Positions 1 to 64,000 of a stretch of 64,000 nucleotides of DNA are shown one piece after another. The stretch is from positions 1 to 64,000 of the forward strand of contig CAWDSK010000009.1 in NCBI GenBank assembly GCA_963804995.1. Direction: 5' to 3'. The notes beneath the pieces were generated by a model. It was not told the DNA's origin and searched no databases. It saw nothing but the letters and a program-made list of their open reading frames with translations. Every line of letters begins with the position of its first letter. The stretch's first letter is position 1. Origin of the DNA: an uncultured Acidobacteriota bacterium. Lineage in GTDB: Bacteria > Acidobacteriota > Terriglobia > UBA7540. The position numbers and the translations under genes are program-made.

Positions 1-387
1 GGGGAATTCCGCCAGGCGCTTGCCCACAAACCTTTCGAAAAGTTGTTGGATTTGCGCCTGGGGCTCGGCGGCGAGCAACGGGTGGGGCGGCGTGATCTGG
101 ATGAGATTCGAGAAGGACTCCTGCATCTCCCGGAGATATCCCGCGAGGTCGTTTTCGTGCTCTTGGATTTGCTGCTCGAAGTGGCTTTGAAGTTCCCCCA
201 GAAAGCGCAGGTCCGCTTGCGGGTGGAAACGCTTGACGCGGCGGAAGTCGTCCGTGAAAAGGCAGTCGAGGAACTGGTCTTCGGCGCTGTGAAGGAATAG
301 GCCGATGTTGAGGAATTCCTCGCGCTCGGTGTCGGGGACGTAGCGCGCCAGGGAGTAGGAACAGGATTTCAATACGTTCTCAGTCAT
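1..387 (-). CDS. DUF3037-family protein (partial, runs off the window start)
   Basis: Manual translation from ATG 387: MTENVLKSCSYSLARYVPDTEREEFLNIGLFLHS...; the RYVPD..REEF.NIG motif is typical of DUF3037; lies downstream of a HipA-like kinase. Confidence 0.8.
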   Translation of the reverse strand, partial: MTENVLKSCSYSLARYVPDTEREEFLNIGLFLHSAEDQFLDCLFTDDFRRVKRFHPQADLRFLGELQSHFEQQIQEHENDLAGYLREMQESFSNLIQITPPHPLLAAEPQAQIQQLFERFVGKRLAEFP

Positions 388-421
388 CCGCCGTTCTCAG
401 CTTTCAGCTCTTTACGAATGC

Positions 422-650
422 CTAGTTTCGGGTCTCAGAGTTCGCTGATTATTAGAGAACCCCCTCACCCGTCCCGCCCCGGCTGATGAAAACGCCGGTG
501 GCGGTCCACCCTCTCCCCCAAAGGGGCGAGGGCGACAAATTCAGATTAACTCTCCCCTCGGTCGCCGCGGCAACAAGAGGGGCCGGGGGGAGGGGGTCGC
601 CTTTGAACCCAGTGAGACTTTGTCAGCGAACTCCTGAGACACGACACTAG
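422..650. mobile_element. MITE-like element with CTAG ends and a CCCTC-palindrome core
   Basis: Left ctagtttcgggtctcagagttcgctga versus right reverse complement ctagtgtcgtgtctcaggagttcgctga; internal repeat shared with 10801, 20890, 44680 and 57286. Confidence 0.6.
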
Positions 651-785
651 TGTAGTGCGTGTCAAATCGCGGTGCGCATGATTTCAGGGCTGCCGTCGTA
701 GCTCCCGACTTGTCGGGACATATGCCGACCTCAAGGTCGGCGCTACAAGTACCAATATCTGTAAAGCACTACCCTTCAACGTGCG

Positions 786-1718
786 TTATTCCCAGTTCGG
801 AAAGGGGTCGAGCGAACTATGCTTGGCGTCGATAATCGCCTGACGCACTTTGCGGCGCCGGTCGTAGAGATTCTCCACCAGCCGCGTCAATTGCCCGGGG
901 TCAGGCTCGCACCATTCCACGGGGATCCCGCGCGTGCAATCCTCCAGTTCACCGGGCGCGAGGTTTTCAATGCGGGAGAGAAAGGGCTCAAACGATTCGA
1001 GGCCCCGCACCTTCTCGTAGACCAGGCGCCGGGGATAGATGCCGCGAATGGCGCTGTCGGGAAAGGTCCAATCCCCATCATTAAAACAAAACCCCTGGTC
1101 GATGAGCATTCCGGAGTACGTGGATCCCTCGTCATCCGCGGGGCGATGGAAAATCACCTGGCGGCCGTCGCAGTTACACGTCCACTTGTCGAAGACGAAG
1201 GCCCCCAGAAAAACCCTGCTCAGATCCTTCACGCGCCGCAACAGGCGGTCGGGAAGAAAATCCACTACCTGCGTGCGGCTGGGGATTCCGGGGAAGCGAG
1301 ACCCAAATTGCAGGCCGGCCGCGAAAGCTTCGCGGCGGTCATCCTTCTCGAACCCGAGCTGGGGAACACCACGAATCAAAAGGGGGGACACTTCGACGAA
1401 AGCCGGAGACGCAACCGGCAGGTTCACCAGTTGCGCCAAACGCGAGGCCAGCATCTCATTGGCAAGCACGCGCGCGTGCTGAGGGTTGTTCTGGAATTTT
1501 ACAACGTAGCTGGCCCCGTCCTCGCAGCGCAGCAGGCAGGGCTGGGAGGCCCCGCGCATCCGGCGGACGAACTCCACGGCACGAACCCGGGGGGCTCTCG
1601 GGGCGTCCGCAAGGTTCGCCGCCCGTGATGGGTGCTGCAACTTGTGTGCTCCGCCGCTCGATCTATCGAGCCCGGCATGTGGCGCCACCCAAGATTCTCT
1701 GGGCCCCCTGGCGCGCAC
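786..1718 (-). CDS. HipA-like kinase (true start probably near 1560-1600)
   Basis: MRGASQP..YVVKF..N..VLANE, FDKWTCNCDGR and LIDQGFCF kinase motifs; paired with DUF3037. Confidence 0.8.
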   Translation of the reverse strand: MRARGPRESWVAPHAGLDRSSGGAHKLQHPSRAANLADAPRAPRVRAVEFVRRMRGASQPCLLRCEDGASYVVKFQNNPQHARVLANEMLASRLAQLVNLPVASPAFVEVSPLLIRGVPQLGFEKDDRREAFAAGLQFGSRFPGIPSRTQVVDFLPDRLLRRVKDLSRVFLGAFVFDKWTCNCDGRQVIFHRPADDEGSTYSGMLIDQGFCFNDGDWTFPDSAIRGIYPRRLVYEKVRGLESFEPFLSRIENLAPGELEDCTRGIPVEWCEPDPGQLTRLVENLYDRRRKVRQAIIDAKHSSLDPFPNWE

Positions 1719-1810
1719 TCGCTAATCTGGGGCAGCCGTCCGAAGTGAACTGCCCCAGAAAGAGATAGCCCCGGGGATCAATGCCCGAGGCCAGCTACCA
1801 AAAATCCAGC

Positions 1811-2185
1811 TTAGCGACGCCGCTTCGCCTTTTTGGCAGCCTTCTTAGCCTTCTTAGCTTTGGCGGCAGGCTTCTTTGCCTTCGCTGCTTTCTTGGCCGG
1901 CTTCTTGGCAGGTTTCTTAGCCTTGGGCGCAGCTTTCTTCGCCGGCTTTTTCTTGGCCGGGGCGCGCTTGGGAGCTGCGGGCGCGGGCTTGGAGGGTTTC
2001 GCCGCGGCAGGGGCAACTTCTTTGACAACGGTTACTGTCTCCTCTGCCTCGTAGGAAACTTCCTCTTCAAGCTCCTCACCCTCTTCCCCTAAACTCTCTT
2101 CCGCTTCTTCTTTATAATCGGAGGAGAGTTCTTCCCCCAAGTCCTCCAGCTCGTCGCCTGGTTCGTTTTCATCGTCGAAGGCCAT
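1811..2185 (-). CDS. Small protein with acidic N-half and histone H1-like Lys/Ala/Pro C-half
   Basis: ATG 2185 with GGAGGAGG RBS; E/D-rich, then KKPAKKAAPKAKK repeats. Confidence 0.75.
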   Translation of the reverse strand: MAFDDENEPGDELEDLGEELSSDYKEEAEESLGEEGEELEEEVSYEAEETVTVVKEVAPAAAKPSKPAPAAPKRAPAKKKPAKKAAPKAKKPAKKPAKKAAKAKKPAAKAKKAKKAAKKAKRRR

Positions 2186-2333
2186 GAATCCCTCCTCCTG
2201 TAGTCCTGTGTCTAGCAATGAAGTTGTAGTCTGGCAAAAGGTGGCTTCCGTTTCAGCCACAATTACAGCAATCGGGGCAGATGTATACCACTGCAATCCT
2301 CATGTCAAGAGGTAAAGTTCATGGGGCGGCATC

Positions 2334-4223
2334 TTAATGAGCCGGCGGGGTGGTGGGCGGAGTGGAGGAGGCGCCGGCGGCGGGGGGTTGCGCCTTGGCA
2401 AGTGTGGTTTTCGAGGAGGAAGTAGACTTCTTGGTGGCCGAGGCAGGTCGCGCTTTCGTATGTCCCTTGGAATGGGATTGCCGGGGTGGCGTGTAGTCTT
2501 GGGCCGCTACGTACAGGCGCAGGTCCTGGCCAGTCGTCAAGTGGGAAGACTTCAGGTTATTCCAGCGGCGGATCTGGTAAGGCGTCAGGTCAAAACGGTC
2601 AGCGATAAGGTCCAGAGTATCACCGGGGCGGGCGTGGTAATGCATGAGCCGCCGGTGGACAGTCTCCCGCACCCTTGCCAGGGACGAGTCCCTGCCAGGG
2701 GCCATGGGAACGACAAGGTGCGCGCCTGCCTCAAGTGAAGTACTGGTAGTGAGCTGGTTCGCTTCCGCCAAGGCCGCCGGGGCAACGCGATACTGTTTGG
2801 CGATGCCGGCCAGAGTCTCCCCGCCTGCCACCTTGTGCGCCCGCCACCAGATGCGCTTGTCCGGCGGGATGGAGGCGATGTTCTTCTCGAAGAGATCCTT
2901 GGTTCCGGCTGGCAATTGCAGAACAAACTCGGGGTTGTTGACGGGGGTCGTCCAACGCTGCAAGCTGGGATTGAGTTTGATGAGGTCTTCGACAGGATGG
3001 TCGATGAGCTGGGCCACCAGGCGCAAATCCGTGGGTGTTTCAATAGTGACCGATTCGGTGGCAAGGGGCGGATCGGGCGGCGTGTCAAACCCGTAGGCCT
3101 TGGGGTCTTTGGAAATAAAGGCGATTGCCAGGAAAATGGGAACATAGTTCTCAGTTTCGAGTGGCAGGGCGTGCATCCTGCGCAAATCCCAGTAATCCGC
3201 GTAACCGGTTTTTTCAATGGCGCGCTGGACCGTCAACGCACCACTGTCGTAGGCCGCCATGGCCAGGAACCAATCGCCGAACGTCTGATAAAGGTCTTTC
3301 AAGTGATGGGCAGCCGCGGCGGTGGACTTGACGGGGTCCTCACGATCGTCTACCCAGCGGTCCTTCTTCAGGCCGTACAAAGACCCCGTGCCCAGCGAAA
3401 ACTGCCAGATGCCTACGCATTGCTTGTTGGAGACGGCAAAGGGGTTGAAGGCGCTCTCACCCGCGGCGAGGTAGATCAGGTCCTGGGGCACGCCTTCCTT
3501 GCGGAGAGCCTCACTGATGAGCCCTTGATACACCCCGATGCGCTTCAGCACATTAGTCATAAACCCGCGGCTGCGATTTTGAAGGTACGTCAGCACGCCG
3601 TCCACGTAATCGTTGGAGACCAGCGGAATATCAGAATGGACTGACTTCAATTCCTCCAGCGCCCGCTCCTTAACTCGGGGATCGACGGGGAAGGTCAGCC
3701 CGGAAAAGGCATCGATAGGAGCAGGCTCGTAAGTGTGAGGGCTTAAGGAATCACCCCGCTCGAGTGAGGCGGCCTCCGCCCCATAGACATCCTCGACGAC
3801 CTTGTCAAACTCGGAGCTCAATCGCTCGTCGCCCTGAATGTCCAGGTTCGATTCCAGGAGGATGGCCAGCGCCTGGTCGAATTCAACCTTGGCCTTTTCG
3901 AGGTTCCCCGCGCGGTAATCGCTCATGCCGGCCCCGTAAAGCTTCTCCACTTGCTTCACGAGCTCGTCCACGGCGTCTGGAGCGGGGGCAACTTCAGGAG
4001 GGAGGATGCGGTCGGTGGGTCTAAGCGGCAGCGTCTCAAGCGGCGGGGGCGGAGTGGGGGCTTGCACTGCTTTCTTGTGCTTTGCCGCCGCTGGCCAGCC
4101 ATTGAGTAGAACGGCTGCGCCCAAACAGCAGGTCAGCCATCTATGGGTCAAGCCGACTCCTTCCAGGGCCTCAGATTTGCAAACTCTTGGCCGACCCCGC
4201 TTTGCACAAGGTCGGATACTCAA
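2334..4223 (-). CDS. MltD-like lytic murein transglycosylase with LysM domains
   Basis: SLT motifs ES.FNP, GIWQF, AAY.SG and ETENYV; two C-terminal LysM repeats; signal-like N-terminus. Confidence 0.9.
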   Translation of the reverse strand: MSIRPCAKRGRPRVCKSEALEGVGLTHRWLTCCLGAAVLLNGWPAAAKHKKAVQAPTPPPPLETLPLRPTDRILPPEVAPAPDAVDELVKQVEKLYGAGMSDYRAGNLEKAKVEFDQALAILLESNLDIQGDERLSSEFDKVVEDVYGAEAASLERGDSLSPHTYEPAPIDAFSGLTFPVDPRVKERALEELKSVHSDIPLVSNDYVDGVLTYLQNRSRGFMTNVLKRIGVYQGLISEALRKEGVPQDLIYLAAGESAFNPFAVSNKQCVGIWQFSLGTGSLYGLKKDRWVDDREDPVKSTAAAAHHLKDLYQTFGDWFLAMAAYDSGALTVQRAIEKTGYADYWDLRRMHALPLETENYVPIFLAIAFISKDPKAYGFDTPPDPPLATESVTIETPTDLRLVAQLIDHPVEDLIKLNPSLQRWTTPVNNPEFVLQLPAGTKDLFEKNIASIPPDKRIWWRAHKVAGGETLAGIAKQYRVAPAALAEANQLTTSTSLEAGAHLVVPMAPGRDSSLARVRETVHRRLMHYHARPGDTLDLIADRFDLTPYQIRRWNNLKSSHLTTGQDLRLYVAAQDYTPPRQSHSKGHTKARPASATKKSTSSSKTTLAKAQPPAAGASSTPPTTPPAH

Positions 4224-4508
4224 TTCTACTTAGGGTAAGATTGCAGGGTCAACCCGAAAGTGGATGGCTCGCCCGTGGACATCTATCTTCAGCCGGTTAG
4301 ACTGAAATGGCCAGCATGGGGAAACAGTCGCGTACGTTGAAAAGCAGCCTCGTGCAAGATTCTCGGCGACCCATTTTCGCGCCAGCGGGCATGTTGCAAA
4401 AAGGCATTCCCCAATTTCGATAGGCCAAGCCGTAGGGGGGTGCTTTGACAACCGGAGGCGCCCCGGCAGCGACCTGCCGCAGGCGCCTCTGGCTGAAGGA
4501 TTCGTCGC

Positions 4509-4769
4509 TCACTTCTGGTAATACTGCGCGTTGACTTCCGTGAAACTATTCCACTTTTCCGGTAGGTCATCCAAGGGGAAAATGGCGGAGACGGGACAGA
4601 CCGGGACGCAGGCTCCGCAGTCGATGCACTCCACCGGGTCAATATAAAGCTGGGCCATGTCGGCGAAGTTTGCCTCGTCCTTGCGCGGATGGATGCAATC
4701 AACCGGGCAAACGTCCACACAGGCGGTGTCTTTGGTATTGATACAAGGTTCAGCGATGATGTACGCCAT
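4509..4769 (-). CDS. Dicluster ferredoxin (FdxA/7Fe type)
   Basis: [10 protein letters not shown] and [12 protein letters not shown] motifs. Confidence 0.93.
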
Positions 4770-4978
4770 AGGAACTTCCTCCAGAGGGCGCGTCTGTTTC
4801 GCCGATCTGCGCTAGCCCTCGTTGCTTCTAGCGTACGTGTCCGGCTTCCCGGACGCGATGACTTAAGTCGTGCCTTTACGGGAAGGGTTTGATAAGCTGA
4901 TAGATTCGGGCACCTGCTAAAACCCTTTACCAAGGCGACTAAAACCCTAATGCCCCCTAAAAGGGGTTATTAAACCCT

Positions 4979-5720
4979 ATGCCCACTGATTTAAAGCCGA
5001 TGGCGATGTCCGCGTTGGATCCGCTTGAAACGCTGCGCCGGGTTTCCTTTTTCGCGGTACTGCCGCCCGAGGATTTGAAAGTCCTCGCCACCCATTGCAT
5101 GGCGCGGCGAATCCTGAAGGACGAGATCCTGGTCGCGGAGGGGGACCCTTGTAATGGCCTGTTTGTGGTCCAGTCCGGAGCCATCAAGCTTTTCAAAATG
5201 GCGGAAAACGGCCGCGAGCAGATTCTGGTCATCGAGCGCGCCGGCTCAACCGTCGGCGAACTCTCGGTTTTCGACGGCGGGAACTTCCCGAACGTCTGCC
5301 ATAGCCGCCGAGGATTCCACCCTGCTGTTTCTGCCCAAACGCGAGTTCCTGGAGCTGTGCCAGCACAATTCGGAAGTGGCCTTTGCCGTGATCCGTTCCC
5401 TCGCCTGGCGGTTTCGGTACCTTACCAGCCTTGTCGAAGAGCTTTCGCTCAAGGAAGTCAGCCACCGCCTGGCGCGGTTTCTTCGCGATCGCGCCGTGAA
5501 CCTCGGGGTTCGCACCCGAAGGGGGATCGAGTTTCCGCTGGAGGAGACTAACCAGGAGATTGGTGCGGAGATCGGCACGGTGCGCGACCTGGTCTCTCGC
5601 AACCTGCGGCGGTTCGTGGACCGAGGGATCATCCGCCTGGAGCGCCGAAGGGTTATCGTTCTGGATATGACTGAGTTGGAGGCCCAGATCTCCGGCGCCA
5701 AGCGGGCTTCCGCCGGCTGA
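4979..5720 (+). CDS. Crp/Fnr-family regulator, frameshifted near 5291
   Basis: cNMP domain (GELSVFDG) in ORF 4979; HTH (EIGAEIGTVRDLVSR) in ORF 5154; removing one base joins them. Confidence 0.85.
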
Positions 5721-5783
5721 ACACTTTTCGTCTTCGGGCTCAGGGATCAAAAGTAGCTCCACACCCATCTAAAATTCGCGAAT

Positions 5784-6830
5784 ATGCAGGGAACTCCTAT
5801 GGCCCATCGTGGCAATCCGTCGCACCTGAACGTGGTTCTCTGGGGCCGCGTGGCAGCGAATGGAATACCGCATCTCAAGAAACATCTGCGCACGCGCTGC
5901 CGGTTTATTCCAATCACGGAGCCCCCCAAGGAGGGTGCTCCTCCCAAAACGTTGGCCTCTGCGGATGTGGTTATAGCCAGCTCATTCACCGAACCGATGG
6001 CCCACGCGGCAACCCGGCTCAAGCTGCTACACGTCCCAGGCGCGGGCGTCGATGGCCTCTGCCTGCGGGCGCTGTCGCCGCGTATTACCGTAGCGAATGC
6101 GTACTTCCACGGGCCCGCCATCAGTGAGTACGTCATGATGATGGTTCTGGCGCTCAGCCGTGACCTCTTGAAAATGGACACGCGTTTGCGGCGCGGCTTG
6201 TGGGATGCGAGCTGGGTTTGGGGGAACCCACCCGCGGCGGAGATTCAAGGAAAAGTTTTGGGCCTGATCGGCTATGGCCATATCGGAAAAGAGGTGGCCA
6301 TCCGGGCACGCGCCTTCGGGATGAAGCTGTGGGTTATCAGCGCTCATCCTCCCCAACGAAAGCCCAAACACGTGGAGTTTTGGGAGACCCCCGACAAACT
6401 CTCCACCCTGCTCAAGGGATCTGATTATGTGGTTCTGGCCTGCCCGCTCAATGAGCAGACCCGCGGCTTGATTGGCAACCGCGAATTCGCCATGATGAAA
6501 CGAACGGCTTGCCTGGTCAACGTGGCGCGCGGACACGTGGTAGATGAGGAGGCTCTTTACCGCGCCCTGCGCGCGCGCCGCATCCAAGGCGCCGCCGTTG
6601 ATGTATGGTATCAGTATCCAAAAAATGAACGCCCCTGCGCTCCGTCGCGTTTCCCCTTTCACAAGTTGGATAACATCATCATCACCCCGCACATGTCGGG
6701 CTGGATGAAGGGTACGCGCGAGAATCGCTTCAAATTCATCGCGGAAAATATCGATCGCCTCGCCGCCGGATTGCCATTGCGGAACGTGGTGCAGGGCCCC
6801 AAAAGGCAGGGAATAGGGAATAGGGAATAG
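5784..6830 (+). CDS. D-2-hydroxyacid dehydrogenase family
   Basis: GLIGYGHIG, VNVARG, AAVDV and ITPHMSG motifs. Confidence 0.9.
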   Translation: MQGTPMAHRGNPSHLNVVLWGRVAANGIPHLKKHLRTRCRFIPITEPPKEGAPPKTLASADVVIASSFTEPMAHAATRLKLLHVPGAGVDGLCLRALSPRITVANAYFHGPAISEYVMMMVLALSRDLLKMDTRLRRGLWDASWVWGNPPAAEIQGKVLGLIGYGHIGKEVAIRARAFGMKLWVISAHPPQRKPKHVEFWETPDKLSTLLKGSDYVVLACPLNEQTRGLIGNREFAMMKRTACLVNVARGHVVDEEALYRALRARRIQGAAVDVWYQYPKNERPCAPSRFPFHKLDNIIITPHMSGWMKGTRENRFKFIAENIDRLAAGLPLRNVVQGPKRQGIGNRE

Positions 6831-6950
6831 GGAATAGGGAACAGGGAACAGGGAACAGTAAGAGTGGGGCTGCCGCTATCCCCTTTTTTCAATGATTCAA
6901 TGACTCGATGGCTCGATGGCCAGATGACCCGATGGCTCGATGACCCGATC
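6808..6950. repeat. Heptamer (GGGAATA/GGGAACA) and octamer (GATGRCYC) tandem microsatellites
   Basis: Directly visible tandem units between convergent genes. Confidence 0.85.
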
Positions 6951-6953
6951 ATC

Positions 6954-8076
6954 TCACTTCCCCGCATTCCCCGGCCCGCCCACGGGATAAAGCTTGGGCA
7001 AGCGTTGCTCGACCGGCGGCAAAGCCGGAAAGGGAGCGTGCGGCTCCGTCTGATACCAATAGGCGACGGAAAAGTAGTTGTCCGAGCGGTGATTCGCGTG
7101 CCCGTGCTCGATGGTGGCGCGAATCGACTTGGTAAAGGGGATGGGGGAATCCAGATGAAAGCGGTAAACGGATGACCGGCTTCCCGCCAGTTCATCACCT
7201 TTCACCGGCGCCCCGAACAGTTGGTACGAGAAGGGCTGATCGCCAAAGTCCCATGCTCCCAGGAAGTAGTCCTCCGAGCCCGTGCCGTTGATGGTGGGGA
7301 ACTTATCGCCGTCGATGAAGAACATGTCATCACCCTCGCCCCACCAGTCGTCCTGATTCTGAAGCACCGACATGGTCACACCCACGAAGTGCCCGCGTCC
7401 TTGGGCTTCCATCCAAACGTAATTGCCTTCACCCGTCAGGTTGGGTTTGCCGTTGACCATGGGCTCACCGTTGCTCTGCCACTGGCTGGTCCAACCATGG
7501 TTCGGCGTTGCTTGCCGATATTGCGCATGAAAGTAGAGCGTATCCGCAGGGAGAGGGTTCCGGTATTTGCGGTAATCGATATTGAAATAGAAAGCTTCCA
7601 CCGGCTCTCGCCCCTCGTTGGTCACGGTAATCTTCCCCATTTTTTGGAATGGCATCGGGAAGAACGAATTCAATGCCTTTATCGAACTGACCGCCAAGGG
7701 CATGGATTGGTAGGTAAAGTACTCACCGAGGCCCAGGCCAAAGAAATCACCGATAGGGGTTTCGACGCTCGGCGTGGTTTCGTTCTCCCAGTACATGCGC
7801 AGCACCAATTTCTTTAAGTGAGCCTTCTCAGGGGTCGCGATGGTGAACCAGATATGCGTGATAACGCCTGGCCCCGCCTCCTCAAAAACCGTGAAGGTCT
7901 CGCCCGCAGCGATCTTCCGCATGTCGGCGTTGCCACCGGTGCGATCCCAACTCGAGAACACGCTTGAGGACGTAGTCGTGCGGCTTTGTCAGGTCGGCAA
8001 GCATACCGCTTATTTCCTGTCCGAACGCTGCTGAGACAAAACAGAACCAGATGAGTACCATTGCCAGCTTGCGCAT
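6954..8076 (-). CDS. DUF2961 (GH172-like) glycoside hydrolase, secreted; frameshift near 7959
   Basis: Signal peptide MRKLAMVLIW...; SSWDRTGGNAD, WWGEGD, GTGSEDYF and TIEHGHAN motifs. Confidence 0.85.
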
Positions 8077-8245
8077 GGGAACCTCCACAGATTTGGCTAA
8101 AGAATGACGGAAACCGGCGGGATTCTATCACAGGCGCTGGCCCGCTACGCCTCCCAAAGCCAATTGCGAACCATCGGGGTCTCGACATCATCCCGCCAGG
8201 GCGTTAAGCTGTCGAGGCAACCAGTTGAAAGGCCAAGGGCACGCC

Positions 8246-9059
8246 ATGCGACGCACAAGTTACCGGGAAGTCACGAGTCCCGCCAATGCGCTCTTGAAGG
8301 TCTTCCGGAGCAGTCTCACCGAGGGCACGACGCGGCAAGGCTGGCTCGCCGTGGAAGGCCCGTTTCTGGTGGAAGAAGCGCTCGAACGCGGCGCCGCACG
8401 TCCAGACACACAGCGTGATCGTCGCCAGCAGCGCCGCAGAAAAGTTCACCCCGCTGCTTGACCGCTTGCCCGCGGAGGCCGAAGTCACCGAGATCCCTGA
8501 CCGTTTGTTTGAAGGGGTCGCGCAAACTCAGACCCCACAAGGAATCGCGGCGCTCGTCGAACTGCCGGTCTATAAGCTTGACCAGATTTTGGCGGGGCGC
8601 GATCCTCTGCTGGTAGTGGCTTGTCAAATTCAGGATCCAGGAAATCTGGGCACGATGATGCGCAGCGCCTTGGCGTTTTCAGCTTCGGCGTTCCTGACCG
8701 TAAAGGACACGGTAAGCCCCTTCAATCCCAAGGCCGTGCGCTCTTCGGCAGGAGCCATCTTCCGGCTCCCGGTGGTTTGTGGGCTCAACTCGAACGAAAC
8801 CCTGACCCTTTTGAGCCGGTGCGTTCGCATCGTGGCCGCGGATCGTCACAGCCCGGCGTCGCTCACGCGAGCCGATCTGAGGGGGCCGCTCGCCATCCTC
8901 ATCGGGCGCGAAGCCACCGGATTGCCCGAGGAAATTGCCCGGCACGCCAGCCAGCTTCTGAGCATCCCCATCCGCGAGGAAGTCGATTCTGTGAACGCAG
9001 CCACGGCCGCCAGCATCTTTCTGTATGAGGCCGCGCGGCAGAGGGGATTCAAATATTGA
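8246..9059 (+). CDS. TrmH/SpoU-family RNA methyltransferase; frameshift near 8390-8410
   Basis: VEGPFLVEEAL in the first frame; QDPGNLGTMMRSA, IGREATG and SVNAATA in the second. Confidence 0.85.
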
Positions 9060-9198
9060 GTCATCTGGCCATCGGGTCATCGAGCCATTTTCATGGTCGA
9101 TTTTCAGTTTCCACTTTAAGGACAGGCTGCGAAAGCTGAAATCGACCATTGTCAATCCCAATGTCCCGATGGCCAAATGACCCGATGAACCGATTCCC

Positions 9199-10578
9199 AT
9201 GAGCTTGTTTGAACCAACTCCTACGAACCACTCTTCGAGCGCCACGTCGCCCGGGGCCACTCCCTCACCGCTTGCCGACCGCATGCGGCCTGAGACGATC
9301 GAAGACTTTGTAGGCCAGCTTCACATTCTGGGTCCCGACAAATCCCTTCGCCGGCAAATCGAACGCGATGATTTGGGGTCAATGATCCTTTGGGGGCCCC
9401 CCGGCTCCGGTAAGACCACGCTCGCCACCATCGTGGCGCGCAAGACGCGCAGCGACTTTGTGCGCTTCAGCGCCGTGCTTTCAGGAATCAAGGAAATCAA
9501 GGAGGTGATGGCGGCAGCGGAAAAGTCCCGCCATTACGGCCGGCGCACCGTGTTGTTCATCGATGAAATCCACCGCTTCAACAAGGCGCAGCAGGATGCG
9601 TTTCTGCCTTACGTCGAGCGCGGCGACATCGTGCTGATCGGCGCCACCACGGAGAATCCCTCGTTCGAAGTCAACGCCGCGCTGCTGTCGCGCGCCAAAG
9701 TTTACATGCTCTCCGCCCTCTCGACGGATGAAGTGCAAACGCTCCTCCACCGCGCACTCAACGATGAGAAGCGCGGTCTAGCCTCCCAACACGTTGAGAT
9801 TTCCGATGAGCTTCTGCGGCAAATCGCAGTGTTCTCAAACGGTGACGCGCGCGCCGCCTATAACACGCTTGAAACCGCTGTTGCGGCCGCCCCACGCGAC
9901 CCGGAAGGCCGAGCTACGATTTCCGAAGCGCTGGTGGAAGACGCGATTCAGCGGAAAGTTCTTCTTTACGACAAGGCTGGCGAAGAACACTACAACCTGA
10001 TTTCCGCGCTCCACAAATCCGTGCGCAATTCTGATCCCGATGCGGCGCTTTACTGGCTGGGCCGCATGCTGGAAGCCGGAGAAGATCCCCTCTACGTCGC
10101 GCGCCGCCTGATTCGCGAGGCTTCCGAGGACATCGGCATGGCTGACCCGAATGCTTTGACCGTTACGGTTGCAGCCATGCAGGCGGTGCACTTTTTGGGA
10201 ATGCCGGAAGGAAACCTCGCACTGGCCCAGGCTGCGGTCTACCTTGCGCTCGCGCCCAAGTCGAACGCCCTCTACGTCGGTTATGGCGAAGTCGCAGGTG
10301 ATGCCCAGAAAACCATCGCGGAACCCGTGCCCCTCCACCTGCGTAATGCTGTCACCGGATTGATGGCGAATTTTGGTTACGGCAAGGGTTATCAATACGC
10401 GCACAAGGCTGAAGACAAGCTCACCGATATGCAGTGTCTGCCCGACAATCTGAAAGACCGCCACTACTACCGCCCCACTGACCAAGGCTTCGAAAAAAGG
10501 CTGAGGGAGAAAATGCAGGCCATCCAGGAGTGGAAGAAGAAGTACGCGTTGAAACGGCCGGCGGAAGAGGGCAAATGA
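9199..10578 (+). CDS. rarA: Replication-associated recombination protein A (MgsA/RarA)
   Basis: PLADRMRP, GPPGSGKTT, DEIHRFNKAQQD, ISALHKSVR and PKSN motifs. Confidence 0.95.
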   Translation: MSLFEPTPTNHSSSATSPGATPSPLADRMRPETIEDFVGQLHILGPDKSLRRQIERDDLGSMILWGPPGSGKTTLATIVARKTRSDFVRFSAVLSGIKEIKEVMAAAEKSRHYGRRTVLFIDEIHRFNKAQQDAFLPYVERGDIVLIGATTENPSFEVNAALLSRAKVYMLSALSTDEVQTLLHRALNDEKRGLASQHVEISDELLRQIAVFSNGDARAAYNTLETAVAAAPRDPEGRATISEALVEDAIQRKVLLYDKAGEEHYNLISALHKSVRNSDPDAALYWLGRMLEAGEDPLYVARRLIREASEDIGMADPNALTVTVAAMQAVHFLGMPEGNLALAQAAVYLALAPKSNALYVGYGEVAGDAQKTIAEPVPLHLRNAVTGLMANFGYGKGYQYAHKAEDKLTDMQCLPDNLKDRHYYRPTDQGFEKRLREKMQAIQEWKKKYALKRPAEEGK

Positions 10579-10612
10579 TAGCAGGGGCTAGCGGGGACCT
10601 GCTCTGAAGCGG

Positions 10613-10794
10613 GGTAGCCACGGTCAGTGCAGTCCTGACCGTGGGTTTTCCCATGCGTAATCTACCAGCGGAAATCTCACGTAGTCGTCCAGCGTAGGGC
10701 TCGCCAAATTGTTGGCTTGTCAAAAGCAAAATTGCTGCAAATCGACCAAGGCCAGAAAAGCCCACAGTCAGAACTGCGCTGACTGTGGCTACCA
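10613..10794. repeat. Inverted doublet of GTAG-type REP hairpins (REPIN-like)
   Basis: ggtagccacggtcagtgcagtcctgaccgtggg ... cccacagtcagaactgcgctgactgtggctacc; single copy also near 57747. Confidence 0.75.
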
Positions 10795-10800
10795 CTTATA

Positions 10801-10877
10801 GCCCTCGCCCCTTTGGGGGAGAGGGTGGACCGCCGCCGGCGTTTTCATCAGCCGGGGCGGGACGGGTGAGGGGGTCA
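10801..10877. repeat. CCCTC/GAGGG palindromic dispersed repeat
   Basis: Near-identical to 44740-44815 and 57286-57357; reverse complement of 461-533. Confidence 0.8.
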
Positions 10878-10969
10878 CCTGGGAACACATTGAGGAGTGG
10901 GTTCATCTCCCTTTGATACTAAAAAGCCGCGGACCTACCGAACAGGTCGCGCTACCCTAGTTATGCCCT

Positions 10970-11680
10970 TCACCCTCGCAAATCCGGAAGATCGAGCAGG
11001 ATCAACTCGGAATCCTTCGAGGCCTTGATGTTCAGTTCCGTTTCGTCTGCAATGCGCGCTTGATCGCCTGCCCCCAGCGGCGTGCCATTCACTGAAAGCT
11101 CCCCCTCGATGACAAAGAGGTACGCCTTGCGATGCGGCCGGCTCTGGTGCTTCACCTCGCCACCGGCCGGAAGCGCTGAAACATAAATCTGCGCGTCCTG
11201 ATCGATCGTAAGTGTACCGGCCAGTTCGCCGCTTGAAACCACGGGCAACAGTTTGCTTTGGCGCTCGGCAGGCATGAATTGATGTTGCTCCCACCGCGGC
11301 TTGAGCCCGCGTGTGCGCGGCAGTATCCAGAGTTGCAGCAGGTGCAGAGGGGTCTTCTGCGAGTGGTTGTATTCAGAGTGCAGAATGCCCGTACCCGCTG
11401 ACATCACTTGCACTTCGCCCGGGTGAATGACGCCACGATTTCCCGTGCTGTCCTGGTGCTCGAGCTCACCCGAGAGGACGTAGGTAACAATCTCCATGTC
11501 CCGGTGCGGGTGCATGCCAAAGCCCTGGCTGGGCTCGATCACGTCGTCGTTAAAGACTCGCAGCGCGCCCCAGTGGATGTTCGACGGGTCGTGGTAGCTG
11601 TCAAACGAGAAATGCCAGTGCGTGTCGAGCCAGCCGAAATTGTCATGATGGCGTTCGTTCGATTTGATGGTCCTGAGCAT
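10970..11680 (-). CDS. Pirin-family protein
   Basis: LRVFNDD, HPHRDMEIVTY, EHQDS and MSAGTGILHSE motifs; ATG 11680 with GGAGG RBS. Confidence 0.92.
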   Translation of the reverse strand: MLRTIKSNERHHDNFGWLDTHWHFSFDSYHDPSNIHWGALRVFNDDVIEPSQGFGMHPHRDMEIVTYVLSGELEHQDSTGNRGVIHPGEVQVMSAGTGILHSEYNHSQKTPLHLLQLWILPRTRGLKPRWEQHQFMPAERQSKLLPVVSSGELAGTLTIDQDAQIYVSALPAGGEVKHQSRPHRKAYLFVIEGELSVNGTPLGAGDQARIADETELNIKASKDSELILLDLPDLRG

Positions 11681-11784
11681 GCCATCCTCCTTGAATGTAG
11701 TTGGTGCGACGGCCGCGGTGTCAGGTGGCCGCGCTAGGTTATTGCCAGTGGCGGCGCTTGCCGCCCACGAAGTCCTGAACCCGA

Positions 11785-12408
11785 TTACGCCGGACGGGGT
11801 TGCGATTCCATTTCCAAAGCCAGCGGGGCGGGCCGGCCCCAGCTTCCGCTGTAGACGAAATCTGAAAGCGCCTTGCGATCCCGTCCCGCCTGGGCCGCTG
11901 GCGCTCCTTCCAGGTAACCCAAGGCCAGCACGGCCACCGGCTCGAAGCCCGCAGGAATGGCGAAAAGGTCGCGAGCTGCGCGCGCGTCGAAGCCTCCCAT
12001 CTGATGGATGTAGAGGTCGCGCGATGTCGCCTCGACCGCCAGGTTGGCCACCGCCTGGCCCAGGTCGTAAAGCGCGTGGCGATTGGGCTGGGGGATGTGA
12101 TTGAATTCGAGCTTGGCCACCGCCAGGACCAGAACCGGCGCCCGCTGCGCCCACTGGCGATTGGCGTCGACCAAAGTGCTCAAGAGCCGGTTGTAGCCTT
12201 CCGCGTCTTCCCGTGTGGCCACGAGGAAGGCCCAAGGCTGAGCGTTATAACTCGACGGCGCCCAACGTGCGGCCTCGAAGAGCCTCGCCAGCGTGGCGGG
12301 ATCGACGGGCCGTGCGGCGAAAGCGCGCGGGCTCCAACGACGGGCCAAAAGCTCATGGATTCCAAACCGTACGTCTTGCTTAGTGGTTGTACTTTTCGTA
12401 GCTTGCAT
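11785..12408 (-). CDS. Nitroreductase-family protein
   Basis: RRWSPRAF, APSSYNAQPW and HQMGGFD motifs. Confidence 0.92.
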   Translation of the reverse strand: MQATKSTTTKQDVRFGIHELLARRWSPRAFAARPVDPATLARLFEAARWAPSSYNAQPWAFLVATREDAEGYNRLLSTLVDANRQWAQRAPVLVLAVAKLEFNHIPQPNRHALYDLGQAVANLAVEATSRDLYIHQMGGFDARAARDLFAIPAGFEPVAVLALGYLEGAPAAQAGRDRKALSDFVYSGSWGRPAPLALEMESQPRPA

Positions 12409-12480
12409 GGTCCCTCCTGTTTCCCTTTCGGCAGCGGGATTTGATTCCCACTGGCCAGCGAATGGGTGGTTATAGGATAT

Positions 12481-12496
12481 TCGTTATAACAACTAT
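12481..12496. promoter_or_regulatory. Putative MarR operator upstream of nitroreductase-pirin
   Basis: tcgttataacaactat; GTTATAAC palindrome, also present (inverted) at 12989-13004. Confidence 0.6.
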
Positions 12497-12514
12497 TGGA
12501 TGCAAGAAAAGCGC

Positions 12515-12979
12515 TTAAGATTCACGGGCTACCTCTAAAAGCTCCACGAGCTTGCGGAGGTCGCGCTTGTCCATGTGGCTCAACAGTTTGCGGTTATACT
12601 CCGCCACGGGGCCATCCAGGTCCTTCAGAAGCTTCTGGCCGGCGGGGGTTATGCGCACGGTGATAACCCGGCGATCCTTACTGTCCCGGCTGCGGGTAAG
12701 CAAGCCACGCAGTTCCAACCGGTCGAGGAGGCGCGTGATATCAGGGTCGCGCGTGATCATGCGCTCCGCCACCTCGCGGCAGCAAAGGCCGTGTTCTCCC
12801 GCGCCGCGCAGGATGCGCATAACATTGTATTGGGTGCCCGAAAGCCCCGCGAGTTTCAGGATCTCTTCGAGCCCACGCGCCAGAGCATCGGAGGTGCGCA
12901 TCAGGTTCAGGAAGACTTCCGCTTCCAGGCTCGCGAAGGGCTTGTCCTGCTTGATCTCGTCCTGGAGCTTCCCTACCAT
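12515..12979 (-). CDS. MarR-family transcriptional regulator
   Basis: LSGTQYNVMRILRG, PDITRLLDRLE and DRRV winged-helix motifs. Confidence 0.92.
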   Translation of the reverse strand: MVGKLQDEIKQDKPFASLEAEVFLNLMRTSDALARGLEEILKLAGLSGTQYNVMRILRGAGEHGLCCREVAERMITRDPDITRLLDRLELRGLLTRSRDSKDRRVITVRITPAGQKLLKDLDGPVAEYNRKLLSHMDKRDLRKLVELLEVARES

Positions 12980-12985
12980 GTTGCA

Positions 12986-13014
12986 ACAATAGATGTTATA
13001 ACGATAATTGTCAA
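12986..13014 (-). promoter_or_regulatory. Sigma70-like promoter of marR overlapping the operator (probably leaderless)
   Basis: Minus strand TTGACA-N17-TATTGT, then 6 nt, then ATG; the spacer contains GTTATAAC. Confidence 0.6.
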
Positions 13015-13159
13015 CATAAATTGTTGCTGCGGACTCTTGCCCTCCTCTGTGCATCGAATCATGGGCCGGCCAGTAAACCCATTCATCCCGGTGCGCAAAT
13101 AATTATGGATTGCCTCGCTCGAAGGGCTGCCCTATAGTCTGGGGCGAGGAGAAATTCCA

Positions 13160-14665
13160 ATGGGTAGGGGAATGGACAATGCCTGGGAGCGTTGGGGAAG
13201 GTTTCTGATCATGGCGGCGATTGTCTCTTTAGCAGGCTCACGAACTGGTGCGCTCAGTTGCGACACTTGGGTGGCGTTGCCCGACGCGACGGCTGACCAT
13301 TCCGTGATCCTGGCCAAGAACAGTGACCGCCCGCCGATGGAGGCTCAGGTTCTGGTCCAATTTCCTCATCTGCGTCATGCGCCGGGCGCGAGGGTGAAGT
13401 GCACTTACATTGAAATTCCCCAGGCCGCCGAGACTTACGAGCACATTGGTTCCAAGCTTTGGTGGGCATATGGGTACGAGGAAGGATTGAATGAGTATGG
13501 CGTAGCGATCGGCAACGAGGCGGTGTTTTCAAAAGAGCCCGTGCAGTGGGGCGACGGCCTTTTGGGTATGGACCTTCTGCGGCTGGGACTCGAGCGCGGC
13601 AAAACGGCTTACGAAGCCATGCACGTGATGATCGACTTGCTCGAAAAGTATGGCCAGAGCGGCGATTGCGAGCGCGCGGGCGATTGGGGCAAGGCGAATT
13701 ACCACAACAGCTACATCCTTGCCGACCCGCACGAAGCCTGGGTGCTTGAGACCGCGGGCCGCTACTGGGCAGCCAAGCGCATTACCCACGGGGTCTTTTC
13801 CATTTCCAACATTTATTTGATCGAGCGCGACTGGGACGAGGCGCATCCGCGGCTGGTTGAGCATGCCATCGAGGCGGGCTACACCAAGTCAGCGAAAGAC
13901 TTCAACTTTGCGCGCGACTACGGCGATTACTGGCGGAAAGAATCCAAGAACCCCGGAAACATGCAAATTCGCCGCAACATGACGATGTCCTGCCTGCGCC
14001 GGGACTTTACCCACGTGACTCCCGCCAGCATGATCGCGATCAGCCGCAGCCATTTGGAGGGAACCTTCGTCGAGCCGCGCTGGGGGGCGCCGGAAGCCTT
14101 CTGGCCCACGCCCTGCATGCATGACACACCCCAATCGGGCTACCATTCCGCCGCGTCTTTCGTCGTGCAACTGCGCGCGGAGATGCCTCCGCTACTGCGC
14201 CAGGTTTACTGGGCGAGTTTTTCCAATCCTTGCTGCAACATCTTCAAACCCTTTTACCTGCATGGACCCGCGATTCCCGCGCCTTACGCGATCGGCACCA
14301 GCACATATTCCGCCGACTCCCCCTGGTGGTGGGCCAACCGCTTGAAGTTGCTCTGCGACCTCAATTACCGCACCTTGAATCCGACGGTCCGAGGCGTGTT
14401 CGATCAAACCGAACGGTGGGAAATGGATCGGCAAGAGCGCGTGGAAGCCGAAGCCCTGAGACAGATCAAGGCAGGCAACGAATCCGATGCGGTCGCGCTT
14501 CTGCAACAGTTCATCAATGAGAACTGTGAGCGGGTGGGGAAAGAATATCGAATGCTGAACCAGACCTTGCCGGAAACGCTTTCCACCGTCGGCGTGAACT
14601 TCCTGTATAAGGACTACCTGAAGGATTGGACTTCCCAGAAAGGCGTGCCCCTGCCCCTCGATTAA
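13160..14665 (+). CDS. Peptidase C69 (dipeptidase/secernin-like), exported
   Basis: Signal peptide then SCDT nucleophile; AKNSDR, GLNEYGVAIGNE and LLGMDLLRLGLER motifs. Confidence 0.88.
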   Translation: MGRGMDNAWERWGRFLIMAAIVSLAGSRTGALSCDTWVALPDATADHSVILAKNSDRPPMEAQVLVQFPHLRHAPGARVKCTYIEIPQAAETYEHIGSKLWWAYGYEEGLNEYGVAIGNEAVFSKEPVQWGDGLLGMDLLRLGLERGKTAYEAMHVMIDLLEKYGQSGDCERAGDWGKANYHNSYILADPHEAWVLETAGRYWAAKRITHGVFSISNIYLIERDWDEAHPRLVEHAIEAGYTKSAKDFNFARDYGDYWRKESKNPGNMQIRRNMTMSCLRRDFTHVTPASMIAISRSHLEGTFVEPRWGAPEAFWPTPCMHDTPQSGYHSAASFVVQLRAEMPPLLRQVYWASFSNPCCNIFKPFYLHGPAIPAPYAIGTSTYSADSPWWWANRLKLLCDLNYRTLNPTVRGVFDQTERWEMDRQERVEAEALRQIKAGNESDAVALLQQFINENCERVGKEYRMLNQTLPETLSTVGVNFLYKDYLKDWTSQKGVPLPLD

Positions 14666-15699
14666 TTCAAGAAATAATTGCGATAGAGCGTATCGCGTTT
14701 GATGGGGCGGAAGCCGGCGTCCGCAATCATGCGGCGGAGCTGCTCTTCGCTGGAGGTGCGGGTGACGCCCGCGGCACGCACCACGTTTTCCTCGATCAGA
14801 ATTGATCCCACGTCATTGCCGCCGAAGCGCAGGGCAATTTGGCAAATCTTGTGGCCGGGCGTAAGCCAGGAAGCCTGGATATTGGGGATGTTATCCAGGT
14901 AGATGCGTGCGACCGCTAGCGTCTTGAGATAATCCACGGCCGTCACCTCTTCCTTGATGAAGTTACCAAGCGAGGTATAGGCGCGCTGGAAGAACCAGGG
15001 GATGAAAGCGGTGAAGCCGCCGGTCTCTTCCTGCAATTGACGGACGCGCTCGAAGTGGTTAACGCGATGCTCAAGCGTTTCGCCGCAGCCAAACATCATG
15101 GTGGCGGTGGTCCGCATGCCGAGCGCATGCGCCGTGCGATGCATGAGCAGCCATTCTTCGGTCGTGCATTTCAGGCGCGCAATGCGGCGGCGAACTTCGT
15201 CATCAAGGATCTCCGCCCCGCCGCCGGGAATGGAATCGAGACCCGCGTCCATCAGCCGCACAATCGTGTCGCGCAGGGAGAGCCCGGAAACTTCCGCGAT
15301 GTTCAGAACCTCCGGTGCGGAAAAGCAGTGCAGGTGAATCTGCGGGAAACGCCGCTTGATGTTGCGGAGCAGGTCTTCGTAATAATCAATCTTGAGGTCC
15401 GGGTGCAGTCCCCCCTGCATCAGAACGCCCGTGCCGCCCAGGGCAATCGTCTTCTCGATCTTCTGATAAATGGAGTCGAGCGGCTGGATGTAACCTTCCG
15501 GCGAGCCGACGGGGCGATAGAAGGCGCAGAAAGAACAATACTCCGTGCAAATGTTCGTATAGTTAACGTTGCGGTCGACCTGATAAGTGACCACGTTGCC
15601 GGGGTGCAGACGCTTGCGGACGGCGTCTGCCTCCATGCCGAGACCCAGCAGGTCATCTGAGCGCAACATATCGCAAGCCTGGGCAGGAGTTAACGCCAT
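14662..15699 (-). CDS. mqnC: Cyclic dehypoxanthine futalosine synthase (radical SAM)
   Basis: RNVNYTNICTEYCSFCAF, QGGLHP and PGGGAEIL motifs; adjacent to mqnA. Confidence 0.88.
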   Translation of the reverse strand: MALTPAQACDMLRSDDLLGLGMEADAVRKRLHPGNVVTYQVDRNVNYTNICTEYCSFCAFYRPVGSPEGYIQPLDSIYQKIEKTIALGGTGVLMQGGLHPDLKIDYYEDLLRNIKRRFPQIHLHCFSAPEVLNIAEVSGLSLRDTIVRLMDAGLDSIPGGGAEILDDEVRRRIARLKCTTEEWLLMHRTAHALGMRTTATMMFGCGETLEHRVNHFERVRQLQEETGGFTAFIPWFFQRAYTSLGNFIKEEVTAVDYLKTLAVARIYLDNIPNIQASWLTPGHKICQIALRFGGNDVGSILIEENVVRAAGVTRTSSEEQLRRMIADAGFRPIKRDTLYRNYFLN

Positions 15700-15765
15700 A
15701 AGAAGAGCATTCCTCGACAGGAGGGACCGGGGATGCGCATCTGCAGGGAGCCTTGGCCGGAGGAC

Positions 15766-16557
15766 TCAGGCAAAATACAAATCTCTCTCCACAGGAATGA
15801 TGCCCGCCTCATGAGCCAGTTTGTAAAACAGCCGCAAGCCCTGACGATTCTCCTCGTCTAAAGAATAATTCACATTTTGGGTCAAGTAAACCTTGATGGC
15901 AGCGGGCTGCATGCCAAGCTTGGGCGCGTATTCCGCCGCAATGTCGTCAAGGTGGGCGAGCCCGAACTCCAGCGAAGCTGCGAATTCCGCGTGGTGTTTG
16001 GTGAGGTTAAGGTCGTCGTGGCCCACCCAGAGCGCGAAAACAAATGGGAGGCCGGTGAAGCGCTTCCATTCGGCCGCAAGGTCATAGACCTCCGCGACCT
16101 GACCGGTGTAGGTAAGCGCCGCGTCGCCAATAAGGAGCGCTGCATCGGCGCGGGCCAACATGATGTCGGGACGCGGGGCCAGCGGCGTAACCGTAATCCA
16201 CTTGGAATAGAACTTACGCATCAGAATCCGCAATAGCGCCGCAGAGGTCCGCGAGGAATTGTCTGTCGCCACGGTCTGGATCTTGGCGATCGGAACCTTA
16301 CTGAGCAGCAGCACGCTTTTCACTTCGTTCTTGGCAGCGATAGACATGCCGGTGAGGATTTGCGCCCGCTCGAGCCGTTGGTATTCAATGGAGGGAATGA
16401 TGCCGACGTCCGCCTTGCGCTGGTGAACCGCATCCGCGCAGTTGGCCGGCGTGGCGAATTGGAGATCGAACTTGCCTTGCTGCTCACCGTGCAACATGCC
16501 CCAGATCAGCGGCACTGTGTTGAGATACTGAACGACGGAAAGCTTGAGTCCCGGCAT
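15766..16557 (-). CDS. mqnA: Chorismate dehydratase (futalosine pathway)
   Basis: YLNTVPL, SSRTS, LLIGD.AL and DLAAEW...TGLPFVFALW motifs. Confidence 0.9.
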   Translation of the reverse strand: MPGLKLSVVQYLNTVPLIWGMLHGEQQGKFDLQFATPANCADAVHQRKADVGIIPSIEYQRLERAQILTGMSIAAKNEVKSVLLLSKVPIAKIQTVATDNSSRTSAALLRILMRKFYSKWITVTPLAPRPDIMLARADAALLIGDAALTYTGQVAEVYDLAAEWKRFTGLPFVFALWVGHDDLNLTKHHAEFAASLEFGLAHLDDIAAEYAPKLGMQPAAIKVYLTQNVNYSLDEENRQGLRLFYKLAHEAGIIPVERDLYFA

Positions 16558-16629
16558 GGTTGTTTTGATAACCTTCAGCTCATTCTATCTCAGTTGGACG
16601 GGTTGTCAATTGGCGGGGGAGAATCAGGT

Positions 16630-17785
16630 TCACTTCGCAGGCGCGGCGGCCTGCTGGATCGCTTGGATTACTTCTTCGCTCCCACCGGCGGCGCGGATGT
16701 CATTGAAGTCCCCAGAAGTCGGTGCGAACTTGATGCCGCGCTCCTTGATGAGTTCCGCCACACGCGGGTTGGGGACCCCACCCTGTAGCAAGGAAATAAT
16801 CTCTTCCTTGCCCAATGCATGCGGATTTGGCGGAGTTGCCTTGGGGGTGAAGTGGGCTACAAAATGGAAGTTGGATTTTGACTGGGCAGCGCTTGTGGCA
16901 ACGATCTCGAAGGGATTATCGCCGGGCTTGAGGGTGAGGGGATCAGACCAGAACTCTGCGACGTCCGCGCCCTTGGGCCGCAGCGCTGCGGGGGCGCCGT
17001 TGATCGTTATGGTGGGGAGACCCGAGTTACTCATGGCTACGCCGCGAATAGTGAGCGGTGATTCATTAAGCTCGACCGTCTGGTTCTCGCCCACCCCGGA
17101 AGGGGCCATGACCACGACCGTCGGCGGAGGGGGCGGTGGCGTAGGATTGACCACAGGCACAACGGGGGGTTGCGTTACAACGGGCGGTGGCGCAACAGGT
17201 CGCTGCTTGGCCTTGACCTCCGCCACGACCCCGTCAAAATTCTGCAGCGCCTGCACGATCATGGGGGAGTAAAAGGCATCCGACTTGGCGATGCTATTGA
17301 CAGACGTGTCTGCTGAATCCGCGGCATCCCAGTGGTTTTGCGGTGAGTAACTGAAGAAATGCCTCAGCTTATTTGATCGGAACTGGGCGGCGCCGAATTC
17401 CATCTGCAAGTCGGTGATTTCTGCCCGGCTGACGTCAAATCCTGAATCCGCTTCCTTGGTGATCCGCGACGGTCTGATCATGATATACCGCACGGCCCCG
17501 CGGCTGATTTCAAGCCAGCCGTAGGACGCCCTGATCCGCGGCTTGATCAACGTCCAGTTAAGACTGGAGTGGCCAACCGGAAGGCGCAGGGTGGGATTAG
17601 TATCGGCACTGAGCAGTTGAAGATCATCAGGAATAGCCGTGGGCCCCTGTGGCGGCGCCGGTAGCGCTGCGGCGCGCCTCTGCGGCGGAGACAAGGCTCG
17701 AGCCCGGCGCAACCGCAACACAACCTATCCCTATCGTAAGGGCCACCAAGAAACCGATGTATTTTGAGGGTCTTTCTCGTGCCAT
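16630..17785 (-). CDS. Exported protein, tandem paralog 1 (frameshift near 17685)
   Basis: Signal peptide MARERPSKYIGFLVALTIGIG... from ATG 17785 in another frame; body homologous to the three upstream paralogs. Confidence 0.75.
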
Positions 17786-17933
17786 TTTGCAAGGTTCTCA
17801 GACCATTGGATTCTTTGGAAATATCGAGGTGCGCACCCGCGAGATGATTTCGCTGTCGCGCGAGAGGGCGAAACCGCAAGCGGGCGTCCCACGCCGAAAT
17901 TGCTCTTGAAGGGCGACTCAACCCGGCGCTCCG

Positions 17934-19085
17934 CTAGGGGTGTGCCGCAGCCTGCTGGATCGCCTGGATCAGCTCATCGGTTCCGCCCTCAGTACGAATT
18001 TCATTCAGATCGTCAGCCGTGGGCGAAAACTTGATGCCGCGTTCATGGATAAGTTCCACCATTCGAGCGCTGGGGACTCCACCCTGAAGCAAGGAGATGA
18101 TCTCCTGTTTGTCCAGGGCTCGTGAATTGACGGGCGCGGCCTTGGGTGTGTAATGAACGGAGAATACGAGGCTCGCCTGCGCGTGCGCCGAATTGGAGGC
18201 CGTAATCTGGATGCGGTTACCTCCCGGCTGAAGGGGCAGCGGGTCCGACCAGAATTCGGCTGCCTGCGGGGTCTGGGGCCGCATATTGACGGCCGCCCCG
18301 TTAATAGTGACGACAGGAATACCGGTGCTGTCCATGGCCACCCCGCGGACGACCAAGGGGGTGTCATCGGTCTCGACGACCTGATTTGCCGCGGCGCCTG
18401 AGGGGGCCGAAAGCACGATCGCCGGCGGAGCCGTGGGGGCGGCAGGCTTGGGCTGCGGCGGTGGGCTTGCGACAGTTTGCACTACGACCGGTGGAGGGGG
18501 AGGAGCAGGGGGCTTTACCAGCGCGAGCACACCATCAAAATTCAACAGCGTCTTATAAATCGACTGCGTGCCCAGCTTTTCGCGGCCCGCAGCCATCTGG
18601 GACCCTGGAGCCGTGTGAATTGATCCCCAGCGATTTTGGGGAAGGTAGATAATCATCTCCCTCTTCTTGCCACTCTTGAACATCAAGAGATTATGGGAGA
18701 ACTTGAGTTCATTGATGTCAAATCGGGAAGCCTCAAACTCGTTCTTGGCTTTGCTCTGGGGTTGCACAACTTCATAACGAATAGAACTTCGGGTGATATC
18801 AAGCCAGCCGTAAGTAATGCTGAAGACCGACCCTGGCATACTTGTGATGGGGAAGCGAAGAGTGGGATCGGTGTCGCCATTCAAAAGTTGTGGGCGGATA
18901 ATATTACTCAAGTCCGATTGGGGGGTTCCCTTGGAGCCTCTGCGGGTAGCCCCCTTCTGCGCGGCTGCAGCCGAAGCCATAATGAGGATGATGAATAGAA
19001 TAAAAGCAGAGTGGCCTATATGCCAAGCTTTAGCATTCGGGCTCATCGGAGCGAAGCCTCCAATGTCTTCCAGATCAGGCGCCAT
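17934..19085 (-). CDS. Exported protein, tandem paralog 2
   Basis: Signal peptide, PQLLNGDTDPTLRFPI, Pro linker, EFWSDPLPLQPG Ig-like domain, helical C-domain. Confidence 0.85.
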   Translation of the reverse strand: MAPDLEDIGGFAPMSPNAKAWHIGHSAFILFIILIMASAAAAQKGATRRGSKGTPQSDLSNIIRPQLLNGDTDPTLRFPITSMPGSVFSITYGWLDITRSSIRYEVVQPQSKAKNEFEASRFDINELKFSHNLLMFKSGKKREMIIYLPQNRWGSIHTAPGSQMAAGREKLGTQSIYKTLLNFDGVLALVKPPAPPPPPVVVQTVASPPPQPKPAAPTAPPAIVLSAPSGAAANQVVETDDTPLVVRGVAMDSTGIPVVTINGAAVNMRPQTPQAAEFWSDPLPLQPGGNRIQITASNSAHAQASLVFSVHYTPKAAPVNSRALDKQEIISLLQGGVPSARMVELIHERGIKFSPTADDLNEIRTEGGTDELIQAIQQAAAHP

Positions 19086-19353
19086 CGATTCAACTCCCTG
19101 TACAGATTATCGGCTGTTGAGAAGTGAAATCTTATCTTTTAATTTCCTTAACGAACGCACAGCCGACCTTTTCCAGACCAAGCTGGCCGTTGTTATTCTA
19201 CCCCTGGCGGAGAGTTTCAACCAGCTTGTAGGCTGCTGGCGCCGTGGGCGCGTTGGGGGTCGTGTCGCCGGGTGGGCGCCAAATGCTTAAGGTGAGTACC
19301 AAGAGCGATCCGGATGAGGAGGCGTCCGGCTTGTCACGGGTCACTCAATTTCC

Positions 19354-19408
19354 CTCATGCTCAGCGTCGAACCCACCGATAACCGATACGGGGAAGTGCG
19401 TCGCGGCG
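19354..19408 (-). repeat. Isolated copy of the TCGGTTATCGGTGGGTT-N11-ATGAG motif
   Basis: Reverse complement matches array unit 1 at 47651-47735, including its downstream sequence. Confidence 0.85.
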
Positions 19409-19555
19409 GAGGCGGGGCACTGGTTTGGGGATCGGGCCATCGCGCCATCGGGCCATGCCGTAATTGAATAGCCCTCTCCGAGGGGAGTCCAACGTTTGGA
19501 CCCCGATGGGCACATGGTCACGAAGGATCTGCGCGGCGACACCATGGCTACCCGC

Positions 19556-20665
19556 TCACTTGGGTGGGGCGGCCGCCTGCTCGATGGCCTGGATCAGTTC
19601 ATCGCTTCCACCCTCCGCACGAAGGACTTTCAGATCGTCAGCCGTGGGTGAGAATTTTAGGCCACGCTCTTTGACGAGCTCCACGATTCGCGCGTTTGCG
19701 ACTCCGCCGTGGAGCAAGGCAAGGATCTCCTCTTTACCCAATGCCCGAGGATTTGGCGGCCCCGTTTTGGGCGTGTAATGAACAGTGAAGATGAGCTTCG
19801 CCTCTCCTCGCGCCGAGTCAGAAGCGCTAATCTGGAAAGGGTTATTCCCAGGCTGAAGCGGCAGTGGGTCTGACCAGAATTCCGTCGCTTGCGTATTCTG
19901 TGGCCGCATGTTGGCCGCCATTCCATTAACGGTCACCACCGGGATGCCGGCGCTGTCCATGGCCACACCCCGAACGACCAGAGGCGACTCATTCAGCTCC
20001 ACGACCTGGTCCGGCCGCGCACCGGCGGGCATGGCCAGCACAATCACGGGGGGAGAGGAGGGCGTGGCAGGCTGGGGCAGAGGGGGTGGGCTTGCGATGG
20101 GTTGTGCCACGACAGTCTGGGGCGGAGGAGTGGCAGCCTTCACCTGGGCCAACACACTGTCGAAATTTGATAGGGCGTTATAAATCGATCCTGTTCCCCG
20201 CTCCCCCAGGCTGGCGGCGTCCCAAAACGCGGGACCAGTGCGGACGCTTCCCCAGCGTTCTTCATCGAGGTAAAAGATCGTGTGTTTTTTTGCCCCCAGG
20301 CGAAACTTGATGCAGTTCTGGGATATCTTCATCTCGCTGACTTCCCCCGCGGTAGCGTCGAATGCTTCGTCCAGCTTCCCAGGGGGTTGGACCACCTGAA
20401 AGTGGATACCCGCATGCGAAATATCAAGCCATCCATAGACCATACTGGCATACAACATGCCGGCAAAGCTCGCAATGGGGTAGCGCAAGGTGGGGTTGGT
20501 ATCGGCATTCAGGAGCTGCGGTCCGATGCTGTCGACCGTGTCGGTAATGGTTTTCCCCGGGCGCTTCGAAGCACGTTGGGCTACCGCTACAGAAGCAAGG
20601 CAGATGATTAAGGATAGGAAAAGAACTTTACGGCTCAATCGAAATCCCCCGCGATTCAGACTCAT
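19556..20665 (-). CDS. Exported protein, tandem paralog 3
   Basis: Same architecture; PQLLNADTNPTLRYPI. Confidence 0.85.
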   Translation of the reverse strand: MSLNRGGFRLSRKVLFLSLIICLASVAVAQRASKRPGKTITDTVDSIGPQLLNADTNPTLRYPIASFAGMLYASMVYGWLDISHAGIHFQVVQPPGKLDEAFDATAGEVSEMKISQNCIKFRLGAKKHTIFYLDEERWGSVRTGPAFWDAASLGERGTGSIYNALSNFDSVLAQVKAATPPPQTVVAQPIASPPPLPQPATPSSPPVIVLAMPAGARPDQVVELNESPLVVRGVAMDSAGIPVVTVNGMAANMRPQNTQATEFWSDPLPLQPGNNPFQISASDSARGEAKLIFTVHYTPKTGPPNPRALGKEEILALLHGGVANARIVELVKERGLKFSPTADDLKVLRAEGGSDELIQAIEQAAAPPK

Positions 20666-20848
20666 CGGAGATTAACCTCTGCTTTCTTCCGACTCGAACC
20701 CTTATGGTTTGGCGACAACTCAGCCATCAGTCGCTGGCCATTCTTCCTCCAAGGGGACAAGAGTTTCAACCATTTTATAAGCTACTGCCGCATCGGTCAC
20801 CTTCTCGCTATTACTGACACAGGCATCACCCGCTCCGCCGTGAGGATG

Positions 20849-21065
20849 CTAGCGTGGTGTCCCGGTTAATATTTGACAAGGCTGTCCGACCCCCTCACCC
20901 CCCCCCCAGCCCCTCTGTCGCCGCGGCGACCGAGGGGAGAGTTAATTTTCTTGCCCTCGCCCCTTTGGGGGAGAGGGTGGCTGGCCGAGGCGTTCTCATC
21001 AGCCGAGGCCAGACGGGTGAGGGGGTTCTACCCATTGTCAACTCTAACGCGGGACACCACACTAG
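20849..21065. mobile_element. MITE-like element with CTAG ends and CCCTC core
   Basis: ctagcgtggtgtcccggttaatatttgacaa versus right reverse complement ctagtgtggtgtcccgcgttagagttgacaa. Confidence 0.65.
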
Positions 21066-21089
21066 CACCGTTCCAGGGGCAGGGTACAC

Positions 21090-22193
21090 TCACTTGGGTG
21101 GGGCTGCCGCTTGTTGGATGGCCTGGATCAGTTCATCGTTTGCACCCTGCCCGCGCAGGTCGTTCAGGTCGTCGGCGGTGGGGGCGAACTTAATGCCACG
21201 ATCCTTGATGATCTCCACTATGCGCGCGTTAGGGACCCCGCCCTGGAGCAAGGAGACAATCTCTTCTTTGCTCAGTGCCCGGGGATTAGGAGGAGCCGCC
21301 TTGGGGGTGTAATGAACGGTAAAGACGAACTTCGCCTCCGCATGGGCCGCATTGGAAGCAGAGATTTGGAAGCGATTATCCCCCGGCTGAAGTGGCAGCG
21401 GGTCTGACCAGAACTCGGCCGCTTGGTTGCTTTGCGGCCGCATGTTGGCAGGCACCCCATTAATGGTCACCACGGGAATGCTGGTGCTATCCATCGTCAC
21501 GCCCCGGACAACCAGGGGGGATGCATCCACCTCGACGACCTGATTAGCCCCCGCACCGGCAGGGGTGGAAAGTATGATCGCCGGTGGCGCAGCAGGTTGG
21601 GGCTCAACTGGGGGGCTCACGACGGGTTGTGGCGTCACAGGTGGGGGCGGGGCGGGCGGAGGCTTCACCATATCCAGGACGCTATCAAAGTTTTTCAGGG
21701 CCTGAAAGATCGATGCCGTCCCAAAGGCGCCCTCGCCGGAGATTTGCATCGCTCCCGGCCCGCTGTGGATGGCGCCCCAGCGATTCTGGGCGACGTAAAA
21801 GATCATGTGCTTTTTCGCCGGGATGCGGAACGAAATGTAGCTCTGGACCATCTTGATTTCGCTGATTTCCCCGCTAGAGGCGGCGAATCCCTCGTTCGCC
21901 TTCCCGGGAGGTTCGACCACGCTGTAGCGGATTCCGGCACGTGTGACATCGAGCCATCCGTAGGAGGCGCTGAAGACGGACCAGCCGGAGAAGCTGGCGA
22001 TTGGATACCGCAATGTAGGGTCAGTATCGGCATTCAGGAGTTGCGGTTTGAGGAGAGCCTCAACGTTGGTTTCGTCAGTCTTCTTGCCGCGCTTGGCAAA
22101 TTGCCCAGCCGGCGCAACCACCGTCACGCTCAGAAGGATGAACAGGAGACAAACCGTGCGGCCCATCCCCCAACCCTGGAGGTTGAGGCTCAT
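21090..22193 (-). CDS. Exported protein, tandem paralog 4
   Basis: Same architecture; start MSLNLQ matches MSLNRG of paralog 3. Confidence 0.85.
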   Translation of the reverse strand: MSLNLQGWGMGRTVCLLFILLSVTVVAPAGQFAKRGKKTDETNVEALLKPQLLNADTDPTLRYPIASFSGWSVFSASYGWLDVTRAGIRYSVVEPPGKANEGFAASSGEISEIKMVQSYISFRIPAKKHMIFYVAQNRWGAIHSGPGAMQISGEGAFGTASIFQALKNFDSVLDMVKPPPAPPPPVTPQPVVSPPVEPQPAAPPAIILSTPAGAGANQVVEVDASPLVVRGVTMDSTSIPVVTINGVPANMRPQSNQAAEFWSDPLPLQPGDNRFQISASNAAHAEAKFVFTVHYTPKAAPPNPRALSKEEIVSLLQGGVPNARIVEIIKDRGIKFAPTADDLNDLRGQGANDELIQAIQQAAAPPK

Positions 22194-22364
22194 CAGGAAT
22201 CCACCTCCACCACTATCCGTCTCGGGAACTGGCGATTCCACAGCCCCTATATACCATCGGCGGAACGAAGATGAAATCTTAATAATCTTCAACCCAGCAC
22301 GAGGCCGGTCCACCTCGAGGCTGGCAGTACATCATTTCATTTTGGGGGAGGGAGGAATAGGGAA

Positions 22365-22530
22365 TAACCACCCCGGCGCCCCGGTGCCCGTATAACCACC
22401 CCGTCGCTCCGAGCGCCCGTATAACCACCCCGTCGCCTACGGCGCCACCCCTCCTAAATTAGGAGGGGAGCTCTTCATAACTCCCCTCCTCGGGTGAGGA
22501 GGGGTGGCGCCCCGAGCGCCGGGGTGGTCG
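22365..22530. repeat. ACCACCCC...CCCCTCCT palindromic repeat family
   Basis: accaccccgtcgcctacggcgccacccctcctaaattaggagggg recurs at 23328-23435 and 47282-47560. Confidence 0.8.
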
Positions 22531-22653
22531 TCCGCGGCGGCGGACTGCCGCACTCCAAGCCTATAGGAGTCCAGGCCGCTTACGGAGCGCAGCCGTCCTC
22601 ATTTAAGGAAGGGCAAAGACCAAGGGAAGGACACTTCTTCAGCCAGTGCGCCG

Positions 22654-23196
22654 TCAGCTTTTCGCGGGAGGTGCAGCCATGCGGGCTTGCATCTCGCGAG
22701 TCAAGTGCGGCACGATCCCCACGATCCGCTCAATAAGCATCAACTGGCCCCGGTGGTGCATTTCATGTTCTTTGACCGAAAGGATCATTTCGAAACGGCT
22801 CTTGGACGCGGGGGTCATCCCGGGGCGCATCTCAACCCGCTCGCCCAGGAAACTCTCCGTAAGCCCTTCGAGCCAATCGGCCCATTTCTTGCCAGAGCTG
22901 TGAAGCATCTCCAGCGTCTGATCCTTCGTCCGCTGCACCTTTTCTTCCGCCCACAAGCGCTGCAGCAGCGAGGCAAAGTCAAATCCTTCGAGCGAGGATC
23001 GGCGCTCCTGGCCGTGAATCTGGTATTGAAAACTGTGCGCCACGGCAATATGCGCCAACAACTCACCCACCGTGCGAGTGTTGGGGGCCGGCCGAAAACT
23101 GTATTTTTCTTCAGGGATTTCCTGAGCAATCGTAATCGTGTTTTTCCGGACGGTGCGAAAACTTTCGGCTAACTCCTTGCCTCCATAATAGATCAA
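22654..23196 (-). CDS. DinB-family protein
   Basis: IPEEKYSFRP, LLAHIA and HEMHHRGQL motifs; TTG start at 23196 with AAGGAG RBS. Confidence 0.88.
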   Translation of the reverse strand: MIYYGGKELAESFRTVRKNTITIAQEIPEEKYSFRPAPNTRTVGELLAHIAVAHSFQYQIHGQERRSSLEGFDFASLLQRLWAEEKVQRTKDQTLEMLHSSGKKWADWLEGLTESFLGERVEMRPGMTPASKSRFEMILSVKEHEMHHRGQLMLIERIVGIVPHLTREMQARMAAPPAKS

Positions 23197-23655
23197 GCGA
23201 TTTCTCCTTTCCCTCAACGGGCTTTCTTTTTCAGATGACGGGATGAATTCGAAGTATACCACGCTGCCCTGCTGATTGGCGCCCGCACAAGCTGTAGCGG
23301 CGAGTGGCGCCGACCCCGCTGCGGATAACCACCCCGTCGCCTACGGCGCCACCCCTCCTAAATTAGGAGGGGAGCCCTAAAGGAACTCCCCGCCTCAGAT
23401 GAGGAGGGGTGGCGCGCTGAGCGACGGGGTGGTGCTGATAAAACAAAGGGGTGGTGCTGATAAGATAAATGGGAGGTGCCACCAAAAGAGCCATTGTGTC
23501 CGTGCAAAATCTTTCACCTTGCTTTGTCTGCCCGGGTTTTGAGACTGTAGGGTGCGACCGACAGGCAGAAGCACGGACGCGCCTCAGGCGAGTCCCCTCA
23601 AGCGCCTCTCCTCCGCTCCACACGAACAGGCTGTCGGGATAGATGGGACCAGGGC

Positions 23656-24789
23656 ATGGACGAAGCCTTACTCTTCTGGATTGCGATCACGCGGATCGAG
23701 GGCTTGGGCATTCGCGGCGCGCACAAGGTCATTGAGCATTTTGGGTCGCCACAGGCCGCCTACATGGCGTCGCTGACGGAGCTGGAGAGTTGCGGAGTTC
23801 CGGCGCGGGTAGCGCAAGCAATTTTTGCTCAAGCCGGCATGAAAGATGCCGAAAGAGTGGTGCAGGAGGTTGCCAAGGCGGACTGCCGGCTGCTCGCCTT
23901 CGACAATGCGGATTATCCGCCGCTACTTAAGCAGATTCCTGACGCGCCCCTGCTGTTGTACGTGCGCGGCGATGCCAAGGTCCTTTCGCAGCACGCGGTG
24001 GCGATGGTCGGATCGCGCCGGCCCAGCGCCTATGGCAGTTCCGTGGCGCACCGCCTGGCCCATGATCTGGCGGCGCGGCAACTGGTGCTGGTCAGCGGCC
24101 TGGCACGGGGTGTGGATTCCGCTGCCCACCGGGGAGCGTTGGAGGCGAATGGTAAGACCGTGGCCGTGCTGGGCTCCGGCCTTGACGTCATCTACCCGCG
24201 CGAGAACAAAGGGCTGGCGGGGCAAATCGCCAAATCCGGCGCCTTGATTTCGGAATTCCCGCTGGGCACCGGGCCGACCCCGGAGAACTTCCCCATCCGC
24301 AACCGGATTATCAGCGGACTTTCGCTCGGCGTGGTGGTGGTGGAAGCGGCGGAATACAGCGGGTCGCTCATCACGGCGCGCCTGGCGGTGGACCAGAATC
24401 GCGAGGTCTTTGCCGTACCGGGAAACATCACCTCCGCCCTAAGCTTCGGTCCCAATCATCTCATCAAGCAGGGGGCGAAGCTGGTGGACCAGTGGATGGA
24501 CGTCGTCGAAGAATTCCCGGCCGAGGTTCGAATGGAACTTCTGCCGCCCTCCGAAGCCCTGGAAGGGGAACCGATTGGCGCCCAGGCCGCCACGCTTTTC
24601 GAAGCTTCACTCGGCCCCGACCAGACGGTGGTCTTTGGAATCTTGAAGACTGACCAGACGCTCTTTGTGGATGAAATTGTGGGCGGCTCCAAGCTTCCGC
24701 CGCCACGAGTTTTGGCCGCGCTGCTACAATTGGAAATGAACGGATTGATCCGCCAGTTGCCGGGAATGAATTTTATTCGTAAACTATAG
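23656..24789 (+). CDS. dprA: DNA-processing protein A
   Basis: YPPLL..IPDAP, VGSR, SGLARGVD, FPIRNRIISG and SGSLITA motifs. Confidence 0.95.
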   Translation: MDEALLFWIAITRIEGLGIRGAHKVIEHFGSPQAAYMASLTELESCGVPARVAQAIFAQAGMKDAERVVQEVAKADCRLLAFDNADYPPLLKQIPDAPLLLYVRGDAKVLSQHAVAMVGSRRPSAYGSSVAHRLAHDLAARQLVLVSGLARGVDSAAHRGALEANGKTVAVLGSGLDVIYPRENKGLAGQIAKSGALISEFPLGTGPTPENFPIRNRIISGLSLGVVVVEAAEYSGSLITARLAVDQNREVFAVPGNITSALSFGPNHLIKQGAKLVDQWMDVVEEFPAEVRMELLPPSEALEGEPIGAQAATLFEASLGPDQTVVFGILKTDQTLFVDEIVGGSKLPPPRVLAALLQLEMNGLIRQLPGMNFIRKL

Positions 24790-24928
24790 GGCAGGGAATC
24801 CTCGAGACAAGCTGAGGAATCAAATGCACGCTGGATGAAAAAGCGTGGCGTTTAGTTGTGAACGTCGAATTGAAAGGATTGAAGCTGTTAGCTGACTGGA
24901 AGTAGCGGGAAGCTTTTCATACTCACTT

Positions 24929-27346
24929 ATGGCTAAATCTCTGGTTATTGTGGAATCGCCGGCCAAGGCGAAAACCATCAACAAGTATCTGGGACCTGAC
25001 TTCATGGTGAAGGCCTGCATGGGACACGTCATGGACCTTCCCAAGAAGGATCTGGGTGTCGACGTTGATCACGATTTCAAGCCGACCTATATCAACATTC
25101 CGGCCAAGAAGAACGTCATTGCTGAGCTGAAGGCTGCGGCCGGCAAGGCTGGCGCCATTTATCTCGCGGCTGACCCTGACCGCGAGGGCGAAGCCATTTG
25201 CCAGCACCTGCACGACCTGTTGAATTCCACCCGCAAGAAGTTTTATCGCGTGCTCTTCAATGAGATTACGCGCGACGCGGTGCAGGAAGCTTTCGAGCAC
25301 CCCAGGGAGATCGATGTGCACCTGGTGGACGCGCAACAGGCGCGCCGCATCCTGGACCGCCTGGTGGGTTACCAGGTCAGCCCTCTGCTCTGGGATAAGG
25401 TGAGGCGGGGCATTTCCGCGGGGCGCGTGCAGACGGTCGCGCTGCGGCTGATCGTCGAACGCGAACGCGAAATCCAGGCCTTCCAGAAGAAGGAATACTG
25501 GACGATTACCGCGCATGTCGAGGGCAAGAAGCCTCCGGCCTTCGATGCGCGCCTGGTGAAGTTCCAGGGTAAAGACCTGGAGATTCCCGACCAGGCCGCG
25601 GCGGACCAGATTACGGCCGCCATCCAGGCTGCCAACCTGGTCGTGCAGTCGGTCACAACCAAGGAAAAGCGCAAGTATCCGGTGCCGCCCTTCATCACCA
25701 GCAAGCTGCAGCAGGAAGCTGTCCGCAAGCTGCGGTTTTACGCGAAGAAAACCATGATGGTGGCGCAGCACCTCTACGAGGGCATCGAGTTGGGTGAGGA
25801 AGGCGCCGTCGGCCTCATCACCTATATGCGTACCGATTCCACCCGCGTGGCTGAGGGCGCGCTGACCGCCGTGCGCGGCTACATCCAGAAGAAATTTGGG
25901 AACGATTATCTCCCCCCGGAGGCCATCCACTACAAGAGCAAGAAAAATGCGCAGGATGCTCACGAGGCGATTCGGCCCACGGACGTCGCGCGCACGCCCG
26001 AGTCGCTGCGCAAGGCTCTGGGCCCGGATGAATTCAAACTCTACAAATTGATTTGGCAGCGTTTCGTCGCCTCGCAGATGACCCCGGCGATTTTCGACCA
26101 GACCACCATCGATATCGAGGCGGGCGACTATACGCTGCGCGCCACGGGGTCGGTCGAGAAGTTCAAGGGCTTCCGCGCCGTCTACGAAGAGGGCAAGGAT
26201 GAGAAGGCGGAGATGGAGGAAGACGAGGAGCTGAAGCATCGCCTGCCCCAGGTGGCCGAGGGCGAGCGGCTGAAGCTGCACAAGCTCCTCCCCGAGCAGC
26301 ATTTCACCGAACCGCCACCACGCTTCAACGAAGCCACGCTGGTGAAGATGCTGGAAGAACAGGGCATCGGACGGCCGTCCACGTATGCCTCGATCCTTTC
26401 CGTCATTCAGAACCGCGAGTATGTGGACAAAAACCAGGGCCGATTCTATCCCACCGAACTGGGCATGCTGGTCAGCGATCTGCTTGTGAAAAACTTCCGT
26501 GACATCTTCGACGTTGCATACACGGCGCGCATGGAGGAGGAACTGGACGAGGTTGAGGAGGGAAAGCTCTCCTGGACCGACGCGTTGGACGAGTTCTATA
26601 AGAAGTTCAAGAAGGACTTGCGCATCGCCGAACGCGATATGGTGGATATCAAGGGCGAAGGCATCCCCACTGAAATCAAGTGCGAGAAATGCGGCAAGCC
26701 CATGGTGATTCGCCTGGGGCGCAATGGGCAATTTCTGGCGTGCACGGGATACCCTGAGTGCGATGGCACCAGCGACCTGCCGCCAGAACTCGCCGCCCAG
26801 TACGCCAGCGCCGCGCCGCCTGCTCCGGAAGTCGCCGCTGAGAACTGCGAGAAGTGCGGCAAACCCATGATTGTGAAGCGGGGGCGCTTCGGCTACTTCC
26901 TCGCCTGCACTGGCTACCCGGAATGCCGCAGCACCAAAAAGATTGTGATGAAAGAAGGAAACGCCACGGCGGTGGGCGACACGCCACTGGATGAGAAGTG
27001 CCCGGACTGTGGCAACCACCTGGTGCTTAAACACGGCCGCTACGGCCAGTTCACGGCGTGCAGCAACTATCCCACCTGCAAGTACGTGAAGCGCGAAACC
27101 CTGGGAATTCCCTGCCCCGAAAAAGGGTGTGCAGGCGAAATTGTGGTGCGCAAGTCAAAGCGCGGCAAAACGTTCTACGGTTGCACGCGCTACCCCGAAT
27201 GCAAATTCACCGCCTGGGATAAACCCGTCGCCGAACCCTGCCCCGATTGCGGCTCACCTATCCTGTTGGAGAAATATAAAAAGACCGGAGAGACCGTTCG
27301 CCGCTGCCCCAACGAAAACTGCAAGTACCAGCGCGAAGTGGCGTAA
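24929..27346 (+). CDS. topA: DNA topoisomerase I with C-terminal zinc ribbons
   Basis: IVESPAKAKTI, DPDREGE, SAGRVQ, ITYMRTDS and GIGRPSTY motifs; multiple C4 zinc fingers. Confidence 0.97.
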   Translation: MAKSLVIVESPAKAKTINKYLGPDFMVKACMGHVMDLPKKDLGVDVDHDFKPTYINIPAKKNVIAELKAAAGKAGAIYLAADPDREGEAICQHLHDLLNSTRKKFYRVLFNEITRDAVQEAFEHPREIDVHLVDAQQARRILDRLVGYQVSPLLWDKVRRGISAGRVQTVALRLIVEREREIQAFQKKEYWTITAHVEGKKPPAFDARLVKFQGKDLEIPDQAAADQITAAIQAANLVVQSVTTKEKRKYPVPPFITSKLQQEAVRKLRFYAKKTMMVAQHLYEGIELGEEGAVGLITYMRTDSTRVAEGALTAVRGYIQKKFGNDYLPPEAIHYKSKKNAQDAHEAIRPTDVARTPESLRKALGPDEFKLYKLIWQRFVASQMTPAIFDQTTIDIEAGDYTLRATGSVEKFKGFRAVYEEGKDEKAEMEEDEELKHRLPQVAEGERLKLHKLLPEQHFTEPPPRFNEATLVKMLEEQGIGRPSTYASILSVIQNREYVDKNQGRFYPTELGMLVSDLLVKNFRDIFDVAYTARMEEELDEVEEGKLSWTDALDEFYKKFKKDLRIAERDMVDIKGEGIPTEIKCEKCGKPMVIRLGRNGQFLACTGYPECDGTSDLPPELAAQYASAAPPAPEVAAENCEKCGKPMIVKRGRFGYFLACTGYPECRSTKKIVMKEGNATAVGDTPLDEKCPDCGNHLVLKHGRYGQFTACSNYPTCKYVKRETLGIPCPEKGCAGEIVVRKSKRGKTFYGCTRYPECKFTAWDKPVAEPCPDCGSPILLEKYKKTGETVRRCPNENCKYQREVA

Positions 27347-27379
27347 GCGCGGGGCGGCAGAGCAGAAGCAAGCGTAGCG

Positions 27380-29292
27380 GTTGCGGTAGGGATACCGGTT
27401 ACCCGGTACCCCCCGCACGGATCCGTACGTGCGCTGGTTAGCGCATACGGCTCTTATCTCGGATGTGTGGCGGCGAACCGTTGGGATGGCCAAGGATGCA
27501 CAACGTGCGGAGCAGGCAACCAGCAGGCCGCAAGCTTCCCCAGTCGGTCCCAGTTGAGGCGGTGGCGTTGACTGCGTTGACGCAGTTGTGTTCGCCACAG
27601 TCGGGTCAACCGTTCCCGAAAGATTCGCAGGCGGTCGAGGTTTCCCGGTACCGCGTGATAGTTGAAGTAGCCTTGCACGACCGACCGGAGCCATTTACCC
27701 GTATCCGCGATGGGATCGTGCCGACGCTGCCGGAGTTGTTGCTTGAGTTCCTGCAACTTCCCCCGCAGGCGCTTGCTGATCGTCTTCCGCTTCACGGTAA
27801 ATTGCCCCCTCCGGTTCTTCCCGCTGATATGCGTGAAGCCCAGAAAGTCGAACGTCTCCGGCTTACCTTCTCCTCTCCGTTTCCGGTAAAGTTCGGCAAA
27901 CGGCCCGAACTCGATCCGGCGCGTTTTGTCAGGATGCAGTTCCAATCCAAACTTCCCCACCCGCTCCCGGAAATCCTCCAGAAAGCGGTCGGCTTCCGTC
28001 TGCGATTGGAATCCAAGGACCGTATCGTCGGCATACCGCACCACGACCACGTCTCCCCGGGCGTGCTTCTTGCGCCACGCCTGCACCCACAGGTCAAAGA
28101 CGTAGTGCAGATAGATATTCGCCAGCAGGGGCGAGACCACCGCCCCTTGTGGCGTACCCATCTCCGTCTCCGACCATTCGCCTTCCTCCCTCACCCCGGC
28201 TTTCAGCCATTTCTGGATGAGCCGGAGAATCCGGGGGTCGGCGACGCGATGCTGCACGAACTTGAGCATCCATTCGTGGGATATCGAATCGAAAAATCCA
28301 CGAATGTCCGCGTCAAGAACGTAGTTCACGTGCTTCACCGTGAGCGCGTACGAGAGCGCGTCCAGCGCTTGATGCTGGCTGCGTCCCGGTCGAAAGCCAT
28401 ACGAGAAGCCCAGAAAGTCTTCCTCGTAAATCGCCTTGAGGATGGTGACCACGGCCTGTTGGACGATCTTGTCCTCCAGTGCCGCAACCCCCAACGGACG
28501 TTGCCGCCCGTCGCCTTTCGGGATATACGCCCTTCGCGAGGGCTTCGCTCGGAATGCTCCGCGGTGGACCCGGCTGTGCAGATCGACGAGTCGACCTTCC
28601 AGCCCGCTTTCATACTCCTGCCACGTCATGCCGTCTACTCCCGGTGCAGCTTTTCGCTTCAAGGCGTAAAAGCTTTCCCGCAGCAGATCGACCGTTAAGT
28701 GGTGGAGCAAGGCCGTGAACTTCATCTCCCTGTGTTCCTTCGCGGCTTTCCGCACACCCGCGAGTCCCTGGGACACGCGTGCCCCGCTCTGTGTCGGGTG
28801 CGTGTTAGGCCAACGGGTGTTCTCCTTGATCAGCGGCCTTCCCTCCTCATTCTCCGCCAACGGCTTCCCGTCTTTGTTCAAATGATTCATCGGTACTGTT
28901 CCGCTGTCCGACTCCTCGAAAGCGTGCAGGCGGGCTGTACGGCCATCGCCTTTTCCCGCCGTCCGGCCACGATCTACGGCGGCCGGCGCCTCCGAGGTCT
29001 CCCGGTTCTCGTGCAGAAAGTGTCTAGGCGTGTCTGGGGTCTACGACTACGCAGGACTGTGCCGGAACTCGCGTTGGCGTCCCGGCCTCATGTTGCCTTC
29101 CGTTTAGTCTGAAAACGTCGGCGTCCTGATTGGACATTTTCGAAGCTCAATACCCAGCCCACCTATTCCCCTGTTTACGCTTCACCGTGCGCCTCACGAC
29201 GCCCAGCGCAAAACTCGGGGCCGAGTGGATCGCTGCTCCTTCCTCGTGAGAAATTTTCATTCTCTGCTTTCTGCCGGTTTATCCCGGCGCAC
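27380..29292 (-). mobile_element. Group II intron, full length
   Basis: 5' GTGCG at 29292; D5 GAGCCGTATGCG..CGCACGTACGGATC, D6 and terminal AC at 27380; the flanks rejoin into an intact REP. Confidence 0.92.
27454..28890 (-). CDS. ltrA: Group II intron reverse transcriptase/maturase, no endonuclease domain seen
   Basis: APGVDG, RPLG, GFRPGRS, GTPQG, YADD, FDFLGF and GYFNYH motifs. Confidence 0.95.
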   Translation of the reverse strand: MNHLNKDGKPLAENEEGRPLIKENTRWPNTHPTQSGARVSQGLAGVRKAAKEHREMKFTALLHHLTVDLLRESFYALKRKAAPGVDGMTWQEYESGLEGRLVDLHSRVHRGAFRAKPSRRAYIPKGDGRQRPLGVAALEDKIVQQAVVTILKAIYEEDFLGFSYGFRPGRSQHQALDALSYALTVKHVNYVLDADIRGFFDSISHEWMLKFVQHRVADPRILRLIQKWLKAGVREEGEWSETEMGTPQGAVVSPLLANIYLHYVFDLWVQAWRKKHARGDVVVVRYADDTVLGFQSQTEADRFLEDFRERVGKFGLELHPDKTRRIEFGPFAELYRKRRGEGKPETFDFLGFTHISGKNRRGQFTVKRKTISKRLRGKLQELKQQLRQRRHDPIADTGKWLRSVVQGYFNYHAVPGNLDRLRIFRERLTRLWRTQLRQRSQRHRLNWDRLGKLAACWLPAPHVVHPWPSQRFAATHPR

Positions 29293-29935
29293 CGGACCTC
29301 CGTCGTTGAGGTCCACGGTTCTTCCTGTGCTATTTCATCAAATGCATCGTGGCAAAGCGCCGCCCGCAGTAGCACAGGCACTCCTGCCTGTGAATGCGGC
29401 GCGAGGTTCGAGCGCAACGACACAGCCAGGAGTGGCTGTGCCACAGCAAGCGTAGCGCGGACCTCCGTCGTTGAGGTCCGCGGTTCTTCCTGTGCAAATT
29501 CATCAAATGTATTGTGGGGAAGCGGCCGCCCACGGTAGCACAGGCACTCCTGCCTGTGAATGCGGCGCGAGGTTCGAGCGCACCGACACAGCCAAGAGTG
29601 GCTGTGCCACAACCAGCGTAGCGCGGACCTCCGCCGTTGAGGTCCACGGTTCTTCCTGTGCCAATTAAGCAAATGCATCGTGGCAAAGCGCCGCCCGCGG
29701 TACCACAGGCACTCCTGCCTGTGAAGGCGGCGCGAGGTACGAGCGCAACGACACAGCCAGGAGTGGCTGTGCCACAGCAAGCGTAGCGCGTCTCCGCCAT
29801 TGAGGTCCGCGGTTCTTCCTGTGCCACTTGAGCCAATGTATCGTGACGAAGAAATAGTTGCGGCGCGACCGTCTGAGCTTCGCGGGTTTGCCCAATGAAG
29901 AACCGCGGACCCCAAAGACGGGGGACCGCGCTACG
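29293..29935. repeat. Tandem array of GTAG-REP units (~165 bp)
   Basis: gtagcgcg starts at 29452, 29618 and 29783; each unit holds ggacctc..gaggtcc and cacaggcactcctgcctgtg hairpins. Confidence 0.88.
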
Positions 29936-30017
29936 AAATATGGCCGCGTACGCATGCTTGGATCTACACGGCGGGCGGTAGTTGTATGCTGGGAGCTGAA
30001 AGCTGAGAGCTAAGTAT

Positions 30018-30093
30018 GAGCTGGCTGCGGGGATAGGTGCTGGTGGTGATGAACTGCAACTGACCCGGCTCGAAATGGCGTTTGTAGATCGGG
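30018..30093 (-). pseudogene. N-terminal remnant of a REP-associated tyrosine (Y1/RAYT) transposase
   Basis: Translates PIYKRHFEPGQLQFITTSTYPRSQL, resembling RAYT N-termini; abuts a REP array. Confidence 0.5.
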
Positions 30094-30319
30094 ATAAGAA
30101 TTAGGCATGAGCAGAGACGTGAATCGCAGATCTGGGCTCGCTCTGCGCCACCCTGCCCTTCGGACATTATGGCACCTCGGGATGTCCCACATGTTGACCA
30201 TAGCGGGGCATAGCGAGCGAGGTCCCACCAAAAGTTCCTGTGCTGGGACATGAATTCCGTCCTGTTCCAAACTTTTGGCCTGGTCCGAGAGCCCGAAGAA
30301 AGCGCGTGAGGAATCCCGG

Positions 30320-31318
30320 CTACGAATGCGTAAGCTGCTCAACTTGGACCCTCCGCAATTCCTCAGCGGCGTGTTCTGGAAGAACGGAACTGTAGTAGAC
30401 CTCTTTCAGGAAGTAGGAATGCGCGGAGGACGGCCGGACCGGAAAGATTTCAAAGTGCCAGTGGAAGTCCTCCTGCAAAGTCTGCCAGTGGTCGGTGCGA
30501 TCGAACTTGGCGTGCAGGTTGGGTGTGGTGTGCAGAACCATGTGGTAATCCATGGTCACCGACTCCAGCCGATACACGATGGACTTGAGGAATCGTGCAA
30601 AGTGAAGCTGGCGATCCCAGGTGGTCAGATCATCCTCGAACGCGCAGCGGTGATCGGTGGGGAGAACCCACACCTCGTAAGGCACGCGTGAGGCGAAGGG
30701 GCAGTAGGCCACGAACTGGTCATCCCACTCGATGGTGCGTACTTGCTGGGTGATCTCCTGCTTGGCAATGTCGCAAAGCAGGCAGCGCTCCTTATGCTCG
30801 TAATAGCGCTGGAAGGAGCGCAACTCGTACACCACGCGGCGCGGGATGAAAGGCGTGGCGGCGATCTGCGAGTGCGGGTGGTCCGGATCCTGGCCAGCCA
30901 GCTTCCCCTGGTTGCGGTAAACGCTCACGTGGCGGAAGCGGCGATCCTTCTTCAGATCCACGATGCGCGAAACGAAAGCCCGCACCACTTTCGCAACGTG
31001 CTCATCGCTCTGTTGGGAAAGTCGCAGGTCATGGTGGGGACTTTCGATCACCACCTCATGAGCCCCCAGGCTGCGCATCTTGTCGTACACGCCCTCGGCA
31101 CGCCGGTGCGCGTCCCCCTCAATGCGGTAGAGCGGGCGCACATGGGGCGTCACACGCACATCCCACTGGCCCCTTCCATTGACGTGCGAATAGATGGTCT
31201 GCGGGGTCAGGGCCTCCTGCCCAGGGCAGAAGGGGCAAACGTTCAGGTCCGGCCAGGTGGTTTCGCCGTCTTCCTGGATAACCCAGTTCAACGAAATGGG
31301 ATCCTTGCGAAGCTGCAT
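30320..31318 (-). CDS. galT: Galactose-1-phosphate uridylyltransferase family
   Basis: LRKDP, CPFCPG.E, GAHEVVIESP, HPHSQ and HWHFEI motifs. Confidence 0.85.
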   Translation of the reverse strand: MQLRKDPISLNWVIQEDGETTWPDLNVCPFCPGQEALTPQTIYSHVNGRGQWDVRVTPHVRPLYRIEGDAHRRAEGVYDKMRSLGAHEVVIESPHHDLRLSQQSDEHVAKVVRAFVSRIVDLKKDRRFRHVSVYRNQGKLAGQDPDHPHSQIAATPFIPRRVVYELRSFQRYYEHKERCLLCDIAKQEITQQVRTIEWDDQFVAYCPFASRVPYEVWVLPTDHRCAFEDDLTTWDRQLHFARFLKSIVYRLESVTMDYHMVLHTTPNLHAKFDRTDHWQTLQEDFHWHFEIFPVRPSSAHSYFLKEVYYSSVLPEHAAEELRRVQVEQLTHS

Positions 31319-31749
31319 CAATCCTCCAACGGTCCGCGCTATAGCGACGCCCCCGACCCTTACCGTGCTGCATTTAGCAAAGGGCGTTGCCAAGAGGTAT
31401 TACACCCTCATACTTATCGGCGGGTTCCCGATACTTCATGATGCTGGGATTTGCGAATGGGGCATGAGAGGAGGGACTCTTGCGCTTTCAGACCTTGCTC
31501 GCGTTACCCGGCCCATGGCCAGGGAGAGTCGACGCCACCCACCCCGGTCATCAAACGACCCTTGCGGTCACTGCCTATTTAACGTACGAGGTCCTATCAT
31601 GTCAAGCGCCACCAAAGTCTGGACTCGTCGGATAGTGTGCGTATAATGGCTGAACGCAACGAGCTTTCGAGCACATCGGCGCTGATGAACGAAGGTCTCC
31701 ACGGTGTCTTCGCGCACGAATAGGGTGGGTTGCCCAGGTATTTCTCAGC

Positions 31750-32685
31750 ATGCACTTCTTTCTCGGCATCGACGGTGGTGGTACGCGGACTACGGTGTGG
31801 CTAGCAGACGAGGAAGGCAAAGTCCTGGCGCGCGCCGAAGCAGGACCTTCAAATCCCGTGAAGGTGGGTTTTCGCGCCGCCCAACACGAAATCGGGAATG
31901 CCACGCGGGCTGCGCTCGGCCAGGCAGGAATCCTTAAGGCGCCGCGCCAGCGCACGCACGCAGTGAAACTCAACGCCGTCTGTGCGGGCATCTCCGGGGT
32001 CGATCGCCCGTCTGTGCATGACCCTCTTATCAAATGGATGCGCCGCAACATCCCGGCGCGCCGTCATTTGCTGACCTCCGACGCGGCCATCGCGCTTGCC
32101 GCCGCAGTGGGCGACTCACCGGGAATTATTGTAATTGCGGGCACCGGCTCCATTGCCTTCGCGCGCGACGATCGCGGGCGGATTCTGCGCGCCGGGGGCT
32201 GGGGCTCTCCTTTCGACAACCTCGGCGCCGGCTACGATCTTGGCCGCCGAGCCGTGACCGCAGCGCTCCAGGCTTTCGATGGGCGCGGCGCGCGCACTCG
32301 CCTGCTGACCCAACTCACGCGAGTGCTCGCCCTCAAGGATATTACCGAGGTCGTTTCTAAACACCTCGAACCCCAGCAAATTGCCGCGCTCGCACCCTTG
32401 GTGCTCGAGGCAGCCCACCGCGGTGACCTGGTCGCAAGTCATCTGTGCGACGAATCGGCATGCCGTCTGGCCGAATTGGCGACAGCCCTGCTCAAGCGCG
32501 CGGGTTGGGTGCGCCGCAGCGTGCCGGTGGTCTGCACCGGCGGCGTGTTCCAGTCCAGCCCACTCATCCAACGTGCTTTTGCGCGCCAACTGCGCCGCTT
32601 CGCACCCTTAACACGCGTCGAGTTGCTCAACCGCCCGCCGGTGGAAGGCGCGCTCTTTCTTGCGCGCTCCTTGGGAGGGAAGTAA
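31750..32685 (+). CDS. BadF/BadG/BcrA/BcrD ATPase (GlcNAc kinase-like)
   Basis: GIDGGGT, IAGTGSI and RAGGWG motifs. Confidence 0.88.
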   Translation: MHFFLGIDGGGTRTTVWLADEEGKVLARAEAGPSNPVKVGFRAAQHEIGNATRAALGQAGILKAPRQRTHAVKLNAVCAGISGVDRPSVHDPLIKWMRRNIPARRHLLTSDAAIALAAAVGDSPGIIVIAGTGSIAFARDDRGRILRAGGWGSPFDNLGAGYDLGRRAVTAALQAFDGRGARTRLLTQLTRVLALKDITEVVSKHLEPQQIAALAPLVLEAAHRGDLVASHLCDESACRLAELATALLKRAGWVRRSVPVVCTGGVFQSSPLIQRAFARQLRRFAPLTRVELLNRPPVEGALFLARSLGGK

Positions 32686-33270
32686 GCGGAAGGCAGAAGG
32701 CCGAAAGCAGAAGGCAGAGAGCGGAAGGCAGAAAGCAGAAGGCAGAGAGCGGAAGGCAGAAGGCAGAAAGCAGAAGGCAGCGAGCGTTTTGCGCGAGTCC
32801 CGACGAGTCGGGATAAGCAGAAGGCGGAAAGCAGAAAGCAGTAGGCGGTAGGCAGAAGGCAGCGAGCGGTTTGCGCGAGTCCCAACGAAGTTGGAATGCC
32901 CAGGCGTCATTTGTGGCGAACAATCGCAAGGCGATGAGCAGGTCTTCATCTGCAGCAGACCAAAGGTCGCCGGGCCGGCATAAGAGCATGGCACCTGCGC
33001 CGGAGTAAGTTCTTCTGCTCGCCGCTTTCCGCATACTGCCTTCTGCTTTCTGCCTTTTGCCTTCCGCCTTCTGCCTTCTGCTTTCTGCATTCTGCTTTTT
33101 TGCTTTCCGCCTGCTGCCTACTGCATTCTGCCTGTTGCTTCTTAGCCTTCCGCCTTCCGCTAACTTCGTACCGCCTACCGCTCGCTGCCTACTGCCTACT
33201 GCCAACTGCCTACTGCCTTCCGCTTTCCGCCTTCTGCTTTCTGCCTACTGCCTTCTGCCTACTGCTTTCC
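32686..33270. repeat. Long heptamer microsatellite tracts (GGCAGAA / TTCTGCC), inverted relative to each other
   Basis: 32686-32862 is purine-rich and 33010-33270 is the pyrimidine-rich complement. Confidence 0.9.
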
Positions 33271-33317
33271 CCCAATTCCTCCCCCGCAAGTGGCGGACTT
33301 CGGGTATATTCCTACGC

Positions 33318-34118
33318 ATGCAGAATGGCGCTCCAGTTGCCCTCATCACCGGAGCTTCGCGCGGTATCGGTCGTGGAATCTCGATCGAACTCGCGCGCCT
33401 GGGCTTCAGCGTAGCGATCAATTACGCTGCCAACCGTGAGGCCGCGGAGGAATGCGCATCCCTCTGCCGCCAGACAGCGCCCGCAGATTCCCAGGCGCTT
33501 TTTGAGCCGGTCCAAGCGGATATCTCCCGCGCCGACAATCGCGCCCGTTTGCTCGAAGCCGTCCGCGAGCGCTGGGGTTGGATTGACCTGCTGGTGAACA
33601 ACGCGGGAATCGCCCCACGGGTCCGCGCCGATATTCTCCAGGCGACTGAGGAAAGCTTCGACCAGGTCCTGGCGACCAACCTCAAAGGGCCCTACTTTCT
33701 CACGCAGGCGGTGGCCAAGGTCTGGGTCCAAAACCTCCCGAAGCTTCCGCCCGAGCGCCCGAAGCCCAAGATCGTGACGATCTCCTCGGTCTCCGCCTAC
33801 GCCGCCAGCGTGAATCGAGGTGATTACTGCCTGGCCAAAGCCGGTCTCGGCATGATGACCAAGCTCTTTGCACTGCGCCTGGCCGAATACGGCATTCATG
33901 TCTTCGAGCTTCGCCCCGGCATCATCTCTACAGATATGACCTCAGCAGTGAAAGAGGTCTACGACCGCCGGATTTCCGAGGGACTGACGCCCATTCGCCG
34001 CTGGGGTACACCGGAGGACGTCGCGCGCGCCGTCGCCGCCATCGCCGAGGATCGTTTCCCGTTCTCCACAGGTGAAGTCATCAACGTGGACGGCGGATTT
34101 CATCTCGATCGCCTCTAA
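33318..34118 (+). CDS. SDR oxidoreductase (3-ketoacyl-ACP reductase-like)
   Basis: [17 protein letters not shown] and VDGG motifs. Confidence 0.92.
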
Positions 34119-34120
34119 CT

Positions 34121-35491
34121 ATGATTCGACTCAACACAGAATTGACGCTGGAAAGCCTTAAGCCGCGACTCGAACACCTATTCGAACTTTCCGCGGCGAA
34201 AATCCATGCCCTCGCCCAAACCTGGGAACCTTCGCAGGGCGCCCCCGTCGTCACGGTCGAAGGGCGTTACACCTCGCGTGCCTGGACCGAGTGGACGCAG
34301 GGTTTTCAGTTTGGTTCGGCCCTCCTGCAGTTCGATGCCACTGGCGAGCAGCGGTTTCTCAACTACGGCCGCAATAACACCCTCGCGGTCATGGCGCCGC
34401 ACCTCACGCACTTCGGGGTTCACGACCACGGCTTCAACAATGTGAGCACTTACGGAAACCTGTGGCGTCTGGCGAAGGAGGGCAAGGCCCCCGCCGCGGA
34501 TTCCGAAAGGGCCGGCTACGAACTGGCGCTCAAAGTCAGCGGAGCCGTGCAAGCGGCGCGCTGGTCGTTCCTGCGCGATGGCCGCGGTTACATCTATTCT
34601 TTCAACGGTCCCCACTCGCTGTTCGCAGATACCATTCGCTCCTTACGTTCGCTCGCCTTGTCTCACCACCTGGGGCACGTGTTGTGGGGCGAATCCGATC
34701 AGCGCATCCCGCTGCTGGAGCGATTGGTTCATCACGCCTCGGTGAGCGCGGAGTACGCGGTGTTTTACGGTGAAGGCCGCGACCAGTACGATGTGCGGGG
34801 CCGCGTGGCGCATGAGTCGATTTTCAATGTGAATGATGGAACCTATCGCTGCCCGGGTACGCAGCAGGGTTACTCCCCCTTCAGCACCTGGACGCGCGGG
34901 CTGGCGTGGATCATGTTGGGGTTCGCGGAACAGTTGGAGTTTTTTGCCACGCTGGCCGACAACGAACTCGCTCCGCTGGGTGGACGGGACGAAATCGAAG
35001 GCGCCATGCTGCGGGCCGCGGAAGCTGCCTCAGATTTCTATATTGAGAACTCCGCCGCGGACGGCATTCCCTATTGGGACACGGGCGCGCCTAACCTCGG
35101 AAAGCTCGGCGACTACCTTCACCAGCCAAGTGATCCTTACAACGATTTTGAGCCGGTCGACAGTTCCGCCGCCGCGATCGCCGCGCAGGCCCTCTGGAGG
35201 CTCGCAAACTACTTGCAGGCAAAGTCCCCGGAGGAAAGCACGCGCTACCGACAGGCAGCACTGGTGATTGCCGCCACGCTCTTCGAGCGGCCCTACCTTT
35301 CTCACGACCCTGCACACCAGGGACTGATTTTGCATTCCATTTACCATCGTCCCCGCGGCTGGGATCACGTTCCTGCCGGGCGCAAGATCCCTTGTAATGA
35401 ATCCTCCATGTGGGGTGACTACCACGCGCGCGAATTGGCGCTTTTGCTCTTGCGGCAGATGCGCGGCGAACCGTACCTCGTCTTTTTTTGA
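34121..35491 (+). CDS. Glycoside hydrolase, GH88-like
   Basis: WTEWTQGF, HDHGF, TWTRGLAW, IPYWD, DSSAAAI and WGDY motifs. Confidence 0.8.
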   Translation: MIRLNTELTLESLKPRLEHLFELSAAKIHALAQTWEPSQGAPVVTVEGRYTSRAWTEWTQGFQFGSALLQFDATGEQRFLNYGRNNTLAVMAPHLTHFGVHDHGFNNVSTYGNLWRLAKEGKAPAADSERAGYELALKVSGAVQAARWSFLRDGRGYIYSFNGPHSLFADTIRSLRSLALSHHLGHVLWGESDQRIPLLERLVHHASVSAEYAVFYGEGRDQYDVRGRVAHESIFNVNDGTYRCPGTQQGYSPFSTWTRGLAWIMLGFAEQLEFFATLADNELAPLGGRDEIEGAMLRAAEAASDFYIENSAADGIPYWDTGAPNLGKLGDYLHQPSDPYNDFEPVDSSAAAIAAQALWRLANYLQAKSPEESTRYRQAALVIAATLFERPYLSHDPAHQGLILHSIYHRPRGWDHVPAGRKIPCNESSMWGDYHARELALLLLRQMRGEPYLVFF

Positions 35492-35614
35492 CCTGTGATC
35501 CGTCTCTTTCCCGTCAAAGTGGATTGCTACTGAAGTTACAACGAGCGGCTGGTAAAATCGGAAACCCGCTTCGATTCCGAAGAACAAGCGCCCCGGCTGC
35601 GGTATACTGAGCAC

Positions 35615-35830
35615 ATGGCCACTATCGACATTGCCAATCTCAGTTTAGAGGAGCGGCTGCGGCTTCTGGATGAGCTTTGGGAGAGTCTCTCGCAAACGGC
35701 TGAGGCGATTCCGCTGACCAGCGCTCAGCGCGAGGAATTGGACCGACGGCTGGACGAGCTTGAGCGCGAAGGCCCCGTCGGCATTCCTTGGGAAGATGTG
35801 CTCCGCCGGATTCGGCGCCGCGCCCAATGA
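35615..35830 (+). CDS. Addiction-module antitoxin (TIGR02574-like)
   Basis: LSLEERLRLLDELWESL, ELDRRL and IPWEDV motifs; ATGA overlap with the toxin. Confidence 0.88.
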   Translation: MATIDIANLSLEERLRLLDELWESLSQTAEAIPLTSAQREELDRRLDELEREGPVGIPWEDVLRRIRRRAQ

Positions 35831-36120
35831 CGAGACTGCTCGTCCGCCCTGCTGCGGCTGCCGATATTGAGGAAGCGTATCGGTGGTACGAGCGCCAGCG
35901 GGTGAGCCTGGGCGAAGAGTTTCTGACGGCCGTCGATGCGACCTTACAAGACCTTGCTGCGCATCCCACCGCCTATGCGGTGATCCATCGCGAGACCAGG
36001 CGCGCCCTGCTCCACCGCTTCCCCTATGCCATCTTCTATCGCCTTTACGACGAGACCGTAATCGTCATTGCGTGCATGCACGGACGGCGCGACCCCAAGC
36101 GCTGGAAGGGCCGCGCCTGA
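35827..36120 (+). CDS. ParE/RelE-family toxin
   Basis: ADIEEAYRWYE, LGEEFL, RFPYAIFY and HGRRDP motifs. Confidence 0.88.
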   Translation: MTRLLVRPAAAADIEEAYRWYERQRVSLGEEFLTAVDATLQDLAAHPTAYAVIHRETRRALLHRFPYAIFYRLYDETVIVIACMHGRRDPKRWKGRA

Positions 36121-36925
36121 CGTGAGGAAACCGGGGCTGGCGCCTCAAAGCAAGATCAGCTCTACGATTCACGTTGCTCTTCTTGTCCCCAGAATTCTCG
36201 AATGATCAACGCCGCATCCAGCCGGACGAAATCGCAGGGCTACGCTCGCCCTGCGCCAGCCTGCCAATTCCGAGACTAACCCGGCGCGGGGCATAGGCGC
36301 TGGAATAACGGGTAGCGGGGTTCGAAAGCCCCGATCGGATCGGGGCGCTGTCATGTGGCCCACGGCGAGCCAGCCGTGGGAAAATGGGCAATCAATTCTT
36401 CAGCCCGCGTAGCGGGCGGGTCGCCGCGGCGACTAGCCCACGGCGAGTCAGCCCTGGGAAAAACGGCCGCCGGAACAAGTTTTTGAGCCCCGCCAGGGGC
36501 GACATCGGGTCATTCCGCGTAGCCCCTCCGTCACAGATGATCGCTCTCCCCGGGCTTTCACTCCCCACGGTGCTTAGCCGAATATACCTCCGAAAACCGC
36601 CAACCGATGAGCCGACCGGGGTTAGTCATGCGGAATGGAAATTCTGGTTTAGTGGAATCACACTTCCTCGAAGGTGACTTGCGGGGGCGTCAGGGATTGC
36701 ACATCTACGGGTTATGGCCGTTATACGGCCAAGTGGAGCGGGAGCTTCAACGACAGTGGTTCAGGCGTAATCATGTTTTCTTGTGGTAGGGGCTGCTATC
36801 GACAGATATTGGTAAACCCTTGGCGACAAGGCAGGAGCTATTTCCTCGAACCCCGTATCTGAACAGCCGAACGCATTGACTGGGGAGCCGAACAGCTGCC
36901 CAGGAGGCGGCTGCTTAACCTAATG

Positions 36926-36979
36926 AGCGCACCGACGGATCCGTGGGGGGTACCGGGCAACCGGTATCCCTACCGCGAC
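36926..36979 (+). pseudogene. Degenerate group II intron 3' end (D5/D6 remnant)
   Basis: gcgcaccgacggatccgtggggggtaccgggcaaccggtatccctaccgcgac is close to the 3' end of the intact intron. Confidence 0.75.
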
Positions 36980-37070
36980 CAGCCCTCCAAGCGAGATACT
37001 TCGCTCCGCAATGCCCCGCTCAGGATGGGAGGCTAAGCGGGCCGGTAATACCTATTTCGGATATACGGGG

Positions 37071-37916
37071 CTAGTCGCTCAGGACCACGCTCAAGATGCC
37101 ACTGTTAACCGTCAACGCGCCGCTGCCCGTGTAATCGACAAAGCCCAGTGTGCGGAACTTGTTCATGAAATAACTGACCCGTGACCGGGTGGTGCCGACC
37201 ATTTGGGCCAGGTGTTCCTGATTGATTCCGGGATGGACCGTTTCGGTTCTGCTTTCCTTACCAAAATGCGCCAGCAATAAGAGAATCCGGGCCAGGCGCT
37301 TTTCGCTGGAGTTGAAAAGCTGGTCGACCAGATCCTCTTCGAATCGAATGTTGCGTGAAAGGAGGTGCGTGATGAACAATTCCGAGATTCCGTGCTGCTC
37401 GTGGAGCAGACGCACCATCAGCGATTTCTCGATTCTGTAAAGAGTGCAATCACTCACCGCGATAGCCGTTGCAATGCGCAACGGCTGGCCGGCAAGGCAT
37501 CCCTCACCGAAGAACTCGTTGCCGCCCAGAATGGTGACGATCGCTTCCTTGCCTTGTTGGGAGGTCACCGCGAGTTTCACCTCGCCTTGGTGGAGATAGA
37601 AAATGGAATCCGCAGGGTCTCCCTGCATGAAGATCGTGCGGTTCGCGCCGTATTCTAGAACGGTTTTCCCGCGATCGATTCCTGCGAGGAACGCTGCCCA
37701 ATCGACAGGCTGAGTTTTCTTGTTAGCTGTAGCCAGTGTAGGCTTGCCTTTGCCGTTGGCCATGTCAACCTCAGGCGGGCTCTTCTGTGGCGTCATAACA
37801 ACCTCCGTCTGCTTGCTGAAGATATCGCGGTTCGCGGCGTATTCCAGAACAGTATTCCCGTCGGCGATTCGCGAGAGGGCGGCCTCCCCATCGGCAGGCT
37901 GGCTTTTCTTTGCCAT
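37071..37916 (-). CDS. Crp/Fnr-family regulator (alternative start 37763)
   Basis: FFGEGCL, SEKRLAR and LAQMVGTTRSRVS motifs. Confidence 0.9.
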   Translation of the reverse strand: MAKKSQPADGEAALSRIADGNTVLEYAANRDIFSKQTEVVMTPQKSPPEVDMANGKGKPTLATANKKTQPVDWAAFLAGIDRGKTVLEYGANRTIFMQGDPADSIFYLHQGEVKLAVTSQQGKEAIVTILGGNEFFGEGCLAGQPLRIATAIAVSDCTLYRIEKSLMVRLLHEQHGISELFITHLLSRNIRFEEDLVDQLFNSSEKRLARILLLLAHFGKESRTETVHPGINQEHLAQMVGTTRSRVSYFMNKFRTLGFVDYTGSGALTVNSGILSVVLSD

Positions 37917-38358
37917 AACACCCCCCCTCTGCTTGCTAAGGGCGCAGCCGTGGTATCAGAAGGAATCGGATTTTGGCGACAACCCGGTATCACCTCGCGG
38001 GACGGACTCGCTCCAGGGCAGCTTCAGGGTGCGAATGGCCTGCTGACTCGTTATCACTCGAATGCTTCGTCATCAACGACCACGATCTTCCGCGACGTAC
38101 GACAGTCCTCGCGGACCGAACGAGTGTATCTTCATAGGAAGAACAGGCACAATTCTACAGATTGAGTATTCGACAGTACGTTGAGGCCCTGAACCTCTAG
38201 GTGTCTCTACAGAATCTACAGTAGAGACAAATGGCAGTGGATTGATCCGTATTGAAGCTTGATTATCGTTAAGAAGTGCGTCAAGATGGGCTCCGCTGCC
38301 CGGTATTTGAGAATCCTGCCCACTCGGTTTCTTACAGAGTCCGAGTGTATTCTCTTGC

Positions 38359-38457
38359 GTGAAGCCGACCGACCGGGAACAGTTTGTCCAGGTTGTGAAG
38401 TCGGTTGAAGATTTTGGGTTGACGATCATGAAACTCCTGCAAGGAAAAACGCCATGA
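38359..38457 (+). pseudogene. C-terminal remnant of an Rcp1-like response regulator
   Basis: VKPTDREQFVQVVKSVEDFGLTIMKL resembles the KP.D..QF..VV.SIEDFWL.IVKLP tail; its stop overlaps the kinase ATG. Confidence 0.6.
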
Positions 38458-40271
38458 CATCCGAGCCGATTAAGGTCTTGTTGGTGGAGGATAATCCGGG
38501 AAATATCCGCCTAATCCGGGAAATGTTGAAGGAAGCGAAGCCCGCGTTGGCTGACCTGGAGGATGCCCCAAGCTTGCTGACGGCGGTCGAGCGGCTGGCG
38601 AAGGGGGGAATCGACGCGGTGTTATTGGATCTCGGGCTCTCAGACAGCCAGGGCATTAGCACTTTTGTGGAGTTACACAATCAATTCCCCGGCACTCCCA
38701 TCGTAGTGCTAACGGGTCTTACCGATGAAAAGCTGGGCCTCCAAGCAGTCCGGGAAGGGGCGCAAGATTACCTCGTCATAGGAAAGGTGAATGGCGAGTG
38801 GCTTTGCCGCGCCATCTTCTATGCCGTTGAGCGGGTGCAAGGGAAGGAAGCGCTCGAGAAAAGCGAGGAGCAGTATCGCCTGCTCTTTGAAAAAAACCTT
38901 GCCGGGGTATACCGCACTGCCCTGGACCGCCGCCTCACGGACTGTAATGAAGCTTTCGTCAAGGTCTTCGGATTTGCCTCTCGCGAAGAGATCTTAGCTC
39001 ATCCCGTGACGGACCTTTACTTTGATCCCCGCGAGCCGGAGGCAATCACCGCCCGCCTGAGGGCGGAAAAGAGCGTCTCGAATTTAGAAATTCGCCTTAA
39101 GCGAAAAGATGGGAAGCCGGTTTGGGTTTTGGCTAACGAGAATCTGATCGAAGGGCAGGCAGGCAGCCCACCGTTCATCTTAGGGACCATCGTCGATATT
39201 ACCCGGCGCAGGGAGGCTGAGGAGGCGCTACGGCAAAGTGAAAGTCACTTGCGTGCCATTATTGAAGCCGAGCCGGAATGTGTTGCGAAAGTCGCGCCCA
39301 ACGGCGACCTCCTTCAAATGAACCCGGCGGGCCTGGCCATGATCGAGGCTGAGAGCTTTGCCGAAGTTAAGGGAAAGTCAGTCCTTCCCTTGATTGCTCC
39401 TGGGCACCAGACTGCGTTCAAAGCTCTCCTGGGGGGAGTTTGCAGCGGCAACAGAGCCAATTTAGAATTCGAGATTGTCGGGCTCAAAGGTGCGCGGCGG
39501 TGGGTGGAGTCTTATGCGGTCCCCATTGCTGATGAGACGGGATCAAGTTGCATGTTGACCGTCATGCGTGACCTCACCGAACGCAAGCAAGGTGAAGAGG
39601 CTCTGCGCGGGCTTTCTACGCGTCTGCTGCAGTTGCAGGATGAGGAGCGGCGGCGCATTGCCCGGGAACTCCACGACGCCATAGGTCAGAACCTCGTCGG
39701 TTTGGTGACGAACCTCACCCTGGCGCACAAGTCGGCTCGTACGCTTAATCCGAAAGCACGCCAAGCTCTATCTGGAAGTCTTGAGGTGGCAGAACGGTCC
39801 CTAAAGGAGATGCGTACCCTCTCCTACTTGTTACACCCGCCACTGCTTGATGAAGATGGCTTGGCTTCAGCCTTGGCTTGGTACGTTAAGGGGTTCGCCG
39901 AGCGGAGCGAAATCAAGGTCGATCTCAAAGTGTCTCCCCGTTTTGGCCGACTGCCCCAGGAGGTAGAGACGACCCTTTTTCGCGTCGTGCAGGAAAGCCT
40001 TACAAACGTCCACCGTCACTCCAAAAGTCCCACAGCCAGCATACGGCTTTCGCGGCGCGCGACTGGGGTGAAGTTAGAGATAACGGACAAAGGCCAGGGG
40101 ATGGCCACGAAGGCCCTCCACTCGGGCAATCAGGATGGCGGACAGCTTGGAGTGGGCATTATGGGCATGCGCGAGCGAGCCAGACAACTCGGGGGTCGGC
40201 TGGAAATCGATTCAAGTGGCCGAGGCACGACCGTCCGAGTGGTGATCCCGCTTCGCGAGGTCGTTCCGTGA
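38454..40271 (+). CDS. Hybrid sensor kinase REC-PAS-PAS-HisKA_3-HATPase
   Basis: LLVEDN, LLDL, two PAS/PAC domains, ERRRIARELHD, QESLTNV and GMRER motifs. Confidence 0.92.
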   Translation: MTSEPIKVLLVEDNPGNIRLIREMLKEAKPALADLEDAPSLLTAVERLAKGGIDAVLLDLGLSDSQGISTFVELHNQFPGTPIVVLTGLTDEKLGLQAVREGAQDYLVIGKVNGEWLCRAIFYAVERVQGKEALEKSEEQYRLLFEKNLAGVYRTALDRRLTDCNEAFVKVFGFASREEILAHPVTDLYFDPREPEAITARLRAEKSVSNLEIRLKRKDGKPVWVLANENLIEGQAGSPPFILGTIVDITRRREAEEALRQSESHLRAIIEAEPECVAKVAPNGDLLQMNPAGLAMIEAESFAEVKGKSVLPLIAPGHQTAFKALLGGVCSGNRANLEFEIVGLKGARRWVESYAVPIADETGSSCMLTVMRDLTERKQGEEALRGLSTRLLQLQDEERRRIARELHDAIGQNLVGLVTNLTLAHKSARTLNPKARQALSGSLEVAERSLKEMRTLSYLLHPPLLDEDGLASALAWYVKGFAERSEIKVDLKVSPRFGRLPQEVETTLFRVVQESLTNVHRHSKSPTASIRLSRRATGVKLEITDKGQGMATKALHSGNQDGGQLGVGIMGMRERARQLGGRLEIDSSGRGTTVRVVIPLREVVP

Positions 40272-40924
40272 AGACGCTTCGTATTCTGGTGGCAGATGAT
40301 CACGAGGTCGTGCGGAAGGGAATGCGAGCCCTTTTGGAAGTCTGTCCCGAATGGGAAATCTGCGCGGAGGCGGCCAATGGCCGGGAGGCGGTTGAACGGG
40401 CTAAACAGACGAAGCCTGACGTGGTGGTGATGGATATCAGCATGCCGGAATTGAACGGCTTGGAAGCGACGCGACAAATCCTGAAAGCCCTCCCTAGAAC
40501 CGAGGTGCTTATCCTCACGCTTCATGAGTCCGAACAGTTAATACGCAGGGTGGTCGAATCAGGCGCTCGTGCCTACATCCTGAAGTCCGACGCAGGACGA
40601 AACTTGGTGGAGGGCGTGGCGGCGCTTGGCCGGCACAAAGGTTTTTTCTCATCCAACGTAGCCACAGCTATAGTGGAGAGCCACCTGAAAAATGGTAAGA
40701 CAACCGGCAGAACGAAGCGCAATCGTGACCTCCTGACCCCACGCGAGCGAGAAATTGTCCAGCTTCTGGCAGAAGAGAAGAGTAACAAGGAGATCGCGGC
40801 AACCTTGGGGCTCAGTGTTCACACGGTAGAAACCCACCGAAGCAACATCATGCACAAGCTCGGCACCCATTCCTTGACCGGCGTGATTCGCTACGCCCTG
40901 CGCAATAAGATTGTGCAGTTCTAG
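40268..40924 (+). CDS. NarL/LuxR-family response regulator
   Basis: ADDHEVVR, MDISMP, LTPRERE and TVETHR motifs. Confidence 0.94.
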   Translation: MKTLRILVADDHEVVRKGMRALLEVCPEWEICAEAANGREAVERAKQTKPDVVVMDISMPELNGLEATRQILKALPRTEVLILTLHESEQLIRRVVESGARAYILKSDAGRNLVEGVAALGRHKGFFSSNVATAIVESHLKNGKTTGRTKRNRDLLTPREREIVQLLAEEKSNKEIAATLGLSVHTVETHRSNIMHKLGTHSLTGVIRYALRNKIVQF

Positions 40925-41618
40925 AGCGTTCCGAATCCCACAAGGGCAGTTGCCAATCTATAGCTGCTTCGAGTCAGAAAGACGAATTTGGTAGGCGACT
41001 TTCCGCCACTCATCAACTCCTTTCAGATTCATATCCGTGTCGTTCGAACGATGCATGTTACTCGCCTCAAACCTACTCGAAAAAACCCCCAGTGCGGTGC
41101 GGCTCCTCATCTTGCTCTGGTGGTCACTTGGACGTATAGTCGCCGAACCGTAGAAGTGCCTCGGGCATTCAAACTCCCGAGATACGGGGTTCGAGGAAAT
41201 AACTTCCGCCTTGTCGTATCATGTTTGTCGAAGATTCCGGACGAGTGGTCGGACATGTTTTGCAAAACCACATCGGAGGGAAAAAAGCGCTCTTCGAGTC
41301 AATGCCTGACGGCTCGCCTCGCTAGGTTTTTGCCCGGCGCTGCCCGGACGCCGCCCCTACCGGGGCTGACGAATCTCGAAGGTCGTCAGGCGGCTGGCTC
41401 GCCGTGAGCTAAATGACAGCGCCCCGATCCGATCGGGGCTTTCGAGCCCCGCTACCCGTTATTCTAGCGCCTATACCCGGCGCGGGGCAGCCTTGACCCG
41501 ATTTTGTAAGCGGATTTCTGACCCTGGACACTCGCCTTTCATATACGATTGAACTCAGCAAAGTGCCGGAATCCGGCCCGAGCCGAAGCGGGAAGAAGAT
41601 TCCGAGGGAGGGGATTGC

Positions 41619-43732
41619 ATGAGAACTCATAGTATCGATATGGGGCAGGCGTGGAGGCTAGGCCGGCTCGTCGTGAAACTGGCGGCAGTGGCGTTGGCAC
41701 TGGCGGGGATCTTCACTCTATCCACCTTGTTCGCACAAGATGCGCCGCAGGATCCCTTCCTGTTATGGATGGATCAGATCGCTCAGCACGAACTACAAGA
41801 GCGGCAGCGAGCGGTTGATGCCATCCAGACCGTCGCCCAGGCGAATGAGCGGAAGAAAGTGGTCCGGGCGAAGATGCTGGAGGCGTTGGGAGGACTGCCC
41901 GACTACAAGGGGCCGCTGCATGCCCAGGTCACAGGCCAGATCCGGAATGATTCGTACACCATCGAGAAAGTGATTTACGAGAGCTTGCCGGGTCTTTACG
42001 TCACCGCCAACCTCTACCGTCCGAACCAGCCCGGCCGATATCCCGCCGTCCTACTGCAATCCGGCCATACCCAGGAGGGAAAGCCCGAGGACCAGAGAAT
42101 CGCCGCCAACCTGGCCATGAAGGGGTTCGTGGTGCTCACCTTCGATCCCATCGGGCAAGGTGAAAGGGAACAGACCTATAGCCGCCAACTCGAAAGGTCG
42201 CTGGCGGGCTGGTCCGTTCCCGAGCATGCTTTGATGGACGCCCAGGCGCTGATGATTGGTCAGGGATTGGCCCGCTACTTCATTTGGGATGCGATGCGGT
42301 CCATTGACTATCTCACCAGCCGTCCGGATGTGGACGCTTCACGCCTGGGAGCCGCCGGTTGTTCAGGCGGAGGAGCGCTGACGGTCTTTGCGGGCGGTCT
42401 GGACCCGAGACTTAAAGTTGTGGTTCCGGCCTGCTATCCTGCTTCTCTCCAGTTGCTATTCCCCTCGGGCGGCCCTGATTCCGAAATGGTCTTCCCCGGA
42501 CTTTTGGTGAGCGGGCTGGATACGGCCGACTTCGTGGAACTCTCCGCGCCGACTCCCTGGGAGCTCCAGGCAACCGAGCATGATGAATACCACTTTACGC
42601 CCGCTGGGGTGCGACTGGTCTACGAGGAAGCTCGCAATTGGTACGCGCTCTACGGGGCCCAGGACAAAATCGGCTTTTTCGTGGGACCGGGTTCGCACGG
42701 TATGCCCCTCGTCAGCCGGGAAGAGGTCTATAAGTGGATGATCCGCTACCTGAAAGACGGCCAGGGCGATTTCCACGAACAGCCCGTTGAGAAGACGTAC
42801 ACGAGCCTTGAGCTGCAAGCCACCAAGAGCGGCAATGTTGAGGAACTACCGGGCAGCCGAAAAGTGTATCAATTGCTTCGGGATGACTATCACGCCGGGC
42901 GCCAGCCAAAAACCCTCCCCGAGCTGAAGGCTGAACTGGGGAACCTGAAAATTCCCACCGATGGCTCCACGCCCCAGGTGCAAGTCCTGGATGATGGGAG
43001 CGTCCCGGAAGGCCGGCGCGAGCACATCAAGTACGAAAGTGAGCCGGGAATTTGGCTTGAGGCTACCCTCTATGTTCCGCCTTCCCCCGGGCGGAAACCC
43101 GCCGTGCTGGTCGTGAAAAGTGGCAACGCCGGGAGCAGAAGGCCGGCCGTCACGAGGGCCGAACAGATGGCCAAGGGGGGCCAAGTCGTGCTCGAGATGG
43201 AACCGCGTACCTCTCCCCCGAGATCGCGAGCGAAGGCGAAGGCGTATATCCGGGGGATTGGAGGCTCGCCGTTTGGGCTAACCTGATCGGTCGTAACTTG
43301 CCCGCCCTGCGGGCTCATGACATCCTGCGCGGCATTGACCTGTTGGCGGCCCGTTCGGATGTCGACCCGAATGCTATTCACGCTGCCGCCGAGGGCGTCA
43401 GTGGGATCTGGCTTCTGCTTGCGGCGGCGGCGGACCCACGCATCGGAAAAATCTGGCTGGACAAGACTCCCCACAGCCTTCAGGCTGCCTTTGATAATTC
43501 CATGAGTACCGATTTGTGGGATGGCGTCATTCCCCTATTCGTACTGCACTGGGACCTCAATGATCTGGTAAAGGTGATGGGGAACCGGCAGGTCATGTGG
43601 ACGGACCCAACGGACTGGATGGGAAAAATCGTTGCGCTCGGTCCGCCTTTCGAGTACCGGTATGTCCTGGGCGATGCCACGGATTTCAAGGACGCCCAAG
43701 ACGATGCATACATCCAGGAGCTGCTTCGGTAA
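41619..43732 (+). CDS. Acetylxylan esterase-like alpha/beta hydrolase; frameshift near 43220
   Basis: FDPIGQGER and GCSGGG nucleophile; a C5 run breaks the frame and the second ORF continues (LRAHDILRGIDLL). Confidence 0.8.
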
Positions 43733-43828
43733 TTTGGAACTTCCGAGGGGCGGCGATGTGAAACCGCCGCTCAATGGCGGAGCGTGTGGGTCTTGGGAAT
43801 CTGAAGCTCTCCACGTAGAGGATTAACT

Positions 43829-44293
43829 ATGTTCAAACTTCGCAGATTTGGGATCGTCTTAATTTTAGCAATCTTCGCGGTCCCCTGCTTCGCGGGAGCC
43901 GACAACCCGGAACCGTGGACGAAGGCCGAAATCGTGACCCCGGACGAACTGGCCAGCCAGTTGTCAACCGCACCCGTGGGGAAGATTATCCTCATTCATG
44001 TCGGCTTCCGTGCGCTTTATAACCAGGGGCGTATTCCCGGATCACAGTACGCGGGGCCATGCTCCAGGGCGGAGGGACTCACCGCCCTAAGAAAGCTCGT
44101 CGAGAAGACTCCCCGCAACCAGATGATCGTCATCTATTGCGGCTGCTGTCCGTGGCAGGACTGCCCGAACATTCGGCCCGCCTTTCAAGCGCTGAAGCAA
44201 ATGGGATTCACGAACCTCAAGGCGCTGGAACTTCCCGAAGCGCTGGTATCCGACTGGGCCCGGAAAGGCTACCCCATGACCAGGGGGAATTAG
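43829..44293 (+). CDS. Exported rhodanese-like protein
   Basis: Signal peptide; GRIPG, YCGCCPW.DCPN and GFTNLK motifs. Confidence 0.8.
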   Translation: MFKLRRFGIVLILAIFAVPCFAGADNPEPWTKAEIVTPDELASQLSTAPVGKIILIHVGFRALYNQGRIPGSQYAGPCSRAEGLTALRKLVEKTPRNQMIVIYCGCCPWQDCPNIRPAFQALKQMGFTNLKALELPEALVSDWARKGYPMTRGN

Positions 44294-44333
44294 GAAACCT
44301 CCTTATTTTGCGCGCCCAGTCGCGAGCGTTATA

Positions 44334-44654
44334 TTGCCACCGTTCCGTCGGCCATCGACGGATTGGCCGCCGCAAATCAGTCCGGTCTTCGAGGAGCGTG
44401 CAGGCGTGAATCCGGCAGTTACAACCGATCAACCTTCCGTTGAGGTATCGACCCTCGACGCGCCACAGGGGGGATTTATCCTGCTGACCAATCGCAGTCC
44501 GCAGACCCTGAAGATTATGGTTACCACTACCCTGCCGGTCAAAAAGCTGGCCCGGATCGCCGCCGACGGCCCCCAGCCGCTGCGCCGCGATGGTCAGGGC
44601 TGGAGGCTCAGCCTGAAACCTCACGAAGACGCCATCCTCGAATGGCTGCCGTAG
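44334..44654 (+). pseudogene. Possible orphan C-terminal beta-sandwich fragment of a glycoside hydrolase
   Basis: Coding-like composition (GGFILLTNRS...LSLKPHE); no clear start or RBS. Confidence 0.3.
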
Positions 44655-44676
44655 TGTCATGCCTCAGAAGTCGAAG

Positions 44677-45132
44677 TCACCCCCTCCCCCGGCCCCTCTC
44701 CCCCAAGGGGTCGAGGGAGGAGTTAATTTGAATTTACAACCCTCGCCCCCTTGGGGGAGAGGGTGGACCGCCGCCGGCGTTTTCATCAGCCGGGGCGGGC
44801 CGGGTGAGGGGGTCGCCCCCAAGATAAGTTGAGTGGCCGGCTGGCGCAGGGCGAGCCTAGCCCTGCGATTCTAGTGCGGTCTGATGACGTGAAGCGTAGA
44901 GATGCACTCTGCGCCAGCCGGCCGGTCATAAAGACGCGTCGTTTTCGAATTCGAGCGGGTAGCCCGGAGCAGGGTAGCGCAGACTCTCGCCTCTCAGAGA
45001 GTCTGCGGCTTTCCTCGTGCCACGTCCCGCGGTTCTGGGCTTTGATCGCCGTAGCCGCATGTTCACAAAAAAGTGGACGCTTACCATGTTAAGAACCGCA
45101 GACTTTGAACGGCACAAAGTCTGCGCTACCCC
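44677..45132. repeat. Cluster of CCCTC palindromes and a GTAG-REP doublet
   Basis: gtagcgcagactctc..gagagtctgcgg and ccgcagactttg..caaagtctgcgctac. Confidence 0.8.
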
Positions 45133-45369
45133 GCTCGTTACGAGTTCAGTTCCAGTCATCTCTCGGCGGCCTGGGCCGCAACGCGGTTATTGGGTTTTCA
45201 TTCCTCTGCGCCTCCGCGTCTCTGCGGTAAGAAGGTTTTAGACGATTTTTTCACACCTTCAGAGGGGCCGGGGGTGAGGGGGTTCGCAAATCATCAACGA
45301 ACTTCTGGCTCGGGACACTAGGCTGCCTTTGGTATACTTCCCCCCGATTCTGCATCCCCGGAGGACCCG

Positions 45370-46704
45370 ATGAATTGCAAATTGTGTGTGAGAGTGTCTC
45401 TGCTTTTCTGCCTTTTCCTCACCTTGGTCGAACGTCCGGCAATAACCCCCGCCCAATCCGTCCCGCAAACGCCCAAGGCCGACCAGGTCACCTATGTGCG
45501 TTGCGGAACGCTGATTGACGAGAAATCCGAGGCGCCGCGCCAGAACGTGCTCGTCGAAATCGCTGGAGGCAAATTCCGCGCGGTTACGAATTACCCCTCG
45601 GGATTCGCCAAGCCCGCCGGCGCTGCCTTCCTCGATCTCGCTTCTGAAACTTGCCTGCCCGGTCTCGTGGAATCACACACGCACATTCTGCTGCAAGGCG
45701 ATCAAAGGCCCGGCCAATACGAAGAGCAAATTCTGAAATGGTCGCTTCCCTACCGCACGATCATGGGAACGCAGGCGGCGCGGCGCGCCCTGGAGTACGG
45801 ATTCACGACGCTTCGTGACCTGGAAACGGAAGGCGCCTACTACGCCGACGTGTCGATTCGTGACGCCATCAATCAGGGGGTGATTCCCGGTCCCCGCATG
45901 TTCGTCGTAACGCGCGCGCTCAACGTAACCGGGGCGTACCCGCTGCTCGGCTACGACCCGGCGTTGAAGCTGCCACACGGCGTCCAGATAGTAGATGGAC
46001 CCGATGAGTGCCGCAAGGCGGTGCGTGAACAAATTGGCAACGGGGCGGACTGGATTAAAATCTACGCCGACCAGCGGGTTTCCACCGCCGACGGCATCGT
46101 GCACAGCGTTCCCACCTTCACGCCCGAGGAACTGCACGCCATTGTCGACGAAACCCACCGGGAACACCACAAAGTGGCGGCACACGCCATGGGTTTGGAG
46201 GGATCCCACAACGCGGTGGAAGCAGGCGTGGATACCCTTGAGCACGGCGCTTACATCTCCGACGCCGACATGAAAACCATGGTGGCGCGTGGCATCTGGT
46301 ATGTGCCGACCCTGTACATCTTCATTTACGCTGACGAAATCCACCAGGCAGGCGGCTTCCCGGGATGGAAAGGTGGCTTGGAGATTCACGCGGAGACGTT
46401 TCGGCGGGCGCTTCAGGCGGGTGTGAAGATCGCCTTCGGCACGGACGTGGGCGGCTTCGAGTGGACCATCAATCCCGCGAAAGAGTTTTCACTGATGGTG
46501 AAGTACGGCATGACTCCTGCTCAAGCCTTGCGCTCCGCCACGGTTTCCGGCGCCACGCTGCTCGATCTCGAAAATGAGATTGGAACCGTCGAACCCGGCA
46601 AGCTGGCGGATCTGGTGGCCGTTCCCGGTAACCCCTTGAGCGATGTTAGTGTGCTCGAAAACGTGAACTTCGTAATGAAAGAAGGCGTGGTTTACAAGCA
46701 CTAG
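45370..46704 (+). CDS. Metal-dependent amidohydrolase (Xaa-Pro dipeptidase-like), exported
   Basis: PGLVESHTH, GFTTLRD, DWIK, AAHA, EHG, FGTD and GKLADLV motifs. Confidence 0.9.
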   Translation: MNCKLCVRVSLLFCLFLTLVERPAITPAQSVPQTPKADQVTYVRCGTLIDEKSEAPRQNVLVEIAGGKFRAVTNYPSGFAKPAGAAFLDLASETCLPGLVESHTHILLQGDQRPGQYEEQILKWSLPYRTIMGTQAARRALEYGFTTLRDLETEGAYYADVSIRDAINQGVIPGPRMFVVTRALNVTGAYPLLGYDPALKLPHGVQIVDGPDECRKAVREQIGNGADWIKIYADQRVSTADGIVHSVPTFTPEELHAIVDETHREHHKVAAHAMGLEGSHNAVEAGVDTLEHGAYISDADMKTMVARGIWYVPTLYIFIYADEIHQAGGFPGWKGGLEIHAETFRRALQAGVKIAFGTDVGGFEWTINPAKEFSLMVKYGMTPAQALRSATVSGATLLDLENEIGTVEPGKLADLVAVPGNPLSDVSVLENVNFVMKEGVVYKH

Positions 46705-47359
46705 GGCGCGCCGGACTGATGTTCACGTGACGGGTTTCACTTGATCCCATCCCAATTCGTTCCTGGTTAACCTGCGGACCTGTTTTGTAGCGCGGTCCCC
46801 CGTTTTTAGGGTCCGCGGTTCTTCCTTTGGAAATTCCGTCAATCTCCAACCTGAGCTGCTGCGCCACCACGGCCTCTTCGCCACGATAGGTTCGATCAAA
46901 TAGGAGCGTAGCGCGGACCTCCGATTTTGAGGTCCGCGGCTCTTCCTGCGAAAAATCTCAGACCTCCGCTGGTTTCGGATTCGGTAGCGTGAACTTAACG
47001 AAGAACCGCAGACCTCAAAAGCGGAGGTGCGCTACGCGGGCTCCGTCACTCAGCGGTCGAGTGAGAGTGTCGTAAGACGTGTCCACACCATTCGGCCGCG
47101 TCAGGGAAGTCCGCCGCCCCGCAAAGCTCGGGGGTAGGGATTCGGGGGTGGGGATTGGGGGGTGGCGCATACGTGGCGTATTTTGGCATGTATGCGGTCA
47201 CAACGTTCGGTTTATATGCAGCGGTTGCGAAGTGACTCCTCATTCGTTTTTCAGCGCATACCCGTAATTCCCTTATCAGCACCACCCCGGCGCTCAGCCC
47301 CGATCATCAATTTGGAAAGAACGCGCTATCGGGGCTCAGCGCGCCACCCCTCCTCATCT

Positions 47360-47458
47360 GAGGCGGTCTCACAACTGGCAAATTCACGGTTTTTACAACG
47401 AATAATCAATAACTTACGCTGTGCAAAAGTCAGAAATACCTAGTTTTGGGACAGCCTC
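47360..47458. mobile_element. 99-bp MITE with ATCT target duplication, inserted in a palindromic repeat
   Basis: Ends gaggcggtctcacaa / reverse complement gaggctgtcccaaaa; ATCT at 47356-47359 and 47459-47462. Confidence 0.6.
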
Positions 47459-47650
47459 ATCTGAGGCGGGGAGTGTTCTTAAGAACTCCCCTCCTGATTC
47501 AGAGCCTGCCCTGAGCCTGTCGAAGGGAGGGGTGGCGCCGTAGGCGACGGGGTGGTTATCCGCGGTCAAGCGTTCTTCGGCGGGCGGTAACACCCCACCC
47601 TATCTGGCCGTAGCGAGAAATACGGCCAAAGGTATTACCGCTCTCCCCAC

Positions 47651-49060
47651 CGCCGGGACACACTTCCCCGTTTCGGTTATCGGTGGGTTCGACGCCAGGG
47701 ATGAGACAAATTGAGTGGCCCGTGACAAGCGGCTTGACCCCTCACCCGCCTGCGGGCCGAAGCTGAAGTCGTTTACATCTCCCAGGTGTCCCTTCGGAGG
47801 GCGTAGGCGCGTCCCGCCCCGGCTGGTGAAAACGCCGGCGGCGGTCCACCCTCTTCCGCCACGGCGGACCTCCGGCCCCTCGGAGCGGGCTATGAATTTT
47901 CGCCTGGGGCTGATGAAGCGATCGCCCGATCACCGGATGGCCCGATCTCCCGATTACCTGACCCCGCCGTGACACACTTCCCCGCTTCGGTTATCGGTGG
48001 GTTAGCACCAGAACATGAGCCAAAATTCGGCTCGAAGTTTGACAATCACCAGGTCACCCAATCGCAAAATCAATCAAGGACCCGATGATCCAATGATCCG
48101 ATCGCCAGTTCACCCAATGACTCGATGGCCCAAGTGGAAGATTGCCGCGAGCAAGCTCGGAGCGAGGAAAGCGGCAGTCCGCCGCGGCGGACTGCACTCC
48201 AAAACTTCGCGTGCGGCTTCTCCCTTGCTGCCTTCTGCTCTGCCCACCTGAACCGGCCTGCACACACACCGCCGTATCGGTTATCGGTAAGTTCATGACG
48301 GAAGATGAGCTCAATTCGGCGGCTGCGAAAATGGCAATCACTTGCAGGTCCTTCAATCGACCGATCGCAAGATCACTCAATGGCCCGATGACCCGATGGC
48401 TCGATCATTCGATCACCGGGTTGCCCACCCCCGCCGTGACACACCTCCCCGTATCGGTTAACGGTAGGATCGTACCAGGACATGAGGCCACAGAACGATA
48501 ATCGGGAGGTGGAAGAATCAGGCAATGGAAGTTTATTCGCTGGGCCGGGGGTTCGAGGCCGAAAGGATTACGCCGAGTCCGTCGCCCTCACCGACTTAAC
48601 CACGGCCGTGACACTTCCCCACTTCGGTTATCGGTGGGCTGGCGAGGCAGGATGAGGTTGCAAAAACCGGGCCGAGGGTTCTGGACAGGGAGGATTGAAC
48701 ATTGAGACCCGGCCTGACCGACTTGGCCGTCACCATGACACTCCCCCAAATCGGTTATCGGTGGGTTGGCACGGGAAGATGAACTCAATTCGGCTATTCG
48801 GGGGTAGCCATGATCCGTTGGCCCATGGTTCGATAACCCAATCGCCGGTCAACAGATCTCCCGATGGCCAACCCCGGCCGTGACACTCCCCCAAATCGGT
48901 TATCGGTGGGTTGGCGCCGGAGCATGAGCCAGATCTGGCCAATCGAAAGTTGTCAGTAACTTCCTGGTCCGCTGATTTGATCACCCGATCGCTTGATGGC
49001 TAGTGCCCGAAAGACCCTACCCAATTTTGGTTTCCGGTGGATCGGACCACGTATATGGGC
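47651..49060 (+). repeat. Non-coding array of 7 clear plus 1 eroded ~50-bp motifs with unique intervening sequences
   Basis: ATGA(G) anchors at 47701, 48015, 48305, 48482, 48652, 48779 and 48924 (eroded ATGGG at 49055), each 11 nt after a TCGGTTATCGGTGGGTT-like core. Confidence 0.9.
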
Positions 49061-49515
49061 TGCAGAATCAATGACTTAAATACCATGGTCGTAATCCAGC
49101 GAGGGTGGATCCCCGGGCGAGAACCCTGCCAGACCGATGTGCCGCTTATTAGGTTAGCGGGGCTTCACCCGGGCGGGGCTCGAGGTGGTCTGGCCTCTGC
49201 CGCCCTCTATCTCACTCGTTTGTGGCGCAGACTTCGCGGTTTGGGTAGCCACCTCTATCCTTGGACCTCGTGAGCCCGCCAGAGGTGATCTGGCCATGAA
49301 CCGGACTGGGGAATTCTAACTTGGCGTGACTAAGATGCCCGAACCGGGCAACTTGCCAAGTCCCACCTTAACTCCGAGGCCCCGCTCTTCCCACCCCTGA
49401 TGGAAGAGGCAAAGTCTGGTCAGAAATTCCGAGAGTGAGAATTCTCCAATACTTGGGTAGAGGAGCTTGCGTCGGTGATCGATACAGTATGGAAACAAAT
49501 CTGGTACGAGGGGTT

Positions 49516-49977
49516 TCAATTAAGGTGCGGGGAAATTGGTCTGATTGCTTGGGGAAGATGCGGTTCTGGGAGCTTGACAACCTCTACACAAACCATGGTC
49601 AGCCCAGCGCCCACGAAGCCGAGGGTTTTTGCCGCTGACCAGGAGACATCGATTACACGTTCGGCGGGCCCAGGGCCCCGATCATTGACCTTCAGAAGAG
49701 TGGATTTGAGGTTTGTGAGGTTTGTTACACGAACCATCGTACCCAGCGGTAGCTTCCGATGGGCAGCGGTAAATTTATGTAAATCAAAGGGTTCTCCGCT
49801 GGCTGTGGGTTTGCCTTGCCGCTCGATTCCGTACCAGCTCGCCAAGCCGACCTCACCTTTGGGCAGTGCCCGTAATACCAGCGGCAACGGAGCGAGTGGA
49901 GCCGGAAGTCTTGCTTCGGTCTGCGGTGAAAAGGCCATAATGCCCGCCACCGCGCAACCCATAACCAATTTCCTCAT
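49516..49977 (-). CDS. RlpA-family (DPBB) septal ring lytic transglycosylase-like protein
   Basis: GLASWYG, TASGE, TAAHRKLPLGT, VNDRGP and IDVS motifs. Confidence 0.9.
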   Translation of the reverse strand: MRKLVMGCAVAGIMAFSPQTEARLPAPLAPLPLVLRALPKGEVGLASWYGIERQGKPTASGEPFDLHKFTAAHRKLPLGTMVRVTNLTNLKSTLLKVNDRGPGPAERVIDVSWSAAKTLGFVGAGLTMVCVEVVKLPEPHLPQAIRPISPHLN

Positions 49978-50292
49978 TCAACCTCCTGTGACTGTTTTCC
50001 CCCTCCCCTCATTGGAGAAAGGTCTCTATAACACAGCCGTGTGATGGATAAGTAACTCCTTAATCCTACGGAATCCTGCAGGATTTGTCAAGGCGTTTAT
50101 AATATGGTTAATAGTCTGAAATGACTATTTTAGGAGGGTTTTTGTCAATTAATAGGCCTGCCAGACTAATAATCAAACAGATGATCTTTGATCGGTTAAA
50201 ATCCCTTCATAGCCCCATATAGCCCCATATAACCCCTCATGGGCTCTTGTAAAGCCCGCGGCACTAGCCCAGCTCGTGGATTCAATCTCGGA

Positions 50293-51921
50293 CTATCGCA
50301 AAGCCGGAATTAGCGGGTGCCCCTCCGCGCCGGAGGGCTGGGTCAATCCCAATACAGCGGCGAGTGTTGCGGCCATATCGATAGGCTGGCACGCATTGGG
50401 GTAGAACCCAGGCCTAAACGCAGATCCCCACAGGATCATGGGGACTTGTGCGTCGTAGCTCCAGGGAAGCCCATGTGAGCTGCCCGTGGTCCCGCGAACC
50501 TGCACGGCATACGGAGCAGGAATCATCAGGACGTTGCCACTCCGTTGCGAATAAAAGCTATGGGCGGCCTTTCTGGCGAGGGGCGAGTTCGGGAGACTGC
50601 CGGTCAGAAACTGCGTTCGCGTAAAGGCTGCCGCTACGTCCGGGAAGGAGGCTAGCGCTTGGGCGGCCACTTCCTCGACCTTCGATTCCATCACCTTTTG
50701 CTTCGTTATGGTGTCGCGATTCAAATAAAGGTAGACTCCGTTCGCGTTCTCAACCCACGGGCCGGGTCCGAAGGCTTCAACCAAGGCCTTTTCCGCAACG
50801 CTGCGGATGGCCGAAGTCTCCGGGGCGTTTCCGGGACCCAGCCTGTGCTCCTGGATAAACGCGGGATTCGGAGCAACACCGTGGTCCGCGGACAAAGTGA
50901 TCCAAACATTCTGCAGACCTACCAGCTTGTCCAAATCGGCAAAGAAGGTAGCTAGGGCTTGGTCGGTTCTCAGGGTTGTGTCCGCAACTTCCGGGCTATA
51001 GGGTCCGAACCGATGCCCAATATAATCGTTGACACTCAGGGAGACAGCCAGGAGATCGGGTTCCGGGCCCTGGCCCAAGTGTTCGCTGCGCACGGCCTGG
51101 GTCGCGAAAGCCAACTCGATTTGATTCATATAGGGCGTGTTATTCAACCAATCCAGGAACTTTTTATCGGGACAAGGCGCGCTGGCGGAGGGCTTGAACT
51201 CTCCGAGAACTTTGCCGGATGCCCCCGGAGTAGCGGGCAGCGCCTGCCATTTTCCGTCACAAAACTGCTTGCTGGGCTGCTGCTGGTTGAACTCATCCGC
51301 CCAAGCAGGCAGAGCCGCTGCATAGTAGGTGCTGGTTACAAAACCGCCCATGGCCTCGTTGTACCAGTAAGCCCCGCTTGGATCGTGACCGCCCATCAGA
51401 ATGGCAGCTCGATCCTTGAGGGAGATGGAGATGACCTTGGACCGAAAGTCAGTAGCGAGGCGCAGTTCGTCGCCCAGCGTGGACCCAATCAGGTTGCGTG
51501 GCGAAAACCCCGGCGTGTCGCTGGCCCCCTGGAGGCTCTCCACAATGCGGGTGCTCGCATCTTCGACGCAATAGACCTCCCGATGCTGTGCCCGGTCGTA
51601 CCATTGGTTCTCGATGATGCCATGCAGATTGGGGTAAGTCCCGGTCAGAAGCGAGGCGTGCCCGGGACCCGTGATGGTGGTTGCATAATCATAACGGCAG
51701 TCCGTGAAGACTGCGCCGTCCAGAAGCCGATTGAACCCACCCTTGCCAAAATAGGGGCGAAAGCGCATCAGGTAGTCGTAGCGGAACTGGTCGATCACCA
51801 GCACCACGACCAGCTTTGGCCGGTTCGGAAAGTTCGGAGTGGCCAACGGGCTGCCAGGGGAGCTCCAGCCGACGAGGACTAAAATGCAGAGCAGGAAACT
51901 GAGTAAGAGTTTCTTAAGCAC
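50293..51921 (-). CDS. PafA-type alkaline phosphatase family protein
   Basis: VIDQFRYDY, TGPGHA, KDRAAI, DYIGH, ADHG and HG..WSYD motifs. Confidence 0.9.
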   Translation of the reverse strand: MLKKLLLSFLLCILVLVGWSSPGSPLATPNFPNRPKLVVVLVIDQFRYDYLMRFRPYFGKGGFNRLLDGAVFTDCRYDYATTITGPGHASLLTGTYPNLHGIIENQWYDRAQHREVYCVEDASTRIVESLQGASDTPGFSPRNLIGSTLGDELRLATDFRSKVISISLKDRAAILMGGHDPSGAYWYNEAMGGFVTSTYYAAALPAWADEFNQQQPSKQFCDGKWQALPATPGASGKVLGEFKPSASAPCPDKKFLDWLNNTPYMNQIELAFATQAVRSEHLGQGPEPDLLAVSLSVNDYIGHRFGPYSPEVADTTLRTDQALATFFADLDKLVGLQNVWITLSADHGVAPNPAFIQEHRLGPGNAPETSAIRSVAEKALVEAFGPGPWVENANGVYLYLNRDTITKQKVMESKVEEVAAQALASFPDVAAAFTRTQFLTGSLPNSPLARKAAHSFYSQRSGNVLMIPAPYAVQVRGTTGSSHGLPWSYDAQVPMILWGSAFRPGFYPNACQPIDMAATLAAVLGLTQPSGAEGHPLIPALR

Positions 51922-52124
51922 CAGGATTCCTCCTGTAAATGAACCGCAAAGTCTACCAGATTGGGCGTGAAGCAAGAAAGCTAGATGAAGTCATCATGAA
52001 ATTATCGGGTCGTTGATTGTCCGACTCGACAGATCAACTCTCCCACCTTGGAACGGGCCCTTGGTTCATCAGACGACGGCGACCCTGAAACAAGCGGGCC
52101 AAGCCACATTCCTGCATCGATAGA

Positions 52125-52512
52125 CTCAACGGGTGCTCGCCCCCGTCGATAACCGAGCTGGGGGAGTGGAGGCGGCCGGGGTGGGGACGATCAGAAAAAG
52201 CTGGAGCGTCGGGCGGGCGTCTGCCGGAGGACCGGGAGCTGTGCCGTCGCACGAAGGTGGGCAAGGGGTAGGCACTGCGGGAGTATTCTTACTCGCTCCC
52301 CTGCCTCCTTCCGCCGGTTACCGGTTGGAGGAGGTGTGGCACGGGCGGGATGGGCAACCCGGTGATCGGATGATCGAGCCCTCTGGCCGTTGAGTGATCT
52401 TGCGAGCGGGCGCTTGAAGGACTCGCAAGTGATTCCCAGTTTCCCAGCGACCGAATTGAGCTCATGTTCCCGTGCCAACCCACCGATAACCGACACGGGG
52501 GAGTGTGTCACG
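52125..52512 (-). repeat. Second, inverted mini-array of the same motif (1 clear plus 2 eroded units)
   Basis: Unit at 52461-52512 plus the following ~130 nt resembles array unit 3 and its junction to unit 4; eroded cores near 52325 and 52155. Confidence 0.8.
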
Positions 52513-52741
52513 GACGCGGCTAAGTCGGCTCAGTCGGTCAGGTTAGCTGTCATCCCTGCCTCCTTCTGGGATCGAGCCCTCGATTCAGCCTCGACCGCCC
52601 TGCGCCGCGGTGAAGCCTGCTACAACATCCGTTGTTGAGACCGCGGGCCGTCGTTGTTATGATGTGGCTGCCTGTTCCGGACTTGACGCTCCGGGCAGTC
52701 ACCGCGTTACGAACGCGGCGAGACTATCACGAGGAGATACG

Positions 52742-53695
52742 ATGGCAGATCATTGGACTCGAAGGGAGTTTGGGATGGCGCTCGGTGCGCTGAGCGCAGG
52801 CGCGATGCTGGGCGGCGCAGCGCCGGGAAAGGAATCCTTGCCGTTCAAATTAGGTGTCATCACGGATGAAATAACTCAGGATCTCAACAAGGCCCTCGAC
52901 TTTATTGGCAGCTACTCGCTTTCATATTGTGAACTGCGCGAAATTTGGGGCAGGAATCTCATGTCCCTTCCCCAGGCTGACCTGGACCGCGCCAAACAGA
53001 CAATCGACAAGCACCAGATGCACGTCGCAGAAATCGCTTCGCCCCTCTTCAAATACAATCTGCCGGAAATGCCGGCCAAGGGGTCTGAGAAGCGCGACAC
53101 GTTCATGGCCAGTTACACGGATCAGGATACCGAGGGATTGCTGAAGAAGGCCTTCCAGCTTGCGCATTTCTTCGGGACGTCCAAGGTGCGAATTTTCAGC
53201 TATTGGCGCGTCGAAGAACCGGAGAAAGCTTTCCCCCACATTCGCACCCGCCTGGCAAAGGCCGCGGCCATGGCAGCGGAGAACAAGATCACGTTACTGC
53301 TCGAAAACGAACCAACCTGCAATGTCGCCACAGGCAAAGAATTGGGGCGCATGGTTCGCGAGGTCAACTCGCCTGCCCTGCGCGCCATGTGGGATCCCGC
53401 CAACGCCGTGGTTACGGGAGAAGTGCCGTATCCCGACGGTTACCAACACATCCGGGGTCTTTACCAGCACGTGCATGCCAAGGATGTGAAAATGGGTCCT
53501 AAGGCCGGTGATTTTCATTGGCTGCCGGTCGGCGGCGGCGTGGTCGACTGGCATGGACAGTGCCAAGCTCTGATCAAGGACGGCTACCACGGGACGATGT
53601 CACTGGAAACCCATTACCGCCGGCCGGACGGGAATGCTGTCGAGAGCTCGCGCGAGTCGCTGGAAGGGTTGTTGAAGGTTTTGAAGAACGTTTAG
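52742..53695 (+). CDS. Tat-exported sugar phosphate isomerase/epimerase (TIM barrel)
   Basis: TRREF twin-arginine signal; ITDEI, LENE, WDPAN, HVHAKD and SLETH motifs. Confidence 0.88.
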   Translation: MADHWTRREFGMALGALSAGAMLGGAAPGKESLPFKLGVITDEITQDLNKALDFIGSYSLSYCELREIWGRNLMSLPQADLDRAKQTIDKHQMHVAEIASPLFKYNLPEMPAKGSEKRDTFMASYTDQDTEGLLKKAFQLAHFFGTSKVRIFSYWRVEEPEKAFPHIRTRLAKAAAMAAENKITLLLENEPTCNVATGKELGRMVREVNSPALRAMWDPANAVVTGEVPYPDGYQHIRGLYQHVHAKDVKMGPKAGDFHWLPVGGGVVDWHGQCQALIKDGYHGTMSLETHYRRPDGNAVESSRESLEGLLKVLKNV

Positions 53696-53828
53696 ACGTC
53701 AGAAGCCAGGAGACAGTAGATGGCAAACTGCAGCCGGTAACCAGGCGCGAGGTCAAGACCGTCTTTCTGTACCGAGTCCTTGTAGACAACACACCGCCTA
53801 CTGGCTCCTGGCTCCACCTACCACCTCA

Positions 53829-55004
53829 ATGTTCTCATCCCGCACCGGCTGGCCACTTACTCCGAACCGCCTCTCCAAACTCATCGAGGAGCGCCGCTCG
53901 AGCGGCCTGCCATGGCTCGACCTGACGGAATCAAATCCCACGCGCTGCGGTTTCGTGTTCGACGCAGAAGCCATTCTTGCTCCCCTTCACGATGCCCGCG
54001 CGCTCACCTATGAGCCTGACCCGCACGGCCCGCGCGTGGCCAGGGAAGCGGTGGCAGAATACTATTCTGAGCGCGGAGTCCAGCTTCACCCCGACCAGAT
54101 TTTTCTTACCTCCAGCACTAGTGAAGCGTACTCCTTCGTCTTCCGTCTCCTCGCGAACCCGGGCGACAGAATTCTTGCTCCCCAACCGAGTTATCCGCTT
54201 TTCGATTTCCTGGGCGGGCTGAATGACGTGGAAGTTCTCCCCTACCCGCTGGTTTACCACCAAGGCTGGCAATTGGATCTGGAAGCTCTGGTGACGCGAG
54301 CGGAGTCACGCCCTCGCGCGGTGCTGGTGGTCCACCCTAATAACCCCACAGGTTCGTATGTCCAAAGGGCCGAGCTTAAGCAGATCATTGAAACCTGCGG
54401 CCACTCGCAGGCAGCCCTCATCGCCGATGAAGTCTTCGCCGATTATGCCTTCACCTCCGATCCCGATCGAGTCCGGAGCCACGCGCAGGTCTCCGATGGG
54501 CTCACCTTCACTTTCAGCGGGCTGTCCAAAATCTCCGCTTTGCCGCAGATGAAGCTGGCCTGGATTGTGGTGAGCGGGCCGCCGGATCTTCGCGCCGACG
54601 CACAAGCGCGCCTGGAAGTGATCGCGGACACTTACCTATCGGTCAGCACGCCCATTGCGCTTGCCGCGCCCCGGTGGCTCGCCTATCGGCGCGAGATTCA
54701 GCCCCAGATTCTGGAACGGGTGAAATCAAATCTGCGGCAGCTCGATGCCCTTCTATCTCCGCGCTTGCCCGTGAGCCGGCTTCAGGTGGAAGGTGGTTGG
54801 TATGCGATCCTGCGGATTCCTTCGACGCGTAGCGACGGAGATTGGGTGGTAGAACTACTCACCCAGGAAGGTGTGCTGGTACATCCTGGACACTTTTATG
54901 ATTTCCCCTCGGATGGTTTTCTCGTCCTGAGCCTGCTGCCCCCTCTGGAGACCTTTGCGGAAGCCCTTCGCAAGACCATCGCGCACATTTGCTCTCGGAG
55001 CTGA
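53829..55004 (+). CDS. PLP-dependent aminotransferase class I/II
   Basis: HPNNPTG, DEVF and SGLSK motifs. Confidence 0.9.
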   Translation: MFSSRTGWPLTPNRLSKLIEERRSSGLPWLDLTESNPTRCGFVFDAEAILAPLHDARALTYEPDPHGPRVAREAVAEYYSERGVQLHPDQIFLTSSTSEAYSFVFRLLANPGDRILAPQPSYPLFDFLGGLNDVEVLPYPLVYHQGWQLDLEALVTRAESRPRAVLVVHPNNPTGSYVQRAELKQIIETCGHSQAALIADEVFADYAFTSDPDRVRSHAQVSDGLTFTFSGLSKISALPQMKLAWIVVSGPPDLRADAQARLEVIADTYLSVSTPIALAAPRWLAYRREIQPQILERVKSNLRQLDALLSPRLPVSRLQVEGGWYAILRIPSTRSDGDWVVELLTQEGVLVHPGHFYDFPSDGFLVLSLLPPLETFAEALRKTIAHICSRS

Positions 55005-55070
55005 ACCTGATAGCAACGTTCCGCATGCGCCATCCCGCCTAAGGGCTTTCGGGCAGGGTGTTCTTCCGCA

Positions 55071-57125
55071 CTAAAACGAACCCTTCCCCGCCGCTTCCAC
55101 AAGTTTGCGAACCGGCGCCACAATCATCAGCAGGAGTTCCGCGCGAGGTTTGGCTGCCAAGCCCAGCAAAACGAGTTGGTCCTTGACCCAGGATTCCGGG
55201 GCGGGCTTGCCGGCGTCGAGATAATCCAACGCCTCCAGCCCGGCGCGCGCCACGGCCGACAGGTCTTCGGCCAAGGGAATATCTTCCCGCAAGAGTGCGG
55301 ACTGCTCAAGCAGGGGTAGCAGCGCCTCACGACTGTCGCGCCATGCGATGAGTTGCCTGCGGACCGCATCTTTATACGCGCTGAGGTGATCCACACTAAC
55401 GGCAAAGACCCGCGCCTTCTCAGAATACGGGGGCACACTGTCAACCAGGCGATTAAGTGGAGTAAAACTGGTATAAGGTTGAGCGTGCGCGCGTCCATAT
55501 CGCTTGACAGGTTCTACGACGCCGGCCAGCGTTTCAAGCGCCTGGGATGATTGCCCCCCTCCCAGGCGCGCGCGCATCAAGGAGAGATGGGTATGATGCG
55601 TCACGCCCACCCAATCGAGTTCGCGGTCGATGACGGCGAGCCGCTGATACAGGGAATCGACGTCCTTCACTTGCTGGGGAGACCAATACCTTTCGGCAAT
55701 AGCCGCGGTGGTGGGCCAGATCCGCGAGTCAATAGTTTCCGAGGTCACGATCTCGCTCCACATACACGCTTCCCCACCCAAAATGTGAGAGGCGTGTTCG
55801 GGCGTCAGGGAGGCAGCCGCGCCTTCCAGGGGATCGACCAGGTAATAGTCCGCGGGCGATAACGCGTAATCGAGGTAATAGCCGTGGGAAAGAATGCTCA
55901 TGTATCCCAGTTGCGCGGCCTTGGCCAGGGACTCCGCCCCGCGCCAGGAGTGCACAACAATGTCCTGCGGAAGGTCGGAGTGAAATATTTCGTCCCACCC
56001 GATCATTTTCTTGCCGTGCTTCTGAACAATCGGCAGCAGGCGCCCATTGAAGTAAAGCTGCAGGTCAGCGTTATTTTTCATCTCGTGGTTTTTCTTGAAC
56101 GCCACGATTTCAGGATTCCTGTTCCACTGTTTCCCGTTGACCTCGTCACCGCCCACGTGCAGGTACTCATCGGGAAAGAGCGCGGCGACCTCACCCAGCA
56201 AACCATCAAGAAAGGTGTAGATTTCATCGCGGGTGGGATCGAGAGTGGGATCGAAAATTCCCCACTTGCGTTCGATCTGATAGGGGCCGGGGGAGCTTGC
56301 GAGCTCTGGGTACCCCACGTACCAACTCGTGGTGTGGCCGGGCATATCAAATTCCGGGATGACGCGAATCCCGCGGTCGCGTGCGTAGGCGATCAGGCCG
56401 GTCATCTGAGCCTGTGTGAAGTAGTGACCGTCTGAGCCCATTTCCTGAAGCTTGGGATACTTCTTGCTCTCCAGGCGAAACCCCTGATCGTCGCTGAGGT
56501 GAAGATGCAAAACATTAAGCTTCACCGCAGCCATGGCATCAAGGTTGCGCTTCAACACCTCTGCGGGCATCCAGTGACGAGCCACGTCAATCATCAAGCC
56601 GCGCCAGGGAAAGCGCGGGTGGTCCACGATGCGCAGCGCCGGCGCGCCGAACCCTTGGGAATCGAGATCGACCAGTTGCAGAAAAGTTTCAATTCCGCGC
56701 AGCACACCGACGGGGGTGGGAGCTGTAAGGCGCGCCAATTGTGTTGTCACCTCGAGTTGATAGGATTCCTCTTCCCTCACCGATTGGATTTTCTCCCCCT
56801 CGTGATCGCAGTGAATCGAGAGCGTCGCTTTGGCAGGGTCCGTTTCGAGCGCGTCGCTCATGGGAATGCCAGTCCGCTGGGAGAGACGCTCGATCAATCG
56901 CGCCGCAGCCGCCTCCAGACGCGGCTCGCGGTATCCCTCGAGGGCCACGCGGAAATTGCCGTCGATTACGAGCCGGCCCGAACCCGGCGTCAATTCCGCC
57001 GGTTGCGGCATCAGGTTAGTGCTTTGAGCTTGAGCGGGAGGAATGCCCAGCACTGCAAACAGAATGAATCCAACCAAGAAAATCACGTCCTTCATCCTCA
57101 CCTCAGTCCAATGATCTGGTTTCAT
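55071..57125 (-). CDS. Beta-N-acetylhexosaminidase (GH20)
   Basis: RGLMIDVARH, HLSDDQG, EFDMPGH, HVGGDE and GGEACMW motifs. Confidence 0.93.
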   Translation of the reverse strand: MKPDHWTEVRMKDVIFLVGFILFAVLGIPPAQAQSTNLMPQPAELTPGSGRLVIDGNFRVALEGYREPRLEAAAARLIERLSQRTGIPMSDALETDPAKATLSIHCDHEGEKIQSVREEESYQLEVTTQLARLTAPTPVGVLRGIETFLQLVDLDSQGFGAPALRIVDHPRFPWRGLMIDVARHWMPAEVLKRNLDAMAAVKLNVLHLHLSDDQGFRLESKKYPKLQEMGSDGHYFTQAQMTGLIAYARDRGIRVIPEFDMPGHTTSWYVGYPELASSPGPYQIERKWGIFDPTLDPTRDEIYTFLDGLLGEVAALFPDEYLHVGGDEVNGKQWNRNPEIVAFKKNHEMKNNADLQLYFNGRLLPIVQKHGKKMIGWDEIFHSDLPQDIVVHSWRGAESLAKAAQLGYMSILSHGYYLDYALSPADYYLVDPLEGAAASLTPEHASHILGGEACMWSEIVTSETIDSRIWPTTAAIAERYWSPQQVKDVDSLYQRLAVIDRELDWVGVTHHTHLSLMRARLGGGQSSQALETLAGVVEPVKRYGRAHAQPYTSFTPLNRLVDSVPPYSEKARVFAVSVDHLSAYKDAVRRQLIAWRDSREALLPLLEQSALLREDIPLAEDLSAVARAGLEALDYLDAGKPAPESWVKDQLVLLGLAAKPRAELLLMIVAPVRKLVEAAGKGSF

Positions 57126-57478
57126 TTGGCTGCCGATAAATGTCTTGTCGCGCTAACCCCGGCGACTGGCAGCCATAACGCAGGCAAGACGATAGATGAA
57201 CCGGCCCGCATTTGCAACCGCGGCGGCGAACCTTCGGGTCGAAGCGCTCCGTCACAATCCGGCAATGCTGGAACAAAAGATGCTTAGCCCTCTCCGAGGG
57301 GAGAGGGTGGACCGCCGCCGGCGTTTTCATCAGCCGGGGCGGGACGGGTGAGGGGTCACTTCGCGACTGAAGCACGCATGGCCCTGGGTTTAAGCGGCAC
57401 CCGCGACCTTGGCAGAGCACTGCCTCAATATGATTGCAGCGCGCCAAACAAGCGAGTAGTCTGTAGGTCTGGGAAGAT

Positions 57479-57751
57479 ATGGCCAGAGGCTGGGAAAGCA
57501 AATCGGTGGAATTGCAGATTGAATCCTCGCGGTCCGAGCGCGGGGAACCCCGCAAGAATCAACTCACTCTTGAAATGGCCGAGGCGCGCCGTAAGAAGGA
57601 ATCGTTGCTTCTGGCCCGGACCCACGTGCTACAGCAGATCGAGGCCAGCCAAAACCCCCGCCATCGTGCCATGCTGGAAACCGCCCTCGCTGACCTGGAA
57701 AAGCAAATTGCGAGGCTGGGCGTACCCGCTCAATCACCGGACAGCAGGTAG
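57479..57751 (+). CDS. Small hypothetical coiled-coil protein
   Basis: MARGWESKSVELQIE...ALADLEKQI; coding-like and helical. Confidence 0.65.
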   Translation: MARGWESKSVELQIESSRSERGEPRKNQLTLEMAEARRKKESLLLARTHVLQQIEASQNPRHRAMLETALADLEKQIARLGVPAQSPDSR

Positions 57752-57849
57752 CCACGGTCAGTGCATTTCTGACCGTGGGTTCTTCAGTCGTGCAAGCCTT
57801 CAGCTCTCAGCTTTCAGCTACCGCAGGTAGCGCAGCGCGGGCATGTTTC

Positions 57850-58503
57850 GTAGTGCGGTCCCCCGGTTTTGGGGTCCGCGGTTCTTGGTTTGAAAAATTC
57901 GCAAAACCCGCCAATACGTGCGGCCACATTCGCTCAGAGGGCAGACGAAGAGCCGCCCCGATGCATCGGGGCGCTACGAGGTTTGCAGCCTCTGCATAGT
58001 TAGCATCATGCGTAGCGCGGTCCCCCGGTTTTGGGGTCCGCGGTACTTGGTTTGAAAAATTCGCAAAACCCCTCAATACGTGCGGCCACATTCGCTCAGA
58101 GGGCAGACGAAGAGCCGCAGACCTCAACAACGGAGGTCTGCGCTACGAGGTTTGCAGCCTCTGCATAGTTAGCATCATGCGTAGCGCGGTCCCCCGGTTT
58201 TGGGGTCCGCGGTTCTTGGTTTGAAAAATTCGCAAAACCCGCCAATACGTGCGGCCACATTCGCTCAGAGGGCAGACGAAGAGCCGCAGACCTCAACAAC
58301 GGAGGTCTGCGCTACGAGGTTTGCAGCCTCTGCATAGTTAGCATCATGCGTAGCGCGGTCCCCCACTTTTGGGGTCCGCGGTTCTTTGTTTGGAAAACCA
58401 GTAAATCTCCCCCACGAGCGGGTGCGCCACGACTGCTTCTTCCGAACGATACCTTCACTCCATTGACGCACGAAGAACCGCCTCGATGCATCGGGGCGCT
58501 ACG
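57850..58503. repeat. Tandem array of GTAG-REP doublets (169-bp period)
   Basis: Units start at 57850, 58012, 58181 and 58350; near-identical. Confidence 0.92.
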
Positions 58504-58564
58504 CCCTTACCCCGTCAGACTTCGTCTTTCGGGCAATACACGATCGACAATCGAAAATCGCCAA

Positions 58565-61258
58565 TCATTCATACCGCAGCGCCACCATGGGATCGACCTT
58601 GGTCGCCCGGCGGGCAGGAAGGTACGCCGCAAGTAGCGTGATCCCGACCACAATTGTTGTTGCGACTGTGAGCGAGATGGGATCGGCGGGCGAGAGGTCA
58701 AACAGCATCTTAGAAACCAGCCGCGACGCACCGAGGGCAACTGGCAGGCCTATGGTCAACCCGATTGCGATCAAGCGCAGCGAGTCTGAGAGGACGAGAC
58801 GCAAAATGCCACTCGGTTCCGCTCCCAGAGCCATGCGCACACCGATCTCGGATGTACGGCCGGCCACCGAATACGACATCAGCCCGTAGAGTCCAATGGC
58901 CACCAAAAGCAGCGCCAGACCGCCGAAAACATCTGAGAGCAACGCTAGAACGCGATCGTATACGAGTGAGTTACTCACAGACTGCGCTAGGGTTTCAGAG
59001 TAGAAGACGTACTCCTGTCCGGAGGCTTCGATCCGCCGACGCGCGACCTCGAGAACCGCCCTCGGATCTCCGTACGTTTTGATTTCAACGTAGGCAGTCA
59101 TGGGATTTGATTGTTGGAAGAAACACAAATAGAACGCCAACGGTCTATGATTTCGAACATAGAAGAGATTGGCATCATTGACCACTCCGACAATTTGAAG
59201 GCGCTGGTTACTGGTTTCGGATGTCACCGTGATCGATTGGCCAACGGCATCGCCTGTGGGAAAGAATCGCTGGGCAAGACTTCGGCTGACGATCACGACT
59301 GCGGGTGCATGCTGGTCATCATGAAAACTGAAGTCGCGCCCCTGAAGCACGCGAATACCCATAGTGCGGAAAAAGTTCGGCGAGATTGAGTGCGCATCCG
59401 CGTCAACGCGGCTGTCCATAGGGTTCACCCCCGAGCCTCGGGAGACCGGCTTTGTCCACTTGACGCTCACCCGCCAGATCGGCTCAAGTTTGGACAGGCC
59501 GACGGATCGGACACCCGGTAGACGACCCAGTTCGTCGATTAAAGTGCGGTAGTAGGTGGCACCATCGAAGTCTTTGTAGCGTCCGGGCTTTGGTTGGAGC
59601 CAGAGACCTAGAACTTTGCCAGGTTCAAAGCCCAGATCGAGCGAACGGAGCCTCGCCAGATTCCTGGTGAAAAGGCTTGCACCCATCATGAGCACTAGCG
59701 ACAACCCCACTTGAGCCCCTATCAGCATCTTGCCAGCTTTCCAGGCCCCACTACCTCTACTGGACAATCCCGCGGGGTGCCGTATGAGGTGGGCTGGGTC
59801 CTGCTGCCGCGCCACCCAAGCTGGCAAAAGGCTGAACAGGCTGCCCGTGAGACACGCCACCACACCCGTAAACAACAGGATTCGCCAATCGGGTCTGAGG
59901 TTAAGGGCAACGGGAAAGAGGCCGGTCCAGACGAAGCGGACCAACACGCCGCTTGCTCCATAGGCAAGTGGCAAACCCAAGATAGCGCCACCCATCGACA
60001 ACATAGCGCCCTCGGTCATGACTTGCCGTGTGAGCCGCCACCGCGTGGCTCCCAGGGCGACCCGGATGCCCATCTCGTGCAGCCGGTTGGCTGCCCGCGC
60101 CACCAGAAGACTGGCCAGGTTCACACAGGCAATGAGAAGAAGCAGTCCGGCACCGGCCATCAACACCCAAAGGGGCCGCTCAAACTGCAACAGCGACGTG
60201 GAGAGGACTCCAGCCGCCGCCGGTTCAACCTGGATGCGCTGCCTCAAGAACTGCTCTCTTTGCTCGCCATTCAACTGCGCGGGAATTGCCGATTGCAGAA
60301 TCGCCGGCCACAGCGCTTCCATCCCGATACGGGCCTTTGCCACACTCACACCGGGTTGGAGCCGGGCGATAAGCCAATAACCCTGGTCTTGGCGGTTCCA
60401 GAGCATTTCCTCAGTCATCAGTGGCGGACCGAGCGGAACCCAAACATCGAAGGATACCCCCACCATCGGGCCGAAGAAGGCCCTTGGGGTGACCCCGACG
60501 ATTGTGTAGGGATGACCGTTGATCTTCAGTGTCTTGCCCAGCACATCGGGGCTCCCACCGTAACGGACTTGCCAGAAGCCATAGCTAATCACCACCGAAT
60601 TCCCAGATGTTGCTGCCCCAGATTTGAAATCTTCCGGGCCGAACAGGCGACCCATCAAAGGTCGAGTGCGAAGAGTCTGAAAGTACTCTGGGGCTACCTC
60701 GCTGACGGCGCCGGGCGCGGACTCCCCGTTGACCTCGAGTGGCACGACAGGACCACTCCACGCAGACACGCTGGAGAACACCTTTGACTCACCGGCGATT
60801 TCAGTGGCCATCGCATACGAGAACAAGCCGCGCTGGTGATTGGGAACGACCGTCCACAACTCAACCAGTTCACCTGGGTTTGACACGGGTAGCGGCCGCA
60901 ATAGCAAAGCGTTAATCAGTCCGAAAATGGCCGCGTTGGCGCCGATGCCGAGCGCGAGCGTCAGCACGGCAACCGCCGTGAAGCCGGGGTTCTTGCGCAA
61001 CTGGCGCACGCCGAAGCGCAAGTCCTGCCAGAGCGTTTCTGCCCAATTCCAGCCCCACATCTCCCTGCTTCTCTCTTGCGCCAAGGTCACGTTGCCGAAC
61101 CGGCGCAACGCGGCATAGTGGGCTTCCTCGGGCGGCATGCCGGATTCCAGGTTCTCCTGCTCCTCCATTTCGAGATGCGAGCGAATCTCTTCCGCGAGAT
61201 CGTCCACCGGCTTCCGAAACAGCGCCCCGAGTTTGGAAAGCTTCCGACGCCAGGTCAT
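58565..61258 (-). CDS. ADOP-type duplicated ABC permease (MacB/FtsX domains)
   Basis: [46 protein letters not shown] and DPMVALRYE motifs. Confidence 0.93.
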
Positions 61259-61366
61259 AGTTAGCTCTCAGTCATCAGCTATCAGCTATCAGCTCTCAGC
61301 GTTCAGCTACCACCCGCCGGGTTGTTCCAAGCACGCCCCACCGAGGATGAAAATGCGCGGCGCGCT

Positions 61367-61459
61367 TTGGAGTGCGGTCGCAGCAGCTACCGCCTTCCGC
61401 CTCCTGTTCATGCGGCGACGGTGCCAGGGAAAGCGGTAGCTGCTGCGACCGCACTCCAA
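61367..61459. repeat. Inverted REP doublet inside the padR locus
   Basis: ttggagtgcggtcgcagcagctaccgc ... gcggtagctgctgcgaccgcactccaa. Confidence 0.8.
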
Positions 61460-61479
61460 AGTGCCTGCGGCACAGGTAT

Positions 61480-61602
61480 TCCCCGGACTCGGCGGGCCGC
61501 AGAATGCCCGTGCGTGGGTCCCCAGCGCAAGGTGCGCAGAATCAGCATGTCGAGCGAGCCGTAAACAAGTTCAATGCGGTCTTGGGAGGATTGCTTTGCC
61601 AT
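61480..61602 (-). pseudogene. Truncated PadR-family regulator
   Basis: MAKQSSQDRIELVYGSLDMLILRTLRWGPTHGH..., then runs into a REP; no YPAL.RLE/wing motifs seen. Confidence 0.75.
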
Positions 61603-61630
61603 AGTGGCAGGTAATCTACTACTCCGGGTG

Positions 61631-61643
61631 GTAGATTGTCTAC
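61631..61643. promoter_or_regulatory. Putative PadR operator palindrome
   Basis: GTAGA-TTG-TCTAC just upstream of padR. Confidence 0.5.
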
Positions 61644-61723
61644 TAAATAAAAGGGGTGGGCAGATTGCCGTAGAGGCGGCTTAAAGCCGCCATTGGGCGG
61701 GTAAGCTCGCGGCTACAACTTTC

Positions 61724-62125
61724 TCACTCGCTCTTGTCGAATTTAAGTGACGCGGAATTAATGCAGTAGCGGAGGTGGGTGGGCGCGGGGCCGTCCTCAA
61801 ACGCGTGCCCCAGATGCGCGTTGCACTTGGAGCACTCGACTTCGGTCCGCCGCATGCCGTAAGTGAGGTCAGTTTCCAGTTGGACATTTTCCTTTGCCAC
61901 CGGCGCATAGAAGCTCGGCCAACCGCTGCCGGAATCGAATTTGGTTTCGGAATCAAAGAGTGGGTTGCCACAGCAGACACAGCGGAACATCCCTTTTTCG
62001 TGCAGGTCCCAGTATTGGCCGGAGAAGGCACGCTCCGTACCCTTGCGGCGCGTCACCTCAAACTCCGCCGGAGTGAGGACTTGCTTCCATTCGGCTTCGG
62101 TCTTCACCACTTTTTCATCGCTCAC
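61724..62125 (-). CDS. msrB: Methionine-R-sulfoxide reductase
   Basis: GTERAF, KFDSGSGWPSF, HLGH and RYCINS motifs. Confidence 0.96.
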   Translation of the reverse strand: MSDEKVVKTEAEWKQVLTPAEFEVTRRKGTERAFSGQYWDLHEKGMFRCVCCGNPLFDSETKFDSGSGWPSFYAPVAKENVQLETDLTYGMRRTEVECSKCNAHLGHAFEDGPAPTHLRYCINSASLKFDKSE

Positions 62126-62479
62126 AATCCCCTCCCTCTGTGGGGGTCGCCGCGGCTGAAAGTTCGCCGATCTTAATCGTGGACAACCGTTCGGCCCGGG
62201 CCAGCGCCGCCCCGGCTGGAGAGTCCGCCGATCTTAATCGTGGACGACCGTTCGGCCCTGGGGCGCAGGGCGCTGGCCCCTACGTTCTTGTTGCGGCCAG
62301 AGGCCGCGCTTCGACCCAATCTGCATTTCCTTCCGGAAATTAGATTTCGCCCTAATTAAGAGATGGATTCGACGCCCAGTTGGTTGCAGATTTTTCCGGT
62401 CCGCTGCGGCCACCCTTCCTGACCCGTGGTGAGAAATCCGCGTTAGCCCTTCGAATCGTGTCACTCGTATTGAAGCAGG

Positions 62480-63601
62480 TCAGCGTGGCCCTGGGCGATC
62501 ACGCGGGTAGACCAGACTATTCGAGGCCTCCCACGAGACGTAGACCTTCTCCCCGCCTGTTTCGAGATTAGCCCGGGATTCTTCCGAAGTGTTGGAATCC
62601 CGCACCACCACGCGCTGCCCACTCGAAATCCGGACTGCCCAGCGACAACTTCCGCCTTCGTAAATGGACTCAACTAGTTCGCCCTCCAGCACATTCAATG
62701 GCGTCCCGCTGTTAGCGGGCGAAAGGTGCGTCAAGCGCAGGTTTTCGGGCCGCACGGCGAGGGTAGCTTCCTGCGGTAGGTCTCGGGAGTTGGACGCCCA
62801 AAAGGTATGCCCGGAAGCCGACTCAAAGCGCGTGCCTTGCGGGGTGTGCGCGACACACTTCACCTCGAAGAAATTCTCGACCCCCATAAATTCCGCCACG
62901 AAATGCGTGCGCGGCCGCTCATAGATTTCTTCGCCGGTCCCCACCTGTTCCAGACGCCCGCGGTTGATCACGGCGACGCGGTCGGACATCACCAGCGCTT
63001 CTTCCTGATCGTGCGTCACGAAAATGAAGGTGATGCCCAGGCGCGCCCGCAGGCGCTTCAATTCCACCTGCATTTGCTGCCGCAGTTTCTGGTCGAGCGC
63101 GCCCAGCGGCTCGTCAAGAAGCAGCACCGCCGGTTCCAGAACCAGCGCGCGCGCCAGGGCCACGCGTTGTTTTTCGCCGCCGCTTAATTGGTGAGGATAG
63201 CGGTCCTCCTTGCCGGGCAATTCCACCATCTCCAGGAGGGTGCGCACTCGCTGTTGAATTGCGGCCAGGGGCAACTTCTTTTCTTCCAGGCCGAAAGCCA
63301 CGTTGCGGAAGACGGTCAAATGCGGGAAGAGGGCGTAATGCTGAAAGACCGTGTTGACGTTGCGATGGTAAGGAGGCAGGGCGGATGCGTCGCGCCCTTC
63401 CAGCAGCACTTGCCCCGCTTGCGGCGTCTCGAATCCGGCCACCAAGCGCAGCAACGTGGTCTTGCCGCTGCCGCTCGGACCGAGCAGCGTCAGAAATTCG
63501 CCACGCCGGATGGCGAGCGAAAAATCTTCCAGGGCAGAATGCTCCCCGTAGCGCTTGCTGACGTTGCGAAGCTCAACGATGCATTCTGGCGAAGCGTCCA
63601 A
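62480..63601 (-). CDS. Polyamine-type ABC transporter ATP-binding subunit (PotA-like)
   Basis: [28 protein letters not shown] and LLDEP motifs; C-terminal TOBE-like region. Confidence 0.9.
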
Positions 63602-64000
63602 TTCTTAAACCTGTCCCGACTTCCTGGATTTGACTGATGCTAGCCCGATCTCGTTGGCTTGACAAGCACCCCTTTGCGAGTGGTAGGGCATGCTAACTGT
63701 GCTCTTCCATTAACAGGCGAACTATGCGCGCGAGGGGGCGGGGAGTTGAGGTATTCTGTCGCTAGGATGCGGGTGACAAAATGCCCAGCGGCCGCCTGGG
63801 GACGGGCGATGCAAGTAAAATACGTGGTGGGACAAGCGGGCGAAATTTGTCCCACATGTTGCTCATAGCGACCTATAGCGACCTATAGCGACCGTCGTCC
63901 CACCAAAAAACTGGGGACACCGCACGGAAATCGCTAGCGCTCAAAAATGCTTCCTGATTTGGCAAGGCCGGAAGGCGAGCAGAATCTTCAGGGCTTCAGC

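Follow-up and report, generated by a model that had tools for sequence, protein, structure and literature searches.

The non-coding array at positions 47651..49060 of the window (the whole 64,000-nt stretch analysed, C9:1-64000) is probably a lineage-specific expansion of a genus-restricted modular repeat, the conserved head of which is a predicted sigma-28-class promoter. As judged from sequence, the repeat is an undescribed promoter-bearing module; no description of it was found in the open-access literature covered.

Seven co-oriented units had been reported in the preliminary description of this DNA. Their start-to-start spacings (314, 290, 177, 170, 127 and 145 nt) were all reproduced, with cores at 47673, 47987, 48277, 48454, 48624, 48751 and 48896 (Table 1), and the 11-nt windows of variable sequence (N11) were as given (cgacgccaggg, agcaccagaac, catgacggaag, cgtaccaggac, ggcgaggcagg, ggcacgggaag and ggcgccggagc). 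The ATGAG beside N11 had been taken as fixed. The ATG proved dispensable, and the fixed element is NTGAR, with A in ~80% of anchored copies. An eroded eighth unit (49027-49059) does end the array, but no gradient of the proposed polar decay was seen: exact cores occur in units 6 and 7, cores with 2-3 mismatches in units 3 and 4, and only unit 8 is dead. Matches of the tails to the genome by blastn, self included, numbered 27, 7, 2, 1, 1, 1 and 2 for units 1-7. At up to 3 mismatches, 9 core matches were found in the window against 0.11 expected. Two of these cores lie outside the array, both exact and on the minus strand (19370-19386 and 52477-52493), and the search was therefore widened to the whole genome.

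Table 1. Features of the window and related loci. Boxes, starts and promoters are predicted; positions without a contig or locus prefix are those of the window; scores are from the HDOD-promoter matrix, and the number of genome positions (of 15.1 million) scoring as high is given where available.
Feature	Position	Strand	-35	-10	Start	Score (bits)	Remarks
Unit 1 head	47645..47706	-	CTCAT 47705-47701	CCGATAA 47683-47677	~47669	15.5	170 positions as high; conserved G-rich leader; promoter points at 3' end of amidohydrolase gene
Unit 1 tail	47707..47956	+					large tail family; hairpin insert and 8-nt repeats
Unit 2 head	47957..48020	-	48019-48015	47997-47991	~47983	20.7	56 positions as high
Unit 2 tail	48021..48246	+					octamer repeats and REP-like hairpin
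Unit 3 head	48247..48310	-	48309-48305	48287-48281	~48273	15.5	leader partly eroded; tail 85% identical to tail of head at 52493
Unit 4 head	48424..48487	-	48486-48482	CCGTTAA 48464-48458	~48450	15.0	-10 one change from CCGATAA
Unit 5 head	48597..48657	-	48656-48652	48634-48628	~48620	15.5	
Unit 6 head	48725..48784	-	TTCAT 48783-48779	48761-48755	~48747	10.3	490 positions as high
Unit 7 head	48869..48930	-	48928-48924	48906-48900	~48892	20.7	
Unit 8, eroded	49023..49059	-	CCCAT	CCGGAAA		-1.6	both boxes damaged; leader lost
Second family member	52459..52522	+			~52497	20.7	head on minus strand, promoter reads +; faces ORF at 52610; degenerate head near 52168
Third family member	19353..19416	+					head on minus strand, promoter reads +; between two paralogous genes
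Four paralogous tandem genes	16630-22313	-					363, 383, 369 and 407 aa; repeat head between two
Group II intron with RT ORF	27454-29257	-					one of ~38 near-identical copies
Amidohydrolase gene (PF01979)	45370..46704	+					flanks array; convergent with predicted transcripts
Three GTAG-type REP hairpins	46787..47035						left of array; separate repeat family, in path of leftward transcripts
Short segment	47352-47469						bounded by 15-nt direct repeat; probably insertion-sequence remnant; holds an IHF-like word
rlpA-like gene (DPBB_1)	49516..49977	-					flanks array
Rearrangement junction	49060-49515; C1:419 kb						head clusters on both sides
Candidate native sigma-28 promoters	C2:719819, C4:55620, C6:1011867, C1:636949, C6:1753973, C6:1720746						outside repeats
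Candidate native sigma-28 promoter	31442	-					outside repeats
FliA gene	C2:295 kb						
Extra FliA/WhiG-like sigma genes	C9:163 kb, C4:210 kb, C6:5 kb (L087-L089)						~40% identical to FliA
RAYT subclade gene	C3:777557-778105 (L259:558-1106)						right REP abuts truncated head at C3:778.15 kb
Further RAYT subclade gene; fragment	C2:467478; C5:498.9 kb						
RHG loci, own genome	C2:725158-726312, C2:130794, C2:501438, C3:26953-27876, C4:37084-38394						
RHG loci, relatives	L023:2536-3870, L040:2748-4412						
RHG-type derivative	C6:156324-158345						heads on both sides; interrupted by inverted ORF-less group II intron-like segment (judged by eye)

The genome (7.55 Mb, 9 contigs, 92% complete) contained 145 core matches at up to 3 mismatches. 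A profile search gave 212 hits in 85 clusters of 1-7; the reversed-genome control gave 3 hits, the best at 15.8 bits. Hits below 20 bits were dropped, leaving 84 clusters, each of which is single-strand and essentially intergenic. The exact pattern was found in 15 of 28 genus relatives at 1-19 copies each, against 98 in the own genome. A looser pattern was present in 7 of 8 genus members, in 2 of 68 other members of the family (one copy each) and in 0 of 324 genomes from other families. A scan of GTDB gave at least 69 loci, and the matches listed were all titled Terriglobia or Acidobacteria/Acidobacteriota. One DNA sequencing run yielded scattered related pieces only. Profile scanning of the genome and pattern scans of relatives delineated a genus-restricted family with ~210 own copies, a repeated DNA module of a group of soil and peat Acidobacteria. 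Tandem arrays occur in relatives too, with other tails and with periods near 97 or 175 nt; longer and more homogeneous arrays of the head were seen at L036 (9 copies, ~175-nt period) and L075 (8 copies, ~97-nt period). Counted by replication strand, which was assigned on a weak skew, clusters divided 38 vs 22 (24 ambiguous, p=0.05), and this bias was set aside.

Read on the minus strand, the unit has the form YTCAT-N17-CCGATAA-CCGAnnn-GGGGRAGTGTG. A bank of alternative-sigma promoters had been among the readings first proposed. This type of signal was supported by the promoter geometry of an HDOD gene and by a weight matrix, both described below, but the strand is opposite to the one assumed and N11 falls within the spacer. 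The flagellar consensus, in the available text of PMC8325347, has -35 TAAA and -10 GCCGATAA, and the -10 box of the repeat is identical to the one published there. A box of the GCCGATAA type, CCGATAA, was found in 160 of 208 anchored heads and in 6 of the 7 array units. It is preceded by G in about half of the own copies, in 74% of the relatives' copies and in 0 of 7 array units, which have A instead; G precedes CCGATAA at the native HDOD and fliC sites. With a pattern omitting the -35 box, TGA was found at a fixed offset in 92/98 own copies and in 72/81 distinct copies from relatives. The left part of the head, by contrast, tolerates 2-nt indels. Hundreds of scattered single copies lacking a fixed N11 had been named as evidence against the first readings. 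Some 210 copies do exist, but in these samples the fixed spacing is kept.

Predicted fliC promoters in the genus have the form TTAAG-N15-CCGATA (17 of 19 sites found among 23 loci), and sites of the form T(T/A/C)AAG-N15-(C/T)CGATA precede the own fliC, flgM and cheA genes. Since the spacing of the repeat is one base longer than that of fliC and T stands at the fourth -35 place, native sites of the exact form of the repeat were looked for. The HDOD gene behind motAB, in the flagellar cluster, has a predicted promoter CTCATG-N16-CCGATA ~33 nt before its ATG. The comparison of this site comprised 24 rows, one of them without upstream DNA. Among the 23 scorable genomes, CTCATG, CTCACG or CTTATG was at the exact spacing of the repeat in 22, and in the remaining one the spacing was a base shorter. 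A RAYT subclade shares both boxes, its ATG following the -10 by 7-8 nt (6 of 30 loci, two own and four in relatives); these six loci are all at least 74% identical, and more distant RAYTs have TATACT-type boxes. From the RAYT distance, the predicted +1 was placed at a pyrimidine-purine step that is present in 183 of 208 copies of the repeat. On the fixed TGA offset and the HDOD and RAYT geometry, N11 was assigned to the putative spacer, ATGAG to the -35 box and the core to the -10 box. The head is very probably a sigma-28-class promoter motif.

The weight matrix was built from the HDOD promoters of 21 relatives only, with zero repeat sequence, and 15.1 million genome positions were scanned. 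Repeat heads accounted for 60 of 65 sites at 20 bits or more and for 157 of 243 sites at 14 bits or more. Array units 1-7 scored 10.3-20.7 bits. Five of the seven scored 10-15.5, below the native training range of 18.5-25.9, so the array promoters may be weak. In total, 133 intact repeat sites were counted, and other sites with either geometry number no more than 39 (156 minus 133, plus 16); the genome seems to hold more such predicted signals in repeats than before its own genes. Candidate native sigma-28 promoters outside the repeats lie before HDOD, Reg_prop and PAS-like genes (Table 1). No sigma-70 promoter was found, and the one terminator-like site was not above shuffles. For E. coli, the available part of PMC4183435 reports that most extra FliA sites are without detectable RNA and that some yield small or antisense RNAs.

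The FliA gene scored above the TIGR02479 cut-off, and three related sigmas, flgM and flagellin genes are also present in the genome. The FliA query matched 28 of 29 genomes, so correlating the repeat with FliA presence was impossible. At least one FliA-like paralogue is encoded in most genus genomes. The HDOD promoter used as the yardstick is itself predicted, and its sigma could be a second FliA-like paralogue rather than FliA. The promoter of the RAYT subclade is apparently leaderless, of sigma-28 type and conserved in four relatives. Every RAYT encountered has separate hairpins on its flanks, and heads above noise were found at 1 of 30 RAYT loci (own genome).

At the orthologous site, no head was found 3' of the rlpA-like orthologue in 24/24 relatives (flank mostly 1.5 kb, in three <300 nt). 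In 13 of these 24, one conserved gene directly follows rlpA; here that gene is on contig C1 (~419 kb), directly behind another head cluster. As there is no head at the orthologous site and this neighbour gene lies on another contig here, the array is recent and sits at a rearranged junction. A comparison of filled and empty sites for target-site duplication gave no clean pair, orthologous sites being rearranged or differently filled. The genome gave 49 RVT_1 hits, among them the ~38 near-identical copies of the group II intron of the window.

An orphan helical protein, 'RHG', occurs in multiple copies in 28 of 29 genus genomes, with as many as 25 matches per genome, many of them interrupted by stop codons, and near-identical and broken copies of the family occur across the genus. 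On its 5' side the gene is preceded by a sharply defined left end, with a palindrome of 16 bp and a sigma-70-like -35, and it ends in A-rich repeats that resemble IHF sites. The list of left ends in the own genome had 42 rows; one was the palindrome read from the other strand, leaving 41, mostly internally deleted derivatives. A same-strand head follows within 3 kb in 17 of the 41 and an opposite-strand head in 1. A-rich RHG repeats lie upstream on the same strand at 25/84 clusters, vs 0.2 in control sets, and at 15/67 loci in relatives, with 0 opposite or downstream. At 59/84 clusters, the present array included, there are no RHG repeats within 1.2 kb upstream. A head was found downstream of the RHG gene at 4 of 110 loci (two being the same locus, one in the own genome), many of the flanks being short. 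For the phosphodiesterase-family gene of the window, 16 regions were fetched from relatives and 11 were scorable; the RHG gene or its repeats lie upstream in 5 of the 11, one of them with a head, and one further relative has both the RHG element and a head at this gene. The link between RHG and the head is real but not obligate. At the right end of RHG, the predicted head promoter faces into the element, against the element's sense promoter.

Two RHG proteins gave no hit in Pfam, and 91 RHG alignment members gave scattered weak hits only in NCBIfam. The structure model is all-helical (pLDDT 77) with generic coiled-coil matches only, and in the ESM Atlas RHG falls in unnamed Acidobacteriota clusters. 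The RHG protein was considered as the mobilising enzyme and rejected for want of a catalytic fold in the model and family searches, an absence of a listed fold that excludes nothing; no mobilising enzyme was thus identified. RHG behaves like an undescribed, transposon-like mobile element. A search for four-helix-bundle genes gave 15 hits.

Variation in the left half of the head follows the DNA upstream of it, and variation in the right half follows the tail. Recent mosaic pairs change over at several points in the head, a pattern better matched by recombination or gene conversion among short homologous heads than by the action of a site-specific enzyme. A single fixed point of recombination, as the earlier reading of the units as recombination sites had implied, is not borne out by these scattered crossovers. 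Simple repeats and fragments of REPs abound in the tails. The array is, with high probability, a shuffled local expansion. On the non-template strand, the 40 nt that follow the predicted start are rich in G (57% and 47%). A G4Hunter score of at least 1.5 was reached by 55% of 188 predicted 5' regions vs 4% of random intergenic windows; relatives gave a lower figure (20% of 66 copies). Retro-copying would leave, on the right edge, half heads that stop at the start site; this signature was sought and rejected, as left-half-only copies are mostly on the left side.

In the favoured account, the ~60-nt head would act as a minus-strand promoter (-35 YTCAY, 17 nt, -10 CCGATAA), with the transcript starting at the first G of the conserved GGGGRAGTGTG leader. 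FliA holoenzyme would bind and fire the heads. Their home position may be the right end of the RHG element, where the inward promoter would oppose the sigma-70 promoter of the element and yield an antisense RNA. Heads would reach new loci with non-autonomous RHG derivatives and REP-associated DNA. Duplication, together with recombination or gene conversion within the head common to all units, would enlarge and reshuffle arrays, perhaps with help from R-loops over the G-rich 40 nt at the 5' end of the transcript. From the seven promoters of the present array, a nested set of non-coding RNAs would run leftward. Because these transcripts would serve no gene, selfish or near-neutral DNA is the likeliest status of the array, with any load on the FliA regulon a side effect.

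The common strand and the tail order within clusters could also be produced by an integron-like cassette system, in which a recombinase excises and inserts units at the invariant core: every cluster is single-strand, the tail families are reused in different orders, and, around the core, linkage to the upstream family gives way to linkage to the downstream one. We regard this as highly improbable. The mosaic switches are spread over several places in the head, the tail or the -35 was joined through ATGA microhomology alone at two loci, and the cassettes are without genes. No attC-like hairpin with complementary core sites was found in the heads, and no transposase or recombinase family recurs beside the 84 own clusters and the 69 relatives' loci listed. 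Searches of the genome for IntI (TIGR02249) and for an IS91-type Y2 transposase gave no hit, the control in each case likewise being without a hit. The preliminary description had also proposed small RNAs with a scaffold and a guide-like segment. Such a reading would make the locus a CRISPR- or TIGR-like guide-RNA array in which N11, of fixed length and variable sequence between conserved boxes, is a programmable guide. That fixed length is accounted for by the promoter reading, and N11 travels with the downstream tail family and so is not a guide: within tail families one N11 sequence is repeated 13 times and others 9 and 8 times, and N11 identity is 0.62-0.88 in tail-sharing pairs against mostly 0.2-0.5 in unrelated pairs (one position 0.69). 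Exact N11 counts in the genome were 3-40 vs shuffled means of 3-19, 11-mers being too short for such a test. Neither strand of the head shows a conserved structure (folding z averages +0.2 to +0.5; no consensus structure among 239 non-redundant heads). Rfam placed no family in the array, with three sub-threshold, chance-level hits in 46700-49500. The 92% complete genome had 0 cas1 hits (control positive in 7/14), the repeat and its N11 had no match among phages, plasmids and viral contigs, and no effector gene recurs beside the own clusters or the relatives' loci listed. The guide-RNA reading is already largely refuted, and we give it almost no credence. A CRISPR array was rejected, since the spacings of 127-314 nt are not uniform and tails recur in families. 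Peptide coding was likewise rejected: in line with the earlier remark that peptides are not conserved, the start triplet varies across copies, and only 10/188 heads lie inside a long ORF call.

That the motif is the site of another protein (a transposase, a recombinase or a mobile-element sigma), or the leftover of a captured promoter, and is not transcribed by FliA appears distinctly unlikely. Conservation does reach past both boxes, CCGA after the -10 and the leader being conserved beyond promoter requirement, the spacing and the -35 differ from fliC, and two of the three extra FliA-like sigma genes are in mobile-looking regions. Against this stand the exact match to HDOD and RAYT promoter geometry and the divergence of the spacer (129 N11 sequences among 188 copies) with boxes and spacing kept, which is not the behaviour of a leftover. 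A device selected by the host also seems unlikely, whether a sigma-28 sink (decoy bank) or trans-acting small RNAs with a common 5' end, for example RNAs antisense to mRNAs with the plus-strand repeat in their untranslated regions. The number of intact repeat sites relative to other sites, the conservation of the leader across the genus, the co-orientation of the plus strand of the repeat with both flanking genes (34 clusters vs 13, p=0.003) and the recurrence of heads at parA (3 loci) and at the phosphodiesterase-family gene (here and in 2 relatives) would agree with such a device. It is opposed by copy numbers that run from 0-1 to >100 in one genus in which nearly all members have FliA, by the absence of the array from the orthologous site in 24 relatives, and by the lack of a conserved structure or terminator and the abundance of simple repeats and fragments of REPs in the tails. 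It is rather unlikely that the head powers a novel class of selfish element with its spread tied to motility. Transcription of the G-rich leader under FliA would then open an R-loop or G4 and set off copying and shuffling of modules; alternatively, the leader RNA would feed one of the many group II intron reverse transcriptases of the genome. Help would come from the RHG element and from a RAYT under FliA control, and a burst to ~210 copies would titrate the flagellar sigma factor.

Promoter-carrying repeats are known to rewire bacterial genes, with sigma-70-like promoters in the cases reviewed in the available part of PMC10969869. An alternative-sigma repeat outnumbering native sites ~3:1 or more could divert an entire regulon or dilute it and, if the favoured account is true, would bring dozens of start sites, antisense or gene-driving, under the control of motility. 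With 0 to ~210 heads per genome and FliA in nearly all members, the genus is a natural copy-number series for sigma-factor titration. The predicted sites would also constitute the first promoter model for the flagellar regulon of an uncultured acidobacterial group. The analysis further brings out a RAYT subclade that seems to share this control and a transposon-like protein element, uncharacterised and multi-copy, without a known catalytic fold.

Antisense or inward promoters occur at insertion-sequence ends, as in RNA-OUT of IS10, and the head at the RHG end would resemble these in being a convergent promoter at an element end. Unlike RNA-OUT, it is at the 3' end and not over a translation start, is of predicted sigma-28 class, and its partner is without a transposase fold. 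In Neisseria pilE, the garP promoter starts a non-coding RNA in a G tract and triggers gene conversion (PMC13463697, available part); the likeness, a G-rich start beside gene-converting sequences, is an analogy only, as pilE has one site and protein-coding cassettes and the present genome has hundreds of sites without coding cassettes. Like pneumococcal BOX and enterobacterial BIME elements, as far as the accessible text of PMC3049150 and PMC3333891 describes them, the repeat forms a modular intergenic mosaic with variable tandem modules mixed with other repeats. Unlike them, its module is unstructured and promoter-like and its units are co-oriented rather than REP/iREP pairs; neither a GTAG palindrome nor a hairpin was found in the heads, as the preliminary description had recognised in separating the motif from REPs. 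Correia elements of Neisseria are promoter-bearing MITEs, their promoters being named only as sigma-70-like in the available part of PMC10969869. The repeat shares with them small size, non-autonomy, intergenic position, a high and lineage-variable copy number and a predicted promoter; it differs in having no terminal inverted repeat (an inverted copy of the left end of the head was found within 200 nt downstream of 0/188 heads), in its alternative-sigma class and in its shuffled tandem arrays. Sigma-28 (FliA/SigD/WhiG) promoters, in the sources as available (PMC8325347, PMC4183435), likewise have the -10 CCGATAA and a bipartite structure with a fixed spacer. From these the repeat is set apart by its ~210 copies and tandem arrays, mostly pointing at no gene, and by a -35 of YTCAY, a spacing one base longer than that of fliC and a conserved leader past the predicted start.
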